A stretch of 64,000 bases of DNA, taken from IMG/VR virus record IMGVR_UViG_3300010346_000241, positions 1-64,000 of that record; one strand, given 5' to 3'. The notes under the pieces are model-generated. The model made no database searches. It was not told the origin of the DNA and saw nothing but the letters and a program-made list of their open reading frames with translations. A program made the position numbers and the translations under genes. Below, in pieces: positions 1-64,000 of the stretch (positions are counted from its first letter, which is position 1; every line of letters starts with the position of its first letter). The DNA is from a virus (lineage: Duplodnaviria > Caudoviricetes).

Positions 1-192
1 AAGGTCTTCTATCGACATTCTAATAGCACATCGAAAGATATCTTCTATGTACAACCCGACAAAAGTTATCAAGACTTCGTCGTATCTGGTAGAAATCCAG
101 CTTCGTTCATCGTCCCATCAAATAGAGCTCAACTTGTTGATGTATCTTGGCTTGAAGATCAGGGCTTCGTGATAGGATCACCCCCCCCTATA
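1..192 (+). CDS. 3' end of paralogue 1 of the tandem beta-helix-like protein array (5'-truncated by window)
   Basis: Frame 1 is open from base 1 to TAA 190-192 and ends ...RAQLVDVSWLEDQGFVIGSPPL, matching the C-termini of the next three genes. Confidence 0.8.
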
Positions 193-241
193 AATGGATA
201 ACACAAACTAAGCATATCTCCTATGAAAGGAGGTGTGCTTA

Positions 242-1366
242 ATGGCATATTGGGGAAGTGGAACTTCGGCAGATCCATATATATGCGACTCATTTAGTTC
301 TTTGGTGGGAGTATGTGGTACCTTTGCTCGCACAACCGTTTATGTAGAGATGGCTACCAAAGATCAGCAAGGTAATCCTATACCTGTTGAAGATAGAGTT
401 ATGGATTTTAGGAAGTCTAATTGGTATATAGGAAATAATGACACTTCTGATGCCGATGGTTATAATGGTGGTTGGGCTGCTCTCTCTATCAATGGCCCTA
501 AAGTCGTAGATGGTAAAGATTGGGTGATTCTCGGAATCAGTTTAAGAAACTACCATTTGTTCTTTTTCAAAAATGACACTGAAGGAACTCGTACATTAAA
601 GAACTTTACAATCAAGAATGCATACTTGCAAGGCCATTCTAGTCTTGTTGCTAATAAAGCTTATGGAGCTAGACCTGTAAACCTGATCAACATCAAGGCA
701 TCAGGAGTGTTAGATATGAGTACTGTTTCGAGTCCATCAACAGATTTAGATAATTTAGGTCTGTTTACTCTTAGATGTCAAACTACTGACTACAACCCTT
801 ACTTTAGAATAACAAAGTGTTCATTCAACTTCAAGTTTATAACATTGTTCAAGTCTTCATGCTTCAGGTTAAATGGTAGTTTGGGTACTAGATTCGAGTA
901 CAACAACTGTCTCTTCAATATAGAAGGAAAAGTTACAGCTGGTTTACTAGCAGCATCAGAATCACTTTCTAATATGGTAGCATACAACACTATGTTCTTC
1001 GGTAAGTTCTTCTTCTGTAAGTTCTCTGGTTCTATATACTATGATCATGGTGGTTCTAACGTTTACATACTTCTATATAAGAACTTTGCTGGCACGCTAG
1101 ATGTAATAGACTTTGACATCTATCCTCTTGTACCTGGAACACATCTTAACTACAGCTGTTATATTGTAGGAGCAAGTACTATAAATACTAACAAGATAAT
1201 CCATTACTGTAAGTCTATATACCTTCATGGCGATTTGAATGATATGAACTATTATCACCCTACATACGCAGCACCTTTTCTTCATCCAACGGATAGAACC
1301 GAGATGTGTAATGAACAATGGTTAACAGAGAAAGGTTTCATTATAGGAAGCCCACCTATAGAATAA
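242..1366 (+). CDS. Paralogue 2, putative right-handed beta-helix virion/adhesin-like protein
   Basis: SD AAAGGAGG then ATG 242; N-terminal GSGTSADPYI (GLUG/Zmp-like) motif, CxF/CSFN repeats, C-terminus WLTEKGFIIGSPPIE. Confidence 0.7.
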   Translation: MAYWGSGTSADPYICDSFSSLVGVCGTFARTTVYVEMATKDQQGNPIPVEDRVMDFRKSNWYIGNNDTSDADGYNGGWAALSINGPKVVDGKDWVILGISLRNYHLFFFKNDTEGTRTLKNFTIKNAYLQGHSSLVANKAYGARPVNLINIKASGVLDMSTVSSPSTDLDNLGLFTLRCQTTDYNPYFRITKCSFNFKFITLFKSSCFRLNGSLGTRFEYNNCLFNIEGKVTAGLLAASESLSNMVAYNTMFFGKFFFCKFSGSIYYDHGGSNVYILLYKNFAGTLDVIDFDIYPLVPGTHLNYSCYIVGASTINTNKIIHYCKSIYLHGDLNDMNYYHPTYAAPFLHPTDRTEMCNEQWLTEKGFIIGSPPIE

Positions 1367-1369
1367 TAT

Positions 1370-1401
1370 GAAAGAGAGGAGGATCGTTTCCCCTCTCTTT
1401 C
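1370..1401 (+). terminator. Intrinsic terminator-like hairpin after paralogue 2
   Basis: GAAAGAGAGG...CCTCTCTTTC inverted repeat directly after the stop. Confidence 0.7.
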
Positions 1402-1410
1402 TATCTCTTG

Positions 1411-1422
1411 AACATTCTAGTA
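1411..1422 (+). promoter_or_regulatory. AR9-like phage promoter AACA-N6-TA
   Basis: AACA-TTCTAG-TA, identical to copies at 1522 and 2658. Confidence 0.7.
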
Positions 1423-1450
1423 AGAATCCATACAAAGGATGAGATTATAT

Positions 1451-1468
1451 ATGAAACTCTGGGCTTGA
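1451..1468 (+). pseudogene. 5-codon remnant ORF (MKLWA) of an emptied cassette
   Basis: Lies between a promoter with degenerate SD (AAAGGATG) and a second terminator hairpin (1475-1508). Confidence 0.45.
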
Positions 1469-1478
1469 TCATATATGA

Positions 1479-1577
1479 AGGGAGAGGGAATCATCCCTCT
1501 CCCTTCATTCTCGTTCACCTGAACATTCTAGTAACAATACACATCAAAGGAGGAATTCATATGGCTATACTTGGCGG
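1479..1577 (+). repeat. 99-bp terminator-promoter-RBS-start module, copy 1
   Basis: Identical to 2615-2713 except one base (T1515 vs C2651); contains hairpin GGGAGAGGGA/TCCCTCTCCC, AACATTCTAGTA, AAAGGAGG and ATGGCTATACTTGGCGG. Confidence 0.95.
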
Positions 1578-2613
1578 AGATATACATGATCCTGACAATC
1601 CTCTGACATTAGACACGCTTGAGGATCTTAAGAATACACTGTTAGGAATAACCACAGGAGGGGAATACTACATAGCCTTCCCCAAAGTATATGATGGCCC
1701 AAAGGTGATAGACCTTCGTTCTAGAGGATGGAACCCTATCTCGTTTTCTCTGTTTTACGATATCGATGGTGCCAATGGAGATCTATACATACACATATAC
1801 TTCAATGGATGGACTATCTTAGGTCTTAGTATTAGTGACCAAACTTTCTTCAATTTTAGGGCACAAAGTAAAGCAAACGACGGAAGTTGTTACATGTACA
1901 TATACGACCTCACTATGAAGAACTGTTACTTCCTCTCTAGCACTAGTGACGTTTTTGCATTTAGGCATGAAAGAGTACTATACTATGGTAACGGTAGACT
2001 GACTTTCAAGAACTGTAAGTTTTCTGCTGTCTTAGATAATCAAACGTCATCGACAAATAAGTGTGCCGAATTTATATACGGAGCTAATTATGCTAGTGCT
2101 ATAACAATAGATACTTGTTCGTTCAACATCTACTTCACGAACTCTAGTTCTTCTGCTAGAATACTTATCATAGACGCAGCTGACACTACTACAGATGCTC
2201 AACTGATCAATAGTATTGTATCTCTCAACTCTAAACGTATAATGATCGACCAACCAACTAGCAATAATCTTATCAATAATATGAAAATGAGGTTCTGTAA
2301 GATTATCGGAAACATCAAACATTACGATTCTGGCCCTTCACACTTGATTCAAATTATAAATGCTAAACAATCTGTATACAACGTAGTAGACTTAGTCTTT
2401 AGAACAACTAGAAATTATGGAAACGGTGTCACAATGCGTATAAGTTTCAGGTCTGGAGTAAACATAGTGAACACTGACAACATCAAAACTGCGGATAATC
2501 AGACACCAACTATTGAAGGAGACTATAAGACTCTATGTACTACAGCTCAGATGATAGATAAGGATTGGCTTAATGAGCATTTCTTCATCTGTGGAGATCC
2601 TCCAAGTGATTAA
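1561..2613 (+). CDS. Paralogue 3, putative beta-helix protein
   Basis: True start is ATG 1561 after AAAGGAGG; motifs VIDLRSRGWNP, FNGWTILGL, CKFS, CSFN; C-terminus WLNEHFFICGDPPSD. Confidence 0.75.
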   Translation: MAILGGDIHDPDNPLTLDTLEDLKNTLLGITTGGEYYIAFPKVYDGPKVIDLRSRGWNPISFSLFYDIDGANGDLYIHIYFNGWTILGLSISDQTFFNFRAQSKANDGSCYMYIYDLTMKNCYFLSSTSDVFAFRHERVLYYGNGRLTFKNCKFSAVLDNQTSSTNKCAEFIYGANYASAITIDTCSFNIYFTNSSSSARILIIDAADTTTDAQLINSIVSLNSKRIMIDQPTSNNLINNMKMRFCKIIGNIKHYDSGPSHLIQIINAKQSVYNVVDLVFRTTRNYGNGVTMRISFRSGVNIVNTDNIKTADNQTPTIEGDYKTLCTTAQMIDKDWLNEHFFICGDPPSD

Positions 2614-2614
2614 T

Positions 2615-2713
2615 AGGGAGAGGGAATCATCCCTCTCCCTTCATTCTCGTCCACCTGAACATTCTAGTAACAATACACATCAAAGGAGGAATTCATATGG
2701 CTATACTTGGCGG
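2615..2713 (+). repeat. 99-bp terminator-promoter-RBS-start module, copy 2
   Basis: Near-identical to 1479-1577. Confidence 0.95.
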
Positions 2714-3726
2714 CGGAGGTTATTCTGCTGACGATCCTATATATGTAGATACGTTAGAGTCTTTTAAAGAAGTCTTTGAAGATCAAACAAACAAGTACAC
2801 GCATATAGCATTCCCAGAGACATATAATGGCCCCAAGGTGATAGATCTTCGTTCTAGAGGATGGAATCCTATCAATATAGGATATAGATCTCCACTATCA
2901 ATCTACAGGTATGTATATTTAATGGATGGACTATCTTAGGACTTAATATAATGGACTCTTGGTTCTTTTGTCCATGTACTGGTAGTTATGGTAAGACTAC
3001 ATATATATATATGATCTTATCATAAAGAACGCTTATCTATTAGCTGTTACAGCTAGTACTTGTTGCTTCTGCAATTCAGAAGGCGGATATACATATTTCG
3101 TAAGATGTAAGTTCTCAGCGATTGTTGATGCCAATAATAATCATGCGTCGTTTATGTGGCCACAATATAGTGCATATGGCAGTGGAGATACAGGTAGACA
3201 AATCAGCGCATCACAATGTTCATTCAACATTGAACTGCACACTCAATCTAGTGGCGGTAATAATAGTGATCGTCAAGTTAAAGTTATCGGAAGTGCTAAT
3301 AACCCTAACGGCAACTATGGTACTATGATCAATTGTCTATTCAACACCATATCTCCATTCTATAGAGCTGGCAATAATAGTAACTTTTATATATACGAAG
3401 GAGTCTTTAGATTCTGTAAATGGACCGGTACTTTTGATTTATATACAAGATTTCATTACTTCATCCGTGGTGAAAACAACTCAGTATATAACGTAATAGA
3501 TACAGACATCTATGCTAGATCGACTAGTGGTGGTGACACTGCACTGTACGTTAGATTTGGTTCTGGAATTAGCTTGATCAATACAGATAGAGTTCATTCG
3601 GTAACATCAACGATAGGATACGGTAACTTAGCTCGTTGCACTAAAGTCACACAAGCTCAGATGCTTGATAGAGACTATCTTAACTCTATAGAGTTCATCT
3701 GCGGTGAAACTCCTTCAAGTCCTTAA
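2697..3726 (+). pseudogene. Paralogue 4, broken by two frameshifts (TTT at 2918-2920 and (AT)6 at 3001-3012)
   Basis: Adding one base at 2918-2920 restores FNGWTILGL; removing one AT restores YIYDLIIKNAY...CKFSA, which runs into ORF 3154-3726 ending FICGETPSSP. Confidence 0.8.
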
Positions 3727-3730
3727 ACTA

Positions 3731-3754
3731 GGTGGTGGGAGGTTTCCCACCACC
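3731..3754 (+). terminator. Terminator hairpin
   Basis: GGTGGTGGGA/TCCCACCACC inverted repeat. Confidence 0.75.
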
Positions 3755-3765
3755 CTTCTACGTTC

Positions 3766-3777
3766 AACATCTATGTA
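3766..3777 (+). promoter_or_regulatory. AR9-like promoter
   Basis: AACA-TCTATG-TA, 26 bp before ATG 3804. Confidence 0.7.
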
Positions 3778-3803
3778 ACAATAATCTCGAAAGGAGGAGA
3801 GTT

Positions 3804-4475
3804 ATGGCTAACAATTGTTGTTTCCCCTATGGAAACGAAGTCTATACTCCTGATATGACTACACATCCTGGTTGGACTAAAGTGGTTGCTTGTCCTGCAC
3901 CTACATGTCCGCCTAAACAGTATATCGTTCCTGGTCATCATCCCTATTGTCCTCCCCCTCATAAGGTAGGAAGGGTTAAGATAGACGGTTCTATCCGTCT
4001 TTCAACTACATACACAGATCATCATGGACACGTACAGAGATTCGATATCATTCCTGGGGTGTCCTATGAAGTCGATGCCTTCTCGAACACTCGCGGTATC
4101 TGTCACTTTGTTGGTAAGATCGTCGACTTCGAGACTGTAGAAGGAGTTCAGGAGATTCTGAAGGCTCCGCACTGCATCTCTATATCTGCGATCATAATTG
4201 ACGCTAGTGATATGTATGAAAGTAAGCTTCTCAGAATCAGAGTTGAGAATATTGAAAGAATGCTTCCTATACTTGGACCCGAGCATATGACTCCTACTCA
4301 ACAGAGTAACGTTTGTATCGAAGATCCATTTATTCTGAGAGAAATAGACGAGTTCGTTGATCTCCACGATGTAGGTGATCCTGTTGACGGAACTACTACT
4401 GATAATACACAATCGTCAAGCACTGGTCAGAATGGCGATCTTGGAACTGATCTCCACGACTATCTTGACCCGTAA
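3804..4475 (+). CDS. Hypothetical protein with Pro/Cys/His-rich N-terminus and a domain shared with the next gene
   Basis: SD AAAGGAGG, ATG 3804; PGxxYxxxA...G...IDxS...IxxxxI pattern shared with 4530-4862. Confidence 0.7.
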   Translation: MANNCCFPYGNEVYTPDMTTHPGWTKVVACPAPTCPPKQYIVPGHHPYCPPPHKVGRVKIDGSIRLSTTYTDHHGHVQRFDIIPGVSYEVDAFSNTRGICHFVGKIVDFETVEGVQEILKAPHCISISAIIIDASDMYESKLLRIRVENIERMLPILGPEHMTPTQQSNVCIEDPFILREIDEFVDLHDVGDPVDGTTTDNTQSSSTGQNGDLGTDLHDYLDP

Positions 4476-4529
4476 TCATGGCTAGGGTGGCAACGCCCTA
4501 GCCTTAACTTTTGGAAGGAGGAAAACCTA

Positions 4530-4862
4530 ATGTCGTATGTTATAAGAAGTAAAGGAAATGTTACCGTACATCTGGACATAGAGCTGGATGTATATAAAGA
4601 CAATGGCGATAAGGATACTATCACTGTATCCATGAAGCCTGGTAATAAATACAAGATCATTGCTGTAGACAGAAGGGACAATATGCTTCGTACTGTAACA
4701 GGCGTATACTCCCACTTCGGCAATAACCATCCCTGTGGTGGTCAGCTTAAAGCTGACTGGATCATGATCGACTGCTCTAATGAAGACGGTCATCACAGAG
4801 CTAAGCTCTGTATGATTATGATAAAGGACATTCGTACACTCGAAGAGATCGTTGATCCTTAA
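4530..4862 (+). CDS. Hypothetical protein, paralogue of the central domain of 3804-4475
   Basis: SD AAGGAGG; 110 aa. Confidence 0.7.
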   Translation: MSYVIRSKGNVTVHLDIELDVYKDNGDKDTITVSMKPGNKYKIIAVDRRDNMLRTVTGVYSHFGNNHPCGGQLKADWIMIDCSNEDGHHRAKLCMIMIKDIRTLEEIVDP

Positions 4863-4875
4863 TGGAGGTGCTAGT

Positions 4876-5682
4876 ATGGCTAAATTATCAGAACACTTCG
4901 ACACATATGAATTCAGATGTAAATGTGGATGTGGTAAGGGAGTACCGTCTACCTTACTGGTATCTATGCTCGAACAGCTCTTCGCATATATGGATGCTAA
5001 AGAGATATGGATAAGTAGTGGTTATCGTTGTGATGCTTCTACTCTCACTATACCTGGTGCATTCTTAGGCGATGGACATAACTGTAATATCAACGGCTCT
5101 ATTGCTGCGGATCTTTGTGTAATCAAACAAGATGGAGAGAAGTATTCATCTTGGGATATCGCTGAAGCAGCAGAGAGAATCGGCTTCAATGGTATTCTTC
5201 TGATCGATGACTTCTATTGTCATCTCGACACAAGAGGATATGAGACTTACAGAAATAACCATTGGTTCGGCAATGAGAAAACTGGAGAAGGTTATGAAAC
5301 CTTCGAGAGAGGTACAGTATTCCCTGGACAAGACGATTACGATCCTGATAAAAGTATATGTCTGGCTTCTCTTGAACTGGAACTTCAGACTGTACTGAAA
5401 GAGAAAGGTTACGATATCAAAACAGATGGAGTTATCGGTAACGATACCCTCTCCAAACTCAGAGACTTCACTATCGAACCTGGTGATTCTGGAAAGCTTA
5501 CATTCTGGACTCAGAAGAAGCTTAAGAGTCTTGGTTACGATGTAAATCTTAACGGCATTGCAGATCGGAAGATGATGGATGCTATTCATCAGTTCCAGTC
5601 TGATAACAAACTCGGTGTAGGTAAGATACTCTCTGGTGGAGATTGGGCTGTACTGGCATCTCTCAAGAAAAAAGAAGAATAG
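4876..5682 (+). CDS. Endolysin-like peptidase M15A (Zn DD-peptidase fold) with C-terminal peptidoglycan-binding repeats
   Basis: SEHF..EFRCKCGC, ISSGYRC, H...AAD and HLDTRG motifs; LQxxLxxxGY...DGxxG-type repeats x2. Confidence 0.85.
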   Translation: MAKLSEHFDTYEFRCKCGCGKGVPSTLLVSMLEQLFAYMDAKEIWISSGYRCDASTLTIPGAFLGDGHNCNINGSIAADLCVIKQDGEKYSSWDIAEAAERIGFNGILLIDDFYCHLDTRGYETYRNNHWFGNEKTGEGYETFERGTVFPGQDDYDPDKSICLASLELELQTVLKEKGYDIKTDGVIGNDTLSKLRDFTIEPGDSGKLTFWTQKKLKSLGYDVNLNGIADRKMMDAIHQFQSDNKLGVGKILSGGDWAVLASLKKKEE

Positions 5683-5692
5683 AGGTGTTACT

Positions 5693-6604
5693 ATGGGATA
5701 CAAAATTACTAAGAGATGGCGCTTCTTACCATTCTGTGGACCACAAGAAGCCATAGATGAAGTGCCTAAGAAACTCGGTCAGTACTTTATGACTAAAGAT
5801 GGTCGAGCCGTATACTTTGATATAGATAACGAGACTCGTATCCGACTCAGCGGTGAGGGCGGAGGTGGTGGTGATCCTGTTATCACCACTCCTCTCACAT
5901 CACAAGTAGAGATCGGTAATGTAAAGGTAGGTAAGACTTATCCTACTGGTACATATCTTGAGACTATCATCAGAGATATGCTTACTAAGTATACTAAGCC
6001 TTCTATATCACTTACTATCAATCCTTCTGCTACACTGTATGATGCGGCTACTGGAAAGATAACAAGTATTACTATGTCTGCTGTTGCCGTGAAGAACAGT
6101 AAGAATATCACTAAGATCACATTCTCCGTCAATGGAACTGTGATCAATACTATTACTACTGGTGTAGCTAGTGGTGGTAACTTCCAGTATCCATATACTC
6201 CTGCTATACCGATAACTTCTGATTGTACTTTCTCTGCTTCTGTTACAGATGGTACTGAAACAAGCACTTCTTCTATATCAGTCAAGTTTGTAGGTAAGTC
6301 GTTCTATGGAACTATGGGACCAGATATCACTGTTCCTACAGCTGCACAGATAAAGAATCTCAATTCGACTTTGAAAACAAGCAAAGCTTATACCTACACT
6401 GGTATAACTATGACATTCGGCAAGGTAGTTTATGCTTATCCTAAGTCACTTGGTGCTCTTACCAAGGTTATGGATACCGTAAACAACCTCAACTATACAG
6501 ACACTTTCTCAAGATCAGAAACTACAATCGACGGTATGGAATACTATGTATATACTCAGATCGAACCTTCTGCTTCTGATGGAGTTACTCTGGCATTTAC
6601 ATAA
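5693..6604 (+). CDS. Virion fibre/appendage-associated protein, Thr/Ser-rich Ig-like C-terminus
   Basis: C-terminal ~190 aa resembles the C-terminus of the next gene (PxIxxxxxPS...YG/WG...YxxP); lies in the tail-fibre operon. Confidence 0.55.
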   Translation: MGYKITKRWRFLPFCGPQEAIDEVPKKLGQYFMTKDGRAVYFDIDNETRIRLSGEGGGGGDPVITTPLTSQVEIGNVKVGKTYPTGTYLETIIRDMLTKYTKPSISLTINPSATLYDAATGKITSITMSAVAVKNSKNITKITFSVNGTVINTITTGVASGGNFQYPYTPAIPITSDCTFSASVTDGTETSTSSISVKFVGKSFYGTMGPDITVPTAAQIKNLNSTLKTSKAYTYTGITMTFGKVVYAYPKSLGALTKVMDTVNNLNYTDTFSRSETTIDGMEYYVYTQIEPSASDGVTLAFT

Positions 6605-6623
6605 GAAAGGAGTGTGAGATTAT

Positions 6624-8648
6624 ATGGCTGGTATAAGTATTCTTGCTGGGTTCTCTTACAAGGGACAACAGTATGACTTCACCAGACAGGGTTTCAAGAC
6701 TCTGTCAGAGATGTCTTCGTATTCAGAAAACTATCTTCCTCCTCTTTACTTATCTTTCTGTGAAGAGACTGGAATGGCTTATATGTACAATAAGAACAAT
6801 ACGGCTGATCCAGAAACTGGTAAGTGGAGAGAGTTCAATGGTGGCGGTGAAGGTGCAGACCTCTCAAACTACTTCAACAAAACCGAAACAAGAGAACTCC
6901 TTGACGGTAAGGTTGATAAAGACGGTAGTAAAGTTCTTACAGACGTAAATTTCTCACAAACCGATAAAGAAAAGCTTGATGGTTTGGAGAACTACAACGA
7001 TGCTGAATTGAGAGCCGCTATCGGAACTAACTATAATTCTATACAGACCTTAAACGGCAAAGTTGGTTCCGACACCCTTCAGACTGAAGCACAGACACTC
7101 TCTGGTGCTATAAATGAGCTGAAAGGTGCTGTAGACGACACTACTCTTGAGGAAAGAGTCGCTGCTAACGAGAGAGCTATCACTGTTCTTAACGGTGATG
7201 AAGAGACTAACGGTAGTGTCGACAAAAAAGTAAAGGGTGGAGTTACTGAAGCTAAGACATACACTGATGAGCAGATTGATCTTCTCAGAACTACTACTGC
7301 TATTCAGTGTGATGCAAAGCCTACCTATAACCTTGTTACTAATAAAATCACATATGTAAAGAACGGCGTCAGCACTACTATCGATGCTGATATGATATGG
7401 TTCTACTATATACAGAGTGGTAAGCTCATGCAGTCCATTCTTATCAATGGTAGCTGGCTCACCATCGTATCTGCAGGTGATGTAAACTTTACTGAATATG
7501 TAAACAAGAACAACGACGTTGTAAGTACATTTACTGGCGATGAAGTAGATACAAGTAAGATTCCCGATCTTGCTGCTATGAAAGCACTCATGCTTATCAT
7601 ACAGAACCTTCTTGATACTAAGATGGATGCTGACAATGTGGAAGACAGTCTTACAAGTACATCTACTACTAAAGCACTCTCTGCTAATCAGGGTAAGATA
7701 CTTAACAGTAAGTTCGCTGACAAACTGAACAAGGTCTTTACATCTGATGACCCCGAGGCTGTAGCAAACAAGATACTCAAGACTAACTCTCTTGGTGAAG
7801 TAGAACTTGGAGATTATGATGCGAGTATCGATCCTTCATCTAGTAATGCTGTAAAGAACTCAGCTATTGCAGAAGCACTCGCTGGTAAGGTTGATAAGGA
7901 CCAAGGTGCTGAAGCTGCTAACAAGGTACTTGGTACAGATGAGAATGGTCAGGTAACTCTGCTCAATCCTTCTGCTATGGGTAACTCTGCAGAGAATGTA
8001 TCCTACGATAATGAGGGCTTCCCTACATACACCAATGTAAAGATAGCACTTGATTCTATTCTCTCAAAGTTATACTATGTAGAACCCAAGATTACTTCTT
8101 TCAATATGACTCCATCTGCTACAGAGTATGAGATGGGTCAGACTATCACAGGCGGCGTTACATTCACATGGGCTGTCAATAAGGATATCACTCAGCAGAG
8201 TCTTACAGACTGTACCATCGATGTGGACGATAGAACCGCTTCATACACTTCGAATATCTCTGCTAACAAGACATTCACTCTTACTATCGGAGATGGTGAG
8301 AAGACGGCAACAGCAAGCAAGACTATCTCATTCAAGAATAAGATCTATTGGGGCAGTGCTGCTAGTCAGTCTACATACGATAGTGCATTCATTCTTGGAT
8401 TGTCTAACAGTAAGCTTGCTAGCAATAACAAGGGAACATACAACTTCAACGTTGAGAATAATGAATATGGCTATATCGCTACTCCTAGCGGTATGAAACC
8501 TTCCTCAGCGTGGGTAAATGGATTCAATACAGACCTCGAAGATCTCGGATCTGTTATCTTTACTAATGCTAGTGGTTACACAACCACATATAGTGTTGTA
8601 AGATTCAAGCAGAAGTCTCTGGGATCGTTCACCGCAGAGATCAAATAA
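6624..8648 (+). CDS. Virion fibre-like structural protein
   Basis: DPETGKWRE, DLSNYF, KVDK, ALSANQGKIL and AENVSYDN motifs typical of phage fibre stems. Confidence 0.6.
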   Translation: MAGISILAGFSYKGQQYDFTRQGFKTLSEMSSYSENYLPPLYLSFCEETGMAYMYNKNNTADPETGKWREFNGGGEGADLSNYFNKTETRELLDGKVDKDGSKVLTDVNFSQTDKEKLDGLENYNDAELRAAIGTNYNSIQTLNGKVGSDTLQTEAQTLSGAINELKGAVDDTTLEERVAANERAITVLNGDEETNGSVDKKVKGGVTEAKTYTDEQIDLLRTTTAIQCDAKPTYNLVTNKITYVKNGVSTTIDADMIWFYYIQSGKLMQSILINGSWLTIVSAGDVNFTEYVNKNNDVVSTFTGDEVDTSKIPDLAAMKALMLIIQNLLDTKMDADNVEDSLTSTSTTKALSANQGKILNSKFADKLNKVFTSDDPEAVANKILKTNSLGEVELGDYDASIDPSSSNAVKNSAIAEALAGKVDKDQGAEAANKVLGTDENGQVTLLNPSAMGNSAENVSYDNEGFPTYTNVKIALDSILSKLYYVEPKITSFNMTPSATEYEMGQTITGGVTFTWAVNKDITQQSLTDCTIDVDDRTASYTSNISANKTFTLTIGDGEKTATASKTISFKNKIYWGSAASQSTYDSAFILGLSNSKLASNNKGTYNFNVENNEYGYIATPSGMKPSSAWVNGFNTDLEDLGSVIFTNASGYTTTYSVVRFKQKSLGSFTAEIK

Positions 8649-8667
8649 GAGAAGGAGGAAATATATA

Positions 8668-11600
8668 ATGGCTATTAAAGTTGCTGATACTCTTAGACCT
8701 AACAACTCTGGCGAAGAAGCTGTCAAGGGTGGATTCCCTACCGCATTGGCATGCGATGTTTGGCTGGCAGATGGTAGATCTGTAGAGGAAGCTTTAGAAG
8801 GTACTAGTGGAGCTTCTATCCAAGTGGCAGAAATCCCAGAACCTTCAGAAGCACAGTTCGGTAAGATATATCAATACATCGGAGAAACTACCGATGATTA
8901 TATCAATGGATACTTCTACGAATGTATAATCGAAGGAGCAGCGTACAAATGGGTAGAGAAGACTGTACAGAAGAGTAATGCCGATATCTCTGAAGATGAG
9001 GACAACGTTCTCGAACAGAAGACAGACGGTCTCTATGTACGTAAGACTACCGCTATCATATATGCAGATGCTCTTCCCGAATATGGAACTATAGATGATT
9101 ACATCTACAGGATTCAGAATAACCAGTACAAGGAGCTTGATATCGACGGTTCTATCATGAACGGTAATGATCCTCAAGCTGCAGTAGACCATATCACCAG
9201 CAAGGGATTTGTAGTGAACGATCCCGATGAACCCGATCATGAAGGATACTATGAAGCAGTATTCAAGTTCAGGGATATCGAGTATCATGATGAACTCACT
9301 GATCAGTATCCTATGATAGCTAAGTTCTATATAAGAAAATCTGCTAGCATAGTAGGCGATAAGTTCATCGCTAAAACTACTACTGATGGAGAGACTTATA
9401 CAGAGCTTGCCTTTAGCTCAGAAGACATGATTCCTCTTCGTTATAAAGAAGAGACTATGTATCTCGGCGACAAGGAGAGTCAGTCTCTTGCACGTATGGT
9501 GCTCTATAGTGATCTGGATACACTCGATATCGATGCTGTAATTTATGAAGATAATACTCTTCCGATTGCTGCAGATCGTAAGAATAAGGTATACTGTACT
9601 ACTTATACTAACGACTCCTTAGTGTTCGATACAACAAAAGATCACTATCTGTACGATATAGTCGATTATGCTCGCAAGAACAACTTCACTGTCGAGTATT
9701 CAACCGATTACTACGTTATCATATACACCTCCACCAAAGAAGTTTACCAATCTTCTGATAGAAGTAAACGTGTAGGTAAGATAGAGGTATATATAGGTAA
9801 TAATGTTACACTCACGGTATACGATACCGCAAGCACTATAATCAAATCTGAAGAGGCTCCATCTATCACTCTTGACCTTATCACGGAAACACTAACACCG
9901 TATCTTTGCCAAACCGACTCAGCTACAAGTTTCAAACTTCTCTCATACGATGAGTTCAAATCATCTATTCTGACAAGGGTTGTAAAGGTTCCCGAGAATG
10001 CTACCAGCGGTTTCTATCAAGAAAATTTATACACTGAAATAATTATTAAATGGACATCTATCGAAACTATTAAAGCATCTTTAGAGTCCTATGGCTTCAC
10101 AGTAACAGCGAAAGAGAGCGACCCATCAGAATACTGGGTTGATTTCCCGAACAACTATACTCTCTTACGTATAAGCGGGTCTCCAGAGTTGGAAGAGTAT
10201 CTAACTACCAAAGATCTGTGTGAAAGAATGGATCTAAGAATGAGCGGTGGCGAACCAATGATAGGTGTATACTGTGATGGGGAGTTAAAAGCTAGCTTCT
10301 TCAATACCAAATTCAGATACGCTACAGAACAAGATTCCGACGATAAGAACGGCACTAAGCTTATAGCGGTCAATAACAATGGCGATAAAACTAGACTCGC
10401 TCTTTATGACGACTATCTGAAAAGTATAACACAAGTGTACAAATTACCAGAAGCAACTGAAGCTAACCAGGGTAAGATCTATCAGTATGTCGGAAAGACT
10501 GTTGGTAGTACCTTTGTCAACGGATGCTTTTATCAGTCTATACTCGATGAGGCGACTTCTACACGTAAGTGGGCCCCTATCAAAGTTCAAGCTTCTTCTG
10601 GTGGAGAAGCTATCGTAGATGTGTATGAACTTCCCGATGATAACATCGAGAATGTAATCTATCGTCTGACCAAAGCATATGAAATGAAGTTCAAATTCTC
10701 AGAAGATATCGTAAACAACGTAGACCTGGAAGGTGCTCGTCAGTATTTCAAGGATGAATTTGGACTGGTGTTCAACTATAGCGATAGCACTGGTTTGTAT
10801 GAACTTGAGATTCCTACAGATAGAGACCTGTACTATCCCTCTGGATTGGATTACGTTCAAGATAGATTCAGAATCACAAGAATGAACTACGGCATCAAAT
10901 CTGAATATCCTAACCAGATATATTTTTCTTCTCGCAATGGTCAAGGAACTGCTGGATTCGTAGTACAAGCTAATGTAGGATATGGATTCTTTTCTGTTGA
11001 TAAGAAGACAGAGTATCATGCTGGCAAAGAAAACAGTCAGACACTCGAAAGACTTGCTAAGTACGACGAAACAGACCAGTCATTCATCGGAACACAAGCT
11101 GAATGGGAAGCACTCTCCGCTTCAGAGAAGGAAGCATACGATGGTAAGCTTGTAAATATCATAGGTGGCTCTGACGGTGATAGCAACTTATCGCTCTATG
11201 CAGATACACCTATCGGAACCATTGCCAAATATGGAGGAACAACTGTCCCAGATGGCTGGTTACTCTGTAACGGACAGGCATTGAGTAAAACAGAGTATGC
11301 TGATCTGTTTAATGCTATCGGTACTAACTATGGCGGTAGTGGTTCAACATTTAATCTGCCTGCTTTAACACAGTGTAAACAAGATTACACCGTCAAGACT
11401 CAATTAGATACTTGGACAAGTAACCTTGAAGATGGCAGTCGACATCATACTATCACTATTGATACAGATGGTAGTTATTACTTTGAGGTAATATTATCGA
11501 ACGCTTCTGCTGGAAAACATGCCAATAATATATCTATCACTACTGACGGCAAACTTGTATCAAGTTGGGGATATGTCGGAGCTGGAGCATCTTTAACGAA

Positions 11601-12147
11601 TAAAACCGTATTCTTGAAGAAGGGAACTTGTACTATTACTCATATATGCCAAACAGCAGGAATCGGCGGAACCGCTGTTGTAACAGTTTATAATACAAGA
11701 AATGAACCTGTTGGTAGTTACATCATCAAAGCTAAACAGGCACCTGTTCCTGCCGACTTTATGGCTGCTGTTAATGGATGTAAGATACTACTACCTTATG
11801 AGCTCAATAAATCCTCCATCGTTCCAGCATTTGATCGAAAGTGGTTAGATACTGGAAACTCTATTGTCTGGACCGCCACACATACAGGAAGATTGACCAT
11901 AAGATGTCTGAAACACGGTGCTTACTATTCGCTATTTTTGACAAATCAAAACAGTGTAATGCTCGACAGGTATGACAACTTTTTCAGTGATATAGTACCT
12001 GTATTTGTGGCAAGCATAGCATTAGAGGCTTGGGTGAGAAAGGGCGATGTTATCGAGTTAAGCACAAACCTTCCTGCGGATACTGAGTGGGCAGATAAAT
12101 TCCTTGTACAGACAGGACTGCTCTTATACAATAGCAACTATGATTGA
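8668..12147 (+). CDS. Long modular tail fibre protein with tail-collar domain
   Basis: Internal repeats (GKIYQY.G....NG.FY); collar motif PIGTIAKYGGTTVPDGWLLCNGQALSKTEYADLFNAIGT. Confidence 0.8.
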   Translation: MAIKVADTLRPNNSGEEAVKGGFPTALACDVWLADGRSVEEALEGTSGASIQVAEIPEPSEAQFGKIYQYIGETTDDYINGYFYECIIEGAAYKWVEKTVQKSNADISEDEDNVLEQKTDGLYVRKTTAIIYADALPEYGTIDDYIYRIQNNQYKELDIDGSIMNGNDPQAAVDHITSKGFVVNDPDEPDHEGYYEAVFKFRDIEYHDELTDQYPMIAKFYIRKSASIVGDKFIAKTTTDGETYTELAFSSEDMIPLRYKEETMYLGDKESQSLARMVLYSDLDTLDIDAVIYEDNTLPIAADRKNKVYCTTYTNDSLVFDTTKDHYLYDIVDYARKNNFTVEYSTDYYVIIYTSTKEVYQSSDRSKRVGKIEVYIGNNVTLTVYDTASTIIKSEEAPSITLDLITETLTPYLCQTDSATSFKLLSYDEFKSSILTRVVKVPENATSGFYQENLYTEIIIKWTSIETIKASLESYGFTVTAKESDPSEYWVDFPNNYTLLRISGSPELEEYLTTKDLCERMDLRMSGGEPMIGVYCDGELKASFFNTKFRYATEQDSDDKNGTKLIAVNNNGDKTRLALYDDYLKSITQVYKLPEATEANQGKIYQYVGKTVGSTFVNGCFYQSILDEATSTRKWAPIKVQASSGGEAIVDVYELPDDNIENVIYRLTKAYEMKFKFSEDIVNNVDLEGARQYFKDEFGLVFNYSDSTGLYELEIPTDRDLYYPSGLDYVQDRFRITRMNYGIKSEYPNQIYFSSRNGQGTAGFVVQANVGYGFFSVDKKTEYHAGKENSQTLERLAKYDETDQSFIGTQAEWEALSASEKEAYDGKLVNIIGGSDGDSNLSLYADTPIGTIAKYGGTTVPDGWLLCNGQALSKTEYADLFNAIGTNYGGSGSTFNLPALTQCKQDYTVKTQLDTWTSNLEDGSRHHTITIDTDGSYYFEVILSNASAGKHANNISITTDGKLVSSWGYVGAGASLTNKTVFLKKGTCTITHICQTAGIGGTAVVTVYNTRNEPVGSYIIKAKQAPVPADFMAAVNGCKILLPYELNKSSIVPAFDRKWLDTGNSIVWTATHTGRLTIRCLKHGAYYSLFLTNQNSVMLDRYDNFFSDIVPVFVASIALEAWVRKGDVIELSTNLPADTEWADKFLVQTGLLLYNSNYD

Positions 12148-12200
12148 TACAAATAATGAATTTACAGAGGGTAGTTCATTCTACCCTCTAAGAAAGGAGA

Positions 12201-13073
12201 ATGAATATGCCCGTTTATGAATACAATGCTTCTTCGAACAAGCTCAATCTCGTGGCAGGCGCAACGCTTTATGCTGATGCTCCGATTGGTTCAATTCAAG
12301 CATATGGCGGTACTACTGCTCCGTCAGGTTGGCTTCTGTGTCAAGGACAAAAGGTAAGTAGAACAACTTATGCAGATCTGTTTGCTGCTATCGGAACAGC
12401 ATTTGGTACAGGTGACGGAAGTACAACCTTTAATGTACCCGATTTAAGAGAAAGTGCTCCCGTTGGTGTTGGTGAGAATGGTACACAGACTATTGCGGCG
12501 CATGATGTGTATACATTAGGTGAGTTTAAGGATGACCAGTTCCAAGGACACGCTCATGATAAAGGAGCATTTGCTGGGGCAGATTATACAAATGGCGGTG
12601 CTTGGAAAACTATCCCAGGAGTAAGACCCACTGGTAGCCCTGTATCTGATGGTACACATGGAACACCACGAATAGGCACAACCACTCACGGTAAACAGTT
12701 GGGTGTCAACTATATCATCAAAGCCAAACAGGCGTCTGTACCATTTGATGTGGCAGAGTATGTCAGAAAGTGGAATTCACCTGATTGGGATAATGCCATA
12801 GATGTAATTACTTATGTTCAAGATGAAGCAGGACCTAAAACATACACAGCTATTGATGACGGATTTATCGCAGGGACTATTTCTGCCAGATATACGAGCG
12901 GTACCAAAGTCTTCGTGAATGATATTGCTATTGGTGGTGTTATTGGTATAAACAATGATATTGAAGGTAACGGCGGAGTGTTTGCTAAAGTGAATAAGGA
13001 TGATGTAATAAAAATTACGGTAGGAAATGCAGGAAGTATGGGAATCGCTATTAAGTTCGTTCCTCACAAGTAA
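12201..13073 (+). CDS. Short tail-collar domain fibre protein
   Basis: PIGSIQAYGGTTAPSGWLLCQGQKVSRTTYADLFAAIGTAFGTGDGSTTFNVPDLR. Confidence 0.85.
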   Translation: MNMPVYEYNASSNKLNLVAGATLYADAPIGSIQAYGGTTAPSGWLLCQGQKVSRTTYADLFAAIGTAFGTGDGSTTFNVPDLRESAPVGVGENGTQTIAAHDVYTLGEFKDDQFQGHAHDKGAFAGADYTNGGAWKTIPGVRPTGSPVSDGTHGTPRIGTTTHGKQLGVNYIIKAKQASVPFDVAEYVRKWNSPDWDNAIDVITYVQDEAGPKTYTAIDDGFIAGTISARYTSGTKVFVNDIAIGGVIGINNDIEGNGGVFAKVNKDDVIKITVGNAGSMGIAIKFVPHK

Positions 13074-13125
13074 CTACAAACTCCGTGATTACACTGGAAG
13101 ATAAGACTCAATTCAACAAAAAATA

Positions 13126-13150
13126 AGGCAGTGGGAATCACCCACTGCCT
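13126..13150. terminator. Bidirectional terminator between convergent operons
   Basis: AGGCAGTGGG/CCCACTGCCT flanked by A- and T-rich tracts. Confidence 0.8.
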
Positions 13151-13156
13151 GTTTGT

Positions 13157-13993
13157 TTAGTTACGGTACATTACGAGCGTGCCGCACTTCTCACACCGTT
13201 CTGCGAGATGGTCACTACCAATCAACTGACCACATTCGCAGTGAACATGCTCGTCATATGAGCTGTCCACAAAGAGACGTCTTGCGGGCTCCTTGGGTTT
13301 CGGAACTCTCTCTTTTGGAAGATCATCTTCATCGAGCACAAGTTCTCTTTGTCTTGTCTCTGCTTCAATCCCAGAGAAACGTCCCTCTCCCTTCCAGTAT
13401 CCCTGGATGAAGACCTTCTTACCATTAGCATAGTGTCTCCAGTGGCCCGTCACATACCACATAAGACAATGACGATTTATCTCGCCCCTCTCGTTCTTCT
13501 GATCCTCAAAGAACTGATCCAGTGCTTCCTCTTCAATATAGATAGTTTTGAAGTACTTGATCTTAGCAGGTGTCTTCTTCTTTCCATTTCTAGTCTTTGT
13601 TTGCGGTACTACCATTTGTTTGTTTGCTGTTCTATAATTGATCAGTGGGTTCAATAGAGAAACCTCTATAGCATACCATATGTTGAGAGTAGCTACAGCC
13701 CATTCAACACCAGCGTATATATCCATATCAACATAAGTTTCTGTTCCGAATGGTATATACTTATTATTGGAGTTTTGGAGAAACGAGTTTGTCGCCTCTA
13801 TTGCGAGAATGGGTTTATCTTCTCTCTTCACATATATGATCGGCATAACAACTGATCTAGCACTAAAACCATCAGGAATAGTCTTAGCATAGTCTTCTAG
13901 AGACAACGTTATAGCTCCTACGATTGTAGCAGATGCTATATCGATAGTATCATTGTCGTTGTAGGCATAATCAAACTCACTATCAGATCTCAC
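13157..13993 (-). CDS. Hypothetical protein with VxGHWRHY motif and C-terminal Zn ribbon
   Basis: WYVTGHWRHYANGKKVFIQGYWKG; CECG...CEKCG. Confidence 0.7.
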   Translation of the reverse strand: MRSDSEFDYAYNDNDTIDIASATIVGAITLSLEDYAKTIPDGFSARSVVMPIIYVKREDKPILAIEATNSFLQNSNNKYIPFGTETYVDMDIYAGVEWAVATLNIWYAIEVSLLNPLINYRTANKQMVVPQTKTRNGKKKTPAKIKYFKTIYIEEEALDQFFEDQKNERGEINRHCLMWYVTGHWRHYANGKKVFIQGYWKGEGRFSGIEAETRQRELVLDEDDLPKERVPKPKEPARRLFVDSSYDEHVHCECGQLIGSDHLAERCEKCGTLVMYRN

Positions 13994-14369
13994 TATCAGA
14001 TATCTCTCCTTCTATTGTAGCACCAAAAGGAATCCAATCCTTCTTGTCGAATATGAGTACACGATGTCTTACAACGTCATTTTTCTCGTTCAGCACAACT
14101 TCTACGTGTTTGATAGGTATGGTGTTCGAGATTATAATATCTGCTGGCAAATGCGCTTTGTTGATAGCATCGTCAGCTTCTTTCTTTTCTTCTTTTGTCA
14201 TGTCGTCTAGGCTCTTATTGAACTTCTGATCCACGACTCCCGCTATAGAGAATAACTTAAATACGTCCGTCTTTGATATCTCGACTTTGTCTATTACGCT
14301 GTTACTGTTTTTAACAGCACTGTGAATCTTCTCGATGTTCGATTCTCTCATTTCCTTTATCATATACAT
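13983..14369 (-). CDS. Hypothetical protein
   Basis: SD AAAGGAG; 128 aa; overlaps the start of the next gene. Confidence 0.7.
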   Translation of the reverse strand: MYMIKEMRESNIEKIHSAVKNSNSVIDKVEISKTDVFKLFSIAGVVDQKFNKSLDDMTKEEKKEADDAINKAHLPADIIISNTIPIKHVEVVLNEKNDVVRHRVLIFDKKDWIPFGATIEGEISDSEI

Positions 14370-14405
14370 TCTCCTTTCGTCTCTTTCGCCGTCATGAGTT
14401 TACTC

Positions 14406-14417
14406 AACACTCTAATA
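14406..14417 (+). promoter_or_regulatory. AR9-like promoter
   Basis: AACA-CTCTAA-TA upstream of 14444. Confidence 0.7.
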
Positions 14418-14443
14418 ATACTATACCTAAAGGAGGTTTAGAT

Positions 14444-15277
14444 ATGTCGAATAATCTTTACGACGAAAGAATACATTGTATTCCTGGTCCGTACCCGACA
14501 GATCCCATGTGGATCCCAGGTAGACCGCCATATGAGCATCCTGGTGGATGCTGTCCAGATGCACCTGTTGTAAATCCTTACAATCCTGGTGTGCCGAATC
14601 CTGTTCCTACTCGTTACTTCTATCCTGTACCGCCTTGTGGTCCTTGGCCTCATCATCCCGAGGAGTTCTTCGTTCTGAAGAGGCAACTCAATGAAATACT
14701 CAAGAACATCGCTAAGGCTGATATCTATCAGGATAAGAGCGAAACAGGTACTACTATCAGAGTCGGCGGCATTGCTAAGGGTACTAAGCTCGGCGACATC
14801 ACATTCTCAGAACTTGTTGCTAAGCTTCTCTTCCCCTCTGGCGATCAGCCTGTAGACCCTGAAGAGTACGTTAAGATGGGCGAGCTGGAAGATCTTGTTA
14901 AGGCATTCCTTGCTACTGTAGCAGTATCTGGTTCCTATAACGATCTTACAGATAAGCCCACTATCCCAAGTGTTGAAGGTCTCGTAACTACAGAGGCTCT
15001 TACAACAGCACTTGGAGATTACGTGGCTAAGACAGACATGGCAACATACCTGTCAAGCTATGCAACTATCGAAGCACTCGAAACTGCTCTCGGCGGTTAT
15101 GCTACTACACAGGCTCTTGCTGATGTAGCAGCTACTATCCCTAGCCTTACATGGCCAGAGGGTAAACTCTACGAAGTTGTAAACGACGTGGGCGGATTTA
15201 AAGCTGGAGATGATCTTGCTGGAAAGAGCATCGTTGATATCATCGAAACTCTTCTCTGCAAGCGGCCTAATCCTTAA
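14444..15277 (+). CDS. Putative virion fibre-related protein with Pro-rich N-terminus
   Basis: Two VGG..G...LL motifs, GSYNDLTDKP and YATxxAL repeats; has its own promoter and terminator (15284-15305). Confidence 0.6.
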   Translation: MSNNLYDERIHCIPGPYPTDPMWIPGRPPYEHPGGCCPDAPVVNPYNPGVPNPVPTRYFYPVPPCGPWPHHPEEFFVLKRQLNEILKNIAKADIYQDKSETGTTIRVGGIAKGTKLGDITFSELVAKLLFPSGDQPVDPEEYVKMGELEDLVKAFLATVAVSGSYNDLTDKPTIPSVEGLVTTEALTTALGDYVAKTDMATYLSSYATIEALETALGGYATTQALADVAATIPSLTWPEGKLYEVVNDVGGFKAGDDLAGKSIVDIIETLLCKRPNP

Positions 15278-15309
15278 GAGATGGAGGGTGGAGAAATCCA
15301 CCCTCTCTT

Positions 15310-16086
15310 CTACTGTTGTATAACTGTTTCTGGAAACTTGAACTGGAACTTGTTGTTTGAGTTAGCATATCCGCGAACTGGAAAGTTATAGATATCAACT
15401 TTAGACAGGATACTCTTATCCACAGTATCATCATCATTGATATTATAGTTATACCAGTGTCCTGCCATATTCTTAGAGAAGACATGATACTGAAGGATGA
15501 TCTCCAATCCATCTCTCCAGTTACGGCCATTTCTAGATGGTTCCATATTTACTGAACAAAGCTCGTGAATAAGATCAGTAACCGCCCAGCAGACATCTTG
15601 GTTATTCAAGCGTGATTTATCTCTATGAGTTATACATCCTTCGTCAGTCGGTTTCGATGAAGCATACATTGTACGAGTAACACACTCGAAGTAGTTTGCT
15701 GGTTTAATCTTTGTCTGGTCTTTGTTGAGTATGAGAGGTCTCATAAACTCAAACTCTGTCATAGTAGATGACACATTATCTCTGGCCATTACTACGATAG
15801 CGTAGATTCTGTTATACACATTTAAAGGAACAGGGTCTTCCTGTCCACATGTATACAGAATACTAGGTCCTATGTCCTTATAAGGCTTTCCTCTGTAATC
15901 GGTAGCGTTCATATAGTTCCTACTACCGTTGAAGGAGCTGAAGAATCTCCTTTGGTCCTTCTTGATATGCCTGTAGTCCGCCATATACTTGACCAGATTA
16001 GAGTACCCATCAGGATGTGGGTACTTTGTTTCTTCTCTGTTCTGAAACAGATTTTTGATTATATCTTTAGCATCATCCTTCTTCAT
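15310..16086 (-). CDS. Hypothetical protein
   Basis: Long ORF in the minus-strand accessory operon. Confidence 0.65.
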   Translation of the reverse strand: MKKDDAKDIIKNLFQNREETKYPHPDGYSNLVKYMADYRHIKKDQRRFFSSFNGSRNYMNATDYRGKPYKDIGPSILYTCGQEDPVPLNVYNRIYAIVVMARDNVSSTMTEFEFMRPLILNKDQTKIKPANYFECVTRTMYASSKPTDEGCITHRDKSRLNNQDVCWAVTDLIHELCSVNMEPSRNGRNWRDGLEIILQYHVFSKNMAGHWYNYNINDDDTVDKSILSKVDIYNFPVRGYANSNNKFQFKFPETVIQQ

Positions 16087-16753
16087 AAGTAGGCACATCC
16101 TTCTTTACAGTAACAAAGTAATATCCTCCAGTAACCTTCTGGCGATAGTCGTAAGTCACCATTGTTGATTCTTTGAAGAACTTCTCTTCAAGGATACTCT
16201 CATCAAGTTCTTCATCCTCTGACCAAGGAATGAAGTAGCTCTGATCAACCTGGTAGTATTTGTGATTCGCCCAGTCTATGACAAGGGTAGTAATTCCATC
16301 GTCGTAGATAGTAAAGTCGTTGTCGTCAGCAGTATAGTTGACCTTGCCGATTCTAACAACCTTCTCTTCTTTAGTCATAGAGTACTCTTCCTCAAGCTCT
16401 TTCTCTTTAGCCTTCTTCTCCTCTTCTTCAGTGAGGTTTCTGATCGTTTTGTTTATGAAGTCGATGTAGTATCTTTCACTAGTTTCGAGAAGACGAAATT
16501 CACATCCGATACAGTAAGTGTCATTTCCGACTCCGTTAAGGTTCTTGTTTGTTATTTCGTAGAAAACTTCGTTGTCTTTTGTAATGAGTTTATTGATAGA
16601 GTCAAGTTCTTCTTGGTGAAAGAAGAGATCGTAAAGTGGTGATGGGGTCTCTTTTGCTACTTTATGAATCACCATACTATATGGAGCATAGTATGGATTC
16701 CACTGTACTATCATCTTTCCGATCTTCTTATTGTTTGCTATTATTGCGTACAT
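16073..16753 (-). CDS. Hypothetical protein
   Basis: SD GAGGAGG; 226 aa. Confidence 0.7.
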   Translation of the reverse strand: MYAIIANNKKIGKMIVQWNPYYAPYSMVIHKVAKETPSPLYDLFFHQEELDSINKLITKDNEVFYEITNKNLNGVGNDTYCIGCEFRLLETSERYYIDFINKTIRNLTEEEEKKAKEKELEEEYSMTKEEKVVRIGKVNYTADDNDFTIYDDGITTLVIDWANHKYYQVDQSYFIPWSEDEELDESILEEKFFKESTMVTYDYRQKVTGGYYFVTVKKDVPTYEEG

Positions 16754-16774
16754 AACGCATTACCTCCTCTTCAT

Positions 16775-17695
16775 TTAGTTTGCCGTCTGATAGATGAAAC
16801 GATTATGATCGAAACCATCTCCAACCTTGAACTCTTTGATTTCTCCGCTGACTGCATCATTCAGCTCGATATACCAATGGATTCTTATGTCAGGATCGTT
16901 AACAAATGCTACATTCTGACCATAAGTATCTATATAGATCTCTGCACCATCAGAACCCTTAACAACTACCTGATTTATATAGTCATATGCTACATGATCA
17001 AGCTTAGCTATGAGCTCACACTCATTAGCAGCCTTTACAGGAAGTGGCTTATCATCGAGTGTCAGACCATCATATGCCTGCTGGAGAATAGATCCCTTGA
17101 TACGTGCATAGTCTACACAGATATGAATCTGGTTAGACGATGCATCATCATTCAGCATATACTCAAACACCTTACCCATGAATGGAAGGTGATACATAAG
17201 TATTCTGTCGTTCAGTATGATGAATACCTCTTTCTTTATGAAGCTCGGCTCATTACCTCTATTGCCTTCTCTCAGTATAAGGGTATCCTCTTCCTCTACT
17301 TTCTTCTCCGAATAACTAGAAAAGAGCGCTAATTTACCTGTGGATCTGAGCTTTATCGGACCGTTATCGTCGCGCTTTACGAACTTACAGTTATTAGGAT
17401 TCTCGTAATCAACAAATATCCTCTCATCACGCTTGTTAGAGAATACGACAAATTGTTTGTTGTATTCGGATATAGCTTCAACTATGTATTCGCTAACAGG
17501 AGCGAAATTGAGAGAAGATACTGGTCTTGTTCCGTTCATTACCTCTCTAACAGCCATCTTCTCTCTATCAAGCTCTTCTTTGTCTCTATCATCTGATATA
17601 GATAAAGACTCAATCGCATGATAATCATCGACCACTATAGTGTAGTGGTCAAATTTGATTGTTGTCTTGGATCCATTACGTTCTGATTTGATCAT
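16775..17695 (-). CDS. Hypothetical protein
   Basis: SD GGGAGG; 306 aa. Confidence 0.7.
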   Translation of the reverse strand: MIKSERNGSKTTIKFDHYTIVVDDYHAIESLSISDDRDKEELDREKMAVREVMNGTRPVSSLNFAPVSEYIVEAISEYNKQFVVFSNKRDERIFVDYENPNNCKFVKRDDNGPIKLRSTGKLALFSSYSEKKVEEEDTLILREGNRGNEPSFIKKEVFIILNDRILMYHLPFMGKVFEYMLNDDASSNQIHICVDYARIKGSILQQAYDGLTLDDKPLPVKAANECELIAKLDHVAYDYINQVVVKGSDGAEIYIDTYGQNVAFVNDPDIRIHWYIELNDAVSGEIKEFKVGDGFDHNRFIYQTAN

Positions 17696-17698
17696 TGC

Positions 17699-18148
17699 TT
17701 ATTCCTCCCTAAGTTTCTTGTACCAGACCATCTTGAGCTTGTTGATTGACTGGAAGACATAATCATACTGTACTCCAGCCTTCTTAGCATATTCATCATC
17801 AGGTCCGCCATCAAATTTCTTTATATGTCCAAGCAGATAGTCATCCATCTGATTCTTCAGGATATTTTCTACATGGGGCTTTAACTTTCTCATGTAGTCA
17901 CCAAACGGTACAGTCAGCACCATTTCGACAACATAGATCTCGTTTGCTCTATAATCGAGCAGGAAACGAGCACCTTTAGAAAGGATGACACAACCATCAT
18001 CCTCAAGTTCTGACTCCAATGTATAAGGAGTCGCCATTCTACCTCTTGTATAACATATGAGGTTTGATTTGAGCTGATCAGCCAGCTCTTTTACAGAATC
18101 TGTCTCTGCTGTATAGCCAATTGCTTTACAGAAATTAGATACATCCAT
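17699..18148 (-). CDS. Hypothetical protein
   Basis: SD GGGAGG before ATG 18148 (MDVSNF). Confidence 0.65.
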   Translation of the reverse strand: MDVSNFCKAIGYTAETDSVKELADQLKSNLICYTRGRMATPYTLESELEDDGCVILSKGARFLLDYRANEIYVVEMVLTVPFGDYMRKLKPHVENILKNQMDDYLLGHIKKFDGGPDDEYAKKAGVQYDYVFQSINKLKMVWYKKLREE

Positions 18149-18458
18149 ATCCAAGTCCTCCCATATTATGTATTGTGAAAGCCTCATTGTGTAAGATTAC
18201 CTCTTCTCCTGCGGCTTTCAAGTCTATTGCTGCAGCCAGTGTTACACATGCTACAACAAGTACGACCACTGTAATATTCTTCAGCGATCTAAAGATCTTC
18301 TTTGCTCTCTTAGAAGTAACCTTCCTTGGAGCAGACTTATTTACGATGTCGTTTGCGACATCTACGAGCTGAATAAGTCTTATTATAGCGAGTAGAAAGC
18401 ATACCGATACTATCGGATGCGCTATCGCTATAATGAATCTTGCCAATGATAGAATCAT
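18135..18458 (-). CDS. Small membrane protein with two hydrophobic helices
   Basis: SD AAGGAGG; segments FIIAIAHPIVSVCFLLAII and ITVVVLVVACVTLAAAI. Confidence 0.65.
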   Translation of the reverse strand: MILSLARFIIAIAHPIVSVCFLLAIIRLIQLVDVANDIVNKSAPRKVTSKRAKKIFRSLKNITVVVLVVACVTLAAAIDLKAAGEEVILHNEAFTIHNMGGLGYGCI

Positions 18459-18990
18459 TATTTCTTTCCTCCTTAAGTTCATCGAGATCGAGGTATCTAC
18501 TACCCCAAGAGTCTAGATAATGTATGTGACGTCTTACATCCAACATAGCCTTCAGTCTATCATAGTCTACAGATTGAATGATATCTACCACGTCTGTCTC
18601 TGGCGGTTCTGGTAAGTTGTAGTAGAAGTCATCTACATACATATGTGTAACTGTCATGCCTCTAAGGTTTTTGTCTACACCATCGTGATGTATGGATATA
18701 CTGAGTTTGGTAAGATCTTCTGCAGAAGTCTCATCTACGCATGGTGGTCTAAGCATTATTCGTTCTATACCGTTTAGTTCTTTATACATAGAACCAAGTA
18801 AAGCTCTAAGAAGAGTATCCTTATCGATACGAACGAGAAAACTATCTCCAAAGAGAGTAGCCATACGTTTCGCGTTTTCAATAGTTTCAGGAGTAATCTT
18901 ATACTTCTTATACTCTTTCTCCATATCGCTGAACACTTCAGGATCAATACGATCATAATATACTTTGCGTTTGTTCTTTTCTTCATACAT
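18337..18990 (-). CDS. Hypothetical protein (3' end overlaps the next gene by ~120 bp)
   Basis: SD AAAGGAGG; 217 aa. Confidence 0.6.
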   Translation of the reverse strand: MYEEKNKRKVYYDRIDPEVFSDMEKEYKKYKITPETIENAKRMATLFGDSFLVRIDKDTLLRALLGSMYKELNGIERIMLRPPCVDETSAEDLTKLSISIHHDGVDKNLRGMTVTHMYVDDFYYNLPEPPETDVVDIIQSVDYDRLKAMLDVRRHIHYLDSWGSRYLDLDELKEERNNDSIIGKIHYSDSASDSIGMLSTRYNKTYSARRCRKRHRK

Positions 18991-19033
18991 AGCTCATTCC
19001 TCCTTTCTTGTAGAGCCATAATCTATATGTCAT
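18983..19033 (-). CDS. 16-aa leader micro-ORF MTYRLWLYKKGGMSYV
   Basis: Perfect SD AAAGGAGGAG; contains the SD of the next gene and its TGA overlaps that gene's second and third codons. Confidence 0.5.
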   Translation of the reverse strand: MTYRLWLYKKGGMSYV

Positions 19034-19102
19034 GTGTACTCCTCCTTTCATATCCCGACCTGTTAATATAGTGTAAGTGGTCAGGTACACATGTACTACA
19101 TA

Positions 19103-19112
19103 TATAATATAC
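19103..19112 (-). promoter_or_regulatory. Early-type phage promoter GTATATTATA
   Basis: Same core at 30408(+), 50440(-) and 54270(-); resembles the phiKZ early TATATTAC motif. Confidence 0.65.
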
Positions 19113-19117
19113 AGCCA

Positions 19118-19129
19118 AACCATCTATTA
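19118..19129 (+). promoter_or_regulatory. AR9-like promoter, AACC variant
   Basis: AACC-ATCTAT-TA directly before the SD of 19147. Confidence 0.55.
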
Positions 19130-19146
19130 AAAGGAGAGTGATATCT

Positions 19147-19872
19147 ATGTCGACAATGCCTAAGTTCATCAAAGAGAAAGATGGTGGCTATGCATTCAAC
19201 TCCGAGGGAACGTTCGTTTTCTATGTTCCTGAGAAGTTCTTTGACACTAAGCTGGCTATCTTCAATGGTGAGTACATCTCATTGTTCGGTATATGTACCT
19301 ATGCTATTCTGGACAAAGACGGCAAGCCGACAACTGGCTTGCACAACTTTAACTTCCCAGCAATGTTTGTCACTAAACCTGATGACATTGAAATAGTGAA
19401 AGGATTGAAGCTTACAAAGAATACTGATGTACAAGACTATCGTCTTCTCAAGTACAACAAGGATGCTATGATAATAGTATCCTCAGAAGTAGTTGTAGAC
19501 GGCGGAAATCTTGATACATGGTACAGAGCTTTACAGTATGGAAACATACCTAACACTATACCCTACGATCAGCTTCAGGAGTACTTCCTCAGAAACATTG
19601 AGCTTACAGAGAACAGCTATGATGTATCTCTTCAGCTTATCGGTATCGTAGTTTCTGAGTGTGCTAGATCAGCAGCCGACACTTCTGTACCTTTCAGGCT
19701 TTCTGGATCAAAGGACATGAATGAATACCGTATGGTAAACATACGAGTCATTCCTCGTGAGGTTTCACCATTCACTGCCTTCACTTCAGAGACCTGGGAT
19801 AAGGCTTTAGTATCGTCTATTGTGGTCGGTAATAACGGTGAATCTCCGCTTGAAAAGATCATGATGGACTAA
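19147..19872 (+). CDS. Putative small RNA polymerase beta' C-terminal subunit (virion RNAP, phiKZ gp176/SPN3US gp244-like)
   Basis: LIGIVVSECAR and VSPFTAFTSETWDKALVSS resemble beta' C-terminal regions (HIEVIVRQM; SFISAASFQETTRVL); ~240 aa. Confidence 0.5.
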   Translation: MSTMPKFIKEKDGGYAFNSEGTFVFYVPEKFFDTKLAIFNGEYISLFGICTYAILDKDGKPTTGLHNFNFPAMFVTKPDDIEIVKGLKLTKNTDVQDYRLLKYNKDAMIIVSSEVVVDGGNLDTWYRALQYGNIPNTIPYDQLQEYFLRNIELTENSYDVSLQLIGIVVSECARSAADTSVPFRLSGSKDMNEYRMVNIRVIPREVSPFTAFTSETWDKALVSSIVVGNNGESPLEKIMMD

Positions 19873-19894
19873 TCAACGAAGCTGGGCTCGATCT

Positions 19895-19906
19895 AACATC
19901 AGTATA
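19895..19906 (+). promoter_or_regulatory. AR9-like promoter of the sheath/tube operon
   Basis: AACA-TCAGTA-TA. Confidence 0.7.
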
Positions 19907-19976
19907 AAGATCTAATTGCTTAGATTAGATTAGACAATCCTTATCTTACTATAAATCTATAAAGGAGGAATAACTA

Positions 19977-22703
19977 ATGGCAAGATATCCTGGCACACAA
20001 TTTGTCCTGAGAGATCGTTCTGATGCTAGTGCCGCTGTACCGCTTCAGCAGGTCAGCAACTCAGCACCTGTCTTTATGACATCTTTCAGAGCACCTAAGG
20101 GACCAGAAGATATGCTTCTTGTTGAAGGTCAGCGTTTCTATAACCTCTACGGTTCACAGGACAAAATGAAGTTCAACACATATGGACAGCCTCTTCTCCA
20201 GGCTTCCATGGACATCAATGAAGGAGCAAGGCTCATCGCAAAGAGAGCAGTTCTTGACTCCGCTATGCTCGGCAACGCTACAGTCGGCGTTGTACTTTCA
20301 AAGCAGGTAGACGTTACATTCACTAAGAATGAAGACGGATACATCAATGCAGCTACATTCGGAACTACTACAAAGTACGTTCTTCGTCCCGTAGTTGTAT
20401 CTATAAAGGACACTGCTAACACACCTGGCGACTCTTCATTTGTAGAGAGCAAGTTCATGTACAAGACTCATAAGGATACTATTTCTAATGAGATTGAGAT
20501 GAAGGAAACTCTTGCAATGAACACTGGTCTCGTTGGTGTATATACTAGCGGCACTACAACAGAAAACATCCCTCTCGATAACGGTACATGGTCTGGAGAT
20601 GTGTATGCTGCTGGTTCAATCCTTAACGGTAACTCCAACGAAGTTGATTTCGGTACACCTTCTAGTACAGCAACAGCTCCTGACTATTCAGAAGCTACTA
20701 CAGATGAAGAGAAAGCTAAGATCCAGGCTAAGTTCCTTTCTGCAGTTTACGCTGCAGCTAACGGCGGTGAGTACTTCTTCCCGCTCTTCTCGATCTTCGA
20801 TAACGGTCGTGGTGCTTCTCTGAAGAACTATGCTATCGTTTTCGATGTAAACACATCTAAGTCTATCGGTAAGGCAGTATATACTCTCAAGGTTGCTGAT
20901 TCTGTAACAGGAAGAACACTTGAGACATATGCATTCACAGTTAACCCTTACTCGAGAAACACAAGCACAGGCTACACATTCGATATCGAGTCAGCTGTTA
21001 ACCTGAAGTCTGATCAGATCAAGGTTAAGTACTACTACGATTCTTATGATAAGCTTATGCAGACAATCAACGATGAACTCAGCATCACAAATGAGTATCT
21101 CTTTGACGATGCAGACTGCCTCTTCGATCATGATCTGTCTGGTAATACACTCGTCGATAACCGCATTGCAAGAGGTGCTACAGCAGACCTCTACAGCCTT
21201 GCTACCTCAAGCACTAATAACCTTGACAGCGGCGATGCTAATATCACATACTACTACTATAACTACAAGACCCGCTCAAAGCAGAATATCTTTGAGAATC
21301 TTCGTTATGGTAGCGATGGTGTAATCGACAGCAATGTATATACAACCACTGCAACTACTAAGGTTAACGTCGGCGATATAGCTAAGGTGTACGATAGCTC
21401 TGCACAAGCTATCACTACATTAACTGCTGGTGCTACTGCTAACCTCGGATTCATGGTTGCAGGAGATACTGCAACTGTACACCCGAAGTGTACTGCTGCT
21501 ATCAACCTTCTGAAGCTTATCCCTGAGCTTGGTATCAACTTCAGCGGTGCAGACTTTGAGACAGCTGATAATCATTCATCTGCTACAAAGCTTAAGGTTG
21601 CTACTACTGGCGGCGGATACTTCTATATCTCAGCTGTAATCAATAAGGTTCAGAATGGTGCAGAGACTGATACATACAAGTATGATCTGACTGTTACAGT
21701 TCAGGAATACTCATGGGATCTCTCTTACCAGAATCAGTACAGAAAGTTCTTCGACGGTCAGTTCGACAGAGACATCTTCAATCTTGACGTATGGTTCCCG
21801 AACTGCGTATTCGATGCTAACTACGATAAGAAGGTTAAGCTCGCTATTCAGAAGCTTGCTGCATACAGAGGCGACTTCTTCGTTTACCTTGACCTCAATA
21901 CTGACGTTAAGGCATATGAAGACGTTGAGCGTCTTATCAATGTAGTAGGCGATGACAACGAGTTCCCGCCTGATGAGGAAGCAACAAACTTCTACATTCA
22001 TGATCGTAACTGCGCTGTTACTTCTATCTACGGCGATATCCGTGATCCTTATTCAAATAAGCAGATCACTGTTACAGCTACATATGCTCTGTCAAGACTC
22101 ATGGTTAAGCACTTCATCAATGGTGTTGGCCGTCCGTTCGCTGGTCAGGGCTATGGCATCATCTTTACAGACTTCATCGAGGGTACTGTAAACTACATTC
22201 CTAAGATCTATCCTTCTTCTGCAATGACATCACGTTCATACATTGGCGATACTTATCCTTCAGACGATGAGACAATCGTTAATGAGAAGCAGCAGATGAC
22301 AGACCTCAAGGTTAACTACGGCTCATACTACAACGGAGTCTTCACTATGGATACAGAGTTCACACTCAATCCTAAGGATTCAGACTTCTCATACATCAAC
22401 AACATCATGCTTGTTCATCAGGTAATGCAGGCTGTAAGAAAGGCTTGCCCTGCCTCAAGATACAAGTTCATCGATAACAACGACCTGTCTACTTACCAGC
22501 GTTCAGTAGAGGAAGTCCTCAAGGTATTCCGTTCTAAGTTCGCTGCTCTGAGATTCAAGTACGTTCAGGACGAGAACTCTGTAGCAAACAAGATCTACTA
22601 TGCAGCTATCGAAGTTGTATTCAGACCGTTTGCACAGGCTGAAATCTTCACAATCACAGCACTCAACTACTCAACACTGAGTAGCGATGTGACTACAGTA
22701 TAA
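19977..22703 (+). CDS. Tail sheath protein
   Basis: N-terminal YPGT, 908 aa, sheath-like C-terminus (YINNIMLVHQVMQAV...IEVVFRPFAQ), strong codon bias, followed by a tube-sized gene. Confidence 0.8.
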   Translation: MARYPGTQFVLRDRSDASAAVPLQQVSNSAPVFMTSFRAPKGPEDMLLVEGQRFYNLYGSQDKMKFNTYGQPLLQASMDINEGARLIAKRAVLDSAMLGNATVGVVLSKQVDVTFTKNEDGYINAATFGTTTKYVLRPVVVSIKDTANTPGDSSFVESKFMYKTHKDTISNEIEMKETLAMNTGLVGVYTSGTTTENIPLDNGTWSGDVYAAGSILNGNSNEVDFGTPSSTATAPDYSEATTDEEKAKIQAKFLSAVYAAANGGEYFFPLFSIFDNGRGASLKNYAIVFDVNTSKSIGKAVYTLKVADSVTGRTLETYAFTVNPYSRNTSTGYTFDIESAVNLKSDQIKVKYYYDSYDKLMQTINDELSITNEYLFDDADCLFDHDLSGNTLVDNRIARGATADLYSLATSSTNNLDSGDANITYYYYNYKTRSKQNIFENLRYGSDGVIDSNVYTTTATTKVNVGDIAKVYDSSAQAITTLTAGATANLGFMVAGDTATVHPKCTAAINLLKLIPELGINFSGADFETADNHSSATKLKVATTGGGYFYISAVINKVQNGAETDTYKYDLTVTVQEYSWDLSYQNQYRKFFDGQFDRDIFNLDVWFPNCVFDANYDKKVKLAIQKLAAYRGDFFVYLDLNTDVKAYEDVERLINVVGDDNEFPPDEEATNFYIHDRNCAVTSIYGDIRDPYSNKQITVTATYALSRLMVKHFINGVGRPFAGQGYGIIFTDFIEGTVNYIPKIYPSSAMTSRSYIGDTYPSDDETIVNEKQQMTDLKVNYGSYYNGVFTMDTEFTLNPKDSDFSYINNIMLVHQVMQAVRKACPASRYKFIDNNDLSTYQRSVEEVLKVFRSKFAALRFKYVQDENSVANKIYYAAIEVVFRPFAQAEIFTITALNYSTLSSDVTTV

Positions 22704-22720
22704 GAAGGGAGGAATAGATT

Positions 22721-23866
22721 ATGGCAGCAGATAACAACGTTAAATCCACTGCGACTGGTGTCGGCCAGGAAGTCTTCAAGGGCCTTAAGACTCCTCGTAA
22801 CCTTCTTGAGTATAACCTCATGAGAGGTGTTACTGACTTCTCACAGCTCGAGCAGTTCGACCTCTACGAGAAAGGCTATCCTTGGCTCGTAGTAATCAGC
22901 ATCCCTGACTTCATGCGTGACCTTGCTCTCAACAGTGAGGAGATGCAGAACATCGTAGGAAACTACGTTCACATCATGGAGCATGACTTCAAGGGTATCG
23001 ATAATATCGAGAACATCACTGGTGAACCTAACGGCGAAATCAGCAACGGTATCAGATCTATTCAGCTCATCAACAGAGTAACTCAGGGTGCTTCTACAAC
23101 GTTCACCATGAGATTCTATGAGCGTTCTGGTTCTGTAATGACAAAGTTCAACGAGCTTTATCTTACAGGTATCAAGGATAAGGATACACAGGCTAAGACA
23201 TACCACGGTCTTATCGACTGGTATACATTCGGTACTGGTCCTGACACACCTTCTGGTCGTGATCCTGGACCTCACCGTGAGGTATTCAGCTTCATGTACT
23301 TCCTTACCGATAATACAGTAACTAAGATCGAAAAGGCATTCCTTATCTGTGCTGCACAGCCTACAACGGCTGAGTTCAGCACACTCTACGACGGCGAGAA
23401 GGGTGAAATCGGTTGGGGTGAACTCTCAATGTCCTTCAACGGATTCTTCATCAACAACGACCAGGTATCACTCGCTGCTCAGAGAATGCTTCTTGCTATG
23501 CGTAATCCTCAGAACACAACTGGTAGCCGTCTTATCGTTGACTCTACTAACTTCACATACGAAGCTCTTAAGAGAGTTAATGAGAACCTCGGTCTCAATG
23601 CTGAAAGCTTCAACACAGAGGGTAGTGACAACAATCCTTATGCAGTTGGTGCTACATCATGGACTGACACTAACGGTGTTGTTACAGATGCGTTCAAGAA
23701 CAGAGGAGCAAACGAAGTTGGTAAGGTTGGTTCCGCATTCGACGAGACAACAGCTTCAAGCTATGGTCTTGGAAGAAGCAACGGAATCTACTCACAGCAG
23801 GTTCAGGCAATGGGCGAAGCAGAGCATATTGCCAACAAGTTTGCAAACGTTCAGAACCAGCAGTAA
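22721..23866 (+). CDS. Tail tube protein
   Basis: Directly after the sheath gene; high-expression codon bias; FTMRFYERSG and AQPT...ELSMSFNGF tube-like beta strands. Confidence 0.7.
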   Translation: MAADNNVKSTATGVGQEVFKGLKTPRNLLEYNLMRGVTDFSQLEQFDLYEKGYPWLVVISIPDFMRDLALNSEEMQNIVGNYVHIMEHDFKGIDNIENITGEPNGEISNGIRSIQLINRVTQGASTTFTMRFYERSGSVMTKFNELYLTGIKDKDTQAKTYHGLIDWYTFGTGPDTPSGRDPGPHREVFSFMYFLTDNTVTKIEKAFLICAAQPTTAEFSTLYDGEKGEIGWGELSMSFNGFFINNDQVSLAAQRMLLAMRNPQNTTGSRLIVDSTNFTYEALKRVNENLGLNAESFNTEGSDNNPYAVGATSWTDTNGVVTDAFKNRGANEVGKVGSAFDETTASSYGLGRSNGIYSQQVQAMGEAEHIANKFANVQNQQ

Positions 23867-23905
23867 GTATAATAGCTCTACTAGCAGTAAATACAACAAG
23901 AGTTA

Positions 23906-23929
23906 CGGACTGGGATTATTCCCAGTCCG
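23906..23929. terminator. Bidirectional terminator
   Basis: CGGACTGGGA/TCCCAGTCCG between convergent tube and portal genes. Confidence 0.8.
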
Positions 23930-23942
23930 CATTCTCTGTCGT

Positions 23943-26336
23943 TTACTCTTCTTCTTTATTTTTGAGTCTTGATGCTTCTTGCTTTGCTCTTGTGATTACC
24001 TCTTCTATTGCTGGGAGATCGAGATACGATCCTAAGAAGTGAAGTGTTAACGCCTTTACAGCAAGACGTTTAATCATTTCATCATCTTCCTCAGCCAGTT
24101 CTATTTCAGCTATGCTGTTTGCATAGTCCTGAACGTTTGTAACCATCTGGTTAGTATTGGTGATGTTAAGGAACATCGGAGGTGGTAATGTAACCTCAAG
24201 ACAAACATCATCATCCTGATACTCGTTTCTATAAAGCTTAGAGAAGATTCTAGTAAGATTCTTCTGGTACTTAGCCTGACGGTTATATACCTTTCTGAGG
24301 AACTTACTAGATGTCATAGTAAGTTGTGTAGCATATTCAACAGACTGTCTCATCTGAATCATCTCAAGTGGTACATCTGTAGAGTTGATTGCCATTTCTT
24401 CCAGTACTGTCATCAGTTCTGTCTTGAACTCTACCTGCTGACCCTGCATTACTTCAAAGTCTATAGGAGATTCACCTGATGAGTTTCTAGGAATGATGTA
24501 GTCATTGAATCGACCAGTGATATTGAGAATATGGTTGATATTCTCAATCTGTCGAATGTTCATGTTACCCTTCTTGATCTGGTTGATAGTATTCAGAAGA
24601 GTCTTCGAGATGTTTGTATCTACGTTCTGCTTAACATAGTACACTCTCTTATCCTGAGAGCGTGTCATTGTCATGATGCAGTTAGTGATATACATTGCAG
24701 AGTAGAGAGTTGCAGGGAAGAGAGCCTCATGGAGATCAGATATACCTCTATGAGTCTTCTTGTTCATTCTGAAGTAGACATGCTCCATATCCTCAGGAGG
24801 TATGAATGTAACCTTTACCTTACTGAGTTTATGGCCGTTCTCCATATCGTTGTTCTTCAATACCATGTAGATCTCATCTCTCAGATCTTGGTTAGCATTG
24901 ACAAAGTTGGCGTCAATGTATTGAGCTATCTGAGAAGAAAGGAATCTAGTGATATTGTTCTGTCTACCTGTAGCATCTGTAACTGAATTGGTAGAGAGAA
25001 TAGAGTTAGAACCCTTGAGCGACATTGTAGGATCCTGCATCCTGTCATAGTCTCTCATAGGATCATATCTGTAGTCAGTCTCGATATAATAGTATCCGAA
25101 ACAGTGTGTTTCGATGTAGATAGGAATGATGTGTTCACGATCCAGGAGTTTTACGATGCTTCCTGGGATATCGACTACGTCTCCTTTATTAGAGTGTTTC
25201 TGACCAGTTATGAGTCCCTCAGTGCCCCTGTAGTCGAAGTTGTCGAACTTAAGGTCATCCTTTACTGTATCGTCGAACTTAGTCTTGTTATTAGACTTAG
25301 CTTTCTTACCAGTATCGAAGTTAGAGATCTCTGGAGTATTCTTGATTCTGTCTACCTCTGGATCGGTAATCTTCTTATCGGTAGCTTCATTGATAACCTG
25401 ACCTACTGGATCACTAAGAGCCATCTCATTGATCGCTCCTATCTCCTTGTAGAACTTGTATTCATTCTCTACAGTCTCGGTGAGAAGACCAGAGCAATTG
25501 AACTCAATTTCTACTTTATCCATATCTCCGAAGTCTTCCTGCTTAAGTCCATAGCTTTTCATATCAGCTTCGAACTTATCTCTACTGAAGTCGCCAGACT
25601 CAGAAATGATACAATGTTCATGAATGTCAATGTCACCTCTGATGCCAGGCTTGTTCTTGTTAGCAAGAAGTTTAGCTATAGCCTTCTTAGCTGGTACGAT
25701 GTAAACGAACTGCTCACCATACTTAGAAGCATTGTCATAGATCTCTCCAGCGATATCGATGAAGTTGTATCTCTCCTTGATTTCTTTGATATGCTCCTGT
25801 ACTGATGCCTGGACTCCAGCAACAGTAGTGTTAGTTACATTGATGAAGTCCTTACTGAAGTGGTCAGCAGAAAGGACATTGTCCTTTCTAGTATCTAACG
25901 CTTCCTTCAGTTTAGGCATATACTTCACGATAGTATCTATCTTAGCATCATAGTCAGCTACAGTAGTAGTATCATTCATGAAACCAAGCACACCAGTATC
26001 CAGTATGTTTGTATCATTGAGGAGAGACTCAAGATCCTTGTTCATGTCTCTCATCTTGATAGCTTCTGGATTGTTAGCCTGCTGTCTCAAGGCTCTATTA
26101 TACAGAGCACTTAAATTACCCTGACCAGTCTGAGCCTTATTGGAACTCACTATACCATCTATAGAGGCGTCCAGCTTAGACTTTATAGTATCGAGGTCAT
26201 GTTTGTCAGAGGGTTGTGTATAGTATATGCTTTGATAAAGCTTGTCAATGTTTGTCTGGACGAATGACGCCAGACGATTAGCTTTACGATTAGCAGAAGC
26301 AACTTTGCGTTCACGCTGCTTTTGGTTTGAAGCCAT
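23943..26336 (-). CDS. Portal protein
   Basis: Start MASNQ after AAAGGAGG; KYGEQFVY, TRSQDKRVYYV and DYIIPR resemble T4 gp20-family portal motifs. Confidence 0.75.
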   Translation of the reverse strand: MASNQKQRERKVASANRKANRLASFVQTNIDKLYQSIYYTQPSDKHDLDTIKSKLDASIDGIVSSNKAQTGQGNLSALYNRALRQQANNPEAIKMRDMNKDLESLLNDTNILDTGVLGFMNDTTTVADYDAKIDTIVKYMPKLKEALDTRKDNVLSADHFSKDFINVTNTTVAGVQASVQEHIKEIKERYNFIDIAGEIYDNASKYGEQFVYIVPAKKAIAKLLANKNKPGIRGDIDIHEHCIISESGDFSRDKFEADMKSYGLKQEDFGDMDKVEIEFNCSGLLTETVENEYKFYKEIGAINEMALSDPVGQVINEATDKKITDPEVDRIKNTPEISNFDTGKKAKSNNKTKFDDTVKDDLKFDNFDYRGTEGLITGQKHSNKGDVVDIPGSIVKLLDREHIIPIYIETHCFGYYYIETDYRYDPMRDYDRMQDPTMSLKGSNSILSTNSVTDATGRQNNITRFLSSQIAQYIDANFVNANQDLRDEIYMVLKNNDMENGHKLSKVKVTFIPPEDMEHVYFRMNKKTHRGISDLHEALFPATLYSAMYITNCIMTMTRSQDKRVYYVKQNVDTNISKTLLNTINQIKKGNMNIRQIENINHILNITGRFNDYIIPRNSSGESPIDFEVMQGQQVEFKTELMTVLEEMAINSTDVPLEMIQMRQSVEYATQLTMTSSKFLRKVYNRQAKYQKNLTRIFSKLYRNEYQDDDVCLEVTLPPPMFLNITNTNQMVTNVQDYANSIAEIELAEEDDEMIKRLAVKALTLHFLGSYLDLPAIEEVITRAKQEASRLKNKEEE

Positions 26337-26356
26337 TATAACTCCTCCTTTCAAGT

Positions 26357-26368
26357 TACTATAATGTT
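26357..26368 (-). promoter_or_regulatory. AR9-like promoter of the portal gene
   Basis: Minus strand AACA-TTATAG-TA. Confidence 0.7.
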
Positions 26369-26416
26369 TCGTGAGACAAAGAATAGCCCAGAGAGTAGAC
26401 CTCTCTGGGACTAATC

Positions 26417-27103
26417 TCATATCTTGAAGAAACAAACTATACAGTTGTATGTATATATCCTCTTGGTCTCCTTCTTAGTTATCTTCCACTTTGTCACTTC
26501 AAAGTTTGTCATGAAGTAACTATATCTAGGATTATCCAAGATAAGAAGATTGACTTGGTCATTCTTCACTGTTGGTACTACACCACTGAAGAGATACATT
26601 GTATACTTGTCTCCAACATTGACATACTTTGCCCCGTCAGATGCTTTAAGGTTTACATATGTATCCCACTGAGGAGTTGCTTGGAAATCTTTGTAAGCTG
26701 ATATAACTCCTTCTGGGTCGTTCATGTATCTGAATACTGAATTTATAGTAAGCATTATATCACGATAACGAGCATCTGCTACATAGTCCGATACAGAAGT
26801 CTTTCCGAACACTAACAGACCTTTATCTGGTATATAGCACTCTGCGAACTTTTCTATTCTCTGACTCTCTTCTACCTGTTCTAACGATGCTAATACATCT
26901 ACCAGAAAGATTTGCTCATTGAACTGATCGAACTCTGGAATGATTGCATCCATAGTGTAACGAATGTAGTTGTTACCTACTATAAGATACGCATACATCA
27001 CACCACTTATAGTGTCCTTGTGGAAGTATAATGCGTCTCCTGCCTTACCCTTCATCAAGGCTATAACATTCTTCATAGCCTCGAGTATCTCTAATATACT
27101 CAT
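26417..27103 (-). CDS. Hypothetical protein translationally coupled to the polymerase exonuclease subunit
   Basis: ATGA overlap with the upstream gene; 228 aa. Confidence 0.7.
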   Translation of the reverse strand: MSILEILEAMKNVIALMKGKAGDALYFHKDTISGVMYAYLIVGNNYIRYTMDAIIPEFDQFNEQIFLVDVLASLEQVEESQRIEKFAECYIPDKGLLVFGKTSVSDYVADARYRDIMLTINSVFRYMNDPEGVISAYKDFQATPQWDTYVNLKASDGAKYVNVGDKYTMYLFSGVVPTVKNDQVNLLILDNPRYSYFMTNFEVTKWKITKKETKRIYTYNCIVCFFKI

Positions 27104-29097
27104 ACCTCTACTACCTCTCTACTATAACAATTCTCCTCTCTAGACTCTATCTTATTATAGAACTCCGAGAAAGTTCTGACTTCGTCATTGAATGGGAACT
27201 GCTTATGTGGATACTCAGTTCTCTCATTCATTATCTTCTGCTCCCACTCTGGAACAAATGGAGATGTCTGAGTAGTACTGTTCGGTACCTTATAGAATAG
27301 ATATCTTCCCTCTGTACAATGGAGATCAACCTTACCTCTCGGATGTACAATATCTGAGAAGTAAGTTATGACATCATCATACATCTCTTCATATGAAGCA
27401 AGGTGGAACCATCTATGATAGAACTCAAGCCACTGATGAGACTGATAATCCTCAAGGAACTGTCCTTCTCTCTTATACTTGTAATCTTCTCTTGCAAATC
27501 TATTCTCGTTCTTATATACCTGAGTTGGTATAATGATACGAGCAATGATTGTATTAGCCGCAAGATTGAGTTCTGACGTGATAGACGGATAAAGGCTCTT
27601 GTAGTCATAGTCATTCAGATTTCTGAATACCATGATAGGCTTGCCGTTTACTATCATCTTAGAGTAAGGTCCGAGCTTTGTAGGATCTGATACCCAAGCA
27701 CCTGGGAACTTCGTCTTAGTGTTGTTCTTGTTGGTGTTGTTACCCATTACAAAGCCCTGTCTCCAGTACGACTTGAAGGCTCTGTTCTTCAGATATACTG
27801 TCTGACGATATATCTTACTGATACGAGTGTTGTTCAGAAGAACGTTGTTGTATGCATTACCTACATCGTTCACTTTGTTCTCGATACAGTACTGTGAGAT
27901 AACGTCCATGATATTGTATAACACGAATGTTAAGTAATCCTTCTGAGGAAGATCTTCAAGCTTCTCACAGATGTGATGATAGTCAAGTTTACCGAAGCCT
28001 ACTGTCATCTCTGCTATGCTGTCGAGTCTGAAGTTAGGGATCGCTGAACGTCCCTTACGTCTACTAGCAAAGTGAATTAACTGATCAAGATATACAGTCT
28101 TACTGCTTATCTTACAGAAGTCATTTCTCTCAGCAAATTCATTGAAGTTCTTATCATCGATGAAGTAACTTACTTCCTTATACTTGAAGTCTGGATGACA
28201 CATTACCCTTTTGGGGTCCATATTCAACTTCTTACATCTCTCGATGATGTATGGAATATCGAACGCCATGTTCCATGCCAACAAGAAGTCTGGTTCAAGT
28301 TTGTTAATGACATTGAACAGAGTCTTGATTAACTCCTTCTCATCAGTATACATAACTGTCGAGAACTGAAGAGTATCTACACGATACTTCTTAGCTTTCT
28401 CTGGTCCGCCAACTGACTTTATGATGAAGTCTTTAGCTATAGCTTCGAACTTACCGCTATTCAATAACTTCTCAAACTCCAGACATAAGGGATTGTATGG
28501 ATCTCTGAGAAGCAAAGTGAATACAGTCTGAGTTCTGTCGTCTATGAATGTCACCGCATTGATTGGACACTCACCTGGTTCTACGAAGTCGCCCTTCGCA
28601 GTTCTTGAGTCAACCTCGATATCGAGATAGCTTTTGTTTATAGGTCCGAAAGCATTCTTATAAGACTCACCAAACTGGAATCTGTAGAAGTCTTCGATGT
28701 TCATATCAGAACCCATAACTCTTACATGCTCATGAAGTCTCTGATTGTTTCTGTAGTCACCATTCTCTGCATTGTTATCAAAGAATGTCTCATTACCAGT
28801 AGCTTCTGCTATGCTCTTAAGAAGCTTTCTATATGGAACGGTTATCTCGTCACACTTCTCTTTCTCTATGAAAGCGAGATTGTAGTCTACGAATACTTCG
28901 TTCTTTATTCTATACCAAGTATACTCTGGATTCTCTATTGTCTCAATGAACTTCTCACCAGTAACATTGTCTTTGATTACAAGATCTATTGAGTCTGGAA
29001 TGTCGGTGTAACTATTCTTACTCCTATTAGGCCTATGATAGATTGTCTGCAATAACGATAAATCGTATTGCAATGGGTAGTTTCCTATCTGTATCAT
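27100..29097 (-). CDS. Split family B DNA polymerase, N-terminal subunit (3'-5' exonuclease plus motif A)
   Basis: ExoI LDIEVD, ExoII WNMAFD, ExoIII YNIMD, motif A DYKSLYPSI; lacks motifs B and C; true start ATG 29097 after AAAGGAGG. Confidence 0.9.
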   Translation of the reverse strand: MIQIGNYPLQYDLSLLQTIYHRPNRSKNSYTDIPDSIDLVIKDNVTGEKFIETIENPEYTWYRIKNEVFVDYNLAFIEKEKCDEITVPYRKLLKSIAEATGNETFFDNNAENGDYRNNQRLHEHVRVMGSDMNIEDFYRFQFGESYKNAFGPINKSYLDIEVDSRTAKGDFVEPGECPINAVTFIDDRTQTVFTLLLRDPYNPLCLEFEKLLNSGKFEAIAKDFIIKSVGGPEKAKKYRVDTLQFSTVMYTDEKELIKTLFNVINKLEPDFLLAWNMAFDIPYIIERCKKLNMDPKRVMCHPDFKYKEVSYFIDDKNFNEFAERNDFCKISSKTVYLDQLIHFASRRKGRSAIPNFRLDSIAEMTVGFGKLDYHHICEKLEDLPQKDYLTFVLYNIMDVISQYCIENKVNDVGNAYNNVLLNNTRISKIYRQTVYLKNRAFKSYWRQGFVMGNNTNKNNTKTKFPGAWVSDPTKLGPYSKMIVNGKPIMVFRNLNDYDYKSLYPSITSELNLAANTIIARIIIPTQVYKNENRFAREDYKYKREGQFLEDYQSHQWLEFYHRWFHLASYEEMYDDVITYFSDIVHPRGKVDLHCTEGRYLFYKVPNSTTQTSPFVPEWEQKIMNERTEYPHKQFPFNDEVRTFSEFYNKIESREENCYSREVVEV

Positions 29098-29117
29098 TGT
29101 AAGTCCTCCTTTAATCG

Positions 29118-29161
29118 TAATCGTCCCAAACACGTACGATTACTTGATTATTTAATGGTTG
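29118..29161 (-). promoter_or_regulatory. Shared polymerase leader element: AACC-N6-TA promoter plus hairpin UAAUCGU-ACGUGUUUGGG-ACGAUUA
   Basis: 43/44 identical to 57073-57116, upstream of the other polymerase subunit. Confidence 0.85.
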
Positions 29162-29178
29162 CTACTACTTTTAATAGC

Positions 29179-29213
29179 TACAAGATAACGCAATACGGTA
29201 CAAGATAACACAA
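29179..29213 (+). repeat. Two 15-bp direct repeats TACAAGATAAC(G/A)CAA with 20-bp period
   Basis: 29179-29193 and 29199-29213. Confidence 0.7.
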
Positions 29214-29227
29214 GCATGAAATGGCAC

Positions 29228-29366
29228 AAGAAGGACTGGTAGGGACGATCCCTACCAGTCTTCTAGAGAGGTTAATCGTTCTTGTACTAGGATCAGCCAA
29301 ATCACTAGTATCTAGGAGGACTATGACACCATGAAAGGAAACACCACCCGTTTTTATGCTTCCTTT
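29228..29366 (-). ncRNA. Candidate ~140-nt structured small RNA
   Basis: Promoter AACA-TATTGG-TA (29366-29377, minus); 11-bp 5' stem starting at the predicted +1, second stem UACUAG/CUAGUA, 12-bp terminator hairpin 29234-29260; no RBS-led ORF on this strand. Confidence 0.55.
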
Positions 29367-29388
29367 ACCAATATGTTCTGATACAGCC

Positions 29389-29400
29389 AACACTCTTATA
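29389..29400 (+). promoter_or_regulatory. AR9-like promoter, back-to-back with the sRNA promoter
   Basis: AACA-CTCTTA-TA. Confidence 0.7.
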
Positions 29401-29425
29401 AATTTAACAGAAGGAGGTATGATTC

Positions 29426-30400
29426 ATGTTTGAATCTGTAAAACCCAGTTTAGTTGACATCGAGATTGTCGAAGAGCCGACAGTCGAAACGTCGACGTCA
29501 GAACCAAAAGCAGAGCCCGAAAAACGAAAGAGAGGACGTCCTCCAAAGAAGAAGCCCGAAGAGCAGACAGCTAGTGCAGTAACACTCCCAGTTACTCAGA
29601 CTATCTCAATTCCTGCTGAGGCTCCCAAGGCACAGCCTTACGTTCCTCTCTGTACATCTAATGAGCCTTACGAAATGACCTATGCTGAAGGTGTGGGTAT
29701 GATTCGCGGCACTATCCAGCAGATGGATACAATGGCATTAGAGCTCAAGAATGAGTTCGATGCTATCAGACACAACAAGCAGATGAAAGGTAGATATACC
29801 TACATCAGTAATCTTGGTGAGTCTATCTGCGGCATCCTTGGTAACAAGCTTGCTGCTATCAAAGAGCTCAATGCAGTAACAACTAAGTCTCATGAACTTG
29901 AGATGAAACGTTATCAGGCTACTAAGGAACAGCAGATGGCAGAAGATGATGACAGAAGCATGGCAGCAATGTACAATGCTTACATCAACACTCCTATCAA
30001 TGCTGGTAATCTTCCTCCATTCCTTCAGCAGACATCTCAGAACGCTATAGCTAATCCTGGTATGATGGGTTCTGGTACAATGATAACTCCTTCTGGAGAT
30101 ATCGTGGATGCTGGTTATGGTAATTACATGCAGTCTATATCACCAGAACAGAATCGTATGATACTCGAACACAACCCCAGTATCAAAGAGGTTGTAGTTC
30201 TTGACGACGCTACTGGAGCAGCATCATTCGACGTAATCGATACAACAACTGGACAGTCAGTTCCTAATTACCCAAGACCAAACCCAGAGCTTATCGCAGA
30301 AACTATTATAGATCGTTCTACTGGTAGAGCGACTAACAGTAATCTTGGTAAGAGCTGGGACGTAATCACCATTAACGCTGGTGCTATATCAAAGTTCTAA
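29426..30400 (+). CDS. Hypothetical protein with AT-hook-like motif and coiled coil
   Basis: KRKRGRPPKKK in a low-complexity N-terminus; SD AAGGAGG. Confidence 0.7.
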   Translation: MFESVKPSLVDIEIVEEPTVETSTSEPKAEPEKRKRGRPPKKKPEEQTASAVTLPVTQTISIPAEAPKAQPYVPLCTSNEPYEMTYAEGVGMIRGTIQQMDTMALELKNEFDAIRHNKQMKGRYTYISNLGESICGILGNKLAAIKELNAVTTKSHELEMKRYQATKEQQMAEDDDRSMAAMYNAYINTPINAGNLPPFLQQTSQNAIANPGMMGSGTMITPSGDIVDAGYGNYMQSISPEQNRMILEHNPSIKEVVVLDDATGAASFDVIDTTTGQSVPNYPRPNPELIAETIIDRSTGRATNSNLGKSWDVITINAGAISKF

Positions 30401-30407
30401 CAAGTTA

Positions 30408-30447
30408 TATATTATAGAGGTACCAGGAAGTCGTTTCGGCTTCCTGG
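30408..30447 (+). promoter_or_regulatory. Early-type promoter TATATTATA plus leader stem-loop
   Basis: TATATTATA 30408-30416; hairpin CCAGGAAG/CTTCCTGG 30423-30447. Confidence 0.65.
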
Positions 30448-30475
30448 CAATCTAAAATAAAAGGAGGTACAGCCA

Positions 30476-30751
30476 ATGGACGATACAGTCTACATACTGT
30501 ACAAGAAGAACAGCACAGAAGAATGGTTGAAAACTTTCGATAAGAAGGAACTGATTGGTACTATCTTTATGGATGCCATCACCTTTTGGGAGAAAGAGAC
30601 CATAGGGATCAAACAACTCAATCTCAAGATTGCAAAAACCAAATGCGACGATGGTTCCGTACTAGAAGTATACAATATCGTGTACGATGCATCGCCAGAA
30701 TCATACTTTGACATAGCTTACAATGTCAAAGTTATCAAAGGAGGAAAATGA
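30476..30751 (+). CDS. Small hypothetical early protein
   Basis: SD AAAGGAGG; 91 aa. Confidence 0.7.
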   Translation: MDDTVYILYKKNSTEEWLKTFDKKELIGTIFMDAITFWEKETIGIKQLNLKIAKTKCDDGSVLEVYNIVYDASPESYFDIAYNVKVIKGGK

Positions 30752-30752
30752 T

Positions 30753-30914
30753 ATGAGTGATCTTACTAGACTTTTACAAGAAAGAGAGCAGATAGAAGTG
30801 ATGATGGAAGTAATGCAGCTTCCTTCTTCTCAGGATGAGCTCAGAAAACGTTTAGATGAAGTAAACAGAAAGATTGCCATGCTTGAAAACGAACAGGAGG
30901 ACAATGATGAATAA
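30753..30914 (+). CDS. Small coiled-coil protein
   Basis: SD AAAGGAGG, ATG 30753; 53 aa. Confidence 0.6.
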   Translation: MSDLTRLLQEREQIEVMMEVMQLPSSQDELRKRLDEVNRKIAMLENEQEDNDE

Positions 30915-31617
30915 GTTTGACTATGAAAAGACAGGCTATACTGAGCCTACAGAGGAAGATGAAAAGAGAATCTTCACAGAAGAGTACTTACTAAAAGATG
31001 TCTTCGGAACGAAAGTTCTGATGACTACAGGACGTGAGTTCAACGAACTCTACAAAACGCTCCCAGAAGGTGTACATTATTTCGCCATCAGAGGATGTGA
31101 TGATGACCCCAGTATGCCTGCCACAGTAGAAGATAAGGTCTTTGTCAATAGATGCGGAAGCATTCTTAGTAAGGAAGATCTTATAGCTCCTGAAAGAAAG
31201 TCATGTAACCCAAACGATATCTATAGAATCCTCAACGATGAAGAAAGAAAGAGATTTTATGATATGCTTTGGGACTGCGATAACGCAGCTAATATCCCCG
31301 AGGAGGAAGACCAGGAGTTCATGACAATCTCAGACTTCATTCATAAAAATGATGAAGAGTTTGATGTTTGTATAGAAGAGGTCATTCATCATACAATAAA
31401 AGTTAAAGCTAAGGACTCTGAAGAAGCTACTATCCTTGCTGCTAAGAAGTATGTATACGATAATAACTTCTGTGATACCACAACTGAAACTGGATCGATA
31501 GATGATGTGTTGATCTCTGCTAAAGAAAACTCTGGTCCTTCCGCTGGCGAGTATGCGGAATTTAAGGATCTCTACGGCTACGTCAACGATAAAATAGACG
31601 GCAAACCAGTCATCTAA
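30907..31617 (+). CDS. Protein with LPD28-like and DpnD/PcfM-like domains
   Basis: LPEGVHYFAIRGCDDDPSMPATVEDKVFVNRCGSILS; FDVCIEEVIHHTIKVKAKDSEEA. Confidence 0.65.
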   Translation: MNKFDYEKTGYTEPTEEDEKRIFTEEYLLKDVFGTKVLMTTGREFNELYKTLPEGVHYFAIRGCDDDPSMPATVEDKVFVNRCGSILSKEDLIAPERKSCNPNDIYRILNDEERKRFYDMLWDCDNAANIPEEEDQEFMTISDFIHKNDEEFDVCIEEVIHHTIKVKAKDSEEATILAAKKYVYDNNFCDTTTETGSIDDVLISAKENSGPSAGEYAEFKDLYGYVNDKIDGKPVI

Positions 31618-31636
31618 GCAAAGGAGAAATAGTGTC

Positions 31637-32095
31637 ATGAACAAGTTAGACGAAATAGTTTCAGCCAACAATCCCATCTTCGGTCCTAAGACCGTTGATG
31701 GGACCAATACTACAATCATGCTTAACTCAGGATATATCATCAAGTTTAGCAAGATGACAATATTTGAGCAGGATAGAAACAGCTCAAAGATCATATATAT
31801 GCATGGACCTTACGAATACTCAATAGAGTACTTCGAAGCAGAGGAGTATAGAGAGAATCAATACCTCTCTGGTCCAAATTCAGTAGAGATCGTAAAAACG
31901 ATTATAGAAGATGCTGATGCCCGCAATCTTGATATCGTTGCTTCGGGCATCATACGCGGTATAGAGCGTCGTGGTAACGTTCAGATAGATGATGTCAACG
32001 CTTCAAATGACATCACTGAACGTGAACGTAAGAGGGCATTAAACCAAGGAAGGAGATCGACTGATAAGAATGAAAGTGAAAAAGAAAACTCCTAA
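31637..32095 (+). CDS. Hypothetical protein
   Basis: SD AAAGGAG; 152 aa. Confidence 0.65.
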   Translation: MNKLDEIVSANNPIFGPKTVDGTNTTIMLNSGYIIKFSKMTIFEQDRNSSKIIYMHGPYEYSIEYFEAEEYRENQYLSGPNSVEIVKTIIEDADARNLDIVASGIIRGIERRGNVQIDDVNASNDITERERKRALNQGRRSTDKNESEKENS

Positions 32096-32492
32096 TCCAT
32101 TTCAGTTTGTATACAATGCTTCTAAGAGCATTATACAGAAGGGTAACGATAAGACTCCTATCAATCTTAAGGTGGGTGATCTTGTCACTTACTATGACCG
32201 TAACACAATAAACCCTGATTCTGGTGAAGTATGTAAAGCACTCTGTCAGGTAATTCATGTGGCACAGGACTTCATGGGATATGGAATCCTCTTCTATACA
32301 TTGAAGTGCTATGATGAAAGCTTCAACAAGATGGAGGATCCTCAGACACTGCCTGGACAGAAGTTCATGGCAATAGTGTCATACATCGAAACAAATAAAT
32401 TTGTTCCCTGGCAGCCTGCTGAGGACGATTATGATCGTCTGATCGGTTATGAAGAGTTCTGCACAGCCATGCAGAATCATGAAGAACAGTAG
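32070..32492 (+). CDS. Hypothetical protein with SH3-like LKVGDLV segment
   Basis: 140 aa ORF continuing the operon. Confidence 0.6.
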   Translation: MKVKKKTPNPFQFVYNASKSIIQKGNDKTPINLKVGDLVTYYDRNTINPDSGEVCKALCQVIHVAQDFMGYGILFYTLKCYDESFNKMEDPQTLPGQKFMAIVSYIETNKFVPWQPAEDDYDRLIGYEEFCTAMQNHEEQ

Positions 32493-32509
32493 CTGAAGTA
32501 AGAAAAATG

Positions 32510-32551
32510 ACTGGTGGTAGAGCTCGAACATCTGAGTAAACTACCACCAGT
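32510..32551 (+). terminator. Terminator hairpin with an AR9-like promoter (32527-32538) in its loop
   Basis: ACTGGTGGTAG/CTACCACCAGT arms followed by a T-tract; loop contains AACA-TCTGAG-TA. Confidence 0.7.
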
Positions 32552-32579
32552 TTATTTTTACTAGAAAGGAGAATTGTAT

Positions 32580-33875
32580 ATGTCGCATAGATACACTCCT
32601 GTACAGTTCCATAGGTATAAACAGGAACATATCCTGAATCACTACTGTACTGTAGCTCCACTATCTCACAATCATGCTATCTGTATAGAGTATGTGAAGA
32701 AGTGGTTCCTCGAGAAGTTCCCTAAGGACTTCTTCTCTTACTTTTTTGTCGACGGAAGTAATGTCTTTGGTGAGACTATAAGACTTCCTAAGGACAAAGT
32801 TATCGTTAAAGGAAGCGATGACACATGTACATGTACTATGTCTTGTCAGCTTGACGATACTTATGATCGTGCTATGATCGATACTAACCTCTTTGGTCTG
32901 GAGATGTTTGTAAACACTACTCCTATAGACCGTTCATTCATCCAAGATCCAGTCAATCATCGTTACGTAATGATGAAGATGGAGATGGAACTCATGAACT
33001 TTACCTTCAGAATCAAGTGTCCTACCAGAGCAAAGCAGCTTGATCTGTTCAAGTTCATGAAACTCGCTTTCAGAATAGGTCTTTCGGAGACCAGAGATGC
33101 TACTAACGACTATCTTATCCCTTATAGTCTGATGCTGAGTGTGGCATCAGATGCTGGTTTTAAGATAGATTGCGAGAATGCCAGAATCAAGAACCCTATA
33201 GAGTTCCTTACATGGCTCAATCGCCATTCTTTTTTGCCGATTCTCTTCAGATTCAACAATATGACTGGTAGAGAAGACTACTATGTGCGTATGGATGACC
33301 TTCCTATCAGAGTAGGATTTGAGTCTATATCTAAGGATGACGGCAATAGAACAGGACATCTTCTTACAGACTTCGGCATAGAGATGAATATCAACGTTCG
33401 TTTCCCTGGTATGCAGCTTTATGTATACCATACTAAGACAGAACAGATCTATTCTACTCAGACTAAGTCTGCTTATGCTATAGACGGAGCTCTCATGATA
33501 GCATTCAAACAGGGCACACCTCCTCCAGATATGAATGAGAGGGGATGGCTCAAGTATATAGAATCTGATTATCAGGCTGATGCTCCAGGGCCATTCGAGA
33601 TTAACATGGGAGAGCTGTTTGAGGGTGAACTTCTCAAGTTTATCAACGAACACAAGGATCGTTTCATTTCTCCAGAGGTATTCATGGATATCAGAGTCTA
33701 TTGTGATGATGCATTTCTTGAGACTGAGATGAATTGGAAGACTATGATGCTCTCGGTAAAGGGTTATCCTCCTAAACTTATTACGAGTATAGTCATCTAC
33801 ATCGATACTCTCTACTTGAACGACCAACGTATCATCGATAAAGGCATTGACAAGTCAAGGACTTCCATTCAGTAA
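32580..33875 (+). CDS. Putative virion structural protein (tail completion/neck-like)
   Basis: AACA-type promoter, SD AAAGGAG, 431 aa; function inferred from context only. Confidence 0.45.
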   Translation: MSHRYTPVQFHRYKQEHILNHYCTVAPLSHNHAICIEYVKKWFLEKFPKDFFSYFFVDGSNVFGETIRLPKDKVIVKGSDDTCTCTMSCQLDDTYDRAMIDTNLFGLEMFVNTTPIDRSFIQDPVNHRYVMMKMEMELMNFTFRIKCPTRAKQLDLFKFMKLAFRIGLSETRDATNDYLIPYSLMLSVASDAGFKIDCENARIKNPIEFLTWLNRHSFLPILFRFNNMTGREDYYVRMDDLPIRVGFESISKDDGNRTGHLLTDFGIEMNINVRFPGMQLYVYHTKTEQIYSTQTKSAYAIDGALMIAFKQGTPPPDMNERGWLKYIESDYQADAPGPFEINMGELFEGELLKFINEHKDRFISPEVFMDIRVYCDDAFLETEMNWKTMMLSVKGYPPKLITSIVIYIDTLYLNDQRIIDKGIDKSRTSIQ

Positions 33876-33892
33876 GCAATAACAGGGCCCAC

Positions 33893-33904
33893 AACCCTCT
33901 TATA
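33893..33904 (+). promoter_or_regulatory. AR9-like promoter, AACC variant, of nrdD
   Basis: AACC-CTCTTA-TA. Confidence 0.6.
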
Positions 33905-33929
33905 ATATAATTAAAGGAGGAATTCTAGC

Positions 33930-36900
33930 ATGACAAAGAATCTTGAGAGTGTCACTGTTGAAAAACGTGACGGTAAGGTAGTTCCCTTCAATAGGGTAAA
34001 TATCTCTGTCGCTGTTACCAAAGCAGTGAAAGCATCTCATCAATCATTCGACCCAACCAAAGACCCCATGTATAATGCTAAGAACAACGAAGTTGTTGAC
34101 GCTGTAATAGATGAGGTAGACACTTTCCTTAACCATGAACCTGGAAGGATACACGTAGAACGTATACAGGATCTTGTTGAACGGGTTCTTATCAAGAAAG
34201 GATATGCTGATACAGCAAAAGAGTATATCCTCTATCGTAAGAAGCGTGACGAGATCCGTAACACTCGTAACAAGACTGCTGAGTGTATGGAAGAGATCCT
34301 CGGTAAGAGCTCTGAAGATAGCAATCTTAAGCGTGATAATGCCAATGTAAACGGTGATACAGCTATGGGTACTATGCTTCAGATTGGAGCTAATGTATCT
34401 AAGGAGTATTATCTTGACAATCGTATCAATCGCACAGCAGCTACAGCTCATAGAGATGGTCATATACATATACATGACCTCGACTTCTATGACCTTACTG
34501 TTACTTGCTGCCAGATCGATGCTAAGAAGATCCTCGAGGGCGGTTTTAATACTGGTCATGGATATCTCAGAGAACCTGCTTCTATACTGTCAGCATCTGC
34601 ATTGGCTGCTATAGCTATACAGAGCGATCAGAACGACTGTCACGGCGGACAGAGCATTCCGAACCTCGACTACGGTCTCGCTAAGTATGTAGATAAGAGT
34701 TTTGCAAAGCATTTCAAGGATAACTTCAGCAAGCTCTTTGACTTCGCATTCTCGTACTACATAACTCCTGGAGGAGAAACACGAAAGAAGTTAGACGAGT
34801 TAATGCCCGATATGGAGAACTTCATTCTTGAAAGCCTCAGAGAACAGCTTAGCACAAAGATGACCCCTTTTACTCATAAAGCTATCTACGAGATAGCTAA
34901 GAAGCTTGAGGAGAATAACATTGTGTCTAGCGATGACGTCAATGTAGTATCCTATCTCGAGAAGATTATTCAGACTGCATTAGACAATTCGTTACGTGAA
35001 ACAGACAAAGAAACACATCAGGCTATGGAAGCATTCGTACACAATCTCAATACGATGCACAGCAGATGTGGCGCACAGGTAAAGAAAGTTGCCTAGTATA
35101 AGGGAAACCTTATACAGAGCTCGGGTAATATCGGTGAAGACTCGAGTATGATTCCATATATAATATCATGTATAGAGGAGGTGAAGATATGGACGATTCA
35201 ATCTTACGTATGATATATTTAGGAAACAAGATCAGTAGCAAAGAACTACAACAGATCACTGGATGTTCTAAAGCTCAACTTAGTCGAGTTATGAAGACTA
35301 TAACAAACAAGAGAAATATAATAGACGTCCACAACAGAAATACAGTAGAGAACTACTTCGAATGTATACAAACTGAGGAACAAGCATACTACTTAGGTTT
35401 CTTTATAGCAGACGGATGTATAAAGTACAATAATGGAAGAAAACCTGTAGCAACATTCACGTTACAAGACTCTGATAGATATATGCTTGAAAGGTTTTCA
35501 GAAGCTATCAACAATCCTTATAAACTTTCATGTGCTACAAAAGTACGTGATACTGGTTATACTAGTACATGGTACACAATGAGAATCTCTAGCCAAAAGA
35601 TAGTATCGAATTTGGAAGATATAGGTGCTGGGTATGGCAAGAGCTACAGAGAGATTCCTATACTTCCACCAAACTTAACCAGACATTTGGTTAGAGGATT
35701 GTTTGATGGTGACGGATCATTCTATTACAGAAGATCACATCCAGAAGACCCAAATAGTATTGCTATCAGAGGTTGTGTAGAGCTATTAGGATTTCCTGTT
35801 GTCATAGAAGACTTACAGATGATATTAAATGACATTGGTGTGTCGAAGTATTCATTACGGAAATCTGATACTGCTACTCAGTTATATGCCATAAGAATGG
35901 AGAGGAAAGATGACATAAAGTTATTCTACAACTACATGTATACTGACTCTCATATCTATTTGGAAAGAAAGAAGAAGAAGTTCGAAGACTTCTTCAATGG
36001 AATCATACCGAGTTAATACCGAGATAACTGATACCTCAACAAGTATCAGTATCGTAACGCGTAGTGGGTGAAACCTCAACACCGAGAGGAATATAATCCC
36101 ACCAAGAGTATCCGATACAATGTCTATAGGGCATTGCTACGGGAGTTGCGCCCCGTGGTCCTAACGTAATGACGAGGGTAGAAATGTACGCTGAGCTGGT
36201 CTGAATTGACAGACGTATCGATTCTTAGTAAATCGTATGAGGGTGACCTCCAGAAGTATAGGATAAAAAGCCTATACGATAACACAACTGACCTTTCTCT
36301 AGTGTAAACCTCGGTACCGATACTTCTCCTGCAGGAAGAATGGTTACCAAGAATCTTCTCAAGGCCATGAATGAAGGCCTTGGACACGGAGAAACAGCTA
36401 TCTTCCCGATCGTTATCTTCAAGGTAAAAGAGGGAATCAACTACAATAAGGAAGATCCTAACTACGACCTCTTCAAGCAGGCTTGTGAGGTTACATCACG
36501 TAGACTCTTCCCTAACTTCTCATTCATTGACGCTCCATTCAACAAACAGTACTATGTTGAGGGTCGTCCTGAAACAGAGATAGCTTACATGGGATCTGTT
36601 ACAGGAGACCATGAAGTATACTATCGTTACAACGGCAAAGAATACAAGCATACGTTCAAAAAGATGTATGAGAAGCTCTCTGCTCATTTCAAGATCGAGA
36701 CATTCGGAATCTCTAAATATATCGATGTCGACGGCGACGTTGATATCTATGATACATCCAGTGGAGGATTCGTTCCTTGTAGAAAGGTAATGGTTACTCC
36801 TAAGATGACTAACTGGGTTCGGATCAAACTTGCTAACGGAAGAATCATTACTGCTACAGATGACCATCCGCTTCCTGTACTGTCTAAAACAGAGGAAAAG

Positions 36901-38909
36901 ACATTCGTAAGAACACCAGTAGCAGATATCGAAATCGGCGATAAGATTGCTGTAGTGGGTCCTGCTAACGTTGTATTCGATTCTGAGTATTGGGATGGAT
37001 CAGACTTCATGACTACACTCAACTCTTCAGAAGTCGTAGAGTATTCAGTTCTTGATACGAAGGAAGATGGATATGATGTAGAGACTGCATCTGATAGATT
37101 CGATGTCTCTGGTATTGTATCACATAACTGCCGTACAAGAGTTATTGGTAATCACTATGATCCTAACAATGAGATTACTCATGGTAGAGGTAACCTCTCA
37201 TTCACCTCTATCAATCTCCCTAGACTCGCTATAGAGTCTGGCGGTTCGGAAGAGAAGTTCTTCAACGATCTTAGATACTATATGGAAGTTGCTAAGTCTC
37301 AGCTTCTTGAAAGATTTGAGATTCAGGCTAAGAGACATGTCTATAACTTCCCATTCCTTATGGGACAGGGAGTATGGATCGGCTCTGATAAACTCAAGTG
37401 GACAGATGAGGTGAGAGAAGTTATCAAGAACGGTACACTCTCTATCGGATTCATCGGTATTGCTGAAACTATGAAGTGTCTCTACGGCCACCATCATGGC
37501 GAAGGTGAGGAGTATGAACAGAAGGCTATCAATATCGTCAAGTTCATGCGTAATATAACTGACCAGATGGCTGAAGAAACTGGACTCAACTTCTCACTTC
37601 TTGCTACTCCTGCAGAAGGACTTTGTGGTAGATTCCTCAGAATCGACAGAAAGAAGTTCGGCGTTATCGAAGGAGTAACAGATAAGGAGTTCTATACTAA
37701 TTCATTCCACATTCCTGTAAACTTCAAGATCTCTGCATTCGATAAGATCAGGCTTGAAGCTCCTTTCCATGAGCTTACTAATGCTGGTCATATTACGTAT
37801 ATCGAGTTCGACGGAGACACATCAGAGAATATAGCTTCTATCGAAAAGGTAGTACGTTGTATGCATGATCAGGGAATCGGCTACGGTGCTATCAATCACC
37901 CTGTAGACAGAGACCCAGTATGCGGATATACTGGTATCATCGGCGATACTTGTCCATGCTGTGGACGTAAGGAATCAGAAGACCATATCAGATTCGAGAG
38001 AATCAGACGAATAACGGGTTAACCTACACGATAAGCCCTAAAACTAACACAAACCTATCATAGATAGGCTTTCCATGATTGGACTCAGAGTATGGGTCAG
38101 AAATCAAATAATGATTATGGAGGGATCAAGAGATGGATGTAGTTACAACCTACAATTCAAACCTTGAGTTTAGAAAGATACCATCATTACAGTTCCTATA
38201 TGAGGTCAACTCTAATGGAACTATCTTTAGGAATGTCAAGTCTAAGAAGCAACTTCGCATCAAGCTTGACTACCATCATTCAAAAGCTGGTTACTATTGT
38301 ACTTTTGTCAATATCAAGGGTCAATGTATAAGAGTCATGATACATTCTGTTGTAGCAGAGTGTTGGCTTGGACCAAGACCTGAAGGATATGAAGTAGATC
38401 ATCGAGATAGAAACAGTCATAACAATGACTATAGGAATCTCCGCTATGTAACTCATAGCGAACAGATGAAGAATAGAGTACTTGGAGATCATGTCATTGC
38501 AGCTGCTACAGCTAATTGTGCAGCTTACGTGAAAGATATCTCCATAAGATGTGTAGTGATAGATTCAAGAACTAATGACACATATCACTTTAGATCAGCT
38601 ACTCAAGCAGCTTACTTCATCGCATATGAGACTGGTAAGAGTCCAGAGCAAGTTAGAGGTAAGCTGAAACAAAGAAGAAGTCACATATACTTCTATGATA
38701 TAGTATATGTGAACAACAAGAACTTCTGGCCAGACAGTATCTTTCGAAATGCAGAGACTAGACGTGTTGGCTCTACGGAGCAAGGAATAGTCCACTTATA
38801 CGAACAAGATGACGAGTAAGTGTATCTTGTAGGTGATGTAGTCACATGGAATGACGCTAAGAGTGCTGAAGAAAGTATGAGACTTCCTCATAATGCTTCA
38901 GATAACTAA
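33930..38909 (+). CDS. nrdD: Anaerobic (class III) ribonucleotide reductase; exons 33930-35080, 36291-38019, 38823-38909; 988-aa precursor including intein, ~810 aa mature
   Basis: ATP cone (VEKRDG), HIHDLD, TCCQ, spliced NTMHSRCGAQVPFSSVNLGTDTS, YMG/CRTR, TPAEG, spliced RIRRITGYLVG. Confidence 0.95.
35081..36290 (+). mobile_element. Group I intron 1 in nrdD
   Basis: Exon ends in U (CAGGU) pairing with GCCU in P1; intron ends in G; P10 AGAAAG/CUUUCU; splicing restores V-PFSS; R/S-like CGUAACGCGUAG and AAUGUACGCUGAGCU. Confidence 0.9.
35189..36016 (+). CDS. Intron-encoded double-motif LAGLIDADG homing endonuclease
   Basis: AYYLGFFIADG and LVRGLFDGDGS; SD GAGGAGG. Confidence 0.9.
   Translation: MDDSILRMIYLGNKISSKELQQITGCSKAQLSRVMKTITNKRNIIDVHNRNTVENYFECIQTEEQAYYLGFFIADGCIKYNNGRKPVATFTLQDSDRYMLERFSEAINNPYKLSCATKVRDTGYTSTWYTMRISSQKIVSNLEDIGAGYGKSYREIPILPPNLTRHLVRGLFDGDGSFYYRRSHPEDPNSIAIRGCVELLGFPVVIEDLQMILNDIGVSKYSLRKSDTATQLYAIRMERKDDIKLFYNYMYTDSHIYLERKKKKFEDFFNGIIPS
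36595..37128 (+). mobile_element. 178-aa mini-intein in NrdD, inserted before the catalytic Cys
   Basis: Starts SVTGD after YMG; block B TATDDHP; block F YDVET; ends SHN followed by CRTRV; no endonuclease motif. Confidence 0.9.
38020..38822 (+). mobile_element. Group I intron 2 in nrdD, directly after the glycyl-radical Gly codon
   Basis: P1 GGGU/GCCC; P10 ACCUACA-C-GAUA pairs with exon UAUC-U-UGUAGGU; P7 GAGACUA/UAGUCC; terminal G; splicing restores ITG-YLVG. Confidence 0.9.
38133..38819 (+). CDS. Intron-encoded HNH homing endonuclease (NUMOD4/HNH_3-like)
   Basis: YEVNSNG, IHSVVAECWLGPRP, VDHRDRNSHNNDYRNLRYVTHSEQ. Confidence 0.9.
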   Translation: MDVVTTYNSNLEFRKIPSLQFLYEVNSNGTIFRNVKSKKQLRIKLDYHHSKAGYYCTFVNIKGQCIRVMIHSVVAECWLGPRPEGYEVDHRDRNSHNNDYRNLRYVTHSEQMKNRVLGDHVIAAATANCAAYVKDISIRCVVIDSRTNDTYHFRSATQAAYFIAYETGKSPEQVRGKLKQRRSHIYFYDIVYVNNKNFWPDSIFRNAETRRVGSTEQGIVHLYEQDDE

Positions 38910-38936
38910 AAAGAAATAACAATGTGACTCTGAGAT

Positions 38937-38965
38937 ATGAGGGAACCCTTAATGGGTTCCCTCAT
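38937..38965 (+). terminator. Terminator after nrdD
   Basis: ATGAGGGAACCC/GGGTTCCCTCAT followed by a T-rich tract. Confidence 0.8.
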
Positions 38966-39011
38966 TTCTTCTTGCCTTTACAATCGCTCCCAACTCAATC
39001 CGTTCAGAGTC

Positions 39012-39023
39012 AACTTTATAATA
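39012..39023 (+). promoter_or_regulatory. AR9-like promoter, AACT variant
   Basis: AACT-TTATAA-TA upstream of the head genes. Confidence 0.55.
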
Positions 39024-39050
39024 AATTCAATACTAGAAGGAGGAATCATG

Positions 39051-41684
39051 ATGCCTAAACTTACTGCCAGGGATATAAAAGAGCGTAGCAACAATCTCCG
39101 TATCATCTCGGAGACTCCAGCTAGCGTGAACATCAAGACCCTGTTCAGACACGTTAAGAGTCAATACTCTTACAACAATGCTAAGATAGTCCTTGAGAAC
39201 TGGAGAGGACTGTCTAGAGATGAGTCTGTTGCTTTTCAGGAAGTTCTTGAACTATTCCAGCTGATATGTGATAATGACTCACCTTCCCACATCAAGAATG
39301 CTTCAGAACTTATAGAAGGCAAGATACTTCACAAAGTTCGTGACGGTAAAGCTCTTCGCCATCTTAACAACTACAAGATGGGTAAACATAAGATAGCAAA
39401 CACTAAGATCGAAAAGCAGACTCATGCTAATGCTACTGTAACTACTCGTGACCTTGAGAACAAGGGTCACCACGTTAACACCCTTCACCCCAACCGTAAG
39501 TATAAGTATGATATGTTCAACCAGCGTAAGGATGAAGCTGTCAAGAAGAATACTCCCGAAGGAGAAGAAGGACAGGAAGAGAAGACTCCTAAGGAGAAAA
39601 TGGTTGAAGAGTGCTATGATAGAATGATCGAGTGTGTTCAAAAGAATCAGCAATGTGATCGTGTCATAGATAACCATGATAAACTCTCAAAGAGATTCAA
39701 CCTTGATAAGATTGTCAGAGAATGTCGTAGAGAAGATGGTTCTTATAGAGACTGCATCTTCGAGTTGTGTTCGCTTATAGATTCATATGATATTGCTGTC
39801 GGTGCTAAGTATGGTATAGCACTGGAGAATATCATGTATCTGATGAACAAGAACTGTATACCTCTTGAGAACAGCTTCATTGCTGAGGCTGTTACTGATT
39901 ACTTCTTGCTCAACAATCAAGACTCGGAAGACTTCTCTATGGATGATCTCATTCATGATATGAAGTACGTTGTAGAGAACTCTAAGTTCTATGATGACAA
40001 TGACTTCGCTCCGATCTCTTATATCTTCGATGAAGACTATGAGCCAATCACCACTACAGAAGAGGCTATCGATACTATTCTTGAGTTTCATTCAGATAAG
40101 CACAAAGAGCTTATAAGAAAGGATGAGAATGGTAAGAAGATTAAGCCTACTGTAACTAAGGTGAAGTTGAATGGTGATAAGAAGAATACCATTAAGGGAG
40201 ACCTTAATGCTTTCAAGATGTCTCACAACAAATCTATCCAGACTCTGAAGAAGTGTCTCCATAGAGTCTTCTGTAACTCACCAGAGAATATCGTCAAGGA
40301 ACTTCCTGATATATTCGCTGTAGTAAGAGGAGCAGCAATCATCGGCATGTTTGCCTTCTCACCATTCCTCGGAATCTTTGGTCTGATTACTGGTGCTTTC
40401 CTTAAGATGGATATCTCTCGTAAGCAGATGAAAGAAGTTGTCGACGCTTACGACAAAGAAATTTCTCGCTATCAAGAGAAACTTAACAAGACTAAAGATG
40501 AAAAGTCTAAACAGCGCTATAAGGAGTACATTAAGAAACTCGAAGCTGACAGAGATAAGCTTGAAGCTAGAGAGGATACTCTCTATACAGAAGAAGAACT
40601 CGAGAAGAAGAGAGATGAGCGTTACGAGAAGAGAAATAAGAACTCTTCAGACGACGATGACTTTGACTTCGGATCATGGGATGAGATGTACAAGTATCTC
40701 GATGATACCTCTATCCTGGTAGAATCTATGAACTGGGATAAGAATGAACTCATGAACACTATAAGACGTTCCATCAACTATGTCACTGCAGACTGCATTC
40801 CTGTACTTACAGAAGCAGTCATCCTCAATAGAGACATCTTTGATGTGAATGAGTATGCTTCTATACTTGAATATGAGAGACATCGTCTCCGTTCTGAGAA
40901 TGGCTATGGTAAGTATGCTAAGATAGATCCTATCAATCTGGCACTTGCTGATATAGCTGCTCTGAAGGAACAAGAGGAAGACAACTCTATTCCTGATCTT
41001 GATATCGTCTCTACTAATGAGTATACGCACTATGTTCAGGAGACTGTACAGGATGTACTTGAACTTCTTGATATCAGTAGAACAGAAGCTCTTAATGAGG
41101 GTAGTCTGTCTAACAAGATTAAACTTGCTGCAGATAAACTTGGTAAGACTGCTGTCAAACTCAAAGACAAAGATCGTAAGATCTCTAAGGACATTGACGT
41201 TACTATGGGTCACTTTGCTCAAGCTGCAGAGAGGGCTCTTACTAACGACAGAAGAGAAGCTATCATCAAGGGTTCTCTCTTACCTTCTGCTTCAAAGACA
41301 ATCAAGGCTGCACTTGTTACTGGTGCTGCTTGGTTAGTGTCTCCTGCTATTGCAGTTATCGGTGTACTTGGTGCTATAGGAACTTCTAAGAAGCTCCAAA
41401 AGAAAGAGCGTCAGATCATTCTCGACGATATCGAGATAGAGCTCAAGATGTGTGATAAGTATATGCGTCTTGCTGAAGATAGGAATGACCTCAAGGCAGT
41501 ACGTTCAATCATGCAGACTCAAAGGGCTCTTGAAAGACAGAGAAGTAGACTTCGCTATAACATGAAGGTTAACTGGAACGAGAAGGCTCCTAAGACCGCT
41601 GGTGATAAGAGTTATGACGAAGCCGTGAACTTCGAAGAAAAGTATATCGGACTCCCTGGAGTTATCGATATCAAAGAAACGTAA
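39051..41684 (+). CDS. Large inner-head/ejection-type virion protein
   Basis: Next to the capsid gene; I/L-x-E processing-like sites, two hydrophobic Gly/Ala-rich segments, coiled coils. Confidence 0.55.
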   Translation: MPKLTARDIKERSNNLRIISETPASVNIKTLFRHVKSQYSYNNAKIVLENWRGLSRDESVAFQEVLELFQLICDNDSPSHIKNASELIEGKILHKVRDGKALRHLNNYKMGKHKIANTKIEKQTHANATVTTRDLENKGHHVNTLHPNRKYKYDMFNQRKDEAVKKNTPEGEEGQEEKTPKEKMVEECYDRMIECVQKNQQCDRVIDNHDKLSKRFNLDKIVRECRREDGSYRDCIFELCSLIDSYDIAVGAKYGIALENIMYLMNKNCIPLENSFIAEAVTDYFLLNNQDSEDFSMDDLIHDMKYVVENSKFYDDNDFAPISYIFDEDYEPITTTEEAIDTILEFHSDKHKELIRKDENGKKIKPTVTKVKLNGDKKNTIKGDLNAFKMSHNKSIQTLKKCLHRVFCNSPENIVKELPDIFAVVRGAAIIGMFAFSPFLGIFGLITGAFLKMDISRKQMKEVVDAYDKEISRYQEKLNKTKDEKSKQRYKEYIKKLEADRDKLEAREDTLYTEEELEKKRDERYEKRNKNSSDDDDFDFGSWDEMYKYLDDTSILVESMNWDKNELMNTIRRSINYVTADCIPVLTEAVILNRDIFDVNEYASILEYERHRLRSENGYGKYAKIDPINLALADIAALKEQEEDNSIPDLDIVSTNEYTHYVQETVQDVLELLDISRTEALNEGSLSNKIKLAADKLGKTAVKLKDKDRKISKDIDVTMGHFAQAAERALTNDRREAIIKGSLLPSASKTIKAALVTGAAWLVSPAIAVIGVLGAIGTSKKLQKKERQIILDDIEIELKMCDKYMRLAEDRNDLKAVRSIMQTQRALERQRSRLRYNMKVNWNEKAPKTAGDKSYDEAVNFEEKYIGLPGVIDIKET

Positions 41685-41697
41685 GGGAGGTTACAGT

Positions 41698-42675
41698 ATG
41701 GGCATATTTAGTTCATATAGACATCCGTTAAATGAAGCGGAAGTAGATGACGGTACTAATAAGCCACAAGCTAATCAGGACGATGAAGACTATACAGCTG
41801 GTGCAGATACTGCGGCAGATGATGAGTATAATGATCCTGCACCCGACGATGCTGGTGAAGACAACGATGTTGACTACACCGACGGAGCTGAAGAAGCAGG
41901 AGATGATGAATCCAATGATGACGACCAAGCAACTGAAGAAGGCCAGGATAACCAGGACGATTCAGAAGGTGATGACGTTGATTACACTGATGGGGCTGAC
42001 AATGCTGCTGATGACGAATCTAATGATACTGGTGACGATACTGGTACTGATGATGATGAAGGATCAGAAGGAGATGTCGACTATACTGATGGGGCTGATG
42101 GCGGCGACGATTCTGAATCAGATGATGCTGGTGAAGAAGGAGAAGAGTCTGAAGGTGATGAAGAGGAAACTGAGGACAACACTTATGAAGACCTTCGAAA
42201 GATAGAAGCAGAACTCTTCTCAAACCTTTCACCCGAACAAATTGATATCAAGAACAAGGAACTTAAGCAGCGCTTCATAGATATCTATGGAACGATCTCT
42301 TCAGTCATCCTTCGTATCAATGATATTCCTAAGACTGATACCAATGTAGACATACTCCACTTTGTTACTGACAAGCTGATGGAACTCAAGGATCTTGTAG
42401 ACTTCACTGTTCAGAAGTCATTCGATACTAAGACCTACATTGAGAACTCTATCAACTATCAGATCTGTCTCTCTACTCTTGATAGTATCTCAGACATCAT
42501 AGCATCTGCTCAACTGGCTGAGGATAATCCTACTCAAGAGGAAGAAGAGGACCAGGATGGTGTAATCGTAGGCGGTGCCGATGATTCCGACATAAATCCT
42601 GGTGATGAAGTAGTTGCTTATGGAGATAAGATGATAGAATCTGCCGATACAGGAAGGTTCAACTCTTTCTTCTAA
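41698..42675 (+). CDS. Highly acidic repeat protein, putative scaffold/core protein
   Basis: Four DxDYTxGA repeats in a D/E-rich tract; immediately upstream of the capsid gene. Confidence 0.6.
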   Translation: MGIFSSYRHPLNEAEVDDGTNKPQANQDDEDYTAGADTAADDEYNDPAPDDAGEDNDVDYTDGAEEAGDDESNDDDQATEEGQDNQDDSEGDDVDYTDGADNAADDESNDTGDDTGTDDDEGSEGDVDYTDGADGGDDSESDDAGEEGEESEGDEEETEDNTYEDLRKIEAELFSNLSPEQIDIKNKELKQRFIDIYGTISSVILRINDIPKTDTNVDILHFVTDKLMELKDLVDFTVQKSFDTKTYIENSINYQICLSTLDSISDIIASAQLAEDNPTQEEEEDQDGVIVGGADDSDINPGDEVVAYGDKMIESADTGRFNSFF

Positions 42676-42707
42676 GACAAAGTTGCCCGAATCGTACGAT
42701 CGGACAC

Positions 42708-42719
42708 AACAATATATTA
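42708..42719 (+). promoter_or_regulatory. AR9-like promoter of the major capsid gene
   Basis: AACA-ATATAT-TA. Confidence 0.7.
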
Positions 42720-42813
42720 AATATAGCCCCTATCCGTATGGCGGTTCAGTGTGGCTATTAGTTTTCCAAGGTAAACTCTTACTATCATAAATCTAAAAAG
42801 GAGGAAATGAATT

Positions 42814-44808
42814 ATGCCTATCTCAGGTACAAGAGAAGTTAGGACTGCTGGTTCTAACTATTCTAAGGACGCTTTAGCACCTCTTGCAAAAGCATACCTT
42901 GATATAACCAACTCAATACTTCATGAGAACGGTCTCTCAGTATATGAAGACACAACAAAGGTTCACATGAATACAATCACAGACAGCACAATTAAGGACT
43001 TCTTTGTCGAGAACTGCTTCGACAGAAATGATCCTATGTTCCGCGACGATCCCGAAGCTCAGGAAGACCAGACTCTGATGATGGAGGAGATGTACATCAA
43101 TGACAAGGAAGCTATCCTCGAGCACTCAGCAGGCGGTCAGCACAACCCCGTAATCGGTATGACATTCCCTATCCATAAGAATATCATGCTGAACAATATC
43201 TTCGACAAGGGAGCAATCCCGAAGTTCGTTGCTACTTCACCTAAGTTCACAGTTTCTATGGAGACCAGATGGCTCATCGACCCTGTAACAGGTGAGAAGA
43301 TCGATATGTGGAAGGATCAGTGGAAGATGACTGATGCTATCCTCAAGGCTGCTCCTCTCAAGAGCATGTACATGGCTCTTCCTGAGGATGGTACAACAGA
43401 CGTACTTGCTACACTGTTCGGCGCTACAGATCCTGAGGATCACCTTTCAATCGAGTCATTCGTAAGCGGTATCGTTGGCAGCAGAGCTGTATTCCCTGGT
43501 CAGAGCATCCAGCTCGTAACCAGCACAACAATCGGCAGTGTTACTACATATCAGATCGAAGACTACACAAACGATACAGCTAACGCTGAGGTTATCGCTC
43601 AGGGTGTTAAACTTGCTGGTTCTACACTCGTTGGTACAGATGTTGTCGGTGCTATCTTCCCATTCGAGGGTAAGTTCGCTCCTGCATACGGCGAGTATGA
43701 CAGACAGATCGTAGAGAGCTTCTCAGTTCCTATGGTTACAGCTGTTGCTGCAGGTACACTTGCTGACACATGGAAGCTCACAGCTAACGGTGTTCAGTAT
43801 GATAACTGCACAAGCGAAGACAGCATTCCTGCTGCGGCAAGAACAAAGGGCTTCCTCTCAGGCTTCTCTAAGGATGATCGCTTCGGCCTTTCATCTTCAA
43901 ACGCTGCTGCAGGCGGTATCATTCTTACTTCAAGAATCGATACATCTTCTGCTAAGCTCAGAACTGCTTCAGTATCTTGGGATGTTCGTACAGACATCAT
44001 TGAGATTCCTAACGCTATCCCGATCAACGTTACAATCTCTCCTGAAGAGGTTAAGGATATCTCTGCTCTGTATCAGATCAACCAGCTGACAAAAGTTCTC
44101 TCACTTATCAAGACATCCCTCAACAACTACAAGGATGATCTTATCCGTAGAGCACTTGACGAAGACTTCGTTAAACTGCCGAACTCACAGAAGATCGGTC
44201 GTTACTTCGACTTTGCTCCTACAACTAACTACGCTCTCGATCCTCTCGAGTGGCGCTACAAGATGTTCATGGATGCTATGGATACTCATGTAACACAGCT
44301 TCTCCATGTTCTCAATGATCCTAACATGACAATCAACGTAATCGGCCGTGATGATCTCATCAGAAAGATTACTCCTACTGAGTACACATATCAGACACCT
44401 ACAAACATCGGCCCTGTTGAGCTCGACTTTGTAAAGACTGTTGTTACATCAGACAGAAGAACATACCAGTTCATCAGCTCTGATAAGCTCCGTGATACAA
44501 ACAACCTGATCGTACTTCTCTGCCCAAGAAACACAGATCGTTTCATCTACAGAATCTACGATTACCAGATGTATCTCAGCAACGAGATCAGAAACTACAA
44601 TAATCCTTCACTCCCTGCAGTACATGCATTCGAGCGTTGGAAGTTCGAGAAGTATCAGCCTGTACAGGGACGTATCGGCATACTCAATCCTACTGGCCTC
44701 CGCAACTATGGTCAGAACTACGCATTCAACAATGATCCTGTTGGACGTGGTGATGGTAAGGGCGTTGCTAGCGTTGGTAAGAATGACTTCGATATCGACG
44801 CTCGCTAA
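42814..44808 (+). CDS. Major capsid protein
   Basis: 664 aa, very strong codon bias; ISPEEVKDISALYQINQLTKVLSLI spine-helix-like region resembling T4 gp23/HK97 fold; propeptide-like N-terminus ending AILE. Confidence 0.75.
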   Translation: MPISGTREVRTAGSNYSKDALAPLAKAYLDITNSILHENGLSVYEDTTKVHMNTITDSTIKDFFVENCFDRNDPMFRDDPEAQEDQTLMMEEMYINDKEAILEHSAGGQHNPVIGMTFPIHKNIMLNNIFDKGAIPKFVATSPKFTVSMETRWLIDPVTGEKIDMWKDQWKMTDAILKAAPLKSMYMALPEDGTTDVLATLFGATDPEDHLSIESFVSGIVGSRAVFPGQSIQLVTSTTIGSVTTYQIEDYTNDTANAEVIAQGVKLAGSTLVGTDVVGAIFPFEGKFAPAYGEYDRQIVESFSVPMVTAVAAGTLADTWKLTANGVQYDNCTSEDSIPAAARTKGFLSGFSKDDRFGLSSSNAAAGGIILTSRIDTSSAKLRTASVSWDVRTDIIEIPNAIPINVTISPEEVKDISALYQINQLTKVLSLIKTSLNNYKDDLIRRALDEDFVKLPNSQKIGRYFDFAPTTNYALDPLEWRYKMFMDAMDTHVTQLLHVLNDPNMTINVIGRDDLIRKITPTEYTYQTPTNIGPVELDFVKTVVTSDRRTYQFISSDKLRDTNNLIVLLCPRNTDRFIYRIYDYQMYLSNEIRNYNNPSLPAVHAFERWKFEKYQPVQGRIGILNPTGLRNYGQNYAFNNDPVGRGDGKGVASVGKNDFDIDAR

Positions 44809-44897
44809 TAGTACGGCCAAGATCGAAAGAATAAAGAGCCTGGTACCTAAGGGTGCCAGGCCCTTCTTTTACAATCTTTAGAAAGGAGTAAGAGACA

Positions 44898-46106
44898 ATG
44901 ATCAAGTATGACTTTGGTGATCTCTTTGATGCTTGTGCTCTTGTGATCGCTAACCCTGAAAGAGCTTCTGCTTATCAGAGTCTCAGAAAAGAGCTCAACA
45001 AGTTCTTCAGAGACTCTAAGTGCACAGATATCATCTACACAAGAAACGACGGTCTGTTCTTCGGTATGTGTGTATATCCTGTAATCAACAAGCTTGATGT
45101 AAAGATGATTGTTCAAGATGATAGCAAATACCGTTTCAAGAACTATGTCATAGAGATTGACTCTAAGATATTCAATCCTATCATCGACATCACTCCTAGT
45201 GAGCTGCTTGCTATGCTGCTTCATGAAGTAGGTCATATCATCAACGATCCTAACCCTGTTGAACAGGTAAGAGATGCAATCAATGTTTCTCTTGCTAAAG
45301 AGAACACTACTCTCTCTATCATTGATACTGTACAGTATTATCAGATACTTGCATATGGTATCAAGAACACTGTAAGAAAGATGAACAGCATGTTCTTCAT
45401 CTATAGAGATGGAGAGGTTCTTGCAGATGAGTTCGTTATGATGTGCGGCTTCCAGGATGAGCTCAATAGCATCTTCAGAAAGCTGTGCAAGAACGGCATG
45501 AAGGTCAACGACGACGTTAATAAGCTCGCTGCTTTGACGTGGACACTGAATCTGTATAAAAACGTGGAATTGAGAAGGATACCTGCTCTCAAGTTACTCA
45601 GACGGGCGTCTTCAATATCCTCATCTGCACTCGACAAAAAAGAATACGAGATTGTCGCTAATGCTCTGAAGAGTATAGACACTTCTGCTATCAAGGAAGC
45701 TGCTAAGCCCTTCAAGGATTGTGACTTCTACTATATACTTGTACAAGAGGGAGCATCTCTTAAGAAGAAGGACACTAAGTTCGCTATTCTGAGGAAGATG
45801 GTTACCAGTAACAAGCTCAGAGAGTTCGAGAGTGATATCTATGAGTATACACTCAGATCTCGTCATGTTGCTACAGAAGAGGATGCACTCTATCTTATGC
45901 GTCAGATCAATCTCAGAATTACTGCTATCGAGGATGCACTTAATAAGGAGCGCTTCGATGAGTATGAGAGAGATCGTTGGTTCGCACTGCATGATAAGTA
46001 CTGCTCACTCAGAGCAGAGATGGCTGCGAATACTAAGTACAGATACGACTACAGCGGTAGTGTAATCACTGTTCAGTATCCCGAGATAGTTGAGAATCGT
46101 TACTAA
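44898..46106 (+). CDS. Putative virion Zn-metallopeptidase-like protein
   Basis: ELLAMLLHEVGH (HExxH) and EVLADEF. Confidence 0.6.
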   Translation: MIKYDFGDLFDACALVIANPERASAYQSLRKELNKFFRDSKCTDIIYTRNDGLFFGMCVYPVINKLDVKMIVQDDSKYRFKNYVIEIDSKIFNPIIDITPSELLAMLLHEVGHIINDPNPVEQVRDAINVSLAKENTTLSIIDTVQYYQILAYGIKNTVRKMNSMFFIYRDGEVLADEFVMMCGFQDELNSIFRKLCKNGMKVNDDVNKLAALTWTLNLYKNVELRRIPALKLLRRASSISSSALDKKEYEIVANALKSIDTSAIKEAAKPFKDCDFYYILVQEGASLKKKDTKFAILRKMVTSNKLREFESDIYEYTLRSRHVATEEDALYLMRQINLRITAIEDALNKERFDEYERDRWFALHDKYCSLRAEMAANTKYRYDYSGSVITVQYPEIVENRY

Positions 46107-46117
46107 AAATAAACAAG

Positions 46118-46140
46118 GAGGGTAGGCAATGCCTACCCTC
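46118..46140. terminator. Bidirectional terminator, identical to 54298-54320
   Basis: GAGGGTAGGCA-A-TGCCTACCCTC. Confidence 0.8.
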
Positions 46141-46618
46141 TTCTTCTATTCATGTCGTTATCTGTAGCATAGTAGATAGCATCAATGATATCATCTATAA
46201 CAGCCTGCTCGTCGATGTTTCTGAAATGAAGAACGAACATTCTTCTACCATCCTTTCTTTTCCTTACCTTGATACAGCTATCAATGTCATTCTTTAGATA
46301 GTGGCGAATGTCCTCTATAGCCTTTCTGATAGGGGTAATGAACTTAAGTTCGTAGAGTACAGTAAGATCAGCATTGATCTCTCTACCGAGTAGCGGTGAC
46401 ATAGACTTGTTCACCTTGAGATCAAGTAACTGATTATCTACCATATCCTTATTGATAGCAGACATAGTAATCTTCATCGGTATCCTAAGAAGTTCATAGT
46501 ATCTATTGAGAAGGTTTATCGACTCTTGCTCTACTGAGATAATCTCACTTCTCTTATCGAGATAGTCATAGTATGCTTCCTTCTGTTTGAATGTATACAT
46601 ACGAATGTTGTCTGACAT
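46133..46618 (-). CDS. Hypothetical protein
   Basis: SD AGGAG; 161 aa. Confidence 0.65.
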   Translation of the reverse strand: MSDNIRMYTFKQKEAYYDYLDKRSEIISVEQESINLLNRYYELLRIPMKITMSAINKDMVDNQLLDLKVNKSMSPLLGREINADLTVLYELKFITPIRKAIEDIRHYLKNDIDSCIKVRKRKDGRRMFVLHFRNIDEQAVIDDIIDAIYYATDNDMNRRRG

Positions 46619-46629
46619 AATATCATCTC

Positions 46630-47340
46630 CTATATAATATCCTTTGTCTTTCCTGCGAAAGTTCTACCCTTCCTTACCACATTCTTCTGTTGTTTGAGTT
46701 CCTGTATTCTATCCATTGGTGCAGATGTAGCTCCCTCCAATGGTCCTATAGCAGCAAGCATAGAGTTTGCATACATAGCGCCATTGAATGAGTTCATCAT
46801 ATTGGCTAAGTATATAAACTCTAAGTCTGTTATATCACTCATACATTCTGTATTGCCTACTATCAAAGTTGCTCCAGCCTGTTGATATCCTGTATGGTTT
46901 ATGATAGTAGGAAGTATCTTAAAGATCTTGTTCTTTGGATATCTGTCCGAAACAACAGGAAGAGTGCTGTTCATTCTCATGCAATCGTTCTCTACAACGA
47001 ATACATTTTGTCCTTGCGCAAACAGACAATTAGATGCTATCTTCAGTGAGTTAACGAACTGATAGTGTCTGTCATTAGGAATGAATATGGAGTCATCCAT
47101 ATTCGCTCTATAGTTCTTAAGCTCTAATGTCATAAAGTAATCTATCTTACGCTTAACAAGTACGTTAGCGTTACTAGGTCTTGTTTTGGTTCTATATTCT
47201 CCCCAATAGTGAATTGTACGTTCTTCATACATCTCAGTCTCTGGGAGAACCCAACTTAAGTTGAGATTGAAGTTAAGTTTGATAGGACCAGACTCAAAGA
47301 TAGTATCGACCATACGATACATCTGGTTGTTATTGGTCAT
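46630..47340 (-). CDS. Hypothetical protein
   Basis: 236 aa; preceded by a TACA-N6-TA promoter variant (47355-47366). Confidence 0.7.
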   Translation of the reverse strand: MTNNNQMYRMVDTIFESGPIKLNFNLNLSWVLPETEMYEERTIHYWGEYRTKTRPSNANVLVKRKIDYFMTLELKNYRANMDDSIFIPNDRHYQFVNSLKIASNCLFAQGQNVFVVENDCMRMNSTLPVVSDRYPKNKIFKILPTIINHTGYQQAGATLIVGNTECMSDITDLEFIYLANMMNSFNGAMYANSMLAAIGPLEGATSAPMDRIQELKQQKNVVRKGRTFAGKTKDII

Positions 47341-47425
47341 TCTAACACCCCCTGTATTATGATGTATGACCTAGAGTAAAAAGAAAGGGAGTCGCCAGGA
47401 CTCCCTTTCTATTGGTTCGATAAGC

Positions 47426-48298
47426 TTAGTCGGTTATAGTCGTAATCACGAATTCAGTGTATTCTGGTTCCGAAGCACGATTGCATATTACTCTATCTTT
47501 CGGAGCTCCAGGAGTATGCAGGGCATTATTAGTAACCACATTTGCTATATCACACATATAGTCTCTTATTATATCGAGGTTATGTGATGACTGTATTCTG
47601 AATGTTTCTTTTCCACCACATACGTGTGACACAGCTATTTCCATCAGTAATACTGATGATAGTACTGACATAATGTGAATACGCTTATCTAAAAGAAGAT
47701 CGAACTTGTATGGGTCGAACTTCAAAGTATAAAAGTTGTTGTTTACGCTATCGATTATATCCGCAGTTTCCTTGGTTTGGAAAGCGTAAGAGAGCTTAAA
47801 CACGTACACTAATCTTTGTTCGTATACGGTATCCATATGGCCATATCCGAACAAGGTCATATATTCGTCAAGAGTTCTTTTGAACTCTTCGTTAAAGTTC
47901 TCTGCTTTGCTGAAGTCTATCATGAAGACATCTGGTACACTGCAAGCACTGCAAGGATCATCAGGTCTCAGTATATTACAAAGGTTTCCTTTATCATCGT
48001 ACTCCATTATCGTGTGCCAACCAAATGGATGAATATTGTAGATTGATACTCTTGCGAGTACAGTAATCAAAGTCACCACGTCGATGATGCTATCGTTTGC
48101 ATCGAGACAGAAGCCAGATACTATAAAACCATCGAGATATTCTTCAGCCATCTGGTCAAATACCTGTTCAATCTCTCCGTTTTCGTATTCTTTGTTGAGT
48201 CTGTCATCATCTGCCGCAAAGATGCTAAGCAGATCGTCTCTTAAGAACTTCCAGTCCTTAGTAGCTCCGAGGTCGACTTTGTTTAAGATTGAGTTCAT
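47426..48298 (-). CDS. Hypothetical protein
   Basis: SD AAGGAGG, start MNSILNK; terminator 47382-47410. Confidence 0.7.
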   Translation of the reverse strand: MNSILNKVDLGATKDWKFLRDDLLSIFAADDDRLNKEYENGEIEQVFDQMAEEYLDGFIVSGFCLDANDSIIDVVTLITVLARVSIYNIHPFGWHTIMEYDDKGNLCNILRPDDPCSACSVPDVFMIDFSKAENFNEEFKRTLDEYMTLFGYGHMDTVYEQRLVYVFKLSYAFQTKETADIIDSVNNNFYTLKFDPYKFDLLLDKRIHIMSVLSSVLLMEIAVSHVCGGKETFRIQSSHNLDIIRDYMCDIANVVTNNALHTPGAPKDRVICNRASEPEYTEFVITTITD

Positions 48299-48311
48299 AA
48301 AAATTTCCTCC

Positions 48312-48624
48312 TTAAATTGATGCCATTCCATATGTTACATTGTGGAACAGCTTTTCTTCTGCTCTCTTCTCTGCTAACCACTGCAGAGTTTCATATGAGA
48401 GCTTTCTTTCGAACAACACTTCTTCAGTGCCGTCCTTTACAACGACTGCTTTTATAACATGGTCGATCGACCTTGTTAACATAATGGGTCCAAAGAGTAC
48501 TTCCGTCTATAATTATATCGAAGATAGCTGGATAGAGAAGATAGTTACCTCTAGCAGCTTTCTTTCCATTTATGTAGATGTCGACATAGTCGCACTCTTT
48601 AACTATCGGCGTAACAATCTGCAT
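48312..48624 (-). pseudogene. Probable single gene broken by one frameshift near 48500
   Basis: MQIVTP...DIIIDG continues in the +1 frame as EVLFGPIMLTRSIDHVIKAVVVKDG...GMASI, ending at the TAAGGAGG of the next gene. Confidence 0.55.
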
Positions 48625-48629
48625 TTTAA

Positions 48630-49040
48630 TCACTCCCATAAAGGTACAAAAAGAGGTTTAACGTTAAGTTCTTCAAACATCTCTTCTAACGCCTCGTTCA
48701 TCTCGCAGGTATCAGAATAGTCGTTTTCGTCATTATCCTGATCGCCGCAGTCGTAGTAAGCGCCTGGGTACCAGATTTCGACATCGACTCTCTTCTTTCC
48801 AGTCTCAGTCTCCTCTACAGAGACTTTAACTACAGTATTCTCTTCACCAAGGTCTTCTGGGTTGTAGTCAGCACTCCAGACAAGTTTTGTATCATTAGTA
48901 TTTATCAATGTCATAACGTTGTCTAGGAGAAACTGCTTAATATTTTCACACACACCTTTTGGACCTTTTAAGAGATCTCTGTATCTCTTGCCTTCACTAA
49001 ATCCTTTAGTTGTAATATCGAGTAGTATCTTGCTCATCAT
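48630..49040 (-). CDS. Hypothetical acidic protein
   Basis: SD AAAGGAG; ATGA overlap. Confidence 0.65.
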   Translation of the reverse strand: MMSKILLDITTKGFSEGKRYRDLLKGPKGVCENIKQFLLDNVMTLINTNDTKLVWSADYNPEDLGEENTVVKVSVEETETGKKRVDVEIWYPGAYYDCGDQDNDENDYSDTCEMNEALEEMFEELNVKPLFVPLWE

Positions 49041-49483
49041 GTTTCTCCTTTCACATCAATTGCTATACCTACAAACGGATCATAGGGTATAGTAGCTTTT
49101 CCTCCACCAACAACAAAGTCGAGATCTTCTCCTTCTGGAGTGACTCTGATATAATAGTCATGACCATTTCCAGCGTTTCTTGCTTCTGAGTTGATATAGA
49201 AGAGGATGAGATCCGCATAACCTGTGTAGATGATATCGTTGTCTTTACACAAGGTTAAGTTCTTTCTGGTTTTGAGAGCTTGTGGAGTCGGAGTTACTCT
49301 TACGAGATGATCGCCGTTGGTTTTCTGAAGGATCTCGTCGTAAGCTTCAATGAAGTCCTTTCTGCTTATGTCTCTGATAAAAACGTCTCTGAAGAATAAG
49401 AATCCGAGCTCGTCTTCAGCGTACTTGTGACATTCGTTTATAATGTAGTTTACGAAGTCTTTCTTGTTATCTACTATAGTCAT
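49037..49483 (-). CDS. Hypothetical protein
   Basis: SD AAAGGA; 148 aa. Confidence 0.65.
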   Translation of the reverse strand: MTIVDNKKDFVNYIINECHKYAEDELGFLFFRDVFIRDISRKDFIEAYDEILQKTNGDHLVRVTPTPQALKTRKNLTLCKDNDIIYTGYADLILFYINSEARNAGNGHDYYIRVTPEGEDLDFVVGGGKATIPYDPFVGIAIDVKGET

Positions 49484-49510
49484 AGTATCATTCCTTTCTC
49501 TTCACTGATC

Positions 49511-50377
49511 TTAAACTGCCTGCTGCTGAGGCTGTACTGTCTGGATACTGCTCTGCATGATTGCAGGAATGCCATTGAGCTCATTGACGAAGTTGTCTTC
49601 AAAGAACTCAAGATTACATATGAATGGTGTTTTAACTATTTCGCTTGTGCCGAGCTTCGTCACCATATCATCATGAGACGAGAAGCTATATACTTCATAA
49701 AGATCTGTCATTACAGAGAATATAGATGGACTCATACAGTCATTCACTTCTCCAGTTATATACTTTTTCATCAGCGAATAGTCATGAGTAGATGTACATA
49801 ACCAGAAAGCTGTGTTCTTCTTTATGTTCTGCTCTAAATGATTCCACCAATCAGCGATTGTGCATGGGAATGGTATCGGCGATGGTATCGACTTTACTGC
49901 TTCATAAAATGCTTTGAACTCTTCCCACATCTGTTCAGGTGAAGGGAAGTTCTTAGGAACCACATACTTATCATAGACAAGCTTTTCAAAACTCTTCAGA
50001 ACCTGATGAGTCTTGATCTGATCGTACAGCATCATTGCGATACTTGTGTTTGTCTTTGCGATCTGAGCGTCCACCGCATCCTGTCTCTGCTGAGGCGTTA
50101 AGCTCGGATCCTTGATCAAATCAAGAGTTGTCTTGTATGTTGTACTGAACTCCTTTTCTCTCTTGAAAACGGATCCAGTATAGAACAGTATCTCCACAGG
50201 ATAACCGATGTGGGTTATCTGAAATGAGATCCTCATGTTTGGAACATCGAATCCAGTACATACTACACTGTATCCCTGGATTCCTGTTGTTGCCATTGCG
50301 TTGGTTACGTTGAACGTAATGTTCTGTATAACCTTAGTGTCATCAACTTTGTTTGTGTTTGCATCATAATAGATCAT
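49511..50377 (-). CDS. Hypothetical early protein
   Basis: SD AAAGGAGG; first gene after an early-type promoter. Confidence 0.75.
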   Translation of the reverse strand: MIYYDANTNKVDDTKVIQNITFNVTNAMATTGIQGYSVVCTGFDVPNMRISFQITHIGYPVEILFYTGSVFKREKEFSTTYKTTLDLIKDPSLTPQQRQDAVDAQIAKTNTSIAMMLYDQIKTHQVLKSFEKLVYDKYVVPKNFPSPEQMWEEFKAFYEAVKSIPSPIPFPCTIADWWNHLEQNIKKNTAFWLCTSTHDYSLMKKYITGEVNDCMSPSIFSVMTDLYEVYSFSSHDDMVTKLGTSEIVKTPFICNLEFFEDNFVNELNGIPAIMQSSIQTVQPQQQAV

Positions 50378-50439
50378 AATGTGATCCTCCTTTAAAAATT
50401 TTTATTACGAGAGCTGATCAGCTTGCTCTCTTACACCTA

Positions 50440-50449
50440 TATAATATAC
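50440..50449 (-). promoter_or_regulatory. Early-type promoter GTATATTATA followed by a stem-loop (GAGAGC/GCTCTC)
   Basis: Matches 19103 and 54270. Confidence 0.65.
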
Positions 50450-50489
50450 ATTCATCTGCTTGTTTAGGCAATGGAAAACAGCCTTGGGA

Positions 50490-52016
50490 TTACCCAAGGC
50501 TTTTGTATCCCATGATGAATGGATTGATGCCTTTAGCTCTCTCTTCCAAGATAGCCTTAGACACTTTATCAAGTTGTCTGTCATTGAACTTCATTGTCTT
50601 GATATCCATAGCATACTCTTCATACATTATCAGATTAGTCTCATAGTAGTTCCTGATCGTATGTACCGAGTCATCTATGACATCTATAAAGTAGCTTCCC
50701 CTTATACGAGTTCTTCCAAGTCTTTGTCTACACTTTGGTCTACTCTTCATAGGTTCAGCCAACTGAACTGAACAAAAGACATCTGACACATCTAATGCCT
50801 CTCCTGCGGATATAGATGTAGTCAGTATGATCTTGTGATTCAGTGCACTTCTCTTATTCTTGTTCAGAGATGTGTATATACCTACACTATACGTATACTC
50901 TGGATAGTTTTCGAGTATCCAGTCATACACTGACTGTATAGCTTCGTTACTTGCCATGAAGATAAGTATCCTTCCACTCATCTTGCTAATAAGATCCATC
51001 ACAACATGGCATATCTTTTGAAAGTTAGGATACTTAGTTATCATGGATGCATAGTTCATTCTATTGAAACCATAGAAGTTTCCACAATTACTGATGTCTT
51101 GTGGAGACATCCTACTATTGTAACGAATAGATATGTAATGTGTTCTCGGATCCTTATCTGGATCGAAGAGATTGATAGTGGGAACGTTCTTGAAATATAG
51201 CTGAAAGATCTTGTTATCTCCTTCGTCCCCTCGTTCTGGAGTTGCTGTCATATAGATTGTCTTGTATGTATTGCTGAAGTAGTCTATATGACTCATAGCA
51301 CCAAAGTATAAATGAGCCTCATCGAAGATTTTGACTCCTATACCCAGGTACTTAAACAGTTCTCCGACTGCTTCCCATCCTTGTCTACTAGCTAAAGAAG
51401 ACAAGGTAGAATGTGTTACTAGATAGACTTTTATCTTGTCTAAAGCATCTTGTTTTTTCTTATACAGACTAGCTATGGATGGAGAACCAGAGATATAGTA
51501 GATCTCCTTTGAATCAATATTACAATGCTCTAAGATTCTATTCTTCCACTGCTTCAACCAGTCTATAGAAGAAGCTATAACTATTCCCTTGATGTTCATG
51601 AATGCCATATACGCTATACCAAGATATGTTTTACCTGCACCAGTGTTAAGTGCAAGCAACATCTGCGAGGCATTCTTGGTGTACGAATATTCATCCATAC
51701 CTAAGAGAAACCTGATACTCTCTTTTTGTACGTCATCTTTGGGTCCATACTTTAAAAGTGTTTGAGTAAGGTTCACACGATACCCATCACACGTAGTCTG
51801 GTAATGGGCCTTAACCTCAAACGTGTTCTCTAAAGTCCTTATGCTTATACCTCTCGGGAGATAGAGTTTCCGTGCATGCTCGTCATATATGATGTGTTCA
51901 AACGTTACTGTTCTCGTAGCTTTGTTCCATACACGGAATTTATTCTCTATCTTAGGTGCATCTCCCCATGTATAGTCGTTGATTACTATACAGGTAGGTC
52001 GTACTTCAATCTTCAT
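50490..52016 (-). CDS. Superfamily 2 DExH helicase (phiKZ gp75/UvsW-like)
   Basis: LNTGAGKT, FDEAH, TATP, QRLGRTR; follows the beta' gene as in phiKZ gp74-gp75. Confidence 0.9.
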   Translation of the reverse strand: MKIEVRPTCIVINDYTWGDAPKIENKFRVWNKATRTVTFEHIIYDEHARKLYLPRGISIRTLENTFEVKAHYQTTCDGYRVNLTQTLLKYGPKDDVQKESIRFLLGMDEYSYTKNASQMLLALNTGAGKTYLGIAYMAFMNIKGIVIASSIDWLKQWKNRILEHCNIDSKEIYYISGSPSIASLYKKKQDALDKIKVYLVTHSTLSSLASRQGWEAVGELFKYLGIGVKIFDEAHLYFGAMSHIDYFSNTYKTIYMTATPERGDEGDNKIFQLYFKNVPTINLFDPDKDPRTHYISIRYNSRMSPQDISNCGNFYGFNRMNYASMITKYPNFQKICHVVMDLISKMSGRILIFMASNEAIQSVYDWILENYPEYTYSVGIYTSLNKNKRSALNHKIILTTSISAGEALDVSDVFCSVQLAEPMKSRPKCRQRLGRTRIRGSYFIDVIDDSVHTIRNYYETNLIMYEEYAMDIKTMKFNDRQLDKVSKAILEERAKGINPFIMGYKSLG

Positions 52017-52064
52017 TGGTCGTCCTCCCTAAAAAGAATGGGGAGGAAAAGTCCTCCCCATTTG

Positions 52065-54209
52065 TTAGTTGTTTAAGTCCTCTGGCTTCTCAATGATTTC
52101 GAAGAGAGGTTTAGTCTGTACTTCACTCTCTACCTTCTCTGCCATGTAAACCTGCGGCTGAACATGAGCAAACATGTCGAGCTTACTAGGTGCTGTCTTT
52201 CTGAAGGAGATTGGTTTGTACAGTGTACGAGCAAGGTTCTCATACTGCATTGTAACCTGAATGCTCGGATTGGCCTCAAGAGCCTGACGAAGAGTGAGTA
52301 TTCTATACTCCTGATCTGGATAGTCCCAGTCTGGCTTGAGAAGAATATCGTCTATAGCTCTGATCTGGTTCATGATTATGATCTCTGCATGGACGGAACG
52401 GATACCACCCATACCACAATCAATAAGCTTGTTGATGAAGTCTCTAAGAATCTCATGTCTTGTATAGTTACAAGTCTTTGTCTTGAGATTGATGATTGAC
52501 ATGACTTCTTTCAGATTCTTACCAAGGTCATCATTATAGATACCTACACCAAAGACAGGTATTCTAGACTGCTGAAGATCTGTGATAGGAATGAAGATGT
52601 CTGTCTCATCCTCATACTGCTTAGAATTGATTAGCTTACAGAACTCATCCTGGAGATACAGACACTCATTGTTAGTACCATGAATCTCTATAACTTCTCC
52701 CTCTGGAGTTATGATCTCGAACTGAGTGATGTAATCTCTGAGTATATCGAAGTCGTCGCCATCACTATCGCTATCGCTCATAGATACAACTGTTTCTGTA
52801 TCTACGCTGTCTCTATCGATATGGATCAGCCACTTCTTACCACCCAGGAATTCGCTGTTTACATAGATATCCTCATCGTCGAATGTAAAGAACTGATCGA
52901 ACTGCTCCTGAGGAATACTCCACTCAATCTTACTAATCTTAGCCTCAAGAAGATGCTTAGCAGACAGCATAAGCTGAGTGAGAGTCTGTGAGATTAACTC
53001 TGCGGCAATCTTACCAATGTTTACGATGCGATTGCCCATAAAGAGATTTCCATAACACTTCCTACAAATGCCCTGTCCTCTGGCTGCGCTTGCGCAAGTG
53101 ATGGGAGATCTCAGATAGATTGTCTTACCCACAAGATCATGTCTAAGAGTATTGAGACAACCAGTGTTATACTCCATTCCATCAGGATGAAGTCTGAAGT
53201 ATCTATCCTGATACATCTCAATATTCTCTTCAGTAAGAGTTACTTCAACGAAGTTCTTGGTATGACAATCATAGTCAGGATCAACGTTGCCGAACTCATC
53301 TGTATAGAGATTCGTATCTATCTGGTTAAGACCAAGTACTCTGGCGAAAGCACCTGAATATGCTGTGTTCTGCTTGGACAGAATCTGAGCCTGACGTCCA
53401 ATTCCTGCTTCAGCGACCATCCATTCAAAACGGTTAAGACCACCTCTCATATAAGAAGCGTCTATAGAGTGTGGGAAGATTCCTCCCTCACCGTTAGGCT
53501 TGATACCAATGTTAGAGATCATCTCTCTAAACTGCTTTGGCTTTACGCCTACCTTAGCCCTGAAAGCATCTGCAAGACAGTGGTCTCTTCCAATCCACTT
53601 CTTACTCTCAAGGATAAGCTCAATGATTCTATTACAATCCTTCATTGCTTCGGCGTTCATCTGATCGGCAGGAAGGTTTGAATAGTCCTTATGCATCAGC
53701 TCATCAAACTCAGGACAAGCATTAGCCATGAGAATGAAGTCCTCATGATTGATTGAGTTGTTGTAGAACAGAGCAAACTTTTCAGCGAACTTAAGAGTCT
53801 TATGATTATTATAGATCATCTCATTAAGTCTCTTAGGATCCATCGTTTCTCTGTTAGGTATGATAGCGTACTTGTTGATGTAGTTTGCTATAGCCTTCTT
53901 ATCTATTCCCTTCTTACAGAAGAACAGATGCCAAGGCTTAAGTGTATGTCCTGCTTCAAGAACGAAGCCCCACATACAAAGATTGACCATAAGATCTGGT
54001 AATGTGAGTCTTACACTCTTCTTATAGTCTCTGAATGTGACTGTTACTTTAGTCTGCATTAGCGGTTGTTCGACGTTATCTGTAATCAGATTCTGCAGAC
54101 CTATACGATAGTCATTAAGTTTTGTGTTGTCGAGATTTTCGGCTACAATCTCAACAGGTTGATTCTGAAGTAAGCATGTCCATACTCCATATAAATCGGT
54201 TCGTGTCAT
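52065..54209 (-). CDS. Multisubunit RNA polymerase beta'-like subunit, C-terminal half (non-virion RNAP)
   Basis: Bridge helix SKQNTAYSGAFARVL, Zn site LRSPITC...ICRKCYG, trigger loop NIGKIAAELISQTLTQLMLSAKH, VHAEIII. Confidence 0.9.
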   Translation of the reverse strand: MTRTDLYGVWTCLLQNQPVEIVAENLDNTKLNDYRIGLQNLITDNVEQPLMQTKVTVTFRDYKKSVRLTLPDLMVNLCMWGFVLEAGHTLKPWHLFFCKKGIDKKAIANYINKYAIIPNRETMDPKRLNEMIYNNHKTLKFAEKFALFYNNSINHEDFILMANACPEFDELMHKDYSNLPADQMNAEAMKDCNRIIELILESKKWIGRDHCLADAFRAKVGVKPKQFREMISNIGIKPNGEGGIFPHSIDASYMRGGLNRFEWMVAEAGIGRQAQILSKQNTAYSGAFARVLGLNQIDTNLYTDEFGNVDPDYDCHTKNFVEVTLTEENIEMYQDRYFRLHPDGMEYNTGCLNTLRHDLVGKTIYLRSPITCASAARGQGICRKCYGNLFMGNRIVNIGKIAAELISQTLTQLMLSAKHLLEAKISKIEWSIPQEQFDQFFTFDDEDIYVNSEFLGGKKWLIHIDRDSVDTETVVSMSDSDSDGDDFDILRDYITQFEIITPEGEVIEIHGTNNECLYLQDEFCKLINSKQYEDETDIFIPITDLQQSRIPVFGVGIYNDDLGKNLKEVMSIINLKTKTCNYTRHEILRDFINKLIDCGMGGIRSVHAEIIIMNQIRAIDDILLKPDWDYPDQEYRILTLRQALEANPSIQVTMQYENLARTLYKPISFRKTAPSKLDMFAHVQPQVYMAEKVESEVQTKPLFEIIEKPEDLNN

Positions 54210-54269
54210 TGTCCTCTACCTCCTTAGTATTGGATAGTTTCAGTATAGGTAAACCTCTACTGTCGCTCC

Positions 54270-54279
54270 TATAATATAC
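54270..54279 (-). promoter_or_regulatory. Early-type promoter of the RNAP beta'/helicase operon
   Basis: Minus strand GTATATTATA followed by a leader hairpin. Confidence 0.65.
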
Positions 54280-54297
54280 AACGAAAGGCGTGATTGA

Positions 54298-54320
54298 GAG
54301 GGTAGGCAATGCCTACCCTC
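54298..54320. terminator. Terminator hairpin identical to 46118-46140
   Basis: GAGGGTAGGCAATGCCTACCCTC. Confidence 0.8.
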
Positions 54321-54327
54321 CATTCGA

Positions 54328-54774
54328 TTAGTCTCTGTGAGAGATGTCTGCAGCCTTAAGCATCTTAGGCTTATTGACATTCTTGAGATACTCCTTCTGG
54401 CCGATTCTTGCAACCTTCTGAGCTCTTGAGTTGTACTTCTTCTCAATAGCTGCGAGAAGCTTACGCTCCCTGATACGGTTGACCTTAAGAGCCTTCCAGA
54501 GAGGATCGTTGTTATCCTTAGCAAGCTGAAGAGCAGCCATAGTTGTACGTCTGCTGATGTCGTCGTTCTTGTTAAGTCTAACAAGTGTCTTGCGGTTAGT
54601 GATGTTCTTCTTCTCGAGAAGAGCGATCTCTGCTGATTCGAAGAGTGCTTTCTTTTCCTCATCGCTGCAGTTAGCGAAATCATCGTAGAAGAAAGCTTCC
54701 ATGAGTGCGTCCATGTCTACGTCGATAGCCTCAACTTCAGGACTTACTCCAGTTGACTGTGAATATATTCCCAT
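54328..54774 (-). CDS. Small head protein with acidic propeptide-like N-terminus and basic C-terminus
   Basis: ALME/ALFE/ALLE sites; AACT-ATTATA-TA promoter at 54829-54840; strong codon bias. Confidence 0.55.
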   Translation of the reverse strand: MGIYSQSTGVSPEVEAIDVDMDALMEAFFYDDFANCSDEEKKALFESAEIALLEKKNITNRKTLVRLNKNDDISRRTTMAALQLAKDNNDPLWKALKVNRIRERKLLAAIEKKYNSRAQKVARIGQKEYLKNVNKPKMLKAADISHRD

Positions 54775-54897
54775 GTTTGGATTCCTCCTTGTTTAGTATA
54801 TCTGAGTGGTGTAATTGCCACTACTGATTATATAATAGTTCTGTCAGAACGACTAAAAAGAAGGAAATGGGTAGGGAAGAACTCCCTACCCATAGCC

Positions 54898-57054
54898 TTA
54901 CAGAGATACAATGTTTGTGAAGTTCACATTCTTCTTCTCTCGTCTATCTATACCAAGAGCTTCTACTGGGAATGTAGCAATGTTATCATTGATAACCTGA
55001 GTGTAGTTGATGAATGGCTTAACCCACTCTGGTACATCTTCTTCAGAAAGTATAGCGATGTTACCACACTCTCCCTTGAAGTCCTTTGATGCGAGCATCT
55101 TTACTGCTCTCTCATACACATCTGGGAAAGTATCTTTGATTTGATCAATATTCTTCTCAGTCATGTCTGTCTTGATGATCAGAACAGTGTTACGTGTAGT
55201 AAGGTCGATGATTGGCTCATTGTCTCTCCTGAGTAGATTATACGCTACAGCCGCCTTGATGGTATACTGACCCATAGGATCTGCATAACCAGACGATGCC
55301 TTTATACGCTGAGGTTTGAAGTAGCTCTTATCACCCGCCATGAGAGAGTCGTAGATCATCTTCTCAAGAGCAGCAAGCTGTTTGATGATATCTATCTGAG
55401 AGATCTGCTCTGCATTGAGCACGAAGTACCATAGGATTTCTTCAATTCTTCTCGCTGTCTTCTCAGGTATTCCAACCTTACGGATAGGCATACCCTTAAC
55501 ATCAAGAGCTTCCTCAAGAGGAATGAATGCATTCTCCTGACGTTCCTGATAGCAACAATAATTTTTCTTTACCATTGTAACCAGTGCCTGCTTGAGCTGG
55601 AACTCATTCTTGAGTATGAAGAATGACTTACGTATCTTACCATCTGCTGTCTTGATAGCGTTAGAGTTTGTAGAGTACCTTGTCATATAGTCAATCGACA
55701 GACGACCCATTATATGAGCAAGTACATTGATAAGTGAACAACGATATCCTGCTGTAGGTCCTACAGAATTATCATCACTCAGAGTCTGCTGAAGATCGAT
55801 AACTTCATCCTTGAAGAAGTCATAGTCATACGAATGAACATCTGCTCTCCATACCTTACCCTCATTGTTCTGCTCTATCTCCTTAATCCTCATCGGAATG
55901 GAGTAAGTCTTATCAAGAAGATAACGATACCATCCATCGAAGCTAATGAAGCAAGAGTCAGTATCTGTAAGGATAGATACAGAACGAACCATGTTCTCTG
56001 CTCTGTCGAGACGATCCATATACTGATGACCATAGTATACATACTCCTTAACGAGTTCATATACTTCATCAAGCGCTGCTTTGATCTGATCTGCAAGATG
56101 ACTAGCTTCTTCTTCAGTCATCGGGTTATCAGTATCCTTAAGAGCATCATAGATGTCCTTAGCATTAGGAGTCTTGTTCGGATCCATGAAGTGTATCGGA
56201 AGCAAACTGAGGAAGTATACAACCTTATCCATAACGTACTTATTGTCGAAGAAGTAGAAGAGGTTGTTCTTAAAGAAGATACGATTAAGGTCTTCCTGGT
56301 CAAGCTGATTGATGATATCCCATACAATCATCAGATCCTTCTCTGAAGGTCTGTAGTAGAAACCGCATGTACATATAAGCTGACAGAATACATCGTATGC
56401 TGATACTGGCATATCGATGACATCATAGTCATTATACTTACGAGTAGGTCTCTCACGACGAACGTTGTTAATGAATTGTACAATCTCATTGAGTGAACCA
56501 AACTTAACGTTGTTGTTAAGAGTAGCCTCAAACAAGAGAAGTGCTGTAGCAATACAGTTCTGACCCTGCATTGTGATAGACGATGCAACGTTAACGTTAT
56601 AGAAGATAGATGTATGATTACCACTAGCTCCATAGATAGCATTTGCAGATACCTTCTCTGAAAGCTGAAGGAGGTTGTACTTCTCATACATCTCTGATCC
56701 CTTAGGATATTTAAGCATCATTCCCTTATACTCAGCTCTCTTAGTCAGGAACTCCTGAATGAGATCTACATATGGGTTAGGGCAAGTGCCATGCTTCTTG
56801 AAGAGAACACCAGATACAGTTACTATCGGTTCTCGTTCTATGATATAATTCAGGACGTTGTAAAGTGTAGTGTCCTGCTGATTGTGTGTATAATTATTGT
56901 CCAGTTTCACTGGTGTGTCAGAAAATCTTTTAGCTATAGAGTAATCTATAGCTGCATCAATATCTGCATCGAACAGTCTTGGGAATGACAGTCTCAATGC
57001 TTCTTTCATTTCAGTCTTATAGATGGTAAGACCTTTGTTTGATATAGGTATCAT
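54898..57054 (-). CDS. Split family B DNA polymerase, C-terminal catalytic subunit
   Basis: Motif B QLSEKVSANAIYG, motif C LTDTDSCF, KKNY, VKG; lacks exonuclease and motif A. Confidence 0.9.
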   Translation of the reverse strand: MIPISNKGLTIYKTEMKEALRLSFPRLFDADIDAAIDYSIAKRFSDTPVKLDNNYTHNQQDTTLYNVLNYIIEREPIVTVSGVLFKKHGTCPNPYVDLIQEFLTKRAEYKGMMLKYPKGSEMYEKYNLLQLSEKVSANAIYGASGNHTSIFYNVNVASSITMQGQNCIATALLLFEATLNNNVKFGSLNEIVQFINNVRRERPTRKYNDYDVIDMPVSAYDVFCQLICTCGFYYRPSEKDLMIVWDIINQLDQEDLNRIFFKNNLFYFFDNKYVMDKVVYFLSLLPIHFMDPNKTPNAKDIYDALKDTDNPMTEEEASHLADQIKAALDEVYELVKEYVYYGHQYMDRLDRAENMVRSVSILTDTDSCFISFDGWYRYLLDKTYSIPMRIKEIEQNNEGKVWRADVHSYDYDFFKDEVIDLQQTLSDDNSVGPTAGYRCSLINVLAHIMGRLSIDYMTRYSTNSNAIKTADGKIRKSFFILKNEFQLKQALVTMVKKNYCCYQERQENAFIPLEEALDVKGMPIRKVGIPEKTARRIEEILWYFVLNAEQISQIDIIKQLAALEKMIYDSLMAGDKSYFKPQRIKASSGYADPMGQYTIKAAVAYNLLRRDNEPIIDLTTRNTVLIIKTDMTEKNIDQIKDTFPDVYERAVKMLASKDFKGECGNIAILSEEDVPEWVKPFINYTQVINDNIATFPVEALGIDRREKKNVNFTNIVSL

Positions 57055-57072
57055 AGTTTTCCTCCTTGTTCA

Positions 57073-57116
57073 TAATCGTCCCAAACACGTACGATTATTT
57101 GATTATTTAATGGTTG
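57073..57116 (-). promoter_or_regulatory. Shared polymerase leader element, copy 2
   Basis: 43/44 identical to 29118-29161. Confidence 0.85.
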
Positions 57117-57159
57117 AGTGTTCTCTAATAGTATACAATCGTACCAATTTGGAGGGAGG

Positions 57160-57171
57160 AACATCTTAGTA
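57160..57171 (+). promoter_or_regulatory. AR9-like promoter of the giant ORF
   Basis: AACA-TCTTAG-TA. Confidence 0.7.
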
Positions 57172-57195
57172 ATCTGACAGAAAGGAGGGAACCTT

Positions 57196-60100
57196 ATGCT
57201 CAATAAGGTAGCTCAATATGCTAAGAACGTTGGTAAGTCAGTCATCTATTCTGCTGCTGATGTAGCAGGAGAGATGTTTACCAACCCTAAATCATTCATT
57301 GAAGAGAACAATGAATCCTTAAAGGGCGTGTATAACTCGGTGCGAGACTATCGTACCACTTTTAAACGTGTCAAGGATAGGATTCAGAAGAGCGACGTTT
57401 ATGTAGCTGCTTCTGTAGGTGTAAACTCACTCATAGAAGATATCAAAACAGGCGACTGGTATGCTAAGGATCGTGAAACTAGACTCACTGAGAAGTTTGG
57501 CGGACTTGGTATCGGCGACGACTGGGATATGGATGGAGCTGAGTTCGACTGGGATAAAGAAGGTATGGATGTAAGCGATGGTGACAAGATCATTGCTACA
57601 GCTATCAAGAAGAATACTAAGCTCAATACGATGATGACTACTGATGCTATTGTCACTGTAGGCAAGGCTCAGATAGATGCATCTAGAGAGAATACTACTC
57701 TTCTCTTTATGCAGAACGAAAAGCTCATGGGATCAGTTAACAATGGATTCGAAAGAATCACTAGACTACTTTCTGATTCGGCTAATACCAATATCAAGAA
57801 CCAGCAGAAGACTTGGGAGAAGACTGCCAAGTTCTATGAGAAGATCGAGAAGAACACTAATACTATAGTCGCTCAGCTCGATGAACTGCTTAAGATGCAG
57901 AGAAATCTGTATGAAGACCAGCGTCAGAGTCAGAAGAAGGGGAACAAAACCACTGCCACTAGCGTAGTCAATGCTAATGGTATGCTTAACCTCAGAGATT
58001 ATAAGAATGCCATCAGAAAGAACCTCAGTGACACTATCACTGAAGCTACTGGTCTTTCTATGGATTCGTTTAAACTCGGCGATGGTAATACTCTCGCTCT
58101 CATGTTCGCTAACCCGATGAGAGACCTTACTCAAGGTTTTCTTAAGAAGAACATCAACAAGACCTTCAAAGCTTCAGCAAATAATCTGAATGAGGTTCTG
58201 GGTGGTCTTGCCTATACTCTCTTTGGTCAGTTGAACAACATGAAACTCAATGGTACTGGAATGAATAAACTTATGGGATCCATCTTCGGTATGAAGATGG
58301 ATAGAGAAGGCAACTTCGATACTTCTAAGTACACTAAGGGGCCAGTTCCATTCGACGGTATCACTAAGAAAGCTATCACTGAAGTTATGCCACATCATCT
58401 CGCTAAGATTGCTTCTGCATTGACAGGAGAAGACGAGGAGATCTTCGACTATAACAGTGGTAAGTGGACTACTAAGAGAGCTAAGTATAACGAGATTCTC
58501 AAGAATGAGAAGAATAAAGCTATGTCTGCTATGGGAGACTTCTTCTCTTATATGAAACAGGGTGTTGGAGGAGACTTCAACAAGATCATGAAAAGTAAGC
58601 AAGACGCAGATAAGTTCATCAAGGGACTCACTGCATTTGCTAATGCTTTCTATGAAAACCCAGACTTCAATATGCTTCGTAATCCTAGAGAGTACGGCAT
58701 TGATGAGGATGTAGCTAAGTTCATTCAGAAGAGTTTCCAGGAGACTAAGTATAACTATCGTTACACTAAGAAGAGAGACTGGAGATATGGTAATGGTACA
58801 GCCGTAAAGGACAGAGAACAGCAGAGAATTGCTGGTCTTGATTGGTCTAAGGGCAATCCTATACTGACTAGTAGAGACGATGTAACAGTTGTTCTCGCTA
58901 ATACTATCAAGAGTGTCTTCGAGTCTCGTAAGAGAAATGCAGACAAGAGAAAGGACATAGGAAACAATCCTCTGTCACTTGAACTTCTGTTTGCTTCAGA
59001 GGGTATCGACATCAATAAGAACAGCGGAGAATGGCTCGAACGCTTTAAGAACAAGCACGGTGATTATGATCAGAAGTCTATAATGAACTCACCTACTGCT
59101 AAGGCTATAGCTATGACTGCTGATCAGTACGGTTATACTATCTTCGATTACCTCAAGAATATCAAGCTTGACCTTGCTGGAATCAGAAGCAATGGCCTCT
59201 TCTCTATCGCACTTGGTGGTGGAGATCTTAATGATGCTAATACTTCTAACTCGTCAGAAATGTCATTTGAAGTGAAGGAGAAGTATGATTGGAAACGACT
59301 CCAACACGAAGGCGATAAACGTAAGCGTCATGATGAAGAAGCATTCAAAAGACGTTATGAGGAAGAGCAAGCTAAATGGGAGCAGAACGAAAGATATCGT
59401 AAGTCTGGAGATAAGCGTTATAATAAGAGACTCAGACGTCCTAACAGAGTTGATCTTGATGCTGATAATGTAAGAGGTCAGTTTGGTTCTATCCTCAATG
59501 ACATCACTGAAGAGTTCAAGAGAGATGAAGTTGAGCGTCAGAAGCAAGAGAAAGCTAATCAGAAGGACATGTTCGATGTACTTGAAGAGTGGGGCCTTAT
59601 TTCATCTGATGAAAAGAAAAATGCTCAGGCTGTCAAGTATGATAAGGAGAAAGACCTTAAGGAACAGATGAAGGCTGCTCAGGGTGGTAAGGCTAAGCTC
59701 TTACTTGCTAGAGCATACATGAAGAGTATTGCAGATAAACCTTGGCAGTATGCTACAGATGCTATGGTAAGTACTGAGGCTCTGATTCATGATATCTTCT
59801 TCAAGCATGCTTTCAAGATGAAGAATAACGACGGTGAGACTGTAGAAGAAAAGGGCCTGTTCGGAATGCTCCAGGAGAGCTTCAAGGGCGGATTCGATTC
59901 TCTTACAAATATGATCGGCACTAAGCTCGAGAACTTCTTTACCAAGGAAGATGGATGGTGGCAAAAGAATGTCGTTAAGAAGATCTTTGCTCCAGACAGT
60001 TTCTTTGGTCAGCTTAAGGAAGCTATTATCGGCAAACCTGATGGTGAAGGTTTCAGAACTGGTGGTGTTACTGGTTCTTTATTCGAAGCTCTTAAAAGAA

Positions 60101-63100
60101 ACGCACAAGGTTTAGCAGAAACAGCTAAACGTGATGCTAGATCTCTTACTGGTAAGAAAGATGAAGAAGAGTCTTCTGATACTTCATCAAACTCTTCTGA
60201 AAGTAATTCTAATAACCCAGCAGATTGGCAGGGAGTTAGAACTTTCCTGATTAGTGCATTCAGCTATAACATGTCACTCGACATGAAATATAATTATGCT
60301 GATGAGTACATTGCATGGGCTCAGAAGAAGAGATATAATCCTACTGCTGCTAAGAATCCTAATAATGTAATCAGGTACTTCACCAAGATAAGAAAGCCTG
60401 CATTCGACCAGACTATGTTTAACAGCAATAATAACTCACTCTTCAATGCTGCAAAGCTTGGAGAAGAGAGAAGAGTTGCTGATATTCTGTCTAGTAGAGC
60501 TGAATTCAATCAGACTCATGGAAAGTCTAGAGCTGATAAGAAGAATTATAAGTTCTATACAGAGTGTGAGAATGCTATAAGTGGACTCGGACACCCCGAA
60601 ATGAAGGATGAGTTCATCAAATTCCTCAAGCAGAACAATATCACCAGAGAGTCTATAGCTAAGGAAATCGGTGCTGTTGACTTCAAGAATACTACTCAGA
60701 TCACTGAGTATGCTAAACTTTTTGTCGCTAAGCTTACTGAAACTCATAAAGAGAAGTATGCTATGGAACAGAAGAGACTCTATCGTATAAACAATGTCAT
60801 TTCTGGTAATAGAAGATCAACTAGAGAACTTAAGGCTGAATATACTTCTAATCAAATCAAGGCTAACGAAGAGGCAGCTAAGGCAGCTAAAAGAGAAGCT
60901 GCAGAGAATAGAGTTCATGAGTCTATAGAAAAGGTTATCGGACCTTCACTTCAGAAGATAGTAGAACCTATCAAGAAGATCGCCGATTCACTTACAAGAC
61001 CTATAGGTTCCAATACTCCAGACGAAAATTCTCTGAACCCAATAAGACTCAATTCTAACGGAAGATATAACGCTGGTTATAACGAAAGATTTGGGTCTGG
61101 ACTTCCTGGTTCTGCTTACGGTGGTGTGGCTAAGAGCAACATGACATCTATCCTCTCTCCTGGCGAAATCGTTATGGGACGTGGAGGTTCTGGTGTTGTA
61201 CCTAAGATGGGAGTTTATGGACTCTCTAAGGGTGATGTAGTAATCAACCCTGCATCTCCTTCTAAAGCATCTAGACAGTATGCTGCAGAGCGTAAGTATC
61301 GTAACAAGCTTATGGCTAACGCTACTGTATCTGAAGGGACTGCCACAGATGAAAAGTCTATTAGACAATCTATCCTCGACTTCTTCAACAACGGAGAAAA
61401 GGTAGACGTTGCTACGGATTATCTTGCTAAGGCTGGTATCGGTGGAATTGCTGGTGCACTTCTCGGTATGCCGCTTCTCGGTGCTGGTCTTGGAATAGCT
61501 ACAGGACTTTCAAAGAGATCTAACGGATTTGCTAATGCTATATTCGGCGATCTTGGAGAGAATGGCGAGAGAGCTGATAATGGACTCATCTCCACAGAGC
61601 TTCAAAAGGCATTCCCAAGTATGCGTAAAGGGGCACTCCTGGGAGGAGCACTTAGTCTTGTTACACCGCTTGGACCTCTTGCAGGTATACTCCTCGGAGG
61701 AGCTGCAGGAATCGCTGAGCACGAAGGAATGTTTGATGGTCTTATCTTCGGTGAAGATAGTCTTCTTGGAGATAAGGAGAAGTTCAAGCAGAAACTTCCT
61801 AAGATAGGATTAGGAGCACTTGCTGGTGCTGTCTTCAGTCCTATAGGATTACTGCCTGGTGCATTACTTGGTAGTGCTGCAGGTATGGTAGCATCAACTG
61901 ACAAGTTCAAGGAGTTCATCTTTGGTAAGGAAGTTGATGGAAAGAAACAGGGCGGCGTAGTAGGTACTATTAAGAAAGCCATCAATCCTCTTAAGAACTT
62001 CGGTCAGGATCTTATCGAAAGCACTATGAGTGCAGTATTCGGTGAAAAGGTTCAGGACGAGAATGGTAAAGAGAAACGTGAAGGCGGACTTATGGGAGAA
62101 GTTAAGGATTGGGTAATCAAACCTTTCAAGGAAGGCGCAGAATCCATAGCTCAGTCCTTTAAGAACGTTGCTCAGGATATCAAGGATACATTCGCTGAGA
62201 AGATAGGTCAGCATTTCGAGAATGTATTCGGAGAGAATCTTGCTGCTCGTATAACAGACTTTCTTAGGAATCCTCTTAAGAAGATGATAGGCGGAGCAGT
62301 TAAGGTTGGCGGTACTATAGCACTGTCTCCATTCATGGCTGGAGCTCACATGATTAAGAGTGTGGGTAATAGACTTGAAAGAGGTCGTATACGTAGAGGT
62401 ACTGCTTTCAATAAGTCTGCTGAAGAGAGACTTCAGTATAGAGATCAGCATAAGTTCGGATTTGGCTTTGATGCTGTTATGAGAGGTAGAGGATTCAAGA
62501 ACGCAGAAAGTCTTGAGTTCGATACTAATATAGCAGACGTTGCTAGAGACAGAACTTCTACTCAGATAGGTGATATAGAAGCTCAGCTTGCCGCACTGAC
62601 TACTGGTGATCCATATAGAGATCGCTATAATCAGGCTAAGAATGACTTCTCCAACTCACTTCTTGAGTATATGAATACTGCTGATGCTGGTAGAGTAACT
62701 AAGATGCTCAGATATCCAGCTCCAGATTTCAAGGCTGCTCAGAGGTTTATCAAGAGCAAGGCTAAGGGTAGAGACGGAAGAACTCTTCTCGACAAGGCAG
62801 ATCAAGAGATCATACTTAAGGCTCTCGATCAGTTTAAGAAGGATACTCAGCGTATCATGCAACAGCAGCAAGTGTTCAAGAACACTAGCAAGGAGCAGAT
62901 GCTTGAGAATCTTAAGAAGGCTGGTATAAGCGAGAAGTTCCTTAAGAACAAGAAAGGTCTCGAGAAGCTTAAGAAGAACTTCCATACAGAATACAAATCT
63001 AAATATCATCAGGAAGCAGAAGATGGTATAGCTACACCACAGGGTAAGATCGAGAACAATGTAGCAGTTATCTCTGATCAGATTGCAGATCTCCCTGAGA

Positions 63101-64000
63101 AGATTGGTAAGGCTATATGGGATGCTTACTATCAGTATAAAAATACTGATGAACAGTTCAACGCAGAGAAATCTAAGCGCGATGCTAGCTTCAGAAAAGC
63201 TAAGGCAGACTATGCTAAGGCTAGAGGCTATGCTAACGAAAACATGCTTACCGATTATGAGATTGAAACTATCAAGTCTCAGGTAGGTTATACAGACGAT
63301 GAAGCTCTTCTGAGTAGAATTCGTCACGATAGATCTAAGGTTACTAGCGGATTGGCATCAGCTAGTGGTCTCAGAGGAGACGTTAGTGAAAGATTATCTG
63401 CTATAAGAGAACAAAATCCAGGCATGAGTAATGATGAAATCAGACTTCAAGCTCTGGAGAGTCTCGAAAGAGATCATGATCTCAGAAATGCTTCTGCAGG
63501 TGGAAATGCTAACGCTAGAAACTTCGGCGGATTTAAGCATCAAAACAACTTCCTTGCTCGTAGAGGTATAGGAGTTGCTAAACTTGGTGCTAGAGCTGTC
63601 GGTGTCGTAGGCGCTGTCGGTTCTCATGTACCTCTTGTAGGAGGTCTGTTCAATAAAATCGGTACTGGTGCTAACGCATTGGCTGGATGGCTTGGTGAAA
63701 ACCAGAAGTATTCAGCTAGTCGTAAGGCTAAACAGGGTAATATCGATAAGAGAGGTAACATACTCACTGTTACTGATGATGCATATGTAACTAAGCGTCG
63801 TGGGACTCTTGGAAAGATTGTAACAGAGATGTACGAGAAGTTCAAGAATAGCTACAAGCCTGGACATAAGGGAGTAAAGTATAAGGGTACTGTTTATCCA
63901 TTCACTGTAGATGGCTTTAAGGAGTACGTGAAAGCTGCATTCCCCGAGTTTGAGAAGGAAGGAAGTTTCTCTAAGGAACTTTCTCTCATGCAGAAGAAGA
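57196..64000 (+). CDS. Giant tape-measure/tail-core-like protein (>2260 aa, 3'-truncated by window; absent from ORF track)
   Basis: SD AAAGGAGG, ATG 57196 (MLNKVAQYAKNVGKS); frame appears open to the window end; helical Lys/Glu-rich sequence with Gly-rich hydrophobic segments (GIGGIAGALLGMPLLGAGLG) and a SAYGG...LSPGEIV motif. Confidence 0.75.
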   Translation, partial: MLNKVAQYAKNVGKSVIYSAADVAGEMFTNPKSFIEENNESLKGVYNSVRDYRTTFKRVKDRIQKSDVYVAASVGVNSLIEDIKTGDWYAKDRETRLTEKFGGLGIGDDWDMDGAEFDWDKEGMDVSDGDKIIATAIKKNTKLNTMMTTDAIVTVGKAQIDASRENTTLLFMQNEKLMGSVNNGFERITRLLSDSANTNIKNQQKTWEKTAKFYEKIEKNTNTIVAQLDELLKMQRNLYEDQRQSQKKGNKTTATSVVNANGMLNLRDYKNAIRKNLSDTITEATGLSMDSFKLGDGNTLALMFANPMRDLTQGFLKKNINKTFKASANNLNEVLGGLAYTLFGQLNNMKLNGTGMNKLMGSIFGMKMDREGNFDTSKYTKGPVPFDGITKKAITEVMPHHLAKIASALTGEDEEIFDYNSGKWTTKRAKYNEILKNEKNKAMSAMGDFFSYMKQGVGGDFNKIMKSKQDADKFIKGLTAFANAFYENPDFNMLRNPREYGIDEDVAKFIQKSFQETKYNYRYTKKRDWRYGNGTAVKDREQQRIAGLDWSKGNPILTSRDDVTVVLANTIKSVFESRKRNADKRKDIGNNPLSLELLFASEGIDINKNSGEWLERFKNKHGDYDQKSIMNSPTAKAIAMTADQYGYTIFDYLKNIKLDLAGIRSNGLFSIALGGGDLNDANTSNSSEMSFEVKEKYDWKRLQHEGDKRKRHDEEAFKRRYEEEQAKWEQNERYRKSGDKRYNKRLRRPNRVDLDADNVRGQFGSILNDITEEFKRDEVERQKQEKANQKDMFDVLEEWGLISSDEKKNAQAVKYDKEKDLKEQMKAAQGGKAKLLLARAYMKSIADKPWQYATDAMVSTEALIHDIFFKHAFKMKNNDGETVEEKGLFGMLQESFKGGFDSLTNMIGTKLENFFTKEDGWWQKNVVKKIFAPDSFFGQLKEAIIGKPDGEGFRTGGVTGSLFEALKRNAQGLAETAKRDARSLTGKKDEEESSDTSSNSSESNSNNPADWQGVRTFLISAFSYNMSLDMKYNYADEYIAWAQKKRYNPTAAKNPNNVIRYFTKIRKPAFDQTMFNSNNNSLFNAAKLGEERRVADILSSRAEFNQTHGKSRADKKNYKFYTECENAISGLGHPEMKDEFIKFLKQNNITRESIAKEIGAVDFKNTTQITEYAKLFVAKLTETHKEKYAMEQKRLYRINNVISGNRRSTRELKAEYTSNQIKANEEAAKAAKREAAENRVHESIEKVIGPSLQKIVEPIKKIADSLTRPIGSNTPDENSLNPIRLNSNGRYNAGYNERFGSGLPGSAYGGVAKSNMTSILSPGEIVMGRGGSGVVPKMGVYGLSKGDVVINPASPSKASRQYAAERKYRNKLMANATVSEGTATDEKSIRQSILDFFNNGEKVDVATDYLAKAGIGGIAGALLGMPLLGAGLGIATGLSKRSNGFANAIFGDLGENGERADNGLISTELQKAFPSMRKGALLGGALSLVTPLGPLAGILLGGAAGIAEHEGMFDGLIFGEDSLLGDKEKFKQKLPKIGLGALAGAVFSPIGLLPGALLGSAAGMVASTDKFKEFIFGKEVDGKKQGGVVGTIKKAINPLKNFGQDLIESTMSAVFGEKVQDENGKEKREGGLMGEVKDWVIKPFKEGAESIAQSFKNVAQDIKDTFAEKIGQHFENVFGENLAARITDFLRNPLKKMIGGAVKVGGTIALSPFMAGAHMIKSVGNRLERGRIRRGTAFNKSAEERLQYRDQHKFGFGFDAVMRGRGFKNAESLEFDTNIADVARDRTSTQIGDIEAQLAALTTGDPYRDRYNQAKNDFSNSLLEYMNTADAGRVTKMLRYPAPDFKAAQRFIKSKAKGRDGRTLLDKADQEIILKALDQFKKDTQRIMQQQQVFKNTSKEQMLENLKKAGISEKFLKNKKGLEKLKKNFHTEYKSKYHQEAEDGIATPQGKIENNVAVISDQIADLPEKIGKAIWDAYYQYKNTDEQFNAEKSKRDASFRKAKADYAKARGYANENMLTDYEIETIKSQVGYTDDEALLSRIRHDRSKVTSGLASASGLRGDVSERLSAIREQNPGMSNDEIRLQALESLERDHDLRNASAGGNANARNFGGFKHQNNFLARRGIGVAKLGARAVGVVGAVGSHVPLVGGLFNKIGTGANALAGWLGENQKYSASRKAKQGNIDKRGNILTVTDDAYVTKRRGTLGKIVTEMYEKFKNSYKPGHKGVKYKGTVYPFTVDGFKEYVKAAFPEFEKEGSFSKELSLMQKK

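Follow-up and report, generated by a model that had tools for sequence, protein, structure and literature searches.

Giant phages of the AR9/phiKZ kind transcribe their genes with multisubunit RNA polymerases that they encode themselves. The family-B DNA polymerase of these phages is divided between two unlinked genes. To our knowledge, no regulator or operator has been described for these RNA polymerases beyond promoter motifs. In one genome of this kind, the two DNA polymerase genes are preceded by almost the same short stretch of DNA, and the locus raises the questions of what this stretch consists of, what has kept it the same before two separate genes, and at which level, DNA or RNA, it might be read. 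A site of this type is short and amenable to experiment, and so gives a way into replication-gene control in a phage clade that is uncultured and comes from rumen, gut, and sludge samples. The stretch of DNA analysed here, called the window, is 64,000 nt long and corresponds to bases 1-64000 of a 229,448-bp IMG/VR virus record (this genome, or G000 among its relatives). Coordinates are those of the window unless given as genome coordinates.

The two polymerase genes and their neighbours

Both halves of the polymerase are encoded on the minus strand. The N-terminal/exonuclease (exo) half, of 665 aa, occupies 27100-29097, matches PF03104 (8.6e-10) and phrog_3011 (6e-52), and is 31% identical to AR9 g132. 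The palm/thumb (pol) half, of 718 aa, occupies 54898-57054, matches PF20286 (7.7e-29), PF00136 (2.2e-12), and phrog_2927 (1e-55), and is 27% identical to AR9 g152. The closest cultured relatives are AR9 and PBS1, which stand at 27-31% identity and have an identical split of the polymerase. RNA polymerase (RNAP) beta-like subunits are also encoded in this genome. By direct reading, the start codons are the ATG at 29097 (exo half) and the ATG at 57054 (pol half), both on the minus strand; the GTG at 29133, which had been listed as the ORF start of the exo half, is not the real start.

Directly after the pol half lies a gene for a 148-aa helical protein (54328-54774, minus strand), which is 73-84% identical in relatives whose pol halves are 74-76% identical. 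This protein was considered as a regulator and dropped, as it has a weak match to the virion structural family phrog_26909 and a fold of low confidence (pLDDT 55). An ORF at 54240-54683 that overlaps its gene is spurious. A 228-aa ORF (26417-27103, minus strand), for which no family match was obtained, is syntenic in all relatives and has a 4-nt overlap with the stop of the exo half; the AR9 gene at this position encodes a DnaQ-like exonuclease.

Anatomy of the repeated leader

Pairwise comparison within the window finds a direct repeat on the minus strand, identical at 45 of 47 positions, with copy A (29115-29161) before the exo half and copy B (57070-57116) before the pol half. An earlier sequence-only reading of this DNA had described a 44-bp repeat matching at 43/44 (29118-29161 and 57073-57116), and re-alignment returns the same 43/44. 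Two sites in the window match the 25-nt hairpin core, versus 0.00 expected and none in 100 shuffles, and both are the polymerase leaders; the whole 229,448-bp genome contains no further match.

Read on the minus strand, each copy has the same order of parts: the motif AACC-N6-TA, five bases, an 8-bp stem with an 11-nt loop, a linker, a Shine-Dalgarno (SD) sequence, and the ATG. The palindromic hairpin of the exo leader (29117-29143) is closed by a G-C pair and folds, as the hairpin alone, at -9.4 kcal/mol; that of the pol leader (57072-57098) is closed by an A-U pair and folds, again alone, at -7.5 kcal/mol. Both mismatches between copies A and B are the two sides of this eighth, closing pair, which is compensated. 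The stem UAAUCGU/ACGAUUA and the 11-nt loop that the earlier reading had proposed are both present, and the stem is longer than proposed by that eighth pair. The SD sequence AAGGAGG of the exo half (29105-29111) lies 5 nt past the stem and 7 nt before the ATG; the same sequence of the pol half (57061-57067) lies 4 nt past the stem and 6 nt before the ATG. Identity between the copies does stop right after the stem, as had been noted, and the linker differs.

The full 75-nt leaders fold no more stably than shuffled sequences (z -1.5 and +0.3), and a search with the covariance models of Rfam 15 returned no family at the leaders; its two matches, at chance level and to unrelated lncRNA models, lie elsewhere.

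Late and early promoter motifs

The motif AACC-N6-TA lies at 29149-29160 in the exo leader and at 57104-57115 in the pol leader, both on the minus strand. In AR9, the late promoter consensus is AACA-(6N)-TA/G, and its last base is the start site (PMC5312081). Both leaders match this consensus, which predicts transcription starts at A 29149 and A 57104. The motif recurs in this genome: AAC[A/C]-N5-ATA stands ahead of 29 called genes, for the most part at a distance of 32-46 nt from the ATG. In the polymerase leaders, this distance is 61-63 nt, and the surplus length is the hairpin. A C at the fourth position (AACC) is common to both polymerase leaders and about 10 other sites in this genome. 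The sequence-only reading had taken AACC-ATTAAA-TA for a promoter, and this view is upheld by a motif class that precedes about 29 genes and equals the AR9 late consensus (PMC5312081).

The motif and its recurrence both agree with an AR9-type late promoter. The likeness extends to motif, spacing, and the occurrence of many copies just upstream of ribosome-binding sites; the differences are that the fourth base is C at both leaders here and that the starts are predicted from the motif alone. AR9 expresses both polymerase genes continuously ("continuously expressed") from an early and a late promoter (PMC5312081). These AR9 promoters are in tandem, and both halves here likewise have an early-like motif upstream of the late one. 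That of the pol half (57128-57137, minus strand) belongs to the TGTATAYTAT / TATATAYTAT class and is a putative early promoter; that of the exo half (29172-29183, minus strand) is a weaker candidate, which is better matched in the relative G002. The early-type class GT-TATATAYTAT-AGAG (or TGTATAYTAT) is found 50-95 nt upstream of about 25 genes and resembles the AR9 early consensus; other such sites lie, e.g., at 30406, 50450 (minus), and 54280 (minus), and one precedes the RNAP beta-like gene at 52065-54209. With this arrangement, the hairpin would be part of both early-type and late-type transcripts.

Conservation and loop inversion in relatives

In the two close relatives G001 and G002 (94-99% protein identity), the module is present before both halves, and the sequence upstream of it and between stem and SD has diverged. 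The closing stem pair of the pol copy is G.U in G001 and G-C in G002, and in the G002 pol copy one loop position has also gone from G to A and one stem pair from U-A to U.G. Contigs from other samples that align to 56700-57500 have no differences in 57036-57242, as compared to about 4% in the coding flanks. A scan of IMG/VR with the exact core returned only the small clade of this genome, plus unrelated coding matches; a scan with a stem-only pattern was swamped by chance palindromes and was discarded.

Relatives at intermediate distances were obtained by protein searches of Logan and ENA assemblies (halves 60-83% identical), and their leaders were then read. The element is present before the exo half in L140 (83%), L141 (75%), L142 (67%), and L145 (66%), and before the pol half in L137 (76%), L138 (75%), L139 (74%), and L143 (63%). 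Changes in the arms are compensated, and include U-A to A-U (L145), G-C to A-U (L139), a paired insertion (L143), and C-G to U.G (L169).

The loop behaves differently from the arms. In L137 and L138, it is the reverse complement, with one change, of the 11-nt loop of this genome. Loops of the inverted type are found in L137, L138, L139, L141, L143, and L169 (a 47% relative), and loops of the forward type in G000, G001, G002, L140, L142, and L145. In either orientation, the loop is conserved at a divergence where the flanking non-coding sequence cannot be aligned. The alignment of relatives' upstream regions, which had been proposed as a check on the sequence-only reading, agrees with it on the sharing of the element, on within-genome identity, and on stem covariation, and also shows that loop orientation is not fixed. 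Site-specific recombination or programmed inversion was set aside as an explanation, as the arms are only 8 bp, the spacer is 11 bp, and no link to a recombinase was found.

Two sequencing runs yielded both the pol leaders L137 and L138 (inverted) and the exo leaders L142 and L145 (forward). If L137/L142 and L138/L145 are each one phage, a pairing defined by the shared run only, then a single phage has opposite orientations before its two halves. Oppositely oriented leaders are complementary over about 25 nt, and the two mRNAs could pair in trans and thereby couple the fate or location of the subunit messages. The leaders of the two runs, and possibly those of the more distant genome G006, have the opposite orientations that such pairing would use. 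However, this genome and its close relatives have the same orientation before both halves, so their loops are not complementary, and the G006 element is nearly self-complementary, which makes its orientation call weak. Pairing between leaders is very improbable as an explanation.

The compensated arm changes count in favour of another explanation, in which the element is a structural RNA leader. A 5' hairpin beside a strong SD would stabilise the message or set the rate of translation, only the stem would matter, and the loop would be a passenger that flips by hairpin-mediated inversion. 5' stem-loops are known as mRNA stabilisers in Firmicutes. Pairing in the stem is maintained through compensated changes and through wobble pairs on the sense strand, which number 5 across the relatives, versus 1 A.C, although these events are too few to test. 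In the wider family, most exo-half leaders have some palindromic hairpin between promoter and SD, with differing sequences, and flanks of the element are directionally conserved. Against this explanation, conservation of the 11-nt loop equals that of the stem, whichever way the loop is oriented, in relatives 63-83% identical in protein. The family-wide count of G.U versus A.C, taken over about 110 leaders, is 10 versus 14, and the hairpin calling behind it is noisy, as the caller picks chance stems in AT-rich leaders; the whole leaders, as described above, fold no better than shuffles.

Copies beside other replication genes

A third copy of the element lies at 114958-114978 of this genome, where 14 nt match the arm-plus-loop core exactly (0.002 expected by chance, own calculation). 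It is reversed relative to its gene, its stem is decayed, and it abuts the late promoter of a gene for a Rad50/SbcC-like ATPase of about 917 aa (locus L309; genome 112174-114927, minus strand), the true start of which was missed by the crude gene call. The N-terminus of the product is of the Walker-A SMC/Rad50/SbcC type (AAA_23, AAA_27). The block that contains the third copy is conserved in G001, and the sequence upstream of it has diverged. As a promoter-like motif, with a spacing of 5 nt, immediately precedes the block in G001, the third copy may be the decaying relic of an older leader. Its retention of the loop sequence without the stem speaks against a structural RNA leader in which the stem alone matters. 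The helicase leader of this genome speaks for that explanation, having a hairpin with similar arms and a different loop at its predicted 5' end. On balance, a purely structural role is unlikely, yet it is a rival to be reckoned with.

Additional copies are found in relatives. G006 is a complete genome of 230,692 bp whose exo half is 61% identical to that of this genome; in it, a third copy, identical over 23 nt to the G006 exo leader, lies between the early-type and the late promoter of a DnaB-like helicase gene (PF20307). All three G006 sites also share a 3' flank that is conserved in one direction. A fixed absolute orientation of the element on the genome was also considered; it holds for the three G006 sites and fails in G000 and G001. 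In G003-like genomes, a short core is common to the exo and Rad50-like leaders. The element had been read as exclusive to the polymerase, a view that is not supported, given the copy beside the Rad50/SbcC-like gene here and the related palindrome before the DnaB-like helicase gene in G006.

Concerted evolution of leaders and other duplicated modules

The exo and pol leaders of G006 are about 90% alike over about 60 nt, from late promoter to SD, and both are unlike those of this genome. The differences between the two cluster at the central palindrome; they can be explained by an inversion with a single further change or by three substitutions. In G000, G002, one G003-like genome, and G007, out of 24 non-redundant genomes having both leaders, the two leaders resemble each other more than the 95th percentile of pairs taken between genomes. 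The split of the polymerase is ancient, as it is present in AR9, and for this reason the 44-47-nt leader identity must, on these comparisons, be regenerated by gene conversion, i.e., by concerted evolution, rather than be a relic of the split. In the present clade, the exo leader was probably copied over the pol leader, given that pol leaders with the inverted loop are found in L137-L139 and L143. Judged by the leaders of this genome and its relatives, identity is held by concerted evolution in at least two clades.

The proposal that the two unlinked halves share a selected cis-element is sustained by its presence ahead of the two genes in relatives whose proteins are as little as about 60% identical, and by leaders that are near-identical independently in the 61% relative. 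It is likely that the module is a selected, shared cis-element of replication genes, whether or not it acts as DNA.

Other promoter-leader modules are duplicated in this genome as well, and for this reason duplication by itself is not special to the polymerase leaders. A 141-nt repeat of 99% identity, outside the window at genome 120607-120747 and 153145-153285 (loci L017 and L018), includes the late promoter, a hairpin of the leader, and the SD, and extends over the first 15 codons of two genes whose products (868 aa and 371 aa) otherwise differ and are of unassigned function. An identical 33-nt module of promoter and leader start is found at genome 100408-100440 and 135798-135830 (L019 and L020), in inverted genomic orientation, before genes for a 947-aa protein with a weak ClpP/crotonase-like match and a 395-aa protein (phrog_2921). 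Within the window, a 99-nt repeat of 99% identity (1479-1577 and 2615-2713) precedes tandem paralogues and is a reused terminator-promoter-RBS module.

These pairs (141 nt, 99 nt, and 33 nt) raise the alternative that the polymerase leaders are a by-product of recombination, in which promoter-leader modules are copied between genes, the palindrome is a hotspot of recombination or template switching, and identity has no specific regulatory meaning. Loop inversions are an expected mutation at palindromes and agree with this alternative. However, the element remains at the same two orthologous positions across deep divergence and is more conserved than its flanks, extra copies lie beside replication/recombination genes in two genomes, and leader identity arose independently in G006. 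An origin as a mere by-product has little chance of accounting for the element.

Comparison to known regulatory elements

The best-studied likeness is the operator of gene 43 in T4 and RB69 (PMC3014915), likewise a hairpin that lies near the ribosome-binding site in the 5' leader of a gene for a family-B DNA polymerase. By analogy, the polymerase, perhaps only in its assembled form, could bind the RNA hairpin on both mRNAs, repress translation, and keep the subunits in proportion. The hairpin upstream of the ribosome-binding site of a family-B polymerase gene (PMC3014915), its presence before both halves, their upkeep as identical by concerted evolution, and the covariation of the stem are all in keeping with such autogenous control. 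In contrast, the T4 operator overlaps the ribosome-binding site and depends on specific loop bases, which are decisive in T4 and RB69 (PMC3014915), whereas the present element stops 4-5 nt before the SD and its loop is reverse-complemented in relatives and opposite in leaders from the same runs. The present element also stands before two separate polymerase genes and beside other replication genes (the Rad50/SbcC-like gene and, in G006, the helicase gene), and binding of the polymerase to it is hypothetical. AR9, the nearest studied phage, has an annotated early promoter and no comparable hairpin in the leaders of g132 and g152. From the gp43-type RNA operator favoured by the sequence-only reading, what stands is a leader hairpin near the ribosome-binding site that is shared by both halves; conserved loop bases read as RNA and overlap with the ribosome-binding site are not found, and the element is not exclusive to the polymerase. 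A translational operator of the gp43 kind is improbable here.

The RegA regulon and the MotA box middle promoters of T4 are alike in another respect, namely that one short element is common to the leaders or promoters of several replication genes and places them under joint control. Mot boxes lie at about -30 of host-polymerase promoters. RegA sites are unstructured and AU-rich and overlap the AUG (PMC3014915). Unlike either, the element described here is a palindrome between a phage-polymerase promoter and the SD.

The flipping of the loop also has a known counterpart in non-coding DNA. In the small hairpin-associated inversions of chloroplast spacers, a short loop flips repeatedly and the inverted-repeat arms stay. 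The difference is that here the flipped loop is conserved whichever way it points, which implies that it is constrained and not neutral.

The element is of a known kind, being a short element common to replication genes, like the RegA sites, Mot boxes, and gene 43 operator of T4. Its setting among promoters of a non-canonical phage RNA polymerase, the split polymerase, the concerted evolution of leaders, and the flip-tolerant centre are new. A literature search on the leaders of split jumbo-phage polymerases found nothing.

A possible mode of action

The explanation preferred here, tentatively and at a little less than an even chance of being right, is that the module regulates a set of replication genes in cis and that a sequence-specific factor recognises it as DNA. 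The repeat would be a promoter-leader module, in which an AR9-type late promoter for the non-virion RNA polymerase is joined to a 27-nt palindrome; in the predicted transcript, the palindrome would take up about +7 to +33 and lie immediately before the ribosome-binding site. The set under its control would comprise both polymerase halves and the Rad50/SbcC-like ATPase gene in this genome, and both polymerase halves and the DnaB-like helicase gene in G006. A phage-encoded factor would read the element as double-stranded DNA or as an extruded cruciform and tune joint transcription, and gene conversion between leaders would keep both subunits under identical control. We infer that the element acts as DNA, that such a factor exists, and which way it would act.

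A DNA-level reading appears most likely because the centre is conserved in either orientation and because one site persists without its stem; an RNA-binding protein that reads the loop is, by comparison, less likely. Some observations weigh against a reading as DNA. The compensated stem changes (closing pair G-C/G.U/A-U, L145, and L139) and the excess of sense-strand wobble pairs over A.C described above lean toward an RNA or single-strand structure, and the directionally conserved 3' flank in G006 would fit a transcribed, directional element. The inverted yet conserved loop provides a clean natural test of DNA-level versus RNA-level control.

A more specific version of shared control is that a single trans factor, which might be the assembled two-piece polymerase or a different replisome protein, recognises the palindrome in the leaders of the two halves and of further replisome genes and so holds them in proportion, with gene conversion keeping the operators identical. 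This version is unlikely as it stands. If such a trans-factor circuit is true, it would be the first operator and feedback circuit to be described for genes that a jumbo-phage multisubunit RNAP transcribes, and the first mechanism for balancing a split phage polymerase.

Other repeats and short palindromes of the genome

Several further repeats and palindromes were noted. The stems of intrinsic-terminator-like hairpins at genome 123942-123965, 197994-198022, and 207431-207457 begin AATCG...CGATT, like the arms of the polymerase leaders, and are followed by a T-run. Both copies of an 83-nt repeat of 98.8% identity (window 46718-46800 and genome 167615-167697) fall inside coding regions, which are on opposite strands. 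A 136-nt terminal direct repeat of 98.5% identity joins window 1-136 with genome 229313-229448, in a record classed as linear without end repeats.

The 6-bp palindrome CGTACG was considered as a stand-alone operator and rejected: it has seven sites in the genome, and the fourth intergenic one, before the major head protein gene, looks unrelated. Its rarity is not specific, because many 6-bp palindromes are avoided genome-wide. CACGTG, CCCGGG, CCGCGG, GCCGGC, GCGCGC, and TCCGGA are absent from the genome, and ATTAAT occurs twice versus about 154 times expected in the whole genome, which suggests strong avoidance of restriction sites.

Follow-up and report, generated by a model that had tools for sequence, protein, structure and literature searches.

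The divergent region upstream of the DNA polymerase gene

The 229,448-bp sequence analysed here is a full IMG/VR virus record, and the window is its first 64 kb (64,000 nucleotides). Genes in the window encode a split family-B DNA polymerase, RNA polymerase beta/beta'-like subunits, a helicase, the major head protein and virion proteins. The nearest cultured relatives are the Bacillus phages AR9 and PBS1, with a polymerase identity of only 31%, and a comparison with a phage collection by DNA returned no match to this phage. The source is an uncultured AR9-like jumbo phage. Gene calls in this genome come from a simple ORF/SD caller, and promoter classes were assigned by motif.

Part 1 of the polymerase gene and a diverging 324-aa gene are separated by a 328-bp intergenic region (29098-29425) that houses a candidate small RNA (sRNA) unit (Table 1). 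An Rfam cmscan of positions 27000-32000 at E <= 10 gave no match in 29100-29430, and RoxS/RsaE and the other Rfam families were thus not encountered there.

Table 1. Features of the intergenic region and its flanking genes, ordered by position in the window.
Feature	Position	Strand	Remarks
DNA polymerase part 1	27100-29097	minus	one flank of the sRNA intergenic region
Polymerase's own promoter-like site, AACC-ATTAAA-TA	29149-29160	minus	downstream of the sRNA terminator; context
Predicted terminator, 12-bp stem GACUGGUAGGGA/UCCCUACCAGUC (29260-29249/29245-29234), UCG loop	29228-29260	minus	tail UCCUUCUU to ~29228
Motif B, second pyrimidine patch CCUCUCU	29265-29271	minus	directly before the terminator
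H2, variable middle hairpin ACUAGUGAU..AUCCUAGU	29286-29309	minus	two pairs change on both sides among close relatives
Motif A core, CAU..UCCUCC	CAU 29325-29323, UCCUCC 29320-29315	minus	reverse complement of SD plus AUG
Linker CAUGGUGUCAUAGUCCUCCU, single-stranded	29314-29333	minus	holds motif A
H1, 5'-terminal 11-bp hairpin AAAGGAAGCAU/GUGUUUCCUUU, 11-nt loop	29334-29366	minus	starts exactly at +1
AR9-type late promoter AACA-TATTGG-TA, AACATATTGGTA	29366-29377	minus	AACA 29377-29374, TATTGG, TA 29367-29366; predicted +1 = A29366
Back-to-back divergent late promoter AACACTCTTATA	29389-29400	plus	26 nt upstream of the 324-aa gene, which it serves; outside the RNA
324-aa gene	29426-30400 (ATG 29426)	plus	function unassigned; other flank of the sRNA intergenic region

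The unit starts at a late-type promoter

Late promoters of AR9 have the form AACA-(6N)-TA/G, in which the last base is the start, and are used by the non-virion RNA polymerase (PMC5312081). An earlier note on this DNA had proposed a minus-strand promoter of this form with +1 at 29366, and we found it as described. Genome-wide, AACA-N6-T(A/G) has 275 matches, 62 of them intergenic, though intergenic DNA, taken as the DNA outside our own ORF calls, makes up only 8.8% of the genome (binomial p = 5e-12); the motif is thus enriched between genes beyond chance. Most of the intergenic matches (53/62) run in the direction of the next gene, typically from 25-30 nt upstream of its ATG, and the motif lies upstream of the genes for the major head protein (42814) and a virion structural protein (23943-26336). 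The refined consensus in this genome is (A/G)AACAT-N4-(A/G)TAA, and both the late-promoter consensus and the predicted start base are identical to those of AR9.

A second, AT-rich motif, GTTATATATTATAGAGGTG, resembles AR9 early promoters and precedes the beta' gene among others. Examples of sites located 50-95 nt before genes are 30408(+), 54278(-), 50448(-), 141445(+), 164019(+), 195185(-) and 219933(+). The virion RNA polymerase of this phage probably uses this motif as its promoter. Since late and early-like motifs are both present, the phage uses the AR9 two-polymerase code and the 29377 site is a good late promoter. We infer that the non-virion (late) RNA polymerase would start a transcript there.

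Architecture of the predicted RNA

What would such a transcript look like? The earlier note had described an 11-bp stem at +1, a linker, a second stem and a 12-bp terminator, and all four elements lie where it had placed them. The fold of 29228-29377 is stable beyond chance (-50.2 kcal/mol, z = -3.9, 0/200 shuffles as good). Within the linker, the UCCUCC core has an unpaired probability of 0.53, where the RNA as a whole averages 0.33.

The terminator stem is GC-rich and its tail is U-poor in the window. With so poor a U-tract, some transcripts may read through into the polymerase gene. Hairpins between convergent genes of this phage combine a GC-rich stem of 9-12 bp with a short loop and a short pyrimidine tail, and the hairpin at 29260-29234 resembles them. 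In more AT-rich relatives (L021, L027, L028, L030 and L006), clear U-runs follow the homologous hairpin on the polymerase strand.

The unit is conserved among related phages

We assembled 13 further copies of the locus. Three are about 95% identical to the window (L004, L005 and L016), and ten are graded relatives, reached through polymerase homologues (polymerase identity 83% for L017, 75% for L018, 67% for L019, 66% for L020, 61% for L021, 59% for L027, 57% for L029, 55% for L028 and 53% for L030) or through IMG/VR (L006, 55%); L022, which lacks the upstream region, was left out. In all 13 contigs, which span polymerase identities of 53-98%, the unit is flanked by the polymerase gene on one side and the diverging gene on the other. 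The layout is shared by all copies: two diverging AACA-N6-TA promoters spaced 12-40 nt apart, and a 109-176-nt unit on the polymerase strand that opens with a hairpin at +1 to +3 and closes with a terminator hairpin. The promoter of the sRNA itself is kept in 13/13 related copies, and the divergent pair is present in the window and nine relatives, the pair of L020 falling just outside its called intergenic stretch. At the AR9 polymerase locus we found no equivalent unit. In L027, the diverging 323-aa gene and the sRNA unit are separated by an inserted 87-aa gene with a Pfam Tad8 match (PF25189; 1952-2215, minus).

The 5' hairpin H1 is present in 14/14 copies. Because MAFFT gave no alignment of the diverged copies, covariation of H1 across the wide range was read from per-sequence folds and is descriptive, with no formal column count. 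The inner stems differ in sequence yet keep their pairing (for example AAGGAAGCA/UGUUUCCUU, AAGGAAUA/UAUUCCUU, AAGAGUG/CACUCUU and AAAGGUAGAUU/AAUCUACUUUU), several stem positions switching among A-U, U-A and G-C, and the z-scores of the hairpin range from -1.7 to -4.9 in 10/11 lineages. The RNAalifold structure of the four close copies has 97% of its cells paired, versus 34-58% in slid controls. Three pairs are compensated in this set, with both sides changed, one of them a terminator pair in L005; compensatory changes were seen in H1, H2 and the terminator. Where the window has H2, L017 has CUGGUGAU/AUCAUCGG.

A covariance model built from the close copies recovered L017 at 2e-27, and L019, L020 and L028 weakly, at the expected coordinates; it did not reach the most diverged copies and detected no paralogue elsewhere in the genome. 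We also observed that a CGGG core in the H1 loop (29345-29350) is kept in the window group, L019 and L020 despite differing stems (ACGGGUGG, AUCGGGCC and UUCGGGUC). This core may be a loop contact site.

A motif mirroring the ribosome-binding site survives sequence divergence

In the otherwise unalignable RNA, a single sequence feature survives, CAU-N2-9-YCCUCY (motif A). The pattern CAU-N2-9-[CU]CCUC[CU], which we defined post hoc, occurs in 10/11 lineages versus about 2% per lineage in dinucleotide shuffles. It reads GUCAUAGUCCUCC in the window, GUCAUUUUAAGUCCUCC in L019, CAUUUUAGUAUUCCUCU in L029 and L030, and CAUGAUUCCUCU in L006; the exception is L027, which is without the CCUC core. The linker is invariant in the four copies of about 95% identity, and the CCUC cores are unpaired more often than the RNA average. 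The reverse complement of motif A is a canonical SD-spacer-AUG. Motif B is found as (A/U)(A/U)CCUCUCU in the window, L016, L004, L005, L017, L018, L019 and L020, and related UUCCUCU(C)U patches occur in L021, L029, L030 and L006, two or three CU-rich patches per RNA being present in several lineages.

We computed duplex energies of the seed with 211 start regions of the phage and obtained a mean of -15.5 kcal/mol, where in-gene windows give -9.6 and shuffled seeds -9.0 (z = -6.7). More than half of the start regions (53%) reach -15 kcal/mol or better. Thus, the seed is generically anti-RBS.

Could the RNA be functionless? The divergent promoter pair and the terminator form an invariant layout, and the second of two back-to-back late promoters might simply fire toward the polymerase gene, the terminator being there to stop it. 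We regard such a by-product of promoter architecture as very unlikely: (i) the 5' hairpin is kept through compensatory changes; (ii) motif A is found in 10/11 lineages within sequence that cannot otherwise be aligned; and (iii) the ~95% copies share a near-invariant 53-nt stretch, in contrast to the variable flanks and H2.

The conserved strand is the minus strand and is non-coding

The earlier note had also pointed to an SD-led 16-codon ORF on the plus strand (29331-29381) as a possible cis target. The ORF exists in the window but is not conserved in close relatives. In copies about 95% identical its length is 16, 33, >50 and 33 codons, because of indels and frameshifts, and elsewhere it is 3-28 codons. 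We found no conserved peptide from this ORF among the copies compared, no conserved ORF on either strand of the unit, and no conserved plus-strand promoter upstream of the mini-ORF in the copies scanned.

A plus-strand element would nevertheless account for the canonical SD-spacer-AUG that stands on this strand in 10/11 lineages and is followed by short ORFs: a real RBS and mini-ORF upstream of the 324-aa gene, specifying, say, a leader peptide, or else a type I toxin to which the minus-strand RNA would be antisense. Against it, the reading frame varies as described, the terminator hairpin stands in the path of plus-strand reading, and the 324-aa gene has its own promoter downstream of the mini-ORF. 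The SD-AUG spacing in the window group is 3 or 11 nt. Moreover, the G.U pairs of the hairpins fit the minus strand only and become A.C mismatches on the plus strand. A plus-strand element is therefore highly improbable in our estimate. With variable length, frameshifts, no promoter and G.U pairs on the other strand, we rejected the 16-codon ORF as a gene or cis target; likewise, the unit does not qualify as a cis-antisense RNA or type I antitoxin, as no conserved, promoter-served gene lies opposite it.

We conclude from these sequence comparisons that the minus-strand stretch from 29366 to ~29228 is a genuine, independent gene for a predicted small RNA.

The seed does not discriminate among start regions

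Which messages might the RNA address? The earlier note had singled out three starts, and the complementarities it reported are present: 13/14 to GAGGACAAUGACAC at the beta' start (54203-54216), 12/13 to AGGAGGACAAUGA at 30895-30907 and 9/9 to AGGAGGACU before the polymerase (29102-29110). We then ranked the 22-nt linker against the 211 start regions, using hybridisation energy only, as in all target tests. The polymerase came 8th, beta' 16th and the 30904 gene below 30th, and the top position was taken by polymerase part 2. Mock probes (20-mers downstream of the SD from 125 real genes) find a 13/14 match elsewhere in 34% of cases and at least three matches of >=12/14 in 48%; the complement of the real linker has one 13/14 match and three at >=12/14. 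Thus, the match quality is typical of any RBS-like probe, and as specific targets beta', the polymerase and the 30904 gene do no better than chance. The note's own caveat, that anti-SD seeds match many RBSs by chance, was correct. Where half of the start regions pair, matching an anti-SD seed by eye to single starts is no evidence of targeting. For beta', one pair is lost in a 95% relative (AUGACAA), and no matching change is seen in a 55% relative.

Nor did we detect a preference for early genes. GGAGGAC precedes the helicase gene and the 18148 start and GGAGGAA the capsid gene, as the note had reported, and GGAGGAA also stands before the genes at 19977 and 22721, but GGAGGAC is not an early-gene signature: it stands before 16 genes, 3/19 of the early type versus 9/68 of the late type (Fisher p = 0.72). 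Duplex energies with the seed are no different between early- and late-class start regions (p = 0.74). A joint ranking of 104 ortholog pairs in two complete genomes (CopraRNA-like) gave no correlation (rho = 0.12, p = 0.23), and its best joint score was no better than chance (P = 0.51). When cognate and non-cognate pairs were compared in 11 lineages, sRNAs paired no better with the translation-initiation region (TIR) of their own polymerase (p = 0.71), and the same comparison for the diverging gene's TIR gave p = 0.16; we thus saw no co-evolution of the RNA with either TIR. In the genome as a whole, exact complementarity amounts to three 13-mers, a number near the ~0.9 expected by our own estimate. 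One of them (213769-213781) lies on the minus-strand TIR of gene 212038-213768 and sets AGGAAACACCACCAUG against the H1 loop and 3' arm, GGUGGUGUUUCCU.

The note had read the RNA as an early-to-late feedback switch damping early and replication genes, the polymerase included. With no class or gene specificity, this switch is unsupported. Moreover, the polymerase has its own late-type promoter, so that the RNA and its supposed target share a promoter class, which weakens the logic of a switch. The targets of the sRNA are probably not those that the note named.

Alternatively, the unit could act in cis, as a leader of the DNA polymerase gene. The stop at the hairpin would then mean insulation or attenuation; in a read-through variant, the anti-SD AGUCCUCCU would fold back on the polymerase SD with its 9/9 complementarity, leaving only transcripts from the proximal promoter to be translated. 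The position of the unit fits, on the same strand and 130 nt upstream of the polymerase, with synteny kept in all relatives, as do the U-poor tail of the window terminator and the 8th rank of the polymerase TIR. Several findings speak against it. A promoter-like site AAC[ACT]-N6-TA stands between terminator and polymerase in the window and, 60-85 nt before the polymerase ATG, in 11/11 relatives in which polymerase-proximal sequence was scanned. The terminators of relatives carry U-runs. The polymerase SD is changed to AGGAGGAAU in L005 while the RNA is unchanged, polymerase SDs are weak in L018 and L030, and cognate pairs are no better than non-cognate ones. We consider a cis-acting leader improbable.

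About half of all start regions in this phage, those of late structural genes among them, pair with the seed to a similar degree, and this sits poorly with a selective repressor. Because the seed matches phage late starts equally well, the true targets may be host messages, or the RNA may act more globally or through a protein.

How might the RNA act?

The earlier reading of the locus as a late sRNA holds in part: a discrete minus-strand unit is there, with its own late-type promoter, a predicted terminator and a conserved anti-SD/anti-AUG element that is mostly unpaired, but neither the targets nor the switch stood up. The reading we prefer, to which we give about an even chance, is a conserved, bounded minus-strand non-coding RNA gene, most likely late, whose product carries a selected anti-SD/anti-AUG element and pairs in trans with initiation regions. 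According to this model, the late RNA polymerase would initiate at the AACA-N6-TA promoter and produce an RNA of about 135-139 nt, running from 29366 down to ~29228 on the minus strand. The 5'-terminal hairpin would protect its 5' end, and the RNA would expose CAU..UCCUCC, the mirror of a Shine-Dalgarno sequence and AUG, plus the second CCUCUCU patch. Transcription would stop at the GC-rich terminator, ahead of the polymerase's own promoter. Most likely, the RNA would act in trans by pairing with translation-initiation regions and so keep ribosomes from the SD and start codon.

The generic pairing also allows a broader role, which we hold to be unlikely. The RNA could be a general start-site mask that imitates in linear form what the 30S initiation complex uses to read a message, namely the 16S anti-SD CCUCC and the initiator anticodon CAU, with a spacing like that between SD and AUG. 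In bulk, such a late RNA would compete with ribosomes for canonical SD-led starts and reshape translation globally, for example in host shut-off or by favouring messages with atypical leaders, and would not regulate one gene.

A different possibility is that the RNA does not pair with messages but binds a protein of host or phage origin, or titrates it, through its hairpins and through its pyrimidine patches, which resemble the CCUCC of the 16S rRNA 3' end; the protein could be an RNA-binding regulator or a nuclease. The recurrence of two or three CU-rich patches per RNA in several lineages is consistent with a decoy of this kind, as are the kept CGGG of the H1 loop and the lack of a conserved RNA target in the cognate-pairing and ortholog-ranking tests. 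A plain pyrimidine-tract binding site would have no need of a CAU at SD-to-AUG-like spacing, however; we know of no candidate partner protein, and none of the results argues directly for protein binding. We doubt that the RNA is such a decoy.

Relation to known systems

RoxS and RsaE are base-pairing sRNAs of Firmicutes with exposed C-rich seeds (CCCC). The RNA described here resembles them in being short, with its own promoter, a predicted intrinsic terminator and at least two unpaired pyrimidine patches complementary to the Shine-Dalgarno sequence, and in that the seed is conserved and the scaffold varies. It differs in that there is no sequence or Rfam relationship, it is phage-encoded with a promoter of a phage multisubunit RNA polymerase, and its seed is CU-rich (CCUCC) with an anti-AUG rather than CCCC.

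Among phages, the sar RNA of P22 (target ant) and the c4 RNA of P1 and P7 (target icd-ant) are antisense RNAs that mask a ribosome-binding site. These too are small phage RNAs complementary to an SD/start region, and they block translation. They are encoded opposite or next to a single defined target, which they match perfectly or specifically, whereas our RNA has no expressed gene on the opposite strand and matches canonical start regions generically. In T4, the endoribonuclease RegB and the repressor RegA are proteins with documented class specificity for early messages. The likeness is one of functional analogy only, to phage devices that work on the SD/start regions of many phage messages and thereby alter the translation programme; RegB and RegA are early-class-specific proteins, in contrast to this RNA, for which we found no class specificity.

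In its transcription, the unit matches AR9 late units by promoter consensus, start base and the genome-wide use of the motif before structural genes. It differs in that no such unit precedes the AR9 polymerase; there, an early promoter is annotated and the upstream gene runs in the same direction. The non-coding late products reported for AR9 are antisense RNAs, unlike this RNA (PMC5312081). This is thus a new RNA family of a known kind, closest in kind to RoxS/RsaE, P22 sar and P1 c4, and closest in transcription to an AR9 late unit.

The family is kept down to 53% polymerase identity, always beside replication genes, and its selected element mirrors the RBS. For AR9-like phages of gut or rumen Firmicutes, it gives a concrete entry point to the study of post-transcriptional control. 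To our knowledge, regulatory RNAs of jumbo phages are almost unexplored, and we know of no other clade-conserved regulatory RNA made by a phage's own multisubunit RNA polymerase.

Other intergenic elements

Several further elements were noticed in the course of the analysis. A leader of ~57 nt before polymerase part 1 (29104-29161, minus) is repeated before polymerase part 2 (57060-57116, minus) with 91% identity; it consists of AACC-N6-TA, a hairpin AAUCGUACG..CGAUU and an SD. The stretch from the sRNA terminator to the polymerase promoter contains a direct repeat of GTTATCTTGTA, two copies with a 9-nt gap (29179-29209, minus). This 11-mer occurs nowhere else in the 229-kb genome; its copies are diverged in L004, and L005 keeps only a TTGTAGACTAT remnant. 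We rejected the repeats as a general promoter, given their presence at this locus only; a possible role is that of an operator or binding site.

A third intergenic motif, ATTGTATAC(A/T)AT(A/T)(A)GAG, stands 33-86 nt before several genes, including polymerase part 2. Its sites in the full genome are 57138(-), 120726(-), 145031(-), 148928(-) and 153264(-), with a variant at 29183(-). The motif could mark a regulator site or yet another class of promoter. Finally, a late promoter followed by a structured, ORF-poor stretch and a terminator was found in three more units, at 176245-176460 (+), from 155614 to ~155440 (-), and at 1411-1510 (+) in the window. These three units are candidate non-coding RNAs.
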